From Squalus acanthias (lineage: Eukaryota): a stretch of DNA of 64,000 bases. Of the stretch, positions 1 to 64,000 are shown in pieces. The notes under the pieces are model-generated. The model was not told the origin of the DNA. It worked only from the letters and a program-made list of their open reading frames with translations, and made no database searches. Positions within the stretch are counted from its first letter, which is position 1. Every line of letters begins with the position of its first letter. The DNA is taken from assembly GCA_030390025.1 (NCBI GenBank), contig JASTWF010000322.1, forward strand, positions 372,001 through 436,000. Reading direction: 5' to 3'. Position numbers and translations under genes: made by a program.

Positions 1-104
1 GATTCTGAGTCGGCCATTCGGCCCCTCGAGCCTGCTCTGCCATTCAATGAGATCATAATGAGAAGTCGCACAACACCAGGTTATAGTCCAACAGATTTAT
101 TTAC

Positions 105-145
105 AATTACAAGCTTTCGGAGCGCTGCTCCTTCGTCAGGTAAAG
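105..145 (-). ncRNA. Minimal hammerhead-ribozyme-like motif in Penelope pLTR
   Basis: Minus strand reads CCTGACGA-AGGAGC-AGC-GCTCC-GAAA-GCTTGTA: CUGAnGA core, stem II GGAGC/GCTCC, GAAA, palindromic AAGCTT. Confidence 0.65.
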
Positions 146-427
146 GTACAATGAGGGAATCTACAGTATTACACAGTATATAAACACAAAAAGCAATTTG
201 TCTGCAGAGATACAATCTTTCAGGGAGTCCTTACATCAAAGACACACCAGAGCACAGCCAAGACAATGAGGTGGGGTCACAGGGGGTCCAACGTGTCAAA
301 TCCTGCCGTCTGCAGTTGAGCTTCTAACCTTTTTTTTTGTGTTTTTTTTATTTTTTAAAAACTGGAAAGACAGACAACGATGTCGAGTCACGTTCTGTAG
401 CGTGACATAAATTCCCTCATTGTACCT

Positions 428-466
428 TTACCTGAGGAAGGGGCGACAGCTCCGAAAGCTGGTAAT
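428..466 (+). ncRNA. Minimal hammerhead-ribozyme-like motif in Penelope pLTR
   Basis: CCTGAGGA-AGGGGC-GACA-GCTCC-GAAA-GCTGGTA. Confidence 0.55.
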
Positions 467-544
467 TTTAAATAGATCTGTTGGACTATAACCTGGTGTT
501 GTGCGACTTCTCATTCAGGTTATAGTCCAACAGTTTTATTTGAA

Positions 545-582
545 ATTACGAGCTTTCGGAGCGCTGCTCCTTCATCAGGTAC
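545..582 (-). ncRNA. Minimal hammerhead-ribozyme-like motif in Penelope pLTR
   Basis: Minus strand CCTGATGA-AGGAGC-AGC-GCTCC-GAAA-GCTCGTA. Confidence 0.6.
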
Positions 583-680
583 AGTGAGGGAATACAAATC
601 GGTTACACAGTATATATAGACAGAACAATGTGTCTGCAGAGATACAATCCGTCAGGGAGGCATTACATCAAGGACACATT

Positions 681-1445
681 GGCCCAAAAATTAGACCTAA
701 TACGCGAGAGTACGCACTGTGTACTCACCCATATTCGGTCCCGAAGTGCCGGTTTCCTGCATGCACTGCGCAAGCGCGGGAAACCGGCACTTCGGGTATT
801 GCGAAGGGGGCGGTTCCTAAGTGAACCGCGTGCGCGCTACAGGTTGCGCGCACGCAGTGCAGTTAGTTTTTTTTCAGGTTTGAACGCGAGGGTAAGTGTT
901 GAAGATTTTACACACAAAGAAAGCAGGCGTAAGACCCCCTTTTAACAAGGTAAGTAGTTAATTAAGTATTATTTTAAAATTTTTTCAACAGGTTTATCTT
1001 TTTTAGAGACTTTAAAGAAAGGTAAGTTTATTTTTATAACTTTTAAAAAGAATTAAAACTTTTTCAAAAATTTAAATTTTTGTTTAAAGTGGTTAATTTA
1101 TTTAACTATATCTATTTTATTAATGTGATGGCTTTTTTTTTCCATTTAATTGAGGTTTAGCTGTTCTTTTGGGGGCTTGTTGTATTCATAGCTTTGACAG
1201 CTCTTGCTGTCAAAACTATGAATGAAAGATGGTGTGCTGCCATTGGCTCTAACTGGCCCACGTGATCCCAGAGGTCGCATCGCACTAACTGCGCCTCTGG
1301 GACACGCACACACTGCGCGCCGGTACCAGGGAGAGGCCCAGGAACTGAAGTTCGTGTGGGCCAAAACCATAAAGGCAGGCGCGGAGTGCGATATCGCGGG
1401 GGATCCTTACCCCCGTGGCAAGCCTCCGAGTCAAATTTCTGGGCC
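681..1445. mobile_element. Non-autonomous DNA transposon (MITE), PIF/Harbinger-like
   Basis: Left end GGCCCAAAAATTAGAC versus reverse complement of right end GGCCCAGAAATTTGAC (14/16). The match extends 5 bp outward (ACATT/AATGT). CpG-rich arms, very AT-rich core, no coding capacity. Confidence 0.65.
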
Positions 1446-1589
1446 AATGTCTTCCTGACTGACCTGGTTGGATTTGATTGCCGAGATTATCTCTCTGCCG
1501 AGGTGTGATAAAGGGCAGTCAGAAAGATTAACTGTAGTCACCTGGCAGTGTTCTCTGACTATATAGGCTGTGCCCATTTGTATTTCTTC

Positions 1590-1688
1590 ACTTCACCTGA
1601 CAAATAAAGCTGTTGGACTATAACCTGGTGTTGTGCGACTTCTCACTTTTGTCCAACCCCAGTCCAACACTGGCATCTCCGCATCATT
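1590..1688 (+). mobile_element. Penelope pLTR fragment with the hammerhead core deleted
   Basis: CCTGAC joins directly to AAATAAAGCTGTTGGACTATAACCTGGTGTTGTGCGACTTCTCAC...CCAACACTGGCATCTCCGCATCA. Confidence 0.7.
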
Positions 1689-2075
1689 GAATATACTCAA
1701 CGACTGAGCCTCCACAGCCCTCTGGGGCAGAGAATTCCAAAGATTCACCGCCCTCTGAGTGAAGAAATTCCTCCTCATCTCAGTCCTAAATGGCCGACCC
1801 CTTATCCTGAGACTGTGACCCCTGGTTCTAGACTCTCCAGCCAGGGGGAAACAGCCTCTCAGCATCTCCCCTGTCAATCCCCCTCAGAATCTTGTATGTT
1901 TCAATGAGATCACCTCTCATTCTTCTAAACTCCAGAGAGTATCAGCCCAATCTACTCAATCTCTCCTCATAGGACAACCCTCACATCCCAGGGATCAATC
2001 TAGTGAACCTTCGTTGCACCGCCTCCAAGGCAAGTATATCCTTCCTTAGATAAGGAGACCAAAACTGTGCACAAG
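1686..2075 (-). mobile_element. CR1-type LINE ORF2 3' fragment
   Basis: RTRGHSLRIRGRPFRTEMRRNFFTQRAVNLWNSLP motif. Confidence 0.9.
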
Positions 2076-2079
2076 TCCA

Positions 2080-2720
2080 AAGAGACTTGGGGGAGGTCCA
2101 GGTACAAAGATCATTAAAATGTCATGAACAGGTACAGAAAATAATCAGAATGTCTAATGGAAAGTTGGCCTTTGTATCTAGAGGACTAGAATACAAGGGG
2201 GTAGAAGTTCTGCTGCAGCTGTACAAAGCCCTGGTTAGACCTCACCTGGAGCACCGGGAGCAGTTCTGGGCACCACACCTTAGGAAGGATATATTGGCCT
2301 TGGAGGGAGTGCAGCGGAGATTTACCAGAATGATACCCGCGCTCCAAGGGTTAAGTTACGAGGAGCAATTACACAAACTAGGGTCGTGTTCCCTGGAATT
2401 TAGAAGGTTAAGGGGCGATCTGATCAAAGTTTTCAGGATATTGATAGATTCCGGTTAAACAAAGGTATTAAGGGATATGGGGCAAAGGCAGGTCTATGGA
2501 GTTAGGTCGCACATCAGCCCATGATCTCATTGAATGGCGGAACAGGCTCGAGGGGGCTGAATGGGCCTCCTCCTGTTCCTGTGTAACAGGCTCGAGGGGC
2601 TGAATGGGCCTCCTCCTGTTCCTGTGTAACAGGCTCGAGGGGGCTGAATGGGCCTCCTCCTGTTCCTGTGTAACAGGCTCGAGGGGCTGAATGGGCCTCC
2701 TCCTGTTCCTGTGTTCCTGT
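2080..2720 (+). mobile_element. CR1-type LINE 3' fragment ending in a 43-44 bp tandem array (about 2540-2715)
   Basis: [11 protein letters not shown]...LEGVQRRFTRMIP...RRLRGDLI. 3' UTR unit AACAGGCTCGAGGGGCTGAATGGGCCTCCTCCTGTTCCTGTGT about 4 times. Confidence 0.9.
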
Positions 2721-2841
2721 GCTTGTGGTGAAACGCACCTCGCACTCAATCGCGGAGGAAACAGCACAGAATTTCTCCCGGCATAAGTCTTATTCGGATC
2801 ACAACTTGATACAGTAAAAGGTTCGAGCTCTTGCCTCAGTG

Positions 2842-3022
2842 TCAGTCGTGGCTCAGTGGGTAGTGCTCTAACATCTCTGAGTCAGAAGGTCATGGGTCCG
2901 AGTCCCACGCCAGAGACTTGAGCCCCATAATCCAGGCCCACACTCCCCGGTGCCAGTACTGAGGGAGTGCTGCACTGTCGGAGGTGCCGTCTTTCAGATG
3001 AGACATTAATCTGAGGCCCCGT
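2842..3022 (+). mobile_element. Deu-domain SINE (SacSINE1-like), 5' part with tRNA-derived head
   Basis: A-box TGGCTCAGTGG and B-box-like GGTCCGAGTCC, then the body shared with the other copies. Confidence 0.75.
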
Positions 3023-3024
3023 TG

Positions 3025-4110
3025 AGAGCGGCGAGGGGCCATGGAGGGATTTGAACAGTAGGATGAGAATTGTTGGGGCTGGAGGAGTTTAGAGATAGGG
3101 AGGGGGCGAGAGTCATGGAGGGATTTGAACAGGAGGATGAGAATTGTAGGGGCTGGAGGAGGTTACAGAGATAGGGAGGGGGCGAGGGCCATGGAGGGAT
3201 TTGAACAGGAGGATGAGAATTGTAGGGCTGGAGGAGGTTACAGAGATAGGGAGGGGGCGAGGGCCATGGAGGGATTTGAACAGGAGGATGAGAATTGTAG
3301 GGCTGGAGGAGGTTACAGAGATAGGGAGGGGGCGAGGGGCCATGGAGGGATTTGAACAGGAGGAAGAGAATTGTAGGGGCTGGAGGAGGTTACAGAGATA
3401 GGGAGGGGGCGAGGGCCATGGAGGGATTTGAACAGGAGGATGAGAATTGTAGGGGCTGGAGGAGGTTACAGAGATAGGGAGGGGGCGAGGGCCATGGAGG
3501 GATTTGAACAGGAGGATGAGAATTGTAGGGGCTGGAGGAGGTTACAGAGATAGGGAGGGGGCGAGGGCCATGGAGGGATTTGAACAGGAGGATGAGAATT
3601 GTAGGGGCTGGAGGAGGTTACAGAGATAGGGAGGGGGCGAGGGGCCATGGAGGGATTTGAACAGGAGAATGAGAATTTTGAAATCGAGGCGTTGCCGGAC
3701 CGGGAGCCAGTGTAGGTCAGCGAGCACAGGGGGTGATGGGTGAACGGGCCTCGGTGCGAGTTAGGACACGGGGGCAGCAGGAGTTTAGGATGAGCTGATG
3801 GTTACGGAGGGTGGAATGTTGGAGGCCGGCCAGGAGAGCGTCGGAATAGTCAAGTCTAGAGGTAACAAAGGGCAGGGATGAGGGCTTCAGCAGCGGATGA
3901 GCTGAGGCAGGGGCGGAGACGGGCGATGTTACGGAGGTGGAAGTAGGTGGTCTTTGTGATGGAGCGGAGATGGGGCTCGGAATCTGAACCCGAGCTCGAA
4001 TAGGACACCAAGGTTGCGAACAGTGTGGTTCAGCCTCAGACAGATGTTCGGGAGAAGGGTGGAGTGGGTGGCTGGGGCAACGGAGTTAGTGGCGGGGAAC
4101 CGAAACCTCC
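3025..4110 (-). mobile_element. L2 LINE fragment containing a 75-77 bp tandem array (about 3030-3680)
   Basis: Minus-strand LADLHWLPVRQRLDFKILILLFKSLHG...PPYL is the L2 ORF2 C-terminus. Unit GGAGGGATTTGAACAGGAGGATGAGAATTGTAGGGGCTGGAGGAGGTTACAGAGATAGGGAGGGGGCGAGGGCCAT. Confidence 0.85.
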
Positions 4111-4214
4111 ATCAAAAATCCCAGAGATATTTCCTCGGAGATCCAAGGTGGCAATAGTCTTGGTTTCAAAGCACCTTAATTCTCCCCCGTTCAGTAACTG
4201 CTAATGTTTGCTGT

Positions 4215-5150
4215 CATAGAATCATAGAAAGTTACAGCACAGAAGGAGGCCATTCGGCCCATCGTGTCCATGCCGGCCAACAAAGAGCGATCCGCCCTAT
4301 TCCCACTTCCCAGCTCTTGGTCCGTAGCCCTGTGGGTTACGACACTTCAAGCGCATATCCAAGTACTGTTTAAATGCGATGAGGGTCTCTGTCTCTACCA
4401 CCCTTTCAGACAGTGAGTTCCAGACCCCCACCACCCTCTGGGTGAAGAAATTTCCCCTCAAATCCCCTCTAAACCTTCCCCCAATTACTTTAAATCTGTG
4501 CCCCCTGGTTATTGACCCCTCTGCTGAGGGAAATAGGTCCTTCCTCTCCACTCTATCTGGGCCCCTCATCATTTTACACACCTCAATTAAATCTCCCCTC
4601 AGCCTCCTCTGTTCCAAAGTAAACAACCCCAGCCTCTCCAATCTTTCCTCATTGCTAAAATTCCCCAGCCCAGGCAACATCCTGGTAACTCTCTTCTGCA
4701 CCCTCTCTAGTGCGATCACATCCCTCCTGTAATGTGGTGACCAGAACTGCACGCAGTATTCTAGCTGAGGCCTAACTAGTGTTTTATACAGTTCAAGCAT
4801 AACCCCCCCTGCTCTTGTATTCTATGCCACGGCTAATAAAGGCAAGCATTCCGTATGCCTTCTTAACCACCTTATCTACCTGGCCTGCTACCTTCAGGGA
4901 TCTGTGGACATGCACTCCAAGGTCCCTTTGTTCCTCTACACTTCTCAGTGTCCGACAATTTAATGTGTGTTCCCTCGCCTCGTTCGCCCTCCCCAAATGC
5001 ATTACCTCACACTTCTCCGGGTCGAATTCCATTTGCCACTGTTCTGCCCACCCGACCAGCTCATCTGATATCTTCCTGCAGTCTACTGCCGCCTTTCTCT
5101 TCATCATCAACCGCACGGCCGATTTTACTATCATCTGCCAAACTTCTCAA
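4215..5150 (-). mobile_element. CR1-type LINE 3' fragment
   Basis: [49 protein letters not shown] and a 3' tail; frameshifted. Confidence 0.92.
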
Positions 5151-5627
5151 TCATGCCCCCCTAACATTCGAATCTTTGAAACTTAGGGCGGCTGCCTCTC
5201 TCTCTCTCTCTCTCTCCCTGTATGGGCTCGGTCCCTCCGACCTCTGCCTTTTTAATTCCCGGGCTCCCTGCGTCCCTTCCCCCAGCTCCGTGGCCCCCTG
5301 TCCTTTGTGCTACTCTCCTTGCTGAGGATCCCGCCCATTCCCCCCCTGCTGTTCTGCTTAGGCGGAACAATAGTTCGGCCAACTTCTCCTCCCCCTGACG
5401 TTTCCTTCCCGCCCCCCCCACCACCACCACCACCGAGTCATCGCCTGATCCCTCTCCATTGGGCCGTACCTCCTCACCCCAGGAAGTGTTTCATCCTGTG
5501 ACGGTCTGCTGCTCTCTCGCATTCCACAGGGTCATAGAGGCTGTCGGATGAGCAAGAAATCCAAACCAGTCACAACACAGGACGCAGATTTTGAACTGGA
5601 CCCAGCCCCATAAATCTTCTTTGCATT

Positions 5628-5945
5628 CACAGAATCACAGAATCCCCACAGTGCAGATAGAGGCCATTTCGGCCCATCGAGCCTGCACCAACACATATCC
5701 CATCCTATCCCCGTAACCCCACGTATTTAATCCCCCTAACACTAAGGGTCAATTTATCATAGCCAAATCAACCTAACCCGCACATCTTTGGACTGTGGGA
5801 GGAAACCGGAGCACCCGGAGGAAACCCACGCAGACACGGGGAGAATGTGCAAACTCCACACAGACAGTCACCCGAGGCCGGGTTCGAACCCGGGTCCCTG
5901 GCACTGTGAGGGAACAGTGCTAACCACTATGCCACCGTGTTGCCC
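5628..5945 (-). mobile_element. HE1-like V-SINE
   Basis: V-domain GGAGGAAACCGGAGCACCCGGAGGAAACCCACGCAGACACGGGGAGAATGTGCAAACTCCACACAGACAG; tRNA-like head at the 5945 end; CR1-like tail. Confidence 0.85.
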
Positions 5946-5949
5946 GCAT

Positions 5950-6070
5950 TGTTCCATGGAAGCTCAGCGTAAGCTCGAGGAACAGCACCTCATCTTTCGT
6001 TTAGGCACTTTACAGCCTTCTGGGCTCAACATCGAGTTCAACAATTTCAGATCATAACCTCGGCCCCCAC
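5950..6070 (+). mobile_element. Fragment of a second Penelope-like family (GIY-YIG C-terminus)
   Basis: EAQRKLEEQHLIFRLGTLQPSGLNIEF matches the PLE endonuclease terminal E...L.T..P.GLN pattern. Confidence 0.65.
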
Positions 6071-6129
6071 CACATATGTATATGAGAAGTTGCACAACAC
6101 CAGGTTATAGTCCAACAGTTTTATTTGAA

Positions 6130-6166
6130 ATCACGAGCTTTCAGAGCGCTGCTCCTTCGTCAGGTC
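6130..6166 (-). ncRNA. Minimal hammerhead-ribozyme-like motif in inverted pLTR
   Basis: Minus strand CCTGACGA-AGGAGC-AGC-GCTCT-GAAA-GCTCGTG. Confidence 0.55.
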
Positions 6167-6703
6167 TACCTGATACGTTGCAGGAAAGGATGCCCCGGAG
6201 CATGGTACATCGGCGAGACCATGCAGACACTGAGACAACGTATGAACGGACACCGCGCAACAATCGCCAGGCAGGAGGGTTGCCTCCCAGTCGGGGAACA
6301 CTTCAGCAGTCAAGGACATTCAGCCTCGGATCTGCGGGTTAGCGTTCTCCAAGGCGGCCTTCGAGACACACGACAGCGCAAAATCATCGAGCAGAAACTT
6401 ATAGCCAAGTTCCGCACCCATGAGGACGGCCTCGACCGGGATCTCGGGTTCATGTCACGCTACAGAATGTGACTCGACATCATTGTCTGTCTTTCCAGTT
6501 TTTAAAAAACAAACGCAAAAAAATCCCCAAAACAAACACTGCAGACAGCAGGATTTGACACGTTGGACCCCCTGGGACACATCTCATTGTCTTGGCTGTG
6601 CTCTTGGTGTGTCTTTGATGTAAGGACACCTTCCCTGAAAGATTGTATCTCTGCAGTTTCTGTGTTTATATTCTGTGAACTTTTGTAGATTCACTCATTG
6701 TAA

Positions 6704-6745
6704 CTTTACCTGACGAAGGGGCAGCAGCTCCGAAAGCTCGTAATT
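6704..6745 (+). ncRNA. Minimal hammerhead-ribozyme-like motif in 3' pLTR
   Basis: CCTGACGA-AGGGGC-AGCA-GCTCC-GAAA-GCTCGTA downstream of the GIY-YIG ORF. Confidence 0.6.
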
Positions 6746-6872
6746 TTAAATAAATCTGTTGGACTATAACCTGGTGTTGTGTGACTTCTCACTTTTGTCC
6801 ACCCCAGTCCAACACCGGCATCTCCGCATCATTTCAGGAGTGAAGTTAGGAAACACTTCTACACACAAAGGG

Positions 6873-7480
6873 TGAACAGGAGGATGAGAATTGTAGGGGC
6901 TGGAGGAGGTTACAGAGATTACATGGGGGCGAGGGCCATGGAGGGATTTGAAAAGGAGGATGAGAATTGTAGGGGCTGGAGGAGGTTACAGAGATAGGGA
7001 GGGGGTGAGTGCCATGGAGGGATTTGAACAGGAGGATGAGAATTGTTGGGGCTGGAGGAGGTTACAGAGATAGGGAGGGGGCGAGTGCCATGGAGGGATT
7101 TGAACAGGAGGATGAGAATTGTTGGGGCTGGAGGAGGTTACAGAGATAGGGAGGGGGGCGAGGGCCATGGAGGGATTTGAACAGGAGGATGAGAATTGTT
7201 GGGGCTGGAGGAGGTTACAGAGATAGGGAGGGGGCGAGGGCCATGGAGGGATTTGAACCGGAGGATGAGAATTGTAGGGGCTGGAGGAGGTTACAGAGAT
7301 AGGGAGGGGGCGAGGGGCCATGGAGGGATTTGAACAGGAGGATGAGAATTGTAGGGGCTGGAGGAGGTTACAGAGATAGGGAGTGAGCGAGGGGCCATGG
7401 AGGGATCTGAACAGGAGGATGAGAATTGTAGGGCTGGAGGAGGTTACAGAGATAGGGAGGAGGGCAAGGTGTCATGGAGG
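6873..7480 (-). repeat. L2-derived 76-77 bp tandem array
   Basis: About 8 copies of the same unit as at 3030-3680. Confidence 0.9.
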
Positions 7481-7512
7481 CCCCAGTCCAACACCGGCAT
7501 CTCCACATCATA

Positions 7513-8140
7513 AATCTTCTTCTTCTTAGGCAGTCCCTCGGAACCGAGGATGACTTGCTTCCACACTAAAAATGAGTTCTCAGGTGACTGATGAGTCCAA
7601 TGCGGGACCTACAGTCTCTGTCACAGGTGGGGCAGACGGTGGTTGAAGGGGCGGGTGGGTGGGGTGCTTGGGTTGACGTGCGCTCCTTGCGCTGTTTGCA
7701 CTTGGCTTCCGCTTGCTCCCGGCGAAGAGACTCGAGGTGTTCGGCGCCTTCCCGGATGCTTCTCCTCCACTTTGTGCTCTGGTCTTGGGCCAGGGATTCC
7801 CAGGTGTCGGTGGGGATGTTGCACTTTTTCAAGGAGGCTTTGAGGGTGTCCTTGAAGCGTTTCCTCTGCCCACCTGGGGCTCTCTTGCCGTGCCGGAGCT
7901 CCGAGTAGAGCACTTGTTTTGGGAGTCTTGTATCGGGCATGCGGATAATGTGGCCCGTCCATCGGAGCTGATCGAGCGTGGTCAAAGCTTCGATGCTGGG
8001 GATGTTGGCCTGAGCGAGAACACTGACGTTGGTGCGCCTATCCTGCCAATGGATCTACAGGATCTTGCGGAGGCAGCGTTGGTGGTACCTCTCCAGTGCT
8101 TTGAGGTGCCTGCTGTACATGGTCCATGTCTCTGAGGCAT
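7513..8140 (-). mobile_element. RTE/BovB-like LINE 3' fragment
   Basis: QLRWTGHIIRMPDTRLPKQVLYSEL...GGQRKRFKDTLKASL...CPTCDRDCRSRIGLISHLRTH and a (GAA)n tail. Confidence 0.9.
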
Positions 8141-8219
8141 ACAGTCACTGTTGTAATGTGGGAAACACGGCAGCCAATTTGCAAACAGCAAGCCCCCAAA
8201 AACAGCAATGTGATAATGC

Positions 8220-8970
8220 CCAGTCAGAAGGTTCTGGGTTCAAGTCCCACTCCAGAGACTCGAGCACATAAAGCTAGGCTGACACTCCCCGGTGCCAGTA
8301 CTGAGGGAGCGCTGCACTGTCGGAGGTAGATGTATATACACTAGGACTCGAGCCCCATAATCCAGGCCCACACTCCCCGGTGCCAGTACTGAGGGAGCGC
8401 TGCGCTGTCGGAGGTAGATGTATATACTCTAGGACTCGAGCCCCATAATCCAGGCCCACACTCCCCGGTGCCAGTACTGAGGGAGCGCTGCACTGTCGGA
8501 GGTAGATGTATATACTCCAGGACTCGAGCTCCATAATCCAGGCCCACACTCCCCGGTGCCAGTACTGAGGGAGCGCTGCACTGTCGGAGGTAGATGTATA
8601 TACTCTAGGACTCGAGCCCCATAATCCAGGCCCACATTCCCCGGTGCCAGTACTGTCGGAGACGTTAAACCAACGTCTGCCCTCTCAGGTGGATTTAAAA
8701 GATCCCACAGCCACTATTTCGAAGAAGAGCAGGGGGGAGTTCTCCCCGGTGTCCTGGGGCAAATATTGATCCCTCAACCAACATCACTAAAAACAGATGA
8801 TCTGGTCATTATCACATTGCTGTTTGCGGGAGCTTGCTGTGCGCAAATTGGCTACTGCGTTTCCCACATTACAACAGCGACCACACTTTCAATAAAAAGT
8901 ACTTAATTGGCTGTGAAGGCGCTTTGAGACCTCGGGAGGTGGTGCCAGACGCTATAGAAATGCATCTAAG
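8220..8970 (+). mobile_element. Deu-domain SINE with internal 88-bp tandem array (about 8280-8660)
   Basis: B-box GGTTCAAGTCC, about 4 array units, Deu-like core TTGCTGTTTGCGGGAGCTTGCTGTGCGCAAATTGGCT, tail GCTATAGAAATGCA. Confidence 0.8.
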
Positions 8971-9199
8971 CTCATCGCCTCCGCCAGCAAGAAGCAATGC
9001 GGGTTCGCCGGTGATGCAATAAATCCCAATCAATACAAATCCAGTGTCCGAGCAGAAAAGGTTCAGGAAAAATCAACAGAGATTGCATTTGAACCAAAGA
9101 AACAAAAGGGGAGATAATATGCATTGGGGCTCTTGTAAATTTTAATTAAAAAAAAAAATTTATTTGCAAAAAGTACAGGTGCAGTCTGAAAGAATGCAA

Positions 9200-9475
9200 G
9201 CAGAAAATTATGCATCGGTTTGCAGCGCGGTGGGGCGCTCCGCCCGATTGCACCGCTGCATTTTGTTTTCCAGCAGCACCGACAGCAGGGCTGCAGGCTC
9301 GGGCTCTTTCCCCGGGGAAGGACGTCGGTCCCCGGGGCTGGCGGCGCGCTGGCGTCACCGCGTCTGACGTTCGGCGTGCCGGTGACGTCATGACGCCGGG
9401 CGCCATTTTAGGTGGGACCCACCTCCCCCTCCAGTCCCTCCACCCCCCCGGCGGCGGCCATTTTGAGAGGGGAAA
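9200..9475. promoter_or_regulatory. CpG-rich element with CRE and YY1-like motifs
   Basis: TGACGTCA at 9383-9390; half sites at 9353, 9365 and 9391; GCCATTTT at 9402; GCGGCCATTTT at 9454. Confidence 0.45.
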
Positions 9476-9479
9476 CTGA

Positions 9480-11640
9480 GAGGGGAATTAGGAGCTGATA
9501 CCAGCAGAGGCTGTGCTGGGAATTGGGAGCTGATCCTTGCAGTGCTAGTGGTGGGTGGGAATATAGATCCCAGCATGGTCTGTGCTGGGAATAGGAGAGG
9601 AATCCAGCAGAAAAAGTGATGAGAGGAAATATAGGTCCTAGCAGTGGCTGTGCTGGGAATTAGGAGTTGATCCCAGCAGAGCTACTGGTAGGAGGGAATA
9701 TAGATTCCAGCAGGGTCTGTGCTGGGAATATGAGAAGAACCCAGCAGAGCGAGTGGTGGGAGGGAATATAGATCCCAGCAATGTTTGTGCTGGGAATAGG
9801 AGCAGAATCCCGCAGAGCTGGTGGTGGGAGGAAATATAGATCCCAGCAGTGTTTGTGCTGGGAATAGGAGCAGAATCCAGCAGAGAAAGTGATGAGAGGA
9901 AATATATATTCCAGCAGGGGCTGTGCTGGGAATAGGAGCAGAACCCTGCAGAGCTAGGGGTGGGAGGAAATATAGATCCCAGCAGGGGCTGTGCCTGGAA
10001 TTAGGAGTTGATCCCAGCAGAGGCTGTGCTGGGAATTGGGAGCTGATCCCTCCAGTGCTAGTGCTGGGAGGGAATATAGATCCCAGCATGGTCTGTGCTG
10101 GGAATAGGAGCAGAATCCAGCAGAGCTAGTGGTGAGAGGGAATATAGATCCCAGCATGATCTGTGCTGGGAATTGGGAGCTGATCCCAGCAGAGCTAGTG
10201 GTGGGAGGATATATGGATCCCAGCATGGTCTGTGCTGGGAATAGGAGCAGAATACAGCAGAGCTATTGGTGGGAGGGAATATGGATCCCAGCATGGTCTG
10301 TGCTGGGAATAGGAGCAGAATCCAGCAGAGAAAGTGATGAGAGGAAATATAGATCCCAGCAGGGACGGTGCTGGGAATTAGGAGTTCCCTGCAGAGCTAG
10401 GAGTGGGAGGAAATATAGATCCCAGCAGGGGCTGTGCTGGGAATTAGGAGTTGATCCCTGCAGAGCTAGGGGTGGGAGGAAATATAGATCCCAGCAGGGG
10501 CTGTGCTGGGAATTAGGAGTTGATCCCAGCAGAGCTACTGGTAGGAGGGAATATAGATCACAGCAGTGTCTGTGCTGTTAATAGGAGCAGATCCGAGCAC
10601 GGGCTGTGCTGGGAATTAGGATCTGATCCCAGCAGAGGCTGTGCTGGGAATTGGGAGCTGATCCCTGCAGTGCTAGTGCTGGGAGGGAATATAGATCCCA
10701 GCATGGTCTGTACTGGGAAGAGGATCAGAATCCAGCAGAGCTAGTGGTGGGAGCAAATATAGATCCCAGCATGATCTGTGCTGGGAATTGGGAGCTGATC
10801 CCAGCAGAGCTAGTGGTGAGAGGGAATATGGATCCCAGCATGGTCTGTGCTGCGAATAGGAGCAGAATCCAGCAGAGCTAGTGGTGGGAGGGAATATAGA
10901 TCCCAGCAGTGTTTGTGCTGGGAATAGGAGCAGAATCCAGCAGAGAAAGTGATGAGAGGAAATATAGATCCCAGCAGGGGCTGTGCTGAGAATTAGGAGT
11001 TGATCCCAGCAGAGCTACTGGTAGGAGGGAATATAGATCCCAGCAGCATCTGTGCTGCGAATAGGAGCACATCCCAGCAGGGGCTGTGCTGGGAATTAGG
11101 ATCTGATCCCAGCAGAGGCTGTGCTGGGAATTGGGAGCTGATCCCTGCAGTGCTAGTGCTGGGAGGGAATGTGGATCCCAGCATGGACTGTGCTGGGAAA
11201 AGGAGAAGAACCCAGCAGAGCTAGTGGTGGGAGCAAATACAGATCCCAGCATGATCTGTGTGCTGGGACTAGGAGCAGAATCCAGCAGAGCATGTGGTGG
11301 GAGGGAATATAGATCCCAGCAGTGTTTGTGCTGGGAATAGGAGCAGAATCCAGCAGAGAAAGTGATGAGAGGAAATATAGATCCCAGCAGGGGCTGTGCT
11401 GGGAATAGGAGCAGAACCCTGCAGAGCTAGGGGCTGTGATGGGAATTAGGAGTTGATCCCAGCAGAGCTACTGGTAGGAGGGAATATAGATTCCAGCAGG
11501 GTCTGTGCTGGGAATTAGGATCCAATCCCAGCAGGGGCTGTGCTGGGAATTAGGATCTGATCGCTGGGAGTAAATACAGACCCCAGCAGGGGCTCTGCTG
11601 GGAATAGGAGATTGTCCCAGCAGGGGCTCTGCTTAGAATG
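9480..11640. repeat. Complex degenerate minisatellite built from TGCTGGGAAT and ATCCCAGCA modules
   Basis: Recurrent GCTGTGCTGGGAATTAGGAG, GATCCCAGCAG and GGAATATAGATCCCAGCA modules in variable order. Confidence 0.9.
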
Positions 11641-11654
11641 AAAAGCCCTTTCCG

Positions 11655-13048
11655 CATAGCCCTGTATCAATCCCCAAACTAATCCCACTGCCCTGCTCTC
11701 TCCCCATAGTCCTGTATCAATCCCCAAACTAATCCCACTGCCCCGCTCTCTCCCCATAGCCCTGTATCAATCCCCAAACTAATCCCACTGCCCCGCTCTC
11801 TCCCCATAGCCCTGTATCAATCCCCAAACTAATCCCACTGCCCCGCTCTCCCCCATAGCCCTGTATCAATCTCCAAACTAATCCCACTGACCCGCTCTCT
11901 CCCCATAGCCCTGTATCAATCCCCAAACTAATCCCACTGCCCCGCTCTCTCCCCATAGCCCTGTATCAATCCCCAAACTAATCCCACTGCCCCGCTCTCT
12001 CCCCATAGCCCTGTATCAATCCCAAACTAATCCCACTGCCCCGCTCTCTCCCCCATAGCCCTGTATCAATCCCCAAACTAATCCCACTGCCCCGCTCACT
12101 CCCCATAGCCCTGTATCAATCCCCAAACTAATCGCACTGCCCCGCTCTCTCCCCATAGCTCTGTATCAATCCCCAAACTAATCCCACTGCCCCGCTCTCT
12201 CCCCATAGCCCTGTATCAATCCCCAAACTAATCCCACTGCTCCGCTCTCCCCATCGCCCTGTATCAATCCCCAAACTAATCCCACTGCCCTGCTCTCTCC
12301 CCATAGTCCTGTATCAATCCCCAAACTAATCCCACTGCCCCGCTCTCTCCCCATAGCCCTGTATCAATCCCCAAACTAATCCCACTGCCCCGCTCTCTCC
12401 CCATAGCCCTGTATCAATCTCCAAACTAATCCCACTGACCCGCTCTCTCCCCATAGCCCTGTATCAATCCCCAAACTAATCCCACTGCCCCGCTCTCTCC
12501 CCATAGCCCTGTATCAATCCCCAAACTAATCCCACTGCCCCGCTCTCTCCCCATAGCCCTGTATCAATCCCCAAACTAATCCCACTGCCCCGCTCTCTCC
12601 CCATAGCCCTGTATCAATCCCAAACTAATCCCACTGCCCCGCTCTCTCCCCCATAGCCCTGTATCAATCCCCAAACTAATCCCACTGCCCCGCTCACTCC
12701 CCATAGCCCTGTATCAATCCCCAAACTAATCGCACTGCCCCGCTCTCTCCCCATAGCTCTGTATCAATCCCCAAACTAATCCCACTGCCCCGCTCTCTCC
12801 CCATAGCCCTGTATCAATCCCCAAACTAATCCCACTGCTCCGCTCTCCCCATCGCCCTGTATCAATCCCCAAACTAATCCCACTGCCCCGCTCTCTCCCC
12901 ATAGCCCTGTATCAATCCCCAAACTAATCCCACTGCTCCGCTCTCCCCATCGCCCTGTATCAATCCCCAAACTAATCCCACTGCCCCGCTCTCTCCCCAT
13001 AGCTCTGTATCAATCCCCAAACTAATCCCACTGCCCCGCTCTCTCCCC
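11655..13048 (-). repeat. 50-bp tandem array derived from the CR1 ORF2 C-terminus (about 28 copies)
   Basis: Unit CCATAGCCCTGTATCAATCCCCAAACTAATCCCACTGCCCCGCTCTCTCC; the minus strand encodes IQGYGERAGQWD*, as in CR1 ends. Confidence 0.9.
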
Positions 13049-13059
13049 AGGGAATATGA

Positions 13060-13237
13060 GCTGCCAAAGAAGCCTTGGCGAGTTGCTGCAGTGCATCTTG
13101 TAGATGGTGCACACTGCAGCTACGGTGCGCCGGTGGTGGAGGGAGTGAATGTTTAAGGTTGTGGATGGGGTGCCGATCAAGCAGGGCTGCTTTGTCCCAG
13201 ACGGTGTCGAGCTTCTCGAGTGTTGTTGGAGCTGCAA
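13060..13237 (-). mobile_element. Non-LTR retrotransposon ORF2 C-terminal fragment (clade uncertain)
   Basis: IHSLHHRRTVAAVCTIYKMHCSNSPRLL resembles the L..RR......YK post-RT motif. Confidence 0.6.
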
Positions 13238-13304
13238 CTGAAGCAATAGGTCGGATTTTCAAAAGGCACCTATAACTTCAGTTAGACAAACTGAATAAAG
13301 TGAA

Positions 13305-13732
13305 GGTATTAAGGGACATGGGCCAAAGGCGGGTGGATGGAGTTGAGGTCGTAGATCAGCCGTGATCTCATTGAAAGGCAGAGCAGGCTCGAGGGGGCTG
13401 AATGGGCCGCCTCCTGTTCCTGTGTAACAGGCTCGAGGGGCTGAATGGGCCTCCTCCTATTCCTGTATAAACAGGCTCGAGGGGCTCAATAGGCCTCCTC
13501 CTGTTCCTGTGTAACAGGCTCGAGGGGGCTGAATGGGCCTCCTCCTGTTCCTGTGTAACAGGCTCGAGGGGGCTGAATGGGCCTCCTCCTGTTCCTGTGT
13601 AACAGGCTCGAGGGGCTGAATGGGCCTCCTCCTGTTCCTGTGTAACAGGCCCGAGGGGCTGAATGGGCCTCCTCCTGTTCCTGTGTAACAGGCCCGAGGG
13701 GCTGAATGGGCCTCCTCCTGTCCCTATTTTCC
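13305..13732 (+). repeat. CR1 3' UTR with 43-44 bp tandem array
   Basis: About 8 copies of the AACAGGCTCGAGGGGCTGAATGG... unit. Confidence 0.9.
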
Positions 13733-14044
13733 TAAGACTCAAAGAAACGATGTGAGGTAAAATATGGTGATAAGAGACTACGGACCAAGAGCTGGAAAGT
13801 GGGATTAGGCCGGATGGCTCTTTCTCGGCCTGATGGGCCCAATGGCCTCCTTCTGTGCTGTTAAATATTCTATGGGGGAATAATTGGGTGGACTCCCCGA
13901 TAAAGTTAGCGCCCCCCCTCCTGATTGAAGGGGTGGGGCCTAGCGCCGCGCGCAACGCGGCCGTGCTGGACCACCGGGGAGCGGGGTTGCCGTGAAAACA
14001 GCCCGGCACGCAAGAGGAACGATCATGGCCGGCTGCCCGAAGAA

Positions 14045-14612
14045 AAACATAACCAGAACATAAGAAATAGGAGCAGGAGTCGGCCATTCGGCCCCTCGAG
14101 CCTGCTCCGCCATTCTATGAGATCGTGGCTGATCTGATCTTGGCCTCAACTCCACTTCCCTGCCCGCTCCCCGTAACCCTTGACTCCCTTATCGTTCAAC
14201 AATCTGTCAATCTCCGCCTGGACTATATTCAATGACTCCGCCTCCACAGCTCTCTGGGGTAGAGAATTCCACAGATTCACGACCCTCTGGGAGAAGAAAT
14301 TCCTCCTCATTTCCCATTTAAATGGGTGCCCCCTTATTCTGAAATTACGCCCCCTAGTTCTAGATTCACCCACGAGGGGAAACATCCTCCCTGCATCTAC
14401 CCTGTCAAACCCCTTCAGAATCTTATATGTTTCAATGAGATCTCCTCTCATTCTTCTAAACTCCAATGAGTATAGGCCCAACCTGCTCAACCTTTCCTCA
14501 TAAGTCAACCCCCTCATCTCTGGAATCAACCTAGTGAATCGTCTCTGAACTGCCTCCAATGCAAGTATATCCTTCCTTAAATAAGGAGACCAAAACTGTA
14601 TGCAGTACTCCA
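14045..14612 (-). mobile_element. CR1-type LINE 3' fragment
   Basis: [31 protein letters not shown]...GYGERAGKWS plus tail. Confidence 0.92.
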
Positions 14613-14627
14613 AAAGGGAAAGTGGGG

Positions 14628-15657
14628 TCCATATAACTTGGTTAGACCACACTTGGAGCACTGTGCACAGTTCTGGTCTCCATATACCTTGGTTAGACCA
14701 CACTTGGAGCACTGTGCACAGTTCTGGTCTCCATATACCTTGGTTAGACCACACTTGGGAGCACTTTGCACAGTTCTGGTCTCCATATACCTTGGTTAGA
14801 CCACACTTGGAGCACTGTGCACAGTTCTGGTCTCCATATACCTTGGTTAGACCACACTTGGAGCACTGTGCACAGTCCTGGTCTCCATATACCTTGGTTA
14901 GACCACACTTGGAGCACTGTGCACAGTCCTGGTCTCCATATCCCTTGGTTAGACCACACTTGGAGCACTGTGCACAGTTCTGGTCTCCATATACCTTGGT
15001 TAGACCACACTTGGAGCACTGTGCACAGTCCTGGTCTCCATATTCCTTGGTTAGACCACACTTGGAGCACTGTGCACAGTTCTGGTCTCCATATACCTTG
15101 GTTAGACCACACTTGGAGCACTGTGCACAGTTCTGGTCTCCATATACCTTGGTTAGACCACACTTGGGAGCACTTTGCACAGTTCTGGTCTCCATATACC
15201 TTGGTTAGACCACACTTGGAGCACTGTGCACAGTTCTGGTCTCCATATACCTTGGTTAGACCACACTTGGAGCACTGTGCACAGTCCTGGTCTCCATATA
15301 CCTTGGTTAGACCACACTTGGAGCACTGTGCACAGTCCTGGTCTCCATATCCCTTGGTTAGACCACACTTGGAGCACTGTGCACAGTTCTGGTCTCCATA
15401 TACCTTGGTTAGACCACACTTGGAGCACTGTGCACAGTCCTGGTCTCCATATTCCTTGGTTAGACCACACTTGGAGCACTGTGCACAGTTCTGGTCTCCA
15501 TATACCTTGGTTAGACCACACTTGGAGCACTGTGCACAGTTCTGGTCTCCATATACCTTGGTTAGACCACACTTGGAGCACTGTGCACAGTTCTGGTCTC
15601 CATATACCTTGGTTAGACCACACTTGGAGCACTGTGCACAGTTCTGGTCTCCATATT
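14628..15657 (+). repeat. 51-bp tandem array from CR1 ORF2 (about 20 copies)
   Basis: Unit ACCTTGGTTAGACCACACTTGGAGCACTGTGCACAGTTCTGGTCTCCATAT encodes [17 protein letters not shown] and runs into normal CR1 sequence. Confidence 0.92.
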
Positions 15658-17310
15658 ATAAAAAGGATATCGAGGCACTGGAGAAGGTGCAGAGAAGATT
15701 GACAAGGATGATCCCAGAACTGAGAGGTTACAACTGTCAGGAAAGGATGAACAGGCTGGGGCTCTTTTCTCTGGAAAAGAGAAGACTGAGGGGCGACCTG
15801 ATCGAGGTCTTTAAGATTATGAAAGGGTTTCGATAGGGTAGACGTAGAGAAGATGTTTCCACTTGTGGGAGATACCAGAACTAGGGGCCGTCAATATAAG
15901 ACAGTCACTAATAAATCCAATCAGGAATTCAGGAGAAACTTCTTTACCCAGAGAGTGGCGAGAATGTGGAACTCGCTCCCACAGGGAGTGGTTGAGGCGA
16001 ATAGCGTTGATGCATTTAAGGGGAAGCTGGATAAACACATGAGGGAGAAAGGAATAGAAGGATATCTAATTGAATTTTTTGATGAAGTAACAGGGATTAT
16101 CGATGAAGGGAATGCAGTGGATGTTGTCGACATGGATTTTCGGAAGGCGTTTGTCAAAGTACCACATAGAAGGCTGGTTAACAAAATTGAGGCTCATGGA
16201 ATAGATGGCAGCTTGGATAAGGAATTGGCTTAAAGACAGAAAACAGCGATTTTGTGGTAAATGGCTGTTTTTCAGACAGGAGGATGGTAGACAGTGGTGT
16301 TCCCCAAGGGTCAGTGCTGGGGCCACTGCTTTTTTTGATATATATATATCAATGACCTGGATATTGGAATACAGAGTAGAATTTCTAAATTTGCCGATGA
16401 CACCAAACTTGGGGCTGTGGCAAACAGTGATGATGATACCAATCGACTGCAACAGGACATAGAAAGGCTAGCAGAATGGGCAGACAAGTGGCAGATGGAG
16501 TTTAATACAGATAAGTGTGAGGTGAGGCATTTTGGCAGAAGGAACAGGGAGAGGCAATATACACTTAATGGCACAGTTTTCAAGAGTGTGCAGGGACAGA
16601 GGGACCTGGGAGTTAATGTGCATCGGTCCCCTGAAGGTGGCAGGGCACATTGAGAGAGTGGTTAGCAAAGCATATGGGATCTTGGGCTTCATAAATAGAG
16701 GGATTGAGCACAAAAGTAGAGAAGTTATGCTGAACCTTTATAAAGCGCTGGTTAGGCCACAACTGGAGTATTGCGTCCAGTTCTGGTCACCACACTTTAG
16801 GAAGGATGTGAAGGCCCTTGAGAGGGTGCAGAGGAGATTTACCAGAATGGTTCCGGGGATGGGGGATCTTAGCTACAAGGACAGGTTGGAGAAGCTGGAT
16901 TTGTTTTCATTAGAGCAAAGGAGGTTTGAGGGGTGATTTGATAGAGGTGTACAAGATTATGACGGGTTTGGATAGGCTAGACGGGGAAAGGCTGTTCCCA
17001 CTAGTTGATGGTACAAGGACTAGGGGACACGGATTTAAGGTTTCGGGCAAGAGATACAGGGGGGATGTGAGGAAAATCTTTTTTACGCAGCGAGTGGTGA
17101 GGACCTGGAACTCGCTGCCGACGGAAGTGGTGGAAGCGGAGACACTCGATGTTTTCAAGGGGAGACTGGATAGGCACTTGAGGGAAATAAACTTGCAGGG
17201 CTACGGGGATAGAGCGGGGGGAATGGGACTGACTGGATTGCTCTACAGAGAGCCGGCACAGACTCGATGGGCCGAATGGCCTCCTTCTGTGCCGTTATGA
17301 CGCTATGACA
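15658..17310 (+). mobile_element. Consecutive CR1-type LINE fragments (RT domain to 3' tail)
   Basis: DFRKAFVKVPH, frameshifted [40 protein letters not shown]. Confidence 0.9.
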
Positions 17311-17398
17311 TTACTCGCACCTCATTCCATGCAGCCTCACTGGAGGCAGTCTGATCCTCCTTTAGAATTTGATTCATCTTTTTAGCATGGGATTCTAA

Positions 17399-18483
17399 GG
17401 GGGAGAAATTCAGTATCGCCCCATTTGGGGCGCAATTATCGGCCGGGCGCAAAGATTAGCGCCTGGCGCTAATTATCGCCCACGACTGCAAACTTGGCTT
17501 CTATTGCCCCTGGAGGTGATTGGAGCACTAAATCAGGCGCTTCACACCTGTCTTAAGGCGCAAAGGCCGAGGAGCGAGGCGCTACCTCTATGGGGGGAAA
17601 ATTCAGTTGGTTTGCGCCTCCCTTTAGCGCCTTAAGAGGGCGCTAATGGGGCGCAAAGCAACGAGCGCCCGGGCGCGGCGATGTTTGCGGCACTCACGAA
17701 ATTAACTCAACATTTTGCGGCGGCGCTAAACACTACCGCCGCGATCTCCTGCGCCGGCGATAGTGACGTCAGTCGAGTGCGCAACGCCCCGGTATCGCCC
17801 CGGACCGGATATTGAGTGGCGCACCCTGTTTTACCGCCTGACGCTATCAACGACAGGTTGAGGGGAGCGTTTTGCAGTCGGGAAGGGACTGGGGGAGCGC
17901 TATTTAAAGGTGACCGCTTCCTGCCTTTTATTGTTGGTGCCATTTTTGAACCACGCATTCTGAGAGAGAGAGAGAGCGACTTCTGGAGAGATTCAACGCT
18001 GTGTGAAGGAGTTTTCGGTACTGAGCAGCACTTTACAGGTTCATTTTGATTTGCCATTCCTTGTATCGATTTAGAAGAGACTGTGGGGACTGCACTCTGA
18101 GCTCTTTCCCTGGGCCTCTCCATTGTTCTTTCCAGCAGATTTGATGTACAGGTCTCTCCAGGCCGAGATTCAAGGCTGCAATGAGCAGGATGTGGATGGA
18201 AAGCAAGATCGACCCTCCCCTTTAAGAACTGGCCGGGGCCATTGTGTGTGTGTTCCATTGCTGACTGACATCACATGAGCTTCGCCAGCGCTCTGAGGTA
18301 GCGCCTCGCTCCTCGGCCTTTGCACCTTAAGACAGGTGTGAAGCGCCTGATTTAGCGCTCCAATCACCTCCAGGGGCGATAAAAGTCAAGTTTGCAGTCG
18401 GAGGCGATAATTAGCGCCAGGCGCTAATCTTTCGCCTGGCCGATAATTGCGCCCCAAATGGGACGATACTGAATTTTTCCCCC
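17399..18483. mobile_element. Foldback / Harbinger-like non-autonomous DNA transposon with about 190-bp inverted arms
   Basis: 17399-17588 (GGGGGAGAAATTCAGTATCG...GCTACCTC) is the near-perfect reverse complement of 18295-18483 (GAGGTAGC...CGATACTGAATTTTTCCCCC). A second terminus GGGGGGAAAATTCAG lies at 17592. Confidence 0.8.
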
Positions 18484-18794
18484 TATGACTCTGTGATGTG
18501 GTGATGGGGTGAGATGAAGGGGGGTGGGAGGAGGCCCGTGTGGAGCAGAAACACCGGCATGGAGCAGCTGGGCTGGGACGACATCGCTGTGTTTAGCTTG
18601 TGGGTGGAGTGATCAGCTTGAGTCAGTCGAGCTCCCCCGCCCGAGGAACACGTGGGGAAGGCAGGGCCACGAGACATCTGCCTCAGATCCAAGCAGTGTA
18701 AACAGACCCACGCCATTGCCAAACACAGGCCCCAACCGCAGGCCAGAGCAGACACCCAGCCCAGTAAACGACACACAAGCTCCCTTTCGAAAGA

Positions 18795-19980
18795 GAGACT
18801 TGCATCTAAATAGTGCCTTTCGTGTATCCCAGAACATCCCAAAGGACCTCACAACTCACAACCAACAAATCGAAGTGTAGTCACTGTTGTATTGTGGGAA
18901 ACGCAGCAGCCAATTTGCGCACAGCAAGCTCCCACAAACAGCAATGTGATAATGACCAGACAATCTGTTTTTTAGTGATGTTGGTTGAGGGATAAATATT
19001 GGGCCCCAGGACACCGGGGAGAACTCCCCCCTGCTCTTCTTCCAATACAGGCCGTGGGATCTTTTACCTCCACCCGAGAGGGCAGACGGGCCCTCAGTTT
19101 AACGTCTCATCCAAATACGGTACCTCTGACAGTGCAGCACTCCCTCAGTACTGGCACCGGGGAGTTTGGGCCTGGATTATGGGGCTCGAGTCCTAGAGTA
19201 TTTACATCTACCTCCGACAGTGCAGCGCTCCCTCAGTACTGGCACCGGGGAGTGTGGGCCTGGATTATGGGGCTCGAGTCCTAGAGTATTTACATCTACC
19301 TCCGACAGTGCAGCGCTCCCTCAGTACTGGCACCGGGGAGTTTGGGCCTGGATTATGGGGCTCGAGTCCTAGAGTATTTACATCTACCTCCGACAGTGCA
19401 GCGCTCCCTCAGTACTGGCACCGGGGAGTTTGGGCCTGGATTATGGGGCTCGAGTCCTAGAGTATATACATCTACCTCCGACAGTGCAGCGCTCCCTCAG
19501 TACTGGCACCGGGGAGTTTGGGCCTGGATTATGGGGCTCGAGTCCTAGAGTATTTACATCTACCTCCGACAGTGCAGCGCTCCCTCAGTACTGGCACCGG
19601 GGAGTGTGGGCCTGGATTATGGGGCTCGAGTCCGAGAGTATATACATCTACCTCCGACAGCGCAGCGCTCCCTCAGTACTGGCACCGGGGAGTGTGGGCC
19701 TGGATTATGGGGCTCGAGTCCTCGAGTATTTACATCTACCTCCGACAGTGCAGCACTCCCTCAGTACTAGCACCGGGGAGTGTGGGCCTGGATTATGGGG
19801 CTCGAGTCCTAGAGTATATACATCTACCTCCGACAGTGCCGCACTCCCTCAGTACTGGCACCGGGGAGTGTGGGCCTGGATTATGGGGCTCGAGTCTCTG
19901 GAGTGGGGGCTCGAACCCACGACCTTCTGACTCAGAGGCGAGAGAGAGAGAGAGCGCTGCCCACTGAGCCACAGCTGACA
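18795..19980 (-). mobile_element. Near full-length Deu-domain SINE with internal 88-bp array (about 19130-19895)
   Basis: Minus-strand head with A-box TGGCTCAGTGG and B-box GGTTCGAGCC, about 8.5 units, Deu core and tail. Confidence 0.85.
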
Positions 19981-20504
19981 GATCAAGTTGAGCTTGAACG
20001 ACAATCGGGTGATGTCGATCGGCCGCCATTTTTTTTTCCGGGCCTTAATTTCGCTGCAGGAAATTTGGCCTCTCCCGCTCGTTCCCGCTATGCCGAGTCA
20101 TCGGAGGGTAGGGGGACGGGGGGGGGAAATTGGACGCCAATTGATCTCCCCGGCCCCCAACCCCCGAGTTTCCTCGGCCTTTGCGCGGTGCCAATTGGCG
20201 GCCAAAGCAGGAAATTGCGGGCCTGTCCCGGTCAGCCGACCTGGCTTTGCTGTTCGTCTCCCTTCCCCTACGACCCAGGAACGCGGCGCGGCCGCCAGAG
20301 CGGGCTCCTCCCTCTCGGAGTGCCGCCTCTCCTTTCCACTTTACACCTCGGGGTGAGGGGACCCATGTCTGGCCCCCCCCCCCTGCCCCCAGCCCTCCTC
20401 ACCCATCGTCAAGAGGAACGATCGCCACCCCTCATCGGTCAGTGTGGCGGACTCGAACCCAAGCCTCGCGTAGCAGTGCACTTTATATGATACTGAACAT
20501 TTAT

Positions 20505-21035
20505 CTTATCTGAGGAAGGATGTTCTTGCCATGGAGGGAGTGCGGCGAAGATTCACCAGGCTGATACCTGGGATGGCAGGAATGACGTATGAGGAGAGAT
20601 TGGGTCGATTGGGCTTATACTCACTGGAGTTTAGAAGAATGAGAGGGGATCTCATTGAAACTTATAAAATTCTGACAGGTCTGGACAAACTAGATGCAGG
20701 AAGGATGTTCCCGATGGCGGGGGAGTCCAGAACCAGGGGTCACAGTCTAAGGATAAGGGGTAAGCCATTTAGGACTGAGATGAGGAAGAATTTCTTCACC
20801 CAGAGAGTGGTGAACCTGTGGAATTCTCTACCACAGAAGGCAGTTGAGGCCAATTCATTAAATATATTCAAGAAGGAGTTGGATATATTTCTTAAGGCTA
20901 AAGGGATCAAGGGATATGAGGAGAAAGCAGGGACAGGGTACTGAATTTGGATGATCAGCCATGACATGATCTCATCGAATGGCGGAGCAGGCTCGAGGGG
21001 CCGAATGGCCTACTCCTGCTCCTATCTTCTATGTT
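20505..21035 (+). mobile_element. CR1-type LINE 3' fragment
   Basis: MEGVRRRFTRLIPGMAG...GYEEKAGTGY plus tail. Confidence 0.92.
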
Positions 21036-21049
21036 ACTATATTTGCTTT

Positions 21050-21778
21050 CATAAAAACAGGAGAAATAGGAGCAGGAGTGGGCCATTCGACTCCTCGAGC
21101 CTGCTCCACCATTCAATAAGAATGACATGAATCTTGTCATTCATGTATGAAGTAATACTTTGCGGCCTGCTGGTGGCGCTGTCCTGGGAGAGTATAAATA
21201 CTCGGGCATGGGCCCAGCTTACTTAGGACATTCTTCAACAGGAACTAGTCAAGGACACAACTAGCTCTCCATGTTGAAAAACAGTTGATTAAAGCTTTGT
21301 TTAACGCTTAGACCAGGTGCCTAGTAGTTTTCTAACGTCAAAGATCGTGGCTGATCTTCGACCTCAACTCCACTTTCCCGCCAGATCCCCATATCCCTTG
21401 ATTCCCCTAGAGTCCAAAAATCTCTCGATCTCTGTCTTGAATATACTCAACGACTGAGCCTCCACAGCCCTCTGGGGTAGAGAATTCCAAAGATTCACCA
21501 CCCTCTGAGTGAAGAAATACCTCCTCATCTCAGTCCTAAATGGCCGACCCCTTATCCTGAGACTGTGACCCCTGGTTCTAGACTCTTCAGCCAGGGGAAA
21601 CAGCCTCTCAGCATCTACCCTGTCTAGCCCTGTAAGAATTTTGTGTGTTTCAATGAGATCACCTCTCATTCTTCTAATCTCTAGAGAATATCGGCCTAGT
21701 CTACTCAATCTCTCCTCATAGGACAATCTCCCCATCGCAGGAATCAGTCTGGTGAACCTTCGTTGCACTCCCTCTATG
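21050..21778 (-). mobile_element. CR1-type LINE 3' fragment (interrupted by the solo LTR)
   Basis: IEGVQRRFTRLIP...GYGDLAGKWS. Confidence 0.9.
21123..21340 (+). mobile_element. Solo LTR (218 bp) inserted in a CR1 3' UTR
   Basis: TGAC...GTCA termini; flanks AAGAA and AAGAT (5-bp TSD, one mismatch); TATAAATA at 21193; ATTAAA at 21288. Removing it restores CR1 CCATTCAATAAGATCGTGGCTGATC. Confidence 0.75.
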
Positions 21779-21782
21779 ACAA

Positions 21783-23000
21783 GGGGAACCAGTGGATGTA
21801 GTATAGTTGGATTTCCAAAAGGCATTCGATAAGGTGCCACATAAAAGGTTATTACACACAGATTAGGGCTCATGGGGTTGGGGGTAATATAGTAGCATGG
21901 ATAGAGGATTGGTTAACGGACAGAAAACAGAGAGTAGGGATAAACGGGTCATTTTCAGGTTGGCAGGCTGTAACTAGTGGGGTGCCGCAAGGATCAGTGT
22001 TGGGGCCTCAGCTATTTACCATCTATATTAATGACCTAGATGAAGGGACCGAGTGTAATGTATCCAAGTTTGCTGATGATACAAAGCTAGGTGGGACAGT
22101 AAGCTGTGAGGAGAACACAAAGAGTCTGCAAAGAGATATAGGTAAGACTAAGTGAGTGGGCAGTAAGGTGGCAGATGGAGGATAATGTAGGGAAATGTGA
22201 GGTTATTCACTTTGGTAGGAAGAATAGAAAAACAGAATATTTTTTAAATGGTGAGAAACTTTCAAATGTTGGTGTTCAGAGAGATTTGGGTGTCCTCGTG
22301 CAAGAAACACAGAAAGCTAGCATGCAGGTACAGCAAGCAATAAGGAAGGCAAATGGCAAGTTGGCCTTTGTTACAAGGGGGGTTGGAGTATAAGAGTAAG
22401 GAAGTCTTGCTACAATTGTACAGGGCCTTGGTGAGACCACACCTGGAGTACTGTGCACAGTTTTAGTCTCCTTATCTGAGGAAGGATATACTTGCCTTGG
22501 AGGTGGTGCAGCGAAGGTTCACTAGATTGATTCCTGGGATGAGAGGGCTGTCCTATGAGGAGAGATTGTGTAGATTGGGCCGATACTCTCTGGAGTTTAG
22601 AAGAATGAGAGGTGATCTCATTGAAACGTATAAGATTCTGAGGGGGATTGACAGGGTAGATGCTGAGAGGTTGTTTCCCCCTGGCTGGAGAGTCTAGAAC
22701 CAGGGGTCACAGTCTCAGGATAAGGGGTCGGCCATTTAGGACTGAGATGAGGAGGAATTTTTTCACTCAGAGGGTGGTGAATCTGTGGAATTCTCTGCCC
22801 CAGAGGGCTGTGGAGGCTCAGTCGTTGAGTATATTCAAGGCTGAGATCGATAGATCTTTGGACTCTCGGGGAATCGAGGGATATGGGGATCGGGCGGGAA
22901 AGTGGAGTTGAGGTCGAAGATCAGCCATGATCTCATTGAATGGCGGAGCAGGCTCGAGGGGCCGAATGGCCGACTCCTGCTCCTAATTCTTATGTTCTTA
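21783..23000 (+). mobile_element. CR1-type LINE fragment, RT domain to 3' tail
   Basis: Nucleotide translation gives [22 protein letters not shown] and [10 protein letters not shown]; ends GYGDRAGKWS. Confidence 0.92.
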
Positions 23001-23004
23001 AGTA

Positions 23005-23782
23005 ATCCTTCCTTAGGTAAGGAGACCAAAACTGTACACAGTACTCCAGGTGTGGTCTCACCAGGGCCCTATAGAAACATAGAAACATAGAAGATAGGAG
23101 CAGGAGTAGGCCATTCGGCCCCTCGAGCCTGCTCCGCCATTCAATGCGATCATGGCTGATCATCCAAACTCAGTACCCTGTCCCTGCTTCTCCCCATATC
23201 ACTTGATCCCTTTAGCCTTAAGAAATATATCTAACTCCTTCTTAAATATATTTAATGAATTGGCCTCAACTGCCTTCTATGGTAGAGAATTCCACAGGTT
23301 CACCACTCTCTGGGTGAAGAAATTCCTCCTCATCTCAGTCCTAAATGGCTTACCCCTTATCCTTAGACTGTGACCCCTGGTTCTGGACTCCCCGGACCAT
23401 CGGGAACATCCTTCCTGCATCTAGTCTGTCTAGTCCTGTCAGAATTTTATAAGTTTCAATGAGATCCCCTCTCATTCTTCTAAACTCCAGCGAGTATAAG
23501 CCCAATCGACCCAATCTCTCCTCATACGTCATCCCTGCCATCCCAGGTATCAGCCTTGTGAATCTTCGCTGCACTCCCTCCATGGCAAGAACACCCTTCC
23601 TCAGATAAGGCGACCAAAACTGCACACAATACTCAAAGTGTGGTCTCACCAAGGCCCTGTACAACTGCAGCAAGACATCCTTGCTCCTGTACTTGAATCC
23701 TCTCGCTATGAAGGCCAACAGACCATTTGCCTTCTTCACCGCCTGCTGCACCTGCAGGCTTACCTTCAGCGACTGGTGCACA
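23005..23782 (-). mobile_element. CR1-type LINE 3' fragment(s)
   Basis: AVKKANGLLAFIARG...LVRPHFEYC...; (ATAGAAAC)n tail at about 23070. Confidence 0.9.
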
Positions 23783-24139
23783 ATTGCATATAATTGCAGT
23801 AAGATGTCTTGATACTTCTACTCAAATGCTCTTGTAAGAAAGAGGCCCTTGCTTATAGCTCTGTGAATATAGTTGGGAGGCAAAGCCCTGTGGTTTAACT
23901 AATAATAGGATTGGTATGAAAAAATGCCCTGCAGCAATGCACAAGCTATGTGCCGCCTAGCCCTCGTTTCGTTGCAATTATCTCGCAATGCTTGCATTCA
24001 TTTAGGACCATGTCACTTATTGTGATGTCCCACATTCCTTCCATGCAAATGTTCTGTTTGTCGCAAGATCCCTCAAATAGCAATCAGCTGACTGCTCAAC
24101 GAGAACAACAAGGTCATGGTTTTCATTTTTTGGTTGATT

Positions 24140-24415
24140 CCTTCATGGGATGTGGGCGTCGCTGGCAAGGCCGGCATTTATTGTCCATCCCGAGTTGCCC
24201 TTGAGAAGGTGGTGGTGAGCTGCCTTCTTGAACTGCTGCAGTCCGTGTGGTGAAGGTGCTCCCACAGTGCTGTTAGGGAGGGAGTTCCAGGTTTTTGACC
24301 CAGCGACGATGAAGGATCGGCCGATATATTTCCAAGTCAGGATGGTGTGTGACTTGGAGGTGGAACTTGGAGGTGGTGGTGTTCCCATGCGCCTGCTGCC
24401 CTTGTCCTTCTACAT
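24140..24415 (-). mobile_element. Non-LTR retrotransposon 3' end (probably the same family as 13060-13237)
   Basis: SFIVAGSKTWNSLPNS...FKKAAHHHLL, with the WNSLP motif. Confidence 0.6.
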
Positions 24416-24569
24416 GGGTTAAAAAGTACTTCATTGGCTGTAAAGCGCTTTGGGACGTGCTGAGGTTCCGAAAGGCGCTATAGAAATGCAAGTCAGCCTT
24501 TTGTCCTGACGAGAACAACCCCAGCTTCTCCAGTCGCTCCACATCACTGAAGTCCCTCATCCCTGGTGA

Positions 24570-25228
24570 AAAAAGACTTACATTTATATAGCGCCTTTCA
24601 TGGCCACCGCACGTCCTGAAAGACAATGAAGTACTTTTTGAAGTGCGGTCACTGTTGTAATGTGGGAAACGCGGCAGCCAATTTGCGCACAGCAAGCTCC
24701 CACAAACAGCAATGTGTTAATGACCAGATCATCTGTTTTAGTGATGTTGGTTGAGGGACAAATATTGGTCCCAGGACACTGGGGAGAACCCCCCCCCCCT
24801 GCTCTTCTTCCAATAGTGGCCGTGGGATCTTTTACGTCCACCTGAGAGGGCAGACGGGGGCCTCGGTTTAACGTCTCATCCGAAAGACGGCACCTCCGAC
24901 AGTGCAGCACTCCCTCAGTACTGGCACCGGGGAGTGTGGGCCTGGATTATAGGGCTCGAGTCCTAGAGTATATACATCTACCTCCGACAGTGCAGCGCTC
25001 CCTCAGTACTGGCACCGGGGGAGTGTGGGCTTGGATTATGGGGCTCGAGTCCTAGAGTATATACATCTACCTCCGACAGTGCAGCGCTCCCTCAGTACTG
25101 GCACCGGGGAGTGTGGGCCTGGATTATGGGGCTCCAGTCCTAGAGTATATACATCTACCTCCGACAGTGCAGCGCTCCCTCAGTACTGGCACCGGGGAGT
25201 GTGGGCCTGGATTATGGGGCTCGAGTCT
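24570..25228 (-). mobile_element. Deu-domain SINE with internal 88-bp array
   Basis: Tail, Deu core and about 4 units at 24895-25228. Confidence 0.85.
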
Positions 25229-25229
25229 C

Positions 25230-26377
25230 GGGAACCCCATTCTGGTCCAACTTCTCCGCGGCGACCTCCACCTCCTCGCCATCCTTGCCAAAGCGCGGTG
25301 TGGTGTGGTGCCCGGCACTGAACACAGTTGCCCAGCCGAGGCAAGTGTAATATTAATCTGACTGCCGTTGGCAAAACAAAAAAAGGGGCGTGGACCTTTG
25401 CCTTTAAGGAACGGGGACTTTAAAGGCTGCCTGGGTGATTGTGTGCTCAGTGACTGCAGGAGCTGTGTGGTGGAGGTTCGTGTTACGCCGGGACAGTGAG
25501 TTGTGAGTCCGATTTGGCAGATCTGTCTCTTAAAGACAATCTGCCCGTATGTGGTTTTTTTCGTGTCTGTGTGCTTAACGCGGTGTGTGTCAAGGTTTGG
25601 GTTCAACATTTCCAGGCAGGCACCTGTTGTCGGTGACACGTCGTAAACTTAGAAATGGAACTGGATGGACAGGTTCCGCATGGGAGAGTTGGAGAGGAGT
25701 TGCGTTCAGCTGGATCTGGGCTGCGGGTTGTCGGATCGGCAAGGAGGAAAGAGAGAGAGAGAGAGCGGGGGGAGAGCAGGAGAAGGTTGCGGTCAAAGGA
25801 GATCGCGCGCAGGATGTAGTCGGGGGAGGGCTGTTTGGCTGTGGTGTGCTTCACACATATATATATATAGAGAGAGAGAGAGAGCGGGGGGAGAGCAGGA
25901 GAAGGTTGCGGTCAAAGGAGATCGCGCCGCGGGACGTAGTCGGGGGAGGGCTGTTTGGCTGTGGCGGGCTTCACACATATATATATAGAGAGAGAGAGAT
26001 GGGTAAAGAGAGGAGGGGGTGGAAAAGTGGGGCGCAGATGAGGGGCCAAGCGAGAGGGAGAAGAATTTGAAGCAGACATCGACTCTCCCTCAGCCAAGGA
26101 CTGGCCTAAAACAGGAGGAAATCGCTATTAAACCCGGAATAGGCGGCAGGGGGGTTGGGCAGTGGGGTGAAAGGGGACACACACACGCACACACAGGCAC
26201 ACACACACTCTCGCTGCGCGTGCCCGCCTCCAGAGAGAATACACGGAGGTTAAAAGGCGCTGACTTCTCGCGGAAAATGAAGCCCCACCAGGTCGAACAG
26301 CTAGGACTGATTTACTGCTGTGTGTGTGCTGGCTTTCAGGCGGGGGGGGGGGGTGGGTTAGTTTCCCAGCTGTAAGT
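25230..26377 (+). promoter_or_regulatory. Unique island: candidate promoter and non-coding first exon(s) of the FAM83E-like gene
   Basis: About 1.1 kb that is not TE-derived, lying between repeats. Contains a GC/KLF box GGGGCGTGG (25385), a TTTAAA element, and consensus donors GTGAGT (25496) and GTAAGT (26372). An upstream exon is required if the acceptor at 33561 is real. Confidence 0.3.
25751..25998. repeat. Tandem duplication of about 119 bp bounded by (TA)n/(GA)n microsatellites
   Basis: GAGAGCGGGGGGAGAGCAGGAGAAGGTTGCGGTCAAAGGAGATCGCG...CTTCACACATATAT occurs twice, with a period of 119. Confidence 0.85.
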
Positions 26378-26449
26378 GACTCCCTCCTGGGGACCTCCGG
26401 CGCACCCCCCCCCACCCACCCCCACCACTGCCCACCACACAGTGCGTAG

Positions 26450-27080
26450 AATCGGAGACATTTATGGCACAGAATGAGGCCATTCGGCCCATCGTGTCCG
26501 CGCCGGCCGACAAAGAGCGATCCGCCCTAATCCCACTTTCCAGCTCTTGGTCCGTAGCCCTGTAGGTTACGGCACTTCAAGCGCATATCCAAGAACTTTT
26601 TAAATGTGATGAGGGTTTCTGTCTCTACCACCCTTTCAGGCAGTGAGTTCCAGACCCCCACCACCCTCTGGGTGATGAACCTTCTCCTCAAATTCCCTCT
26701 AATCCTTCTACCAATTATTTTCAATCTCTGCCCCCTGGTTATTGACCCCTCTGCTAAGGGAATAGGTCCTTCCTATCCACTCTATCTAGGCCCCTCATTA
26801 TTTTATACTCCTCAATTAAATCTCCCCTCAGCCTCCTCTGTTCCAAAGAAAACAAACCCAGCCTCTCCAATCTTTCCTCATAGCTAAAATTCTCCAGTCT
26901 TGGCAACATCCTCGTAAATCTCCTCTGCACCCTCTCTAGTGCGATCACATCCCTCCTGTAATGTGGTGACCAGAACTGCACGCAGTACTCTAGCTGTGGC
27001 CTAACCAGTGTTGTATACAGTTCTAGCATAACCCCCTGCTCTTGTATTCTATGCCTTGGCTAATAAAGGAAAGTATCCCT
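26450..27080 (-). mobile_element. CR1-type LINE 3' fragment
   Basis: [20 protein letters not shown]...GYGPRAGKWD; same subfamily as 4215-5150. Confidence 0.92.
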
Positions 27081-27084
27081 AACA

Positions 27085-27758
27085 GGACATCCCTAAGCTT
27101 TACAGCCACTGAAGTACTTTTTGAAGTGCAGTCACTGTTGTAATGCAGGAAACGCAGCAGCCAATTTGCGCACAGCAAGCTCCCACAAACAGCAATGTGA
27201 TAATGACCAGATCATCTGTTTTTAGTGATGTTGGTTGAGGGATAAATATTGGCCCCAGGACACCGGGGAGAACTCCCCCCCTGCTCTTCTTCCAATAGTA
27301 GCCCTGGGATCTTTTACGTCCACCTGAGAGGGCAGACGGGGCCTCGGTTTAACGTCTCATCCCGAAAGACAGCACCTCCGACAGTGCAGCGCTCCCTCAG
27401 TACTGGCACCGGGGAGTGTGGGCCTGGATTATGGGGCTCGAGTCCTAGAGTATATACATCTACCTCCGACAGTGCAGCGCTCCCTCAGTACTGGCACCGG
27501 GGAGTGTGGGCCTGGATTATGGAGCTCGAGTCCTAGAGTATATACATCTACCTCCGACAGTGCAGCGCTCCCTCAGTACTGGCACCGGGGAGTGTGGGCC
27601 TGGATTATGGGGCTCCAGTTCTAGAGTATATACATCTACCGCCGACAGTGCAGCGCTCCCTCAGTACTGGCACCGGGGAGTGTGGGCCTGGATTATGGAG
27701 CTCGAGTCCTAGAGTATATACATCTACCTCCGACAGTGCAGCGCTCCCTCAGTACTGA
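27085..27758 (-). mobile_element. Deu-domain SINE with internal 88-bp array
   Basis: Deu core plus about 4 units at 27375-27758. Confidence 0.85.
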
Positions 27759-28054
27759 ACCCTGGTACCATTCTGGTCAATCTCCCCCTTAATCTTCTCT
27801 GCTCTAAGGAGAACAATCCCAGCTTCTCCAGTCTCTCCACATCACTGAAGTCCCTCATCCCTGGTACCATTCTGGTAATTCAATAAGATCATGGCTGATC
27901 ATCAACCTCAATTCCACTTCCCTCCCTACCTCCATATCTCTTGATTCCCTCAGTATCCAGTGAGTCCACATGCAAATTGGGCCACACATTTGCACCTGAT
28001 TGAATCAATCTCACATTCCTAAAACTAGCAACAGGAAATTACATCAACTGCTCC

Positions 28055-29200
28055 CATTTATCCGGCGCCTTTAACATAGTAAAACGTCCCAGGGCGCTTC
28101 ACAGGAGCGATTATCAAAGACAATCTGACCCCGATCCACATGAGATATTAGGACAGGTGATCAAAAGCTTGGTCAAAGAGGTCGGTCTTAAGGAGCGTCT
28201 TAAAGGAGGAGAGAGAGGCGGAGAGGTTGAGGGAGGGAATTCCAGAGCTCAGGGCCCAGGCAGCTGAAGGCACGGCCGCCAATGGTGGAGCGATGGAAAT
28301 CGGGGGATGCTCAAGAAGTTAGAATTGGAGGAGCGCAGAGATCTGGGAGGGTTGTAGGGCTGGAGGAGGTTACAGAGATAGGGAGGAGGCGAGGGGCCAT
28401 GGAGGGATTTGAACAGGAGGATGTGAATTGTAGGGGCTGGAGGAGGTTACAGAGATAGGGAGTGGGCGAGGGGCCATGGAGGGATTTGAACAGGAGGATG
28501 TGAATTGTAGGGGCTGGAGGAGGTTACAGAGATAGGGAGGGGGCGAGGGGCCATGGAGGGATTTGAACAGGAGGATGAGAATTGTAGGGGCTGGAGGAGG
28601 TTACAGAGATAGGGAGGGGGCGAGGGGCCATGGAGGGATTTGAACAGGAGGATGAGAATTGTAGGGGCTGGAGGAGGTTACAGTGATAGGGAGGAGCGAG
28701 GGCCATGGAGGGATTTGAAGAGGAGGATGAGAATTGTAGGGGCTGGAGGAGGTTACAGTGATAGGGAGGAGCGAGGGCCATGGAGGGATTTGAACAGGAG
28801 GATGAGAATTGTAGGGGCTGGAGGAGGTTACAGAGATAGAGAGGGGGCGAGGGGCCATGGAGGGATTTGAACAGGAGGATGTGAATTGTAGGGGCTGGAG
28901 GAGGTTACAGAGATAGGGAGGGGGCGAGGGGCCATGGAGGGATTTGAACAGGAGGATGAGAATTGTAGGGCTGGAGGAGGTTACAGAGATAGGGAGGGGT
29001 GAGGGCCATGGAGGGATTTGAACAGGAGGATGTGAATTGTAGGGGCTGGAGGAGGTTACAGAGATAGGGAGGGGGCAAGGGACCATGGAGGGATTTGAAC
29101 AGGAGGATGAGAATTTTGAAATCGAGGCGTTGCCGGACCGGGAGCCAGTGTCGGTCAGCGAGCACAGGGGGCGATGGGTGAACAGGACTCGGTGGGAGTT
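28055..29200 (-). mobile_element. L2 LINE 3' end with 76-77 bp array (about 28350-29115)
   Basis: L2 tail and HWLPVRQRLDFKILIL; about 10 units. Confidence 0.87.
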
Positions 29201-29477
29201 TGACGAATTTGGAAAAGGTCGAATGCGAGTGATTTTCTCTGTCGCTCTCTTCCTCATTGCTGCACCTGATCCAACACATGCAACTGTGGTCTGGGGCCAT
29301 GCTTTCAAAGTGCATCATTGCCACCTGCCCCACATTGCGATCTCTTTCGTACGCGATTGCAATGTTGGGCATTGATGCGACTCCGTGGTTTAGTTAGTCA
29401 AAGAGCATGTTTGTTAGACAGGAGATCCTGGGGTTTACTTCCACAGTGGGACCTGTTCGTTTCGGGACCTGGGAGTT

Positions 29478-30578
29478 AATTGGTTGGCAGACAGAAAGCA
29501 AAGAGTTGGAATAAACGGGTCTTTTTCTGAGTGGCAGGCAGTGACTAGTGGGGTACCGCAGGGATCGGTGCTAGGACCCCAGCTATTCACAATATACATT
29601 AATGATCTAGACGAGGGAACTAGATGTAATATCTCCAAGTTTGCAGACGACACAAAGCTGGGTGGGAGTGTGTGCTGCGAGGAGGATACCGAGAAACTCC
29701 AGGATGATTTGGACAGGTTGGGTGATTGGGCAGAAGCGTGACAGATGCAATATAACGTGGATAAATGCGAGGTTATCCACTTTGGTGTCAAAAACAGAAA
29801 GGCAGATTATTATCTGAATGGCAATAGATTGGGAGAAGGGGAAGTGCAACGAGACCTGGGTGTCCTTGTGCACCAGTCGCTGAAGGTAAGCATGCAGGTG
29901 CAGCAGGCAGTGAAGAAGGCAAATGGTATGTTGGCCTTCATAGTGAGAGGGTTTGAGTACAGGAACAAGGATGTCTTGCTGCAGTTGTACAGGGCCTTGG
30001 TGAGACCACACCTTGAGTATTGTGTGCAGTTTTGGTGGCCTTATCTGAGGAAGGATGTTCTTGCCATGGAAGGAGTTCAGCGAAGATTCACAAGGCTGAT
30101 ACCTGGGATGGCAGGAATGACATATGAGGAGAGATTGGGTCGATTGGGCTTATACTCGCTGGAGTTTAGAAGAATGAGAGGGGATCTCATTGAAACTTAT
30201 AAAATTCTAACAGGACTAGACAGACTAGATGCAGGAAGGATGTTCCCGATGGTGGGGGAGTCCAGAATCAGGGGTCACAGTCTAAGGATAAGGGGTAAGC
30301 CATTTAGGACTGAAATGAGGAGGAATTTCTTCACCCAGAGAGTGGTGAACCTGTGGAATTCTCTACCACAGAAGGTAGTTGAGGCCAATTCATTAAATAT
30401 ATTCAAGACGGAGATGGATATATTTCTTAAGGCTAAAGGGATCAAGGGATATGGGGAGAAAGCAGGGACAGGGTACTGAATTTGGATGATCAGCCATGAT
30501 CTCATCGAATGATGGAGCAGGCTCGAGGGGCCGAATGGCCTACTCCTGCTCCTATCTTCTATGTTTCTATGTTTCTAT
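29478..30578 (+). mobile_element. CR1-type LINE, RT domain to 3' tail, well preserved (one internal stop)
   Basis: [21 protein letters not shown]...[10 protein letters not shown], then a 244-aa open C-terminal part. Confidence 0.95.
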
Positions 30579-30589
30579 GATTCTATAAC

Positions 30590-31920
30590 GTGCATCGGTC
30601 CCTGAAGGTGGCGGGACATATTGAGAGAGTGGTTAGTAAAGCATATGGGATCTCGGGCTTCATAAATAGAGGTATTGAGTACAAAAGTAGAGAAGACATA
30701 TGGGATACTTGCCTTCATTAGCCGAGGCATAGAATATAAGAGCAGGGAGGTTATGATGGAGCTGTACAAAACGCTAGTTAGGCCACAGCTGGAATACTGT
30801 GTGCAGTTCTGGTCGCCACACTATAGGAAGGATGTGATTGCATTGGAGAGGGTGCAGAGGAGATTCACCAGGATGTTACCTGGGCAGGAGCGCTTCAGCT
30901 ATGAAGAGAGACTGGACAGGCTGGGGTTGTTTTCCTTAGAGCAGAGAAGGCTGAGGGGGGACCTGATTGAGGTGTACAAAATTATGAGGGGCGTAGATAG
31001 GGTAGATAGAAAGGAACTTTTCCCCTTAGTAGAGGGGTCAATAACCAGGGGGCATAGTTTCAAGGGAAGGGGCAGGAGGTTTCGAGGGGATTTGAGGAAA
31101 AACTTTTTCACCCAGAGGGTGGTTGGAATCTGGAACTCACTGCCTGAAAGGGTGGTAGAGGCAGGAACCCTCACAACATTCAAGAAGCATTTAGATGAGC
31201 ACTTGAAACGCCATAGCATACAAGGCTACGGACCAAGTGCTGGCAAATGGGATTAGAATAGACAGGGCTTGATGGCCGGCGCGGACACGACGGGCCGAAG
31301 GGCCTCTTTCTGCGCTGTATAACTCGATGACTCTATTATGCTGAACCTTTATAAAGCGCTGGTTAGGCCACAACTGGAGTATTGCGTCCAGTTCTGGTCA
31401 CCACACTTTAGGAAGGATGTGAAGGCCCTTGAGAGGGTGCAGAGGAGATTTACCAGAATGGTTCCGGGGATGGGGGATCTTAGCTACAAGGACAGGTTGG
31501 AGAAGCTGGATTTGTTTTCATTAGAGCAAAGGAGGTTGAGGGGTGATTTGATCGAGGTGTACAAGATTATGACGGGTTTGGATAGGCTAGACGGGGAAAG
31601 GCTGTTCCCACTAGTTGATGGTACAAGGACTAGGGGACACAGATTTAAGGTTTTGGGAAAGAGATATAGGGGGGATGTGAGGAAAAACTTTTTTACGCAG
31701 CGAGTGGTGAGGACCTGGAACTCGCTGCCGACGGAAGTGGTGGAAGCGGAGACACTCAATGTTTTCAAGGGGAGACTGGATAGGCACTCGAGGGAAATAA
31801 ACTTGCAGGGCTACGGGGATAGAGCGGGGAATGGGACTGACTGGATTGCTGTACAGAGAGCCGGCACGGACTCGATGGGCCGAATGGCCTCCTTCTGTGC
31901 CGTATAGACTCGATGACTCT
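30590..31920 (+). mobile_element. CR1 copy interrupted by a second CR1 (30696-31335)
   Basis: AGAGAAG|TTATGCTG is contiguous at about 16720 but split here by another CR1 3' fragment with its own tail. Confidence 0.85.
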
Positions 31921-32239
31921 GTGTTGTTAAATCTCAGCCTGCGAGAGATGGCATGTTTTGACACGACATTGTAATGTTAAGCATGTGCTGTTTGCTGTGT
32001 ACACTGCATTGGTTAGACCACAGTGATCGTCTGACTTGCAGTCTTCACACGGAAGGGTATTGGTGTCACGGATAAGGGCGAGGAGTCATATGACAGGACC
32101 AAGACTGGCAGAGTAGAGTTCCGGGCAACATGCTTCACAAGAGCCTCCTCCCACCCCTCTCCCTCTCACCCCCATCACCGTATCCTTCTCCTCCCTTCTC
32201 CCTCATGTCTTTACCGAGCATCCCCTAGATTCAGGAAAG

Positions 32240-33500
32240 GGGTAAATTATGAGGAGAGATGTCACAAATTTAGGGTTGTATTCCCTGGAATTTCAAAGGT
32301 AAAGGGATCAAAGTTTTCAAGGTATTCCGCGGAACTGTGAGGGCAGAGAGAGAGAAACTATTTCCGCTGGTTGGGGATTCTAGGACTAGGGGGCATAGTC
32401 TAAAAATTAGAGCCAGACCTTTCAGGAGTGAAGTGAGGAAACACTTCTACACACAAAGGGTGAACAGGAGGATGAGAATTGTAGGGGCTGGAGGAGGTTA
32501 CAGAGATAGGGAGGGTGCAAGGGGCCATGGAGGGATTTGAACAGGAGGATGAGAATTGTAGGGCTGGAGGAGGTTACAGAGATAGGGAGGGGGCGAGGGG
32601 CCATGGAGGGATTTGAACAGGAGGATGAGAATTGTAGGGCTGGAGGAGTTTACAGAGATAGGGAGGGTGCAAGGGGCCATGGAGGGATTTGAACAGGAGG
32701 ATGAGAATTGTAGGGCTGGAGGAGGTTACAGAGATAGGGAGGGGGCGAGGGGCCATGGAGGGATTTGAACAGGAGGATGAGAATTGTAGGGCTGGAGGAG
32801 GTTACAGAGATAGGGAGGGGGCGAGGGCCATGGAGGGATTTGAACAGGAGGATGAGAATTGTAGGGCTGGAGGAGTTTACAGAGATAGGGAGGGGGCGAG
32901 GGGCCATGGAGGGATTTGAACAGGAGGATGAGAATTGCAGGGGCTGGAGGAGGTTACAGAGATAGGGAAGGGGCGAGGGCCATGGAGGGATTTGAAGAGG
33001 AGGATGAGAATTGTAGGGGCTGGAGGAGGTTACAGAGATAGGGAAGGGGCGAGGGCCATGGAGGGATTTGAAGAGGAGGATGAGAATTGTAGGGGCTGGA
33101 GGAGGTTACAGAGATAGGGAGGGGGCGAGGGCCATGGAGGGATTTGAAGAGGAGGATGAGAATTGTAGGGGCTGGAGGAGGTTACAGAGATAGGGAGGGG
33201 GCGAGGGCCATGAAGGGATTTGAACAGGAGGATGAGAATCGTAGGGGCTGGAGGAGGTTACAGAGATAGGGAGGGGGCGAGGGCCATGAAGGGATTTGAA
33301 CAGGAGGATGAGAATCGTAGGGGCTGGAGGAGGTTACAGAGATAGGGAGGGGGGCGAGCACAGGGGGTGATGGGTGAACGGGACTCGGTGCGAGTTAGGA
33401 CACGGGTGCAGCAGGAGTTTAAGATGAGCTGATGGTTACGGAGGGTGGAAGATGGGAGGCCGGCCAGGAGAGCGTCGGAATAGTCGGGAGTCTGGAGCGG
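32240..33500. mobile_element. CR1 fragment (+) joined to L2-derived 75-77 bp array and L2 fragment (-)
   Basis: EKLFPLVGDSRTRGHSLKI, then about 12 array units at 32460-33355 and L2 continuation. Confidence 0.85.
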
Positions 33501-33561
33501 GGCAAAGGTCAATGACACAGACGGTAACCCTCTTCTCTCTTTTTCTCGTTTGTTCCGCCAG

Positions 33562-33874
33562 TGTTGGGAACGATCCGATCCGACTGACCATCGGAAGGCC
33601 GTGCGTCGGGCGTGGCAACGTTTAGAGCCCCCAGGCCCCCGGGGATTGGGGGGCTGGAAAGGGAGTGGGGATCTGGGAAACTCCCGGTCGGACGAAGGAC
33701 TGAGGGGACCGAGATTGCGGAAGGTTCGAACCCCGGGAGGAGAGTGAAGAGCGGGCGAGTGTCGCGGTCGCGGTCCGGGTCCGGCACGGGGATTGGGCCG
33801 TAGGTTCCTGGGGAGCAGCGTTGGGAGATTGTCAGAGGAGGAGGAGGAGGAGGAGGAGGAGAAGGAGGACCGCC
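33562..33874 (+). other. Probable 5' UTR portion of the first coding exon
   Basis: Polypyrimidine tract CTCTTCTCTCTTTTTCTCGTTTGTTCCGCCAG ends at 33561. The following CpG-rich unique sequence has no upstream ATG and a (GAG)n run just before the Kozak ATG. Confidence 0.55.
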
Positions 33875-34330
33875 ATGGCCGCCTCACAGGTGGAGTGCCT
33901 GGAAGAGGACAATGTCAACCTCAAGCTCTGCGAGAGCTACCCGCAGTTCGTGTACAGCGAGAAGCAACGCCAGGCCCTGGAGGCGTTGATGGCCAGGGGG
34001 GTGGGGGCCTTCCACCAGTGCGTCAAACGCGAGGGCATCCGCCCCTTCCTCTCAGGCGAGGAGACCCGGCGCATCCACGACACCACCGAGGACTACCGGC
34101 ACGGCGAGGTGTCGGGGCCGGAGGAGGAGGACAGCGAACTGGGGGAGGACCTCTCGCTCACCTACTGGCCGGTCAAGTCGGACGTCCTGGCCCCCTTCCT
34201 GGCCCTGGGCTGGCCGGAGATTGGCATGTGGAAAGGCATCACCCGGGCCACTGTCTACACCCACCCACCCATGGAAAACATGCCCACTATCAAGGAGGTG
34301 GTTCGCAGGCTCCTGCAGAATGCCAAGCAG
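33875..34330 (+). CDS. FAM83E: FAM83-family protein (DUF1669/PLD-like N-terminal domain), first coding exon; most similar to FAM83E
   Basis: Strong Kozak context GACCGCCATGG. 152 codons, MAASQVECLEED...YSEKQRQALEAL...FLS...SLTYWPVKSD...LGWPE...WKGITRATVYTHPP...IKEVVRRLLQNAKQ, match the FAM83 N-terminus. MAASQ and WKGITRA recall FAM83E. Ends at phase-0 donor CAG|GTAGGA. Family is near-certain; paralog (E vs G/F) is less so. Confidence 0.92.
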
Positions 34331-34369
34331 GTAGGACATCCACAGTTGGCATTGGTGGGTCCAGTTGCG

Positions 34370-35485
34370 TTGAGTCTCTCCGCCCCTGCCTCAGCTCATC
34401 CGCTGTAGAAACCCTCATCCCTCCCTTTGTCACCTGCAGACTTGACCATTCCAACACACTCCTGGCCGACCTCCCACATTCCACCACCAGCCCTACAATT
34501 CTCATCCTCCTGTTCAAATCCCTCCATGGCCCTCACCCCCTCCCTATCTCTGTAACCTCCTCCAGCCCTACAATTCTCATCCTCCTGTTCAAATCCCTCC
34601 ATGGCCCCTCGCCCCCTCCCTATCTCTGTAACCTCCTCCAGCCCTACAATTCTCATCCTCCTGTTCAAATCCCTCCATGGCCCCTCGCCCCCTACCTATC
34701 TCTGTAACCTCCTCCAGCCTCTACAATTCTCATCCTCCTGTTCAAATCCCTCCATGGCCCCTCGCCCCCTCCCTATCTCTGTAACCTCCTCCAGCCCCGA
34801 CAATTCTCATCCTCCTGTTCAAATCCCTCCATGGCCCTCGACCCCTCCCTATCTCTGTAACCTCCTCCAGCCCTACAATTCTCATCCTCCTGTTCAAATC
34901 CCTCCATGGCCCCTCGCCTCCTCCCTATCTCTGTAACCTCCTCCAGCCCTACAATTCTCATCCTCCTGTTCAAATCCCTCCATGGTCCTCGCCCACTCCC
35001 TATCTCTGTAACCTCCTCCAGCCCTACAATTCTCATCCTCCTGTTCAAATCCCTCCATGGTCCTCGCCCCCTCCCTATCTCTGTAACCTCCTCCAGCCCT
35101 ACAATTCTCGTCCTCCTGTTCAAATCCCTCCATGGCCCCTCGCCCCCTCCCTATCTCTGTAACCTCCTCCAGCCCCTACATCCCTCCGAGATCTCTGCGC
35201 TCCTCCAATTCTGGCCTCTTGAGCATCCCCCGATTTCCATCGCTCCACCATTGGCGGCCGTGCCTTCAGCTGCCTGGGGCCCTGAGCTCTGGAATTCCCT
35301 CCCTAAACCTCTCCGCCTCTCTCTCCTCCTTTAAGACGCTCCTTAAAACCGACCTCTTTGACCCAGCTTTTGGTCGCCTGTCCTAATATCTCCTCATGTG
35401 GCTCGGGGTCAGATTGTGTTTGATAATCGCTCCTGTGAAGCACCCTGGGACGTTTTACTACGTTAAAGGCGCCGGATAATTACAA
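34370..35485 (+). mobile_element. L2 LINE 3' end with 75-77 bp array (about 34487-35178), in intron 1
   Basis: Reverse-complement orientation of the same unit; LWNSLP; L2 tail. Confidence 0.87.
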
Positions 35486-35529
35486 GTCACTGTGGATGTT
35501 TAGTTTACAACAACAGACACTAAAAAGGA

Positions 35530-36600
35530 TAGAACAGGGTACTTTCTAAATGTTGATAAGCTAAAAACAGTGGCGGTCCAAAGAGACTTGGAGGTCCAGG
35601 TACATAGATCATTAAAATGTCATGAACAGGTACCGAAAATAATCAAAAAGGCTAATGGAATGCTGGCCTTTATATCTGGAGGACTAGAATACAAGGGGGT
35701 AGAAGTTCTGCTGCAGCTGTACAAAGCCCTGGTTAGACCACACCTGGAGCACTGGGAGCAGTTCTGGGCACCACACCTTAGGAAGGATATATTGGCCTTG
35801 GAGGGAGTGCAGCGAAGGTTTACCAGAATGATACCAGGGCTCCAAGGGTTAAGTTACGAGGAGCGATTACACAAACTAGGGTCGTGTTCCCTGGAATTTA
35901 GAAGGTTAAGGGTTGATCTGATCGAAGTTTTCAGGATATTAAGGGGGAACTGATAGGGTAGAGAGAGAGAGAAACTATTTCCGCTGGTTGGGGATTCTAG
36001 GACTAGGGGGCATAGTCTAAAAATTAGAGCCAGACCTTTCAGGAGTGAAGTTAGGAAACACTTCTACACACAAAGGGTGGTAGGAGTTTGGAACTCTCTC
36101 CCGCCAACGGCAATTGATGCTCGATCAATTGTTAATTTTAAATCGGAGATTGATAGATTTTTGTTAACCAAAGGTATTAAGGGATATGGGGCTAAAGGCG
36201 GGTATATGGAGTTCGGTCACAGATCAGCCCATGATCTCATTGAATGGCGGAACAGACTCGAGGGGCTGAATGGGCCTCCTCCTGTTCCTGTGTAACAGGC
36301 TCGAGGGGCTGAATGGGCCTCCACCTGTTCCTGTGTAACAGGCTCGAGGGGGCTGAATGGGCCTCCTCCTGTTCCTGTGTAACAGGATCGAGGGGCTGAA
36401 TGGGCCTCCTCCTGTTCCTGTGTAACAGGCTCGAGGGGGCTGAATGGGCCTCCTCCTGTTCCTGTGTAACAGGCTCGAGGGGGCTGAATGGGCCTCCTCC
36501 TGTTCCTGTGTAACAGGCTCGAGGGGGCTGAATGGGCCTCCTCCTGTTCCTGTGTAACAGGATCGAGGGGCTGAATGGGCCTCCTCCTGTTCCTATGTTC
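35530..36600 (+). mobile_element. CR1-type LINE with 43-44 bp tail array (36250-36600)
   Basis: KKANGMLAFI...LVRPHLE...WNSLP; about 8 tail units. Confidence 0.9.
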
Positions 36601-36617
36601 TGCTCATCCAGTCCTAG

Positions 36618-37495
36618 ATTGATCATAACGGTACCAGGGATGAGGGACTTCAGTGATGTGGAGAGACTGGAGAAGCTGGGATTGTTCTCCTTAGAGCAGA
36701 GAAGGTTAAGGGGAGATTGACCAGAATGGTACCAGGGATGAGGGACTTCAGTGATGTGGAGAGACTGGAGAAGCTGGGGTTGTTCTCCTTAGAGCAGAGA
36801 AGGTTAAGGAGAGATTGACCATAATGGTACCAGGGATGAGGGACTTCAGTGATGTGGAGAGACTGGAGAAGCTGGGGTTGTTCTCCTCAGAGCAGAGAAG
36901 GTTAAGGGGGAGATTGACCAGAATCGGACCAGGGATGAGGGCCTTCAGTGATGTGGAGAGACTGGAGAAGCTGGGGTTGTTCTCCTTAGAGCAGAGAAGG
37001 TTAAGGGGAGATTGCCCAGAATGGTACCAGGGATGAGGGACTTCAGTGATGTGGAGAGACTGGAGAAGCTGGGGTTGTTCTCCTTAGAGCAGAGAAGGTT
37101 AAGGGGAGATTGAATGGAGGTGTTCAAAATCACGAAGGGTTTTGATGGAGTAAATAAGGAGAAAGTGTTTCCAGTGGCAGGAGGGTGGGTAACCAGAGGA
37201 CACAGATTGAAGATAATCAGCAAAAGAACCAGAGGGGGAGATGGGGAAACATTTCTTGACGCAGCGAGTTGTTGTGATCTGGAACGCGCTGCCTGAAAGG
37301 GCGGTGGAAGCAGATTCAATAGTAACTTTCAAAAGGGGAATTGGAGAAATACTTGGAAGGGGAAAAATTTGCAGGGCTGTGGGGAAAGAGCGAGGGGGGG
37401 GGAGAGTGGGACTAATTGGAGAGCTCGACCAAAGAGCCGGCACAGGATCGATGGGCCGAATGGCCCCCTCCTGTGCTGTGCGATGCTCTGATTCT
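36618..37495 (+). mobile_element. CR1-type LINE with internal 98-bp array (about 5 copies, 36618-37112)
   Basis: Unit encodes VPGMRDFSDVERLEKLGLFSLEQRRLRGD, then continues into the CR1 3' end. Confidence 0.88.
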
Positions 37496-37814
37496 CACCA
37501 CTCTCTGGGTAAAGAAGTTTCTCCTGAATCCCAGTGGGATTTATTAGTGACTATCTCAGATTGATGGCCCCTAGCCGCCCCGACCGAGTGGAAAGCAGAA
37601 CATTCCGACTGCTGCACAGGACGCATTAGTGTGCGACACTCGACAGCAAACCACAAAGGTTAGATTGTGAGGAGGGATTGCAGAAACTAGTCCCCTAATC
37701 CTGGGAATATAGAAGGTTAAGGGGTAATTTGACTGAGGCTTTTAGGATTCTGAGAGGAATCGATAGAGTAGGTGGAGAGAAACTTTTCTCGCTGGTGGGG
37801 GAGGCTAGGACATA

Positions 37815-38405
37815 AGATCATAAGAACTAGGAGCAGGAGGAGGCCCATTGGGCCCCTCGAGCCTGGTCTGCCATTCAATAAGATCATGGCTGATCTTCGA
37901 CCTCAACTCCACTTTCCCGCCCGATCCCTATATCCCTCGATTCCCCGAGAGTCCAAACATCTATCGATCTCAGCCTTGAATATACTCAACGACTGAGCCT
38001 CCACAGCCCTCTGGGGCAGAGAATTCCAAAGATTCACCGCCCTCTGAGTGAAGAAATTCCTCCTCATCTCAGTCCTAAATGGCCGACCCCTTATCCTGAG
38101 ACTGTGACCCCTGGTTCTAGACTCTCCAGCCAGGGGGAAACAGCCTCTCAGCATCTACCCTGTCAATCCCCCTCAGAATCTTATACATTTCAATGAGATC
38201 CCCTCTCATTCTTCTAAACTCCAGAGAGTATCGGTCCAATCTACTCAATCTCTCCTCATAGGACAATCCTCTCATCCCAGGAATCAATCTAGTGAACCTT
38301 TGTTTCACCGCCTCCAAGGCAACTATGTCCTTCCTCAGATAAGGAGACTAAAACTGTGCACAGTACTCCAGGTGTGGTCTCACCAAGGCCCTATGTAATT
38401 GCAAT
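37815..38405 (-). mobile_element. CR1-type LINE 3' fragment
   Basis: EAVKQRFTRLIPGMRGLSYEERL...GYRDRAGKWS. Confidence 0.9.
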
Positions 38406-38459
38406 AAGACATAACCTTTAAGTCTGAGCCAGGAGATTCAGGGGCAAAGTTACGAAACA

Positions 38460-40095
38460 CTGAGGGCGCGCTGCACTGTCGGAGGTAGATGTATATACTC
38501 TAGGACTCGAGCCCCATAATCCAGGCCCACACTCCCCGGTGCCAGTACTGAGGGAGCGCTGCACTGTCGGAGGTAGATGTATATACTCCAGGACTCGAGC
38601 CCCATAATCCAGGCCCACACTCCCCGGTGCCAGTACTGAGGGAGCGCTGCACTGTCGGAGGTAGATGTAAATACTCTAAGACTTGAGCTCCATAATCCAG
38701 GCCCACACTCCACGGTGCCAGTACTGAGGGAGTGCTGCACTGTCGGAGGTAGATGTATATACTCTAAGACTTGAGCTCCATAATCCAGGTCCACACTCCC
38801 CGGTGCCAGCACTGAGGGAGCACTGCACTGTCGGAGGTAGATGTATATACTGTAGGACTTCAGCCCCATAATCCAGGCCCACACTCCCCGGTGCCAGTAC
38901 TGAGGGAGCGCTGCACTGTCGGAGGTAGATGTATATACTCTAGGACTCGAGCCCCATAATCCAGGCCCACACTTCCCGGTGCCAGTACTGAGGGAGCGCT
39001 GCACTGTCGGAGGTAGATGTATATACTCCAGGACTCGAGTCCCATAATCCAGGCCCACACTCCCCCGGTGCCAGTACTCAGGGAGCGCTGTTCTGTCGGA
39101 GGTAGATGTATATACTCTAGGACTTGAGCCCCAGAATCCAGGCCCACACTCCCCGGTGCCAGTACTGAAGGAGCGCTGCACTGTCGGAGGTAGATGAATA
39201 TACTCTAGGACTCGAGATCCATAATCCAGGCCCACACTCCCCGGTGCCAGTACTGAGGGAGCGCTGCACTGTCGGAGGTAGATGTATATACTCTAGGACT
39301 CGAGCCCCATAATCCGGGCCCACACTCCCCGGTGCCAGTACTGAGGGAGCGCTGCACTGTCGGAGGTAGATGTATACACTCTAGGACTCGAGCCCCATAA
39401 TCCAGGCCCACACTCCCCGGTGCCAGTACTGAGGGAGCGCTGCACTGTCGGAGGTAGATGTATATACTCTAGGACTCGAGCCCCATAATCCAGGCCCACA
39501 CTCCCCGGTGCCAGTACTGAGGGAGTGCTGCACTGTCGGAGGTAGATGTATATACTCTAGGACTCGAGCCCATAATCCGGGCCCACACTCCCCGGTGCCA
39601 GTACTGAGGGAACGCTGCACTGTCGGAGGATGATTTATATACTCTAGGACTCGAGCCCCATAATCCAGGCCCACACTCCCCGGTGCCAGTACTGAGGGAG
39701 CGCTGCACTGTCGGAGGTAGATGTATATACTCTAGGACTCGAGCCCCATAATCCAGGCCCACACTCCCCGGTGCCAGTACTGAGGGAGTGCTGCACTGTC
39801 AGAGGTACCGTCTATCGGGACGAGACGTTAAACCGAGGGCCCCGTCTGCCCTCTCGGGTGGGCGTAGAAGATCCCAGGGCCGCTATTTTGTCGAAGAGTT
39901 CTCCCTGGTGTCCCGTGGACCAAACATTTATCCGACAACCAACAACATCGCTTGAAAAAAACAGACGAACTGGCCGTTTGTCACCTTGCTGTTTGTGGGA
40001 TCTTGCTGTGCGCAAAATAGCGGCCGCGTTTCCCGCACGACGACAGTGACCGCACTTCAAAGAACGCGCTTCATTGGCCGAGGTGGTGAGAGGCA
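38460..40095 (+). mobile_element. Deu-domain SINE body with long 88-bp array (about 15 units, 38460-39800)
   Basis: Unit GTAGATGTATATACTCTAGGACTCGAGCCCCATAATCCAGGCCCACACTCCCCGGTGCCAGTACTGAGGGAGCGCTGCACTGTCGGAG, followed by a diverged Deu core. Confidence 0.88.
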
Positions 40096-40345
40096 CTGGG
40101 GAAATAGAATTGCTTTACTTATTATGGATTTCAAAGCAATTGTTTATTTAGTAAACTGGGCAGGGCGAGGAACAGCAGGTAATTCAAGCCAAGCCACTGA
40201 ATTATTCCAGCAATGCCCGTCAATATGTTCCTGTCTCTCTTTCTGTACTGGAGATAACAGCAGACCCGATATGCAAACACCGTCACCTGCTCAGAGACAT
40301 GACGGGCGTTAGGAAGCATAGTCTTAAAGGGACACTGTCCAGCCT

Positions 40346-43300
40346 GTGAATGGGGAGAGGTGGGTGAGAGGGTTAATCCCCTCCGATAGGGAACAGGCTG
40401 CCCTGGTGTCTGAGTGTAAATGGGGAGAGGTGGGTGAGAGGATTAATCCCCTCCGATAGGGAACAGGCTGCCCCGGTGTCTGAGTGTAAATGGGGAGAGG
40501 TGGGTGAGATGGTTAATCCCCTCCGATAGGGAACAGGCTGCCCTGGTGTCTGAGTGTAAATGGAGAGAGGTGGGTGAGAGTGTTAATCCCCCTCCGATAG
40601 GGAACAGGCTGCCCCGGTGTCTGAGTGTAAATGGGGAGAGGTGGGTGAGATGGTTAATCCCCTCCGATAGGGAACAGGCTGCCCCGGTGTCTGAGTGTAA
40701 ATGGGGAGAGGTGGGTGAGAGGGTTAATCCCCTCCGATAGGGAACAGGCTGCCCCGGTGTCTGAGTGTAAATGGGGAGAGGTGGGTGAGAGGGTTAATCC
40801 ACTCCGATAGGGAACAGGCTGCCCTGGTGTCTGAGTGTAAATGGGGAGAGGTGTGTGAGAGGGTTAATCCCCTCCGATAGGGAACAGGCTGCCCCGGTGT
40901 CTGAGTGTAAATGGGGAGAGGTGGGTGAGAGAGTTAATCCCCTCCGATAGGGAACAGGCTGCCCCGGTGTCTGAGTGTAAATGGGGAGAGGTGGATGAGG
41001 GGGTCAATCCCACTCCGATAGGGAACAGGCTGCCCCGGTGTCTGAGTGTAAATGGGGAGAGGTGGGTGAGAGGGTTAATCGCCTCCCATAGGGAACAGGC
41101 TGCCCCGGTGTCTGAGTGTAAATGGGGAGAGGTGGGTGAGAGGGTTAATCCCCCTCCGATAGGGAACAGGCTGCCCCGGTGTCTGAGTGTAAATGGGGAG
41201 AGGTGGGTGAGAGGGTTAATCCCCTCCGATAGGAACAGGCTGCCCTGGTGTCTGAGTGTAAATGGGGAGAGGTGGGTGAGAGGGTTAATCCCCTCCGATA
41301 GGAACAGGCTGCCCTGGTGTCTGAGTGTAAATGGGGAGAGGTGGGTGAGAGGGTTAATCCCCCACCGATAGGCAACAGGCTGCCCCGGTGTCTGAGTGCA
41401 AATGGGGAGAGGTGGGTGAGAGGGTTAAACCCCCTCCGATAGGGAACAGGCTGCCCCGGTGTCTGAGTGTAAATGGGGAGAGGTGGGTGAGAGGGTTAAT
41501 CTCCCTCCCATAAGGAACAGGCTGCCCCGGTGTCTGAGTGTAATTGGGGAGAGGTGGGTGAGAGGGTTAATCCTCTCCGATAGGGAACAGGCTGCCCCAG
41601 TGTCTGAGTGTAAATGGAGAGAGGTGGGTGAGAGTGTTAATCCTCTCCGATAGGGAACAGGCTGCCCGGTGTCTGAGTGTAAATGGGGAGAGGTGGGTGA
41701 GAGGGTTAATCCCCTCCGATAGGGAACAGGCTGCCCCGGTGTCTGAGTGTAAATGGGGAGAGGTGGGTGAGAGGGTTAATCCCCTCCGATAGGGAACAGT
41801 CTGCCCCGGTGTCTGAGTGTAAATGGGGAGAGGTGGGTGAGAGGGTTAATCCCCTCCGATAGGGAACAGGCTGCCCCGGTGTCTGAGTGTAAATGGGGAG
41901 AGGTGGGTGAGAGGGTTAATCCCCCTCCGATAGGGAACAGGCTGCCCTGGTGTCTGAGTGTAAATGGGGAGAGGTGGGTGAGATTGTTAATCCTCTCCGA
42001 TAGGGAACAGGCTGCCCGGTGTCTGAGTGTAAATGGGGAGAGGTGGGTGAGAGGGTAAATCCCCCTCCGATAGGGAACAGGCTGCCCCGGTGTCTGAGTG
42101 TAAATGGGGAGAGGTGGGTGAGATGGTTAATCCCCTCCGATAGGGAACAGGCTGCCCCGGTGTCTGAGTATAAATGGGGAGAGGTGGGTGAGAGGGTTAA
42201 TCCCCCTCCGATAGGGAACAGGCTGCCCCGGTGTCTGAGTGTAAATGGGGAGAGGTGGGTGAGATGGTTAATCCCCTCCGATAGGGAACAGGCTGCCCCG
42301 GTGTCTGAGTGTAAATGGGGAGAGGTGGGTGAGAGGGTTAATCCCCTCCGATAGGGAACAGGCTGCCCCGGTGTCTGAGTGTAAATGGGGAGAGGTGGGT
42401 GAGAGGGTTAATCCACTCCGATAGAGAACAGGCTGCCCTGGTGTCTGAGTGTAAATGGGGAGAGGTGTGTGAGAGGGTTAATCCCCTCCGATAGGGAACA
42501 GGCTGCCCCGGTGTCTGAGTGTAAATGGGGAGAGGTGGGTGAGAGGGTTAATCCCCTCCGATAGGAACAGGCTGCCCTGGTGTCTGAGTGTAAATGGGGA
42601 GAGGTGGGTGAGAGGGTTAATCCCCCTCCGATAGGGAACAGGCTGCCCCGGTGTCTGAGTGTAAATGGGGAGAGGTGGGTGAGAGGGTTAATCCCCTCCG
42701 ATAGGGAACAGGCTGCTCCGGTGTCTGAGTGCAAATGGGGAGAGGTTGGTGTGAGGGTTAATCCCCCTCCAATAGGGAACAGGCTGCCCCGGTGTCTGAG
42801 TGTAAATGGGGAGAGGTGGGTGAGAGGGTTAATCCCCCACCGATAGGGAACAGGCTGCCCCGGTGTCTGAGTGCAAATGGGGAGAGGTGGGTGAGAGGGT
42901 TAAACCCCCTCCGATAGGGAACAGGCTGCCCCGGTGTCTGAGTGTAAATGGGGAGAGGTGGGTGAGAGGGTTAATCTCCCTCCGATAGGGAACAGGCTGC
43001 CCCGGTGTCTGAGTGTAAATGGGGAGAGGTGGGTGAGAGGGTTAATCCCCTCCGATAGGGAACAGGCTGCCCCGGTGTCTGAGTGTAATTGGGGAGAGGT
43101 GGGTGAGGGGGTTAATCCCCTCCGATAGGGAACAGGCTGCCCCGGTGTCTGAGTGTAAATGGGGAGAGGTGGGTGAGAGGGTTAATCCCCTCCGATAGGG
43201 AACAGGCTGCCCTGGTGTCTGAGTGCAAATGGGGAGAGGTGGGTGAGAGGGTTAATCCCCCTCCGATAGGGAACAGGCTGCCCCGGTGTCTGAGTGTAAA

Positions 43301-46300
43301 TGGGGAGAGGTGGGTGAGAGGGTTAATCCCCTCCGATAGGGAATAGGCTGCCCCGGTGTCTGAGTGTAAATGGGGAGAGGTGGGTGAGAGGGTTAATCCC
43401 CTCCAATAGGGAACAGGCTGGCCCGGTGTCTGAGTGTAAATGGGGAGAGGTGGGTGAGAGGGTTAATCCCCCTCCGATAGGGAACAGGCTGCCCCGGTGT
43501 CTGAGTGTAAATGTGGAGAGGTGGGTGAGAGGGTTAATCCCCTCCGATAGGGAACATGCTGCCCCGGTGTCTGAGTGTAAATGGGGAGAGGTGGGTGAGA
43601 GGGTTAATCCCCTCCGATAGGGAACAGGCTGCCCCGGTGTCCGAGTGTAAATGGGGAGAGGTGGGTGAGAGGGTTAATCCCCTCCGATAGGGAACAGGCT
43701 GCCCCGGTGTCTGAGTGTAAATGGGGAGAGGTGGGTGAGGGGGTCAATCCCCCTCCAATAGGGAACAGGCTGCCCCGGTGTCTGAGTGTAAATGGGGAGA
43801 GGTGGGTGAGAGGGTTAATCCCCTCCGATAGGGAACAGGCTGCCCCGGTGTCTGAGTGTAAATGGGGAGAGGTGGGTGAGAGGGTTAATCCCCCTCCGAT
43901 AGGGAACAGGCTGCCCCGGTGTCTGAGTGTAAATGGGGAGTGGTGGGTGAGGGGGTTAATCCCCTCTGATAGGGAACAGGCTGCCCCGGTGTCTGAGTGT
44001 AAATGGGGAGAGGTGGGTGAGAGGGTTAATCCCCTCCGATAGGGAACAGGCTGCCCCGGTGTCTGAGTGTAAATGGGGAGAGGTGGGTGAGGGGGTTAAT
44101 CCCCTCCGATAGGGAACAGGCTGCCCCGGTGTCTGAGTGTAAATGGGGAGAGGTGGGTGAGAGGGTTAATCTCCCTCTGATAGGGAACAGGCTGCCCCGG
44201 TGTCTGAGTGTAAATGGGGAGAGGTGGGTGAGAGGGTTAATCCCCTCCGATAGGGAACAGGCTGCCCCGGTGTCTGAGTGTAAATGGGGAGAGGTGGGTG
44301 AGGGGGTCAATCCCCCTCCGATAGGGAACAGGCTGCCCCGGTGTCTGAGTGTAAATGGGGAGAGGTGGGTGAGAGGGTTAATCCCCTCCGATAGGGAACA
44401 GGCTGCCCCGGTGTCTGAGTGTAAATGGGGAGAGGTGGGTGAGAGGGTTAATCCTCTCCGACAGGGAACAGACTGCCCCGGTGTCTGAGTGTAAATGGGG
44501 AGAGGTGGGTGAGAGGGTTAATCCCCCTCCGATAGGGAACAGGCTGCCCCGGTGTCTGAGTGTAAATGGGGAGAGGTGGGTGAGAGGGTTAATCCCCTCC
44601 GATAGGGAACAGGCTGCCCCGGTGTCTGAGTGTAAATGGGGAGAGGTGGGTGAGAGGGTTAATCCCCCTCCGATAGGGAACAGGCTGCCCCGGTGTCTGA
44701 GTGTAAATGGGGAGTAGGTGGGTGAGAGGGTTAATCCCCCTCCGATAGGGAACAGGCTGCCCCGGTGTCTGAGTGTAAATGGGGAGAGGTGGGTGACAGG
44801 GTTAATCCTCTCCGACAGGAAACAGACTGCCCCGGTGTCTGAGTGTAAATGGGGAGAGGTAGGTGAGAGGGTTAATCCCCTCCGCTAGGGAACAGGCTGC
44901 CCCGGTGTCTGAGTGTAAATGGGGAGAAGTGGGTGAGAGGGTTAATCCCCCTCCGATAGGGAACAGGCTGCCCCGGTGTCTGAGTGTAAATGGGGAGAGG
45001 TGGGTGAGATGGTTAATCCCCTCCGATCGGGAACATGCTGCCCCAGTGTCTGAGTGTAAATGGGGAGAGTGGGTGAGAGGGTTAATCCCCCTCCGATAGG
45101 GAACAGGCTGCCCCGGTGTCTGAATGTAAATGGGGAGAGGTGGGTGAGAGGGTTAATCCCCCTCCGATAGGGAACAGGCTGCCCCGGTGTCTGAGTGTAA
45201 ATGGGGAGAGGTGGGTGAGAGGGCTAATCCCCTCCGATAGGGAACAGGCTGCCCCGGTGTCTGAGTGTAAATGGGGAGAGGTGGGTGAGAGGGTTAATCC
45301 CCCTCCGATAGGGAACAGGCTGCCCCGGTGTCTGAGTGTAAATGGGGAGAGGTGGGTGAGAGGGTTAATCCCCCTCCGATAGGGAACAGGCTGCCCCGGT
45401 GTCTGAATGTAAATGGGGAGAGGTGGGTGAGAGGGTTAATCCCCCTGCGGTAGGGAACAGGCTGCCCCGGTGTCTGAATGTAAATGGGGAGAGGTGGGTG
45501 AGAGGGTTAATCCCCTCCGATGGGGAACAGGCTGCCCCGGTGTCTGAGTGTAAATGGGGAGAGGTGGGTGAGAGGGTTAATCCCCTCCGATAGGGAACAG
45601 GCTGTCCCGGTGTCTGAGGGTAAATGGGGAGAGGTGGGTGAGAGCGTTAATCCCCTCCGATAGGGAACATGCTGCCCCGGTGTCTGAGTGTAAATGGGGA
45701 GAGGTGGGTGAGAGGGTTAATCCCCTCTGATAGGGAACAGGCTGCCCCGGTGTCTGAGTGTAAATGGGGAGAGGTGGGTGAGAGCGTTAATCCCCTCCGA
45801 TAGGGAACAGGCTATCCCGGTGTCTGAGTGTAAATGGGGAGAGGTGGATGAGAGGGTTAATCCCCCTGCGGTAGGGAACAGGCTGCCCCGGTGTCTGAAT
45901 GTAAATGGGGAGAGGTGGGTGAGAGGGTTAATCCCCTCCGATGGGGAACAGGCTGCCCCGGTGTCTGAGTGTAAATGGGGAGAGGTGGGTGAGAGGGTTA
46001 ATCCCCTCCGATAGGGAACAGGCTGTCCCGGTGTCTGAGGGTAAATGGGGAGAGGTGGGTGAGAGCGTTAATCCCCTCCGATAGGGAACATGCTGCCCCG
46101 GTGTCTGAGTGTAAATGGGGAGAGGTGGGTGAGAGGGTTAATCCCCTCTGATAGGGAACAGGCTGCCCCGGTGTCTGAGTGTAAATGGGGAGAGGTGGGT
46201 GAGAGGGTTAATCCCCTCCGATAGGGAACATGCTGCCCCGGTGTCTGAGTGTAAATGGGGAGAGGTGGGTGAGAGGGTTAATCCCCCTCCGATAGGGAAC

Positions 46301-46640
46301 AGGCTGCCCCGGTGTCTGAGTGTAAATGGGGAGAGGTGGGTGAGAGGGTTAATCCCCTCCGATAGGGAACATGCTGTCCCGGTGTCTGAGTGTAAATGGG
46401 GAGAGGTGGGTGAGAGGGTTAATCCCCTCTGATAGGGAACAGGCTGCCCCGGTGTCTGAGTGTAAATGGGGAGAGGTGGGTGAGAGCGTTAATCCCCTCC
46501 GATAGGGAACAGGCTATCCCGGTGTCTGAGTGTAAATGGGGAGAGGTGGATGAGAGGGTTAATCCCCCTGCGGTAGGGAACAGGCTGCCCCGGTGTCTGA
46601 GTGTAAATGGGGAGAGGTGGATGAGGGGGTCAATCCCCGA
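40346..46640. repeat. 70-bp satellite/minisatellite (about 90 copies), in intron 1
   Basis: Unit CTCCGATAGGGAACAGGCTGCCCCGGTGTCTGAGTGTAAATGGGGAGAGGTGGGTGAGAGGGTTAATCCC. Confidence 0.97.
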
Positions 46641-46880
46641 TGCTGGCTGTCTGTTTAACCGAGGCTGGCGAGAGACCTGTTGTTAATTCTCGTGAAGTCA
46701 GATTCCCCCAGGCAAATGCAGCCTGTGCTGTGTTACTGGCAGCAGGATAATGTAACTACGGGCGACATGAATCCTGTGTGGAAACCAATTCTCGGGATCC
46801 TGCACCTCTGCTGATTCCTCGAAGTGAAATAATAATTTTGGGAATCAGCGGTGTTGGGATCGGCCAAAAATAAAGGAATA

Positions 46881-46897
46881 CTCTCTCTCTCTCTCTG

Positions 46898-46931
<34 letters not shown>

Positions 46932-47160
46932 TCTGTCTCTCTCTCTTTCTTTCTGTCTCTCTCTCTCTCTTTCTGTCTCTCATACTCTCTCTGTCTCTCT
47001 CTGTCTCTCTCTCTCTGTCTCACTCTTTCTCCTCTCTCTGTCTCTATCTCACTCTTTCTCTCTCCCTCTCTCTCTGTCTCTCTCTCTCTGTCTCTGTCAC
47101 TCTCTCTCTCTCTGTCTCTCTTTCTGTCTCTCCCTCTCTCTCTGTCTCTCTCTCTTTCTG

Positions 47161-47216
<56 letters not shown>

Positions 47217-47300
47217 TCTCTCTGGGTCTCTCTCTGGCTCTCTCTTTCTCCCTCCCTTTCTCTCTGTCTCTCTCTCTCTCTCTATCTTTCTCTCTATCAC
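46881..47300. repeat. (CT)n/(CTGT) microsatellite
   Basis: Direct reading of the sequence. Confidence 0.97.
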
Positions 47301-47574
47301 TCCCCCCTCACACCCACCACCGAAGACGAAGATTGGGAATCCCTGAGTGCGAGACTCTTTCTTTAAAAGGGGACGGGACCGAAGGAATGAGGCCTGAGGC
47401 CTGGGCTCGGGGTTTGAAGCCTGGGAGCTGGAGATTGGGCCTTGGGGCCTGGAGATGGGGATGAAGCCTGGGCCTAGGGTCGAGGGTCTCTCCTACTCTG
47501 TACAGCTCAAAGCTGCATCAGGAGGAAGAGAGAGGAGATCACATCGTGTCACCAGTGTACATTCGACAAACCTG

Positions 47575-47912
47575 ATAGGCAATGTGCGCACATTAAGATC
47601 CCACGAGTATTGACGAGGGAAATGACCCAATTAATCTGTGTTTAGTGATATTGGTTGAGGGATAAATATTGGCCCCAGGACACCGGGGAGAACTCCCCCC
47701 CTGCTTTTCTTGCAATAGTGGCGGCGGAATATTTTACGTCCACCTGAGAGGGCAGACGGGGCCTCGGTTTAACGTGTCATCCGAAAGACGGCACCTCCGA
47801 CAGTGCAGCGCTCCCTCAGTACTGGCACCGGGGAGTGTGGGCCTGGATTATGGGGCTCAAGTCTCTGGGGACGGGGCTCGAACCCACGACACTCTGACTC
47901 GGAGGGGGAGAG
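47575..47912 (-). mobile_element. Deu-domain SINE without the internal array
   Basis: Single pass through the region that is tandemly amplified in other copies; B-box GGTTCGAGCC. Confidence 0.8.
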
Positions 47913-48256
47913 TGAGGCAGGTCATTTGGCACTGTATATAGTGTTCTGTCTCCTTGTTTGTCTCTCTCTCTCTCTCTCCAGCCGTTCCCAAGTGACAGGG
48001 CGAGCCACAGATTGTCGCTAAGCAACCTGCGGCCTGCTAGCCACTGCAATCTTGTGCAGCCTTTGTTCAGGAGACCGGTTGATGGATTGGGGCACTGGAG
48101 CGCGAGGAAGCTGGGAGGATCTAAACGGACACTCCACCTTCCCTCTTTCCCCTCCCTCCCCTCACTCCGTTCATCTTGCTGCAGGGTTGTGATTGGGTGT
48201 CAATCCAATGCCAATCATTGGGATTGAACCATTTATAATCCGTCTGAATAACCCCA

Positions 48257-60973: not shown

Positions 60974-61216
60974 TCCCGCTTGATGAAGGCCCAGGTGACT
61001 CCAGCCGCCACTTTGATGAAGCACCGTGGAGCACTGAAGGAGGATGAGGCGTCCACCAAGTCTCGGGAGCCCAAAGTTTTCTACCCACCCCGGCCTGGTA
61101 TCTATGCCTCAGCGCTGCTCTCCAGCCAGATCCGCCGAGCCAAACCATTGCCCCTGAGCCCTCGCCCCTGGGCCTCCCAGAGCAGGCCTGGAACTGCCAA
61201 GCCCTCGGACATCTGA
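60974..61216 (+). CDS. FAM83E: Probable terminal coding exon of the FAM83E-like gene
   Basis: Acceptor TTTGTTCCCTCCCCAG (AG 60972-60973). Open frame SRLMKAQVTPAATLMKHRG...KPSDI* to TGA. TPAxxLMxxRG resembles the FAM83E C-terminal TPAKALMRQRG (recalled, not searched). Non-repetitive sequence, followed by a polyA signal. Confidence 0.62.
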   Translation, partial: SRLMKAQVTPAATLMKHRGALKEDEASTKSREPKVFYPPRPGIYASALLSSQIRRAKPLPLSPRPWASQSRPGTAKPSDI

Positions 61217-61309
61217 CGGAGTCAAGAACGTTCCCTGGAACACTTTTGGCGGGTTTGGGGGGGTGGGGGGAATGGGGGAGGGGTTATTCAGTGACTGGCG
61301 GACACTTAT

Positions 61310-61890
61310 CGGAGGCGGCGATGCCCTCGGCAGTCGAATATCCCGCCCAATGGCCACTGAAATCTGCACCTTCTACTCGCGAGGGACTTGTGTAGAGGCG
61401 GCGAAGCCCGCGGCAGTCAAATAGCTGACCCAACGGCCGCAGGAATCTGCACCTTCTACTCGCGAGGGACTTGTATACAGGCGGCGAAGCCCGTGGCAGT
61501 CGAATAGCTGACCCAACGGCCACGGGAATCGGCAGCTTTTTCCCGCGAGGGGACTTGTGTAGCGGCGGCGAAGCCCGCGGCAGTCGAATAGCTGCCCCAA
61601 CGGCCGCGGGAATCGGCAGCACTTACTCGCGAGGGGACTTCTATAGAGGCGGCGAAGCCCGCGGCAGTCGAATAGCTGCCCCAACGGCCGCGGGAATTGG
61701 CAGCACTTACTCGCGAGGGACTTGTATACAGGCGGCGAAGCCCGCGGCAGTCGAATAGCTGCCCCAACGGCCGCGGGAATCGGCAGCTTTTTCCCGCGAG
61801 GGGACTTCTATAGAGGCGGCGAAGCCCGCGGCAGTCGAATAGCTGCCCCAACGGCCGCGGGAATCGGCAGCACTTACCCGCGAGGGGACA
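61310..61890. repeat. CpG-rich 83-84 bp tandem repeat (about 7 copies) in the putative 3' UTR
   Basis: Unit approximately GAGGGGACTTGTATAGAGGCGGCGAAGCCCGCGGCAGTCGAATAGCTGCCCCAACGGCCGCGGGAATCGGCAGCACTTACTCGC. Confidence 0.9.
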
Positions 61891-62089
61891 GGCGGAGGCA
61901 GTTTCGAACCAGATTGCTGGTTCCGCCGTGTCACGGGGATGGACTAAGGAGACAGTATTACTGGGGTCCAACTGCTGAAGTAAGGGGTGTTACGGGATGA
62001 ATCTGTATCGCTTGCGGAAATTAGGCCGCTATTTGCAAAACTGTGAAATCTATTACAAGCGCACTGCCTCCTGAGGCTGTGACCTGACT

Positions 62090-62095
62090 AATAAA
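62090..62095 (+). terminator. Candidate polyadenylation signal AATAAA of the FAM83E-like gene
   Basis: AATAAA about 870 bp after the stop codon, followed by T-rich TTTGTTTTAAT and before an L2 insertion. Confidence 0.5.
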
Positions 62096-62169
62096 AGATT
62101 TGTTTTAATATATGTACACACACACACACAAGAATTGCACGAACTAGATGAGAAAACAAACACCACAAC

Positions 62170-63945
62170 AATTTGTATTTATACAGCGCCTTTAACATAG
62201 TAAAACGTCCCAGGGCGCTTCACAGGAGCGATTATCAAACACAATTCGACACCGAGCCACATAAGGAGATATTAGGACAGGCGACCAAAAGCTTGGTCAA
62301 AGAGGTCGGTTTTAAGGAGCGTCTTAAAGGAGGAGAGAGAGGCGGAGAGGTTTAGGGAGGGAATTCCAGAGTTCGGGGCCCCAGGCAGCTGAAGGCACGG
62401 CCGCCAATGGTGGAGCGATGGAAATCGGGGTCGTGCAAGAGGCCAGAATCTCGGAGGGTTGTAGGAGGTTACAGAGATAGGGAGTGGGCGAGGGCCATGG
62501 AGGGATTTGAACAGGAGGAGGAGAATTGTAGGGGCTGGAGGAGGTTACAGAGATAGGGAGGGGGCGAGGGCCATGGAGGGATTTGAACAGGAGGATGAGA
62601 ATTGTAGGGCTGGAGGAGGTTACAGAGATAGGGAGGGAGCGAGGGCCATGGAGGGATTTGAACAGAAGGATGAGAATTTTGAAATCGAGGTGTTGCCGGA
62701 CCAGGAGCCAGTGTAGGTCAGCGAGCACAGGGGGTGATGGGCGAACGGGACTCGGTGCGAGTTAGGACACGGGGGCAGCAGGAGTTTGGGATGACCTCAA
62801 GTTTACGTAGGGTGGAATGTGGGAGGGCAGCTAGGAGAGCGTTGGAATAGTCAAGTCTAGAGGTAACAAACGCAGGGATGAGGGTTTCAGCAGCGGATGA
62901 GCTGAGACAGGGGCGGAGACGGGCGATGTTACGGAGGTGGAAGTAACATAGAAACATAGAATCTAGGAGCAGGAGTAGGCCATTCGGCCCGTCGAGCCTG
63001 CACCACCATTCAATACGATCATGGCTGATCATTCAAATCCAGTACCCTGTCCCTGCTTTAATCCCCACAGTACACATATCCCACCCGACCCCCGTAACCC
63101 CACGTATTTAATTCCCCCTAACATATCCCATCCTATCCCCATAACCCCACATATTTAATGCCCCCCTAACACTAAGGGTCAATTTATCATAGCCAAATCA
63201 ACCTAACCCGCACATTTTTGGACAGTGGGAGGAAACCGGAGCACCCGGAGGAAACCCACGCAGACACGGGGAGAATGTGCAAACTCCACACAGACAGTCA
63301 CCCGAGGTCAGATTCGAACCCGGAGACGGTCTTTGTGACGGAGCGGAGATGTGGTCGGAAGCACATTTCAGGGTCAAATATGACACCAAGGTTGCGAACA
63401 GTGTGGTTCAGCCTCAGACAGATGTTAGGGAGAGGGATGGAGTCGGTGGCTCGGGAACGGAGTTTGTGGCGGGGACCGAAAACAACAGCTTCGGTCTTCC
63501 CAATATTTAACTGGAGAACATTTCTGCTCATCCAGAACTGGATGTCGGACAAGCAGTCGGACAATTTAGAGATCGTGGAGGGGTCGAGAGAAGAGGTAGT
63601 GAGGAAGAGCTGGGTGTCGTCAGCGTACATGTGGAAACTGAGGCTGTGTTTTCGGATGAGGTCGCCGAGGGGCAACATGTCGATGAGAAATAGGAGGGGG
63701 CCAAGGATAGATCCTTGGGGGACACCAGAGGTAACGATGCGGGAGTGGGAAGAGAAGCCGTTGCAGGTGATTCTCTGGCTACGATTCGATCGATGAGAAT
63801 GGAACCAGGCGAGTGCAGTCCCACCCAGCTGGACGACAGTGGAGAGGCGTTGGAGGAGGATGGAGTGGTCAACCGTGTCAAAGACTGCAGACAAGTCAAG
63901 AAGGATGAGGAGGAATAGTTTACCTTTGTCACAGTCACAAAGGAT
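62170..63945 (-). mobile_element. L2 LINE (RT domain to 3' tail) interrupted at about 62946-63327 by a CR1 tail and HE1-like SINE
   Basis: SAVFDTVDHSILL...GVPQGSILGPLLF...MYADDTQL and HWLLVRQHLDFKIL. The flanks of the insert are contiguous in the copy at about 3940. Confidence 0.9.
63060..63325 (-). mobile_element. HE1-like V-SINE, 5'-truncated
   Basis: Same V-domain as 5628-5945. Confidence 0.85.
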
Positions 63946-63949
63946 GTCT

Positions 63950-64000
63950 TGTCTTCTTCTTAGGCAGTCCCTCGGAACCGAGGATGATTTGCTTCCACAT
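63950..64000 (-). mobile_element. RTE/BovB-like 3' end (runs off the window)
   Basis: TCTTCTTCTTAGGCAGTCCCTCGGAACCGAGGATGA is near-identical to 7520-7560. Confidence 0.85.

Follow-up and report, generated by a model that had tools for sequence, protein, structure and literature searches.

The window, by which we mean the whole 64-kb stretch of shark DNA analysed here, contains two compound insertions of a Penelope-like element built of 5'-truncated halves joined head to head, with one half bearing a 40-nt tail. The first occupies the block 59-1686. Piece 1 (59-411, minus strand) is a 5'-truncated 3' end that retains the last endonuclease codons, the 3' UTR and hammerhead copy 1, and it shows 85% identity over 359 columns to 6449-6791. 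Its inverted partner, piece 2 (408-513, plus strand), is joined to it head to head at 408-411. Piece 3 (516-678, minus strand) abuts piece 2 and represents the 3' UTR of a diverged subfamily (78% identity to 6608-6773), with its 3' end falling 18 nt short of the usual boundary. A 765-bp insert (681-1445) with terminal and internal inverted repeats lies at the junction of pieces 3 and 6; it may be called MITE-like, and no second copy of it was found in the window. Piece 6 (1554-1686, plus strand), the head-to-head partner of piece 3, is a sixth end piece whose hammerhead is deleted after CUGA and whose tail lies at 1646-1686; on its 5' side it may extend as far as 1446. The target of this block was deleted, not duplicated. 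In the second insertion, piece 4 (6083-6165, minus strand) is the inverted partner of piece 5, and the junction between them cuts stem I of a hammerhead. Piece 5 (plus strand) comprises a C-terminal GIY-YIG endonuclease fragment without a start or a reverse transcriptase (6164-6472), a 3' UTR or pseudo-LTR with AATAAA at 6749-6754 (6473-6791), and the optional 40-nt tail (6792-6831). The tail is present on pieces 5 and 6 and absent from pieces 1, 2 and 4, and loose ends of public contigs pile up at 6832. The locus thus shows 5' truncation with an inverted partner and a 30-40 bp tail on one end, both of which are described features of such insertions (Arkhipova et al. 2013, PMC3846280; Craig et al. 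2021, PMC8557442).

The endonuclease fragment (6164-6463) was 94% identical over 100 aa to residues 543-642 of the shark RT-EN protein P0024, and its match to Pfam GIY-YIG (E 7e-4) was below the family cut-off. P0024 carries DKG, YIDD and a CX4CXXC linker. A CX2-5CXXC linker was present in 29 of the 35 relatives long enough to show this region, P0024 included; the region lies upstream of the truncation in the window copy. Judging by these relatives, the carrier appears to be of the Neptune/Nematis type, an assignment based on their motifs and not on a tree. The reverse transcriptase of the element was absent from the window, in which each of four full-length queries gave one tblastn match. A short frame ending at 6057 may represent the end of another Penelope endonuclease; BLASTP and Pfam gave no match for it, and a profile built from 15 relatives scored it at only E 0.39. 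Prokaryote genomes and viral contigs had no match to a 19-nt anchor taken from outside the hammerhead, and a metagenome scan returned one weak 18-residue locus, which was set aside.

The initial annotation had listed five hammerhead cores in this window, and a descriptor scan recovered all five to within a few bases. Copy 1 (107-143, minus strand; C3 at 139) has a 4-bp stem I, a 5-bp stem II, a 3-nt loop and U17 at 111. Copy 2 (428-465, plus strand; C3 at 432) has a 4-bp stem I, a 4-nt loop II and G17 at 461, while copy 3 (547-581, minus strand; C3 at 578) has a 3-bp stem I and C17 at 550. Stem I is reduced to 2 bp by the inversion junction in copy 4 (6133-6165, minus strand; C3 at 6163), which also has C11.1 replaced by U and C17 at 6135. 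Copy 5 (6706-6743, plus strand; C3 at 6710) has a 4-bp stem I, a 4-nt loop II and C17 at 6739. CUGANGA alone matched at 18 places in the window and was not enriched, and only these five passed even a relaxed hammerhead descriptor; copies 1, 3 and 5 also fitted the published min-HHR descriptor, copy 2 failing the H17 rule. The criteria for min-HHR allow one optional extra nucleotide between CUGANGA and stem II, and ask for 3-7 bp in stem II with a loop of 3-10 nt, G10.1-C11.1, GAAANNUH with a palindrome at 15.2-16.2, and 3 bp or more in stem I. All five share CUGANGA followed by one extra nucleotide, A, a 5-bp stem II and the palindrome AGCU. Stem I has at least 3 bp in four copies and never more than 4 bp; H17 and G10.1-C11.1 are each found in four of the five. 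Descriptor fit and repeat comparison together identify the motifs as minimal type-I hammerheads, carried by the terminal repeats of a Penelope-like element of the shark and arranged in inverted pairs as first proposed. Neither a match to a curated model nor a 6-bp stem I with contact between loops I and II, as in canonical type-I hammerheads, was found.

Some details of the first description required correction. Stem II pairing is kept in copies 1-3 and 5, but copy 4 reads GCUCU instead of GCUCC, which leaves a G10.1-U11.1 wobble. The variation noted at N7 and in loop II is real, but no pair changed on both sides. A copy was said to sit directly downstream of the GIY-YIG frame; copy 5 does lie downstream, but starts 238 nt past the stop codon of the endonuclease fragment. 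Since the five copies belong to one repeat family, they are not independent sightings.

We concluded that the motifs are almost certainly min-HHR that an abundant, endonuclease-bearing Penelope-like retrotransposon of the shark carries in its 3' terminal repeat. The present analysis established the fold, the register, the carrier and the anatomy of the insertions. The best overall explanation, which joins this identity to a dimer mechanism and to inert local copies, has a probability of about 0.82.

Descriptor fit and fold modelling support the earlier reading of a palindromic stem III, which could form only in a dimer. We lean towards a mechanism in which the full-length parent RNA, with one motif per terminal repeat, would bring two motifs together. 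A single motif would be unable to close stem III. By exchanging strands, the two would form a 4-bp stem III from the AGCU of each motif, and slow cleavage of the RNA after position 17 would follow, probably with help from the element's own protein. The modelled energy of the strand-swapped dimer (-14.9 to -17.5 kcal/mol) offered no gain over two monomers and lay well above the cofold minimum (-28.1 to -33.9 kcal/mol), in which stem II strands mispair between molecules. Eight of nine Xenopus dimer elements showed no cleavage. Lünse, Weinberg and Breaker reportedly described dimer cleavage of small Penelope hammerheads in RNA Biol.

The local copies are very probably inert passengers, because none has the coding part, two are damaged, the sixth is deleted, and the read-through RNA of an inverted pair is predicted to form a long hairpin. 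With the inverted partner in the RNA, the predicted stem II probability of copies 1 and 5 fell to 0.0, and such read-through RNA should fold into long hairpins that bury both copies. Stem I of copy 4 had a predicted probability of 0.

We compared the hammerhead across four runs of public contigs (7072, 1322, 2013 and 1429 contigs), the organism codes of which differ. Seven of the 38 positions had a variant at 3% or more, none of them in the core, and position 17 alternated at this level only between U and C. Six of the seven common variants fit the fold (simulation P about 0.004, or 0.013 when the loop is counted as one event), and they are dominated by one-sided changes that keep pairing at two pairs and by changes at free positions. 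Two-sided, compensatory changes were absent from the nine pairs over the five copies and from the common variants of the contigs; therefore, covariation does not prove the structure. The 40-nt tail also had no listed variant; it varies as little as the core does, so the scarcity of variants does not set the core apart.

This pattern bears on the strongest alternative, namely, that the motif is a true hammerhead by descent that no longer cleaves or has a role, within a terminal segment conserved for another need such as protein binding, priming or polyadenylation. The equal invariance of tail and core is consistent with this idea, as is the young insertion site here, which holds a G17 copy and a hammerhead-deleted copy. 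In Anolis, mutating the hammerhead left insertion in vitro unimpaired, and RNA-seq showed no ends at the cut site (PMC11167929). Naiads, furthermore, spread without hammerheads, and their authors raised parasitism. However, the core is spared by the common variants, most of which preserve pairing, and position 17 is restricted to U and C in all four runs at the 3% level. We consider this alternative unlikely.

Far less probable is a cis dimer of copies 3 and 1 in a putative local host transcript, either as a ribozyme made by chance or as a co-opted one. These copies lie on the same strand 439 nt apart, both fit the full descriptor, and a mixed dimer with 3- and 4-bp stems I can be drawn. However, the antisense copy 2 lies between them, and in the fold of 620-45, copy 1 was fully paired in a long hairpin with a stem II probability of 0.0.

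The initial annotation's reading of a novel variant, in which six bases, AAGCUU, make up a non-canonical stem III, was not borne out and is slightly less plausible still. In its favour, AAGCUU does occur in copy 1, though in no other copy, and U is the commonest letter at the variable position in public contigs. Copies 3-5, however, read AAGCUC, and this register would pair the core nucleotide A14, place G at position 17 and break stem I. Pairing in stem I sets the register to G12 A13 A14 A15.1 G C U16.1 N17, so that the palindrome is AGCU and the variable U, C or G following GCU is position 17, the cleavage-site nucleotide. This register agrees with the gaaannuh of the published min-HHR descriptor and with rows of the corresponding alignment (PMC4209133), five of whose 56 rows are of the G-C-U-H form: Chrysemys picta, Adineta vaga (2), Philodina roseola and Schistosoma mansoni (1). 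G17, as in copy 2, occurs in the S. mansoni (3) row (PMC4209133); according to the abstract of PMC3884650, it strongly impairs minimal hammerheads.

Chance matches inside a repeat are negligible as an explanation, even though one family amounts to one event, CUGANGA is not enriched, and Rfam gave no hammerhead family for the whole window at the gathering score or for 1-7500 at E up to 10: 300 block-wise dinucleotide shuffles yielded no match to the strict or relaxed descriptor, and the location past the endonuclease, the extra nucleotide, G10.1-C11.1 and the palindrome are reported features of Penelope hammerheads.

The partner halves differ at 8 of 66 positions between copies 1 and 2 and at 6 of 66 between copies 4 and 5, whereas 3 of 65 separate copies 3 and 4, which belong to different insertions. 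Copies 2 and 5 are distinguished from copies 1, 3 and 4 by a linked substitution-plus-indel haplotype of stem II and loop II. We tentatively suggest that every head-to-head insertion may derive from two different RNA templates and not from copy-back along a single one: a dimeric Penelope protein would cut both DNA strands, and a separate template would be primed on each, although we do not favour this over its alternatives taken together. The count argument gave binomial P values of 0.064 and 0.023, and it is weakened by the host flank, which is 100% identical to its sibling for 114 nt only and 95.9% over 387 nt. Sequential insertion into an existing copy or gene conversion may also account for the differences. 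If two templates were used, hammerhead haplotypes would be natural barcodes for a genome-wide test of how Penelope elements insert, and the mobilisation of templates with a dead (G17) or deleted hammerhead would indicate that cleavage in cis is dispensable in vivo.

This class of hammerhead, down to the exact form of its core, and its genomic setting have already been published (2014 for the kind); as a ribozyme finding, the present result is of little weight, and sharks merely lengthen the host list. With its high copy number and linked hammerhead haplotypes, the family would allow one- and two-template models to be compared cheaply by computation, and the hammerhead, at 37-38 nt, is a compact substrate for assays of dimer and protein-assisted cleavage.

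The locus shares with head-to-head pLTR insertions of EN+ Penelope elements (PMC3846280, PMC8557442) a 5'-truncated body with an inverted, likewise 5'-truncated partner, a tail at one end only and microhomology junctions. In contrast, the shark partner halves carry different haplotypes, which the 2013 self-priming model would not predict (PMC3846280), and the target of the block 59-1686 was deleted and not duplicated. Non-LTR retrozymes (Li, Clavereau and Pollet, bioRxiv 10.64898/2026.07.22.740005) also have type-I hammerheads from Penelope terminal repeats, and that preprint reports them for one chondrichthyan. However, retrozymes are direct tandem arrays, whereas the shark copies are inverted and attached to element fragments; we therefore rejected this identity. 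Poseidon of Anolis carolinensis (Frangieh et al. 2024, PMC11167929) shares a hammerhead in the pseudo-LTR, AT-rich targets, two reverse-transcription start points bounding the tail, and the cutting and extension of both strands. Its hammerhead cleaved only with the element's protein (PMC11167929). It differs in that it belongs to the Poseidon clade and its ORF begins within the hammerhead, whereas the shark relatives have the CX2-5CXXC linker of Neptune/Nematis. The flatworm S. mansoni min-HHRSm1 (PMC4209133) has the same G-C-U-H core end, but its stem II is 7 bp and its family is Cercyon; it is the only assayed example, with an inactive monomer and a weakly active dimer and trimer (PMC4209133). 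Among the 56 rows of the min-HHR alignment of Cervera and De la Peña (2014, PMC4209133), which include no cartilaginous fish, the nearest is that of Chrysemys picta bellii. The letters of stems I and II differ from this turtle row, and loop II is 3-4 nt in the shark and 7 nt in the turtle. The shark copies and the min-HHR (PMC4209133) have in common CUGANGA with the extra nucleotide, G10.1-C11.1, a 5-bp stem II, GAAA-G-C-U-H without a real stem III, a 4-bp stem I and AAUAAA shortly past the cleavage site.

The window contains 18 CUGANGA matches. In five of them, a 5-bp stem, GAAA, and GCU come next; these are copies 1-5, whose C3 lies at 139(-), 432(+), 578(-), 6163(-), and 6710(+), respectively. 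These are the five cores claimed in the initial annotation, all of which were located. The minimal hammerhead descriptor of Cervera and De la Peña (PMC4209133, Fig. S7) matched copies 1, 3, and 5 and nothing more in the 64 kb; with position 17 left free and stem I allowed to be as short as 2 bp, copies 2 and 4 also matched. Neither the strict nor the relaxed form had a match in 300 shuffles (dinucleotides kept, 2-kb blocks). The claim that the core and pairing are kept is correct for GAAA and GCU in the five copies, but pairing is not fully kept in copy 4, which carries C11.1>U and a stem I of just 2 bp. An Rfam search of the window returned no matches to these motifs, which is expected and presumably occurs because stem III is not closed.

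Pairing between the bases that precede CUGA and those that follow GCU-N sets the hammerhead numbering as G12 A13 A14 A15.1 G C U16.1 N17. With this numbering, stem III is a single A-U pair around two bases, namely, the 4-nt palindrome AGCU. The U/C/G noted as variable in the initial annotation is, by the stem I register, the cleavage-site nucleotide 17 (U, G, C, C, and C in copies 1-5). The proposed variant with a non-canonical AAGCUU stem III was not upheld; the palindrome is AGCU, and the G-C-U-N ending is already present in the 56-row alignment of PMC4209133, in Adineta vaga (2), Philodina roseola, S. mansoni (1) and (3), and the turtle Chrysemys. No cartilaginous fish was found among these 56 rows, and the literature listings surveyed showed no account of Penelope hammerheads specific to sharks; in the one paper retrieved that mentions all three subjects, the shark is only the namesake of the fold. 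The shark G-C-U-N ending is not a new form.

The carrier is a Penelope element, as initially annotated: 6164-6463 codes for 100 residues with 94% identity to the C terminus of P0024 (643 aa), a protein which is named from the shark Heptranchias perlo. In P0024, an RT domain containing DKG and YIDD is followed by a CX4CXXC linker and a GIY-YIG domain. The linker is present in 29 of 35 fetched relatives (those long enough to show this region), and PMC8557442 gives a CX2-5CXXC linker as the mark of Neptune and Nematis. The majority of named matches to the endonuclease fragment are shark proteins. Four full-length relatives used as queries each matched this fragment alone, and, thus, no RT of this Penelope family is present in the window. 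The stop-to-stop frame from 6086 was fused by chance: antisense copy 4 supplies its first 26 codons. The fragment also lies inside many shark gene models (XRCC5, PPP1R12A-like, septin 5a, FAM210B, and CYP2C31-like isoforms; proteins P0027, P0034, P0039, P0045, P0060, and others), as either an exonised repeat or an annotation artefact.

The window holds two compound Penelope insertions. In the right insertion, piece 4 (6083-6165, minus strand) is head-to-head with piece 5 (6164-6831, plus strand), which ends 3' in a 40-nt tail. The left block (59-1686) comprises pieces 1 and 2, head-to-head with a junction at 408-411, piece 3 (516-678, minus strand), a 765-bp insert (681-1445), and piece 6 (1554-1686, plus strand), which keeps the tail and has its hammerhead deleted between CUGA and AATAAA. 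The insert, which occurs once in the window, is MITE-like, with inverted repeats at its termini and several palindromes inside, and sits exactly at a Penelope inversion junction. The flanks of the left block are collinear parts of a single LINE-like host repeat. Since 86-92 nt separate the flank equivalents in six siblings in the window (309 in a seventh pairing), the block took the place of about 90 bp; it has no target duplication. Pieces 5 and 6 extend 40 nt beyond the point at which pieces 1, 2, and 4 all stop. PMC3846280 and PMC8557442 describe Penelope elements with inverted truncated partners and a tail at one end, and the Anolis tail is bounded by two reverse-transcription start points (PMC11167929). 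Loose ends of public contigs accumulate at 6832 (at least 128 in sequencing run X5 and 19 in X14).

Other features lie nearby. A short frame at 5945-6057, 25 nt before piece 4, resembles the GIY-YIG endonuclease C terminus of another Penelope family; this likeness is unproven, with an E of only 0.39 against a profile of relatives. Two arrays (3050-3660 and 6873-7477) have the same 76-bp unit, and an isolated 33-nt tail fragment (7480-7512) lies 3' of the latter. A contig end and a sibling at 32420 suggest further occurrences of this flank-plus-array junction in the window. The open frame at 7566-8054 (minus strand) has a terminal C2H2 zinc finger (Pfam E 9e-4), similar to a non-LTR retrotransposon C terminus, and 60716-60915 is an assembly N gap of 200 bases.

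Variation across the family was assessed with public contigs aligned to 6545-6860 at 80% likeness in four of the 20 runs listed (7072, 1322, 2013, and 1429 contigs; the variant count covered about 55% of X5). Seven of the 38 hammerhead positions (6706-6743) had a variant at 3% or more in the four runs: N7, two in loop II, position 17 (U, at about 87-91% of depth), a stem II G-U/A-U, a stem I U-A/U-G, and a single change that breaks the terminal pair of stem I. No core position was among them (chance 0.038), and six were compatible with the fold (simulated chance 0.004; 0.013 with the loop as a single event); short contigs aligned to a single variant favour look-alikes. The tail had no listed variant either, and the one-base loop indel was absent from the indel table. 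No two-sided change was found among the contig variants or the five local copies. The variation mildly supports a constrained fold and does not amount to covariation.

Folding with 25-nt flanks gave stem II probabilities of 0.94-1.0 in copies 1, 2, and 5 and about 0.7 in copies 3 and 4. Stem I was predicted at 0.97-0.99 in copy 1, 0.74-0.77 in copy 5, 0.53-0.58 in copy 2, 0.32-0.34 in copy 3, and 0 in copy 4. A dimer that swaps strands to form a 4-bp stem III from AGCU can be drawn at -14.9 to -17.5 kcal/mol, no better than two monomers, whereas the cofold minima were -28.1 to -33.9 kcal/mol, under an energy model without core tertiary contacts. Including the inverted partner in the folded RNA lowered the stem II probability to 0.0 for both copy 1 and copy 5; without it, stem II of copy 5 was 0.96-0.97. 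In Anolis, cleavage is reported to be protein-assisted, and insertion in vitro does not require it (PMC11167929); of nine Xenopus dimers, a single one is reported to be active. The predicted folds agree with this weak, helper-dependent activity. We infer that two motifs in the parent element RNA pair via AGCU and are slowly cut after position 17, perhaps trimming tandem transcripts. The copies at this locus are probably inert.

Copy-back of the inverted half from the same template, as proposed in PMC3846280, would leave partner halves identical at birth. However, copies 1 and 2 differ at 8 of 66 positions and copies 4 and 5 at 6 of 66, while copies 3 and 4, from different insertions, show 3 differences in 65. 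When the longer stretch shared by partners is compared, four of eight differences between copies 1 and 2 and six of eight between copies 4 and 5 match common public-contig alleles, two of these six lying at a CpG. A stem II G occurs together with a 4-nt loop in copies 2 and 5, and a stem II A with a 3-nt loop in copies 1, 3, and 4. The left host flank is 4.1% from its nearest siblings; since the difference counts alone give P values of 0.064 and 0.023 at this rate, the shared haplotype carries the argument. It suggests that the partner halves (59-513; 6083-6831) came from different source templates. Penelope elements are known to insert into copies already present, and such successive insertions would look alike, as would gene conversion.

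We conclude that the shark hammerheads are real and ordinary. The shark copies share the ending of their core with an S. mansoni family, for which the cleavage results in PMC4209133 include none as a monomer and low levels as a dimer and trimer. G17, the base in copy 2, strongly impairs minimal hammerheads according to PMC3884650. As described in PMC11167929, the Anolis protein, a predicted dimer, cuts and extends both strands, which fits two templates per shark insertion.
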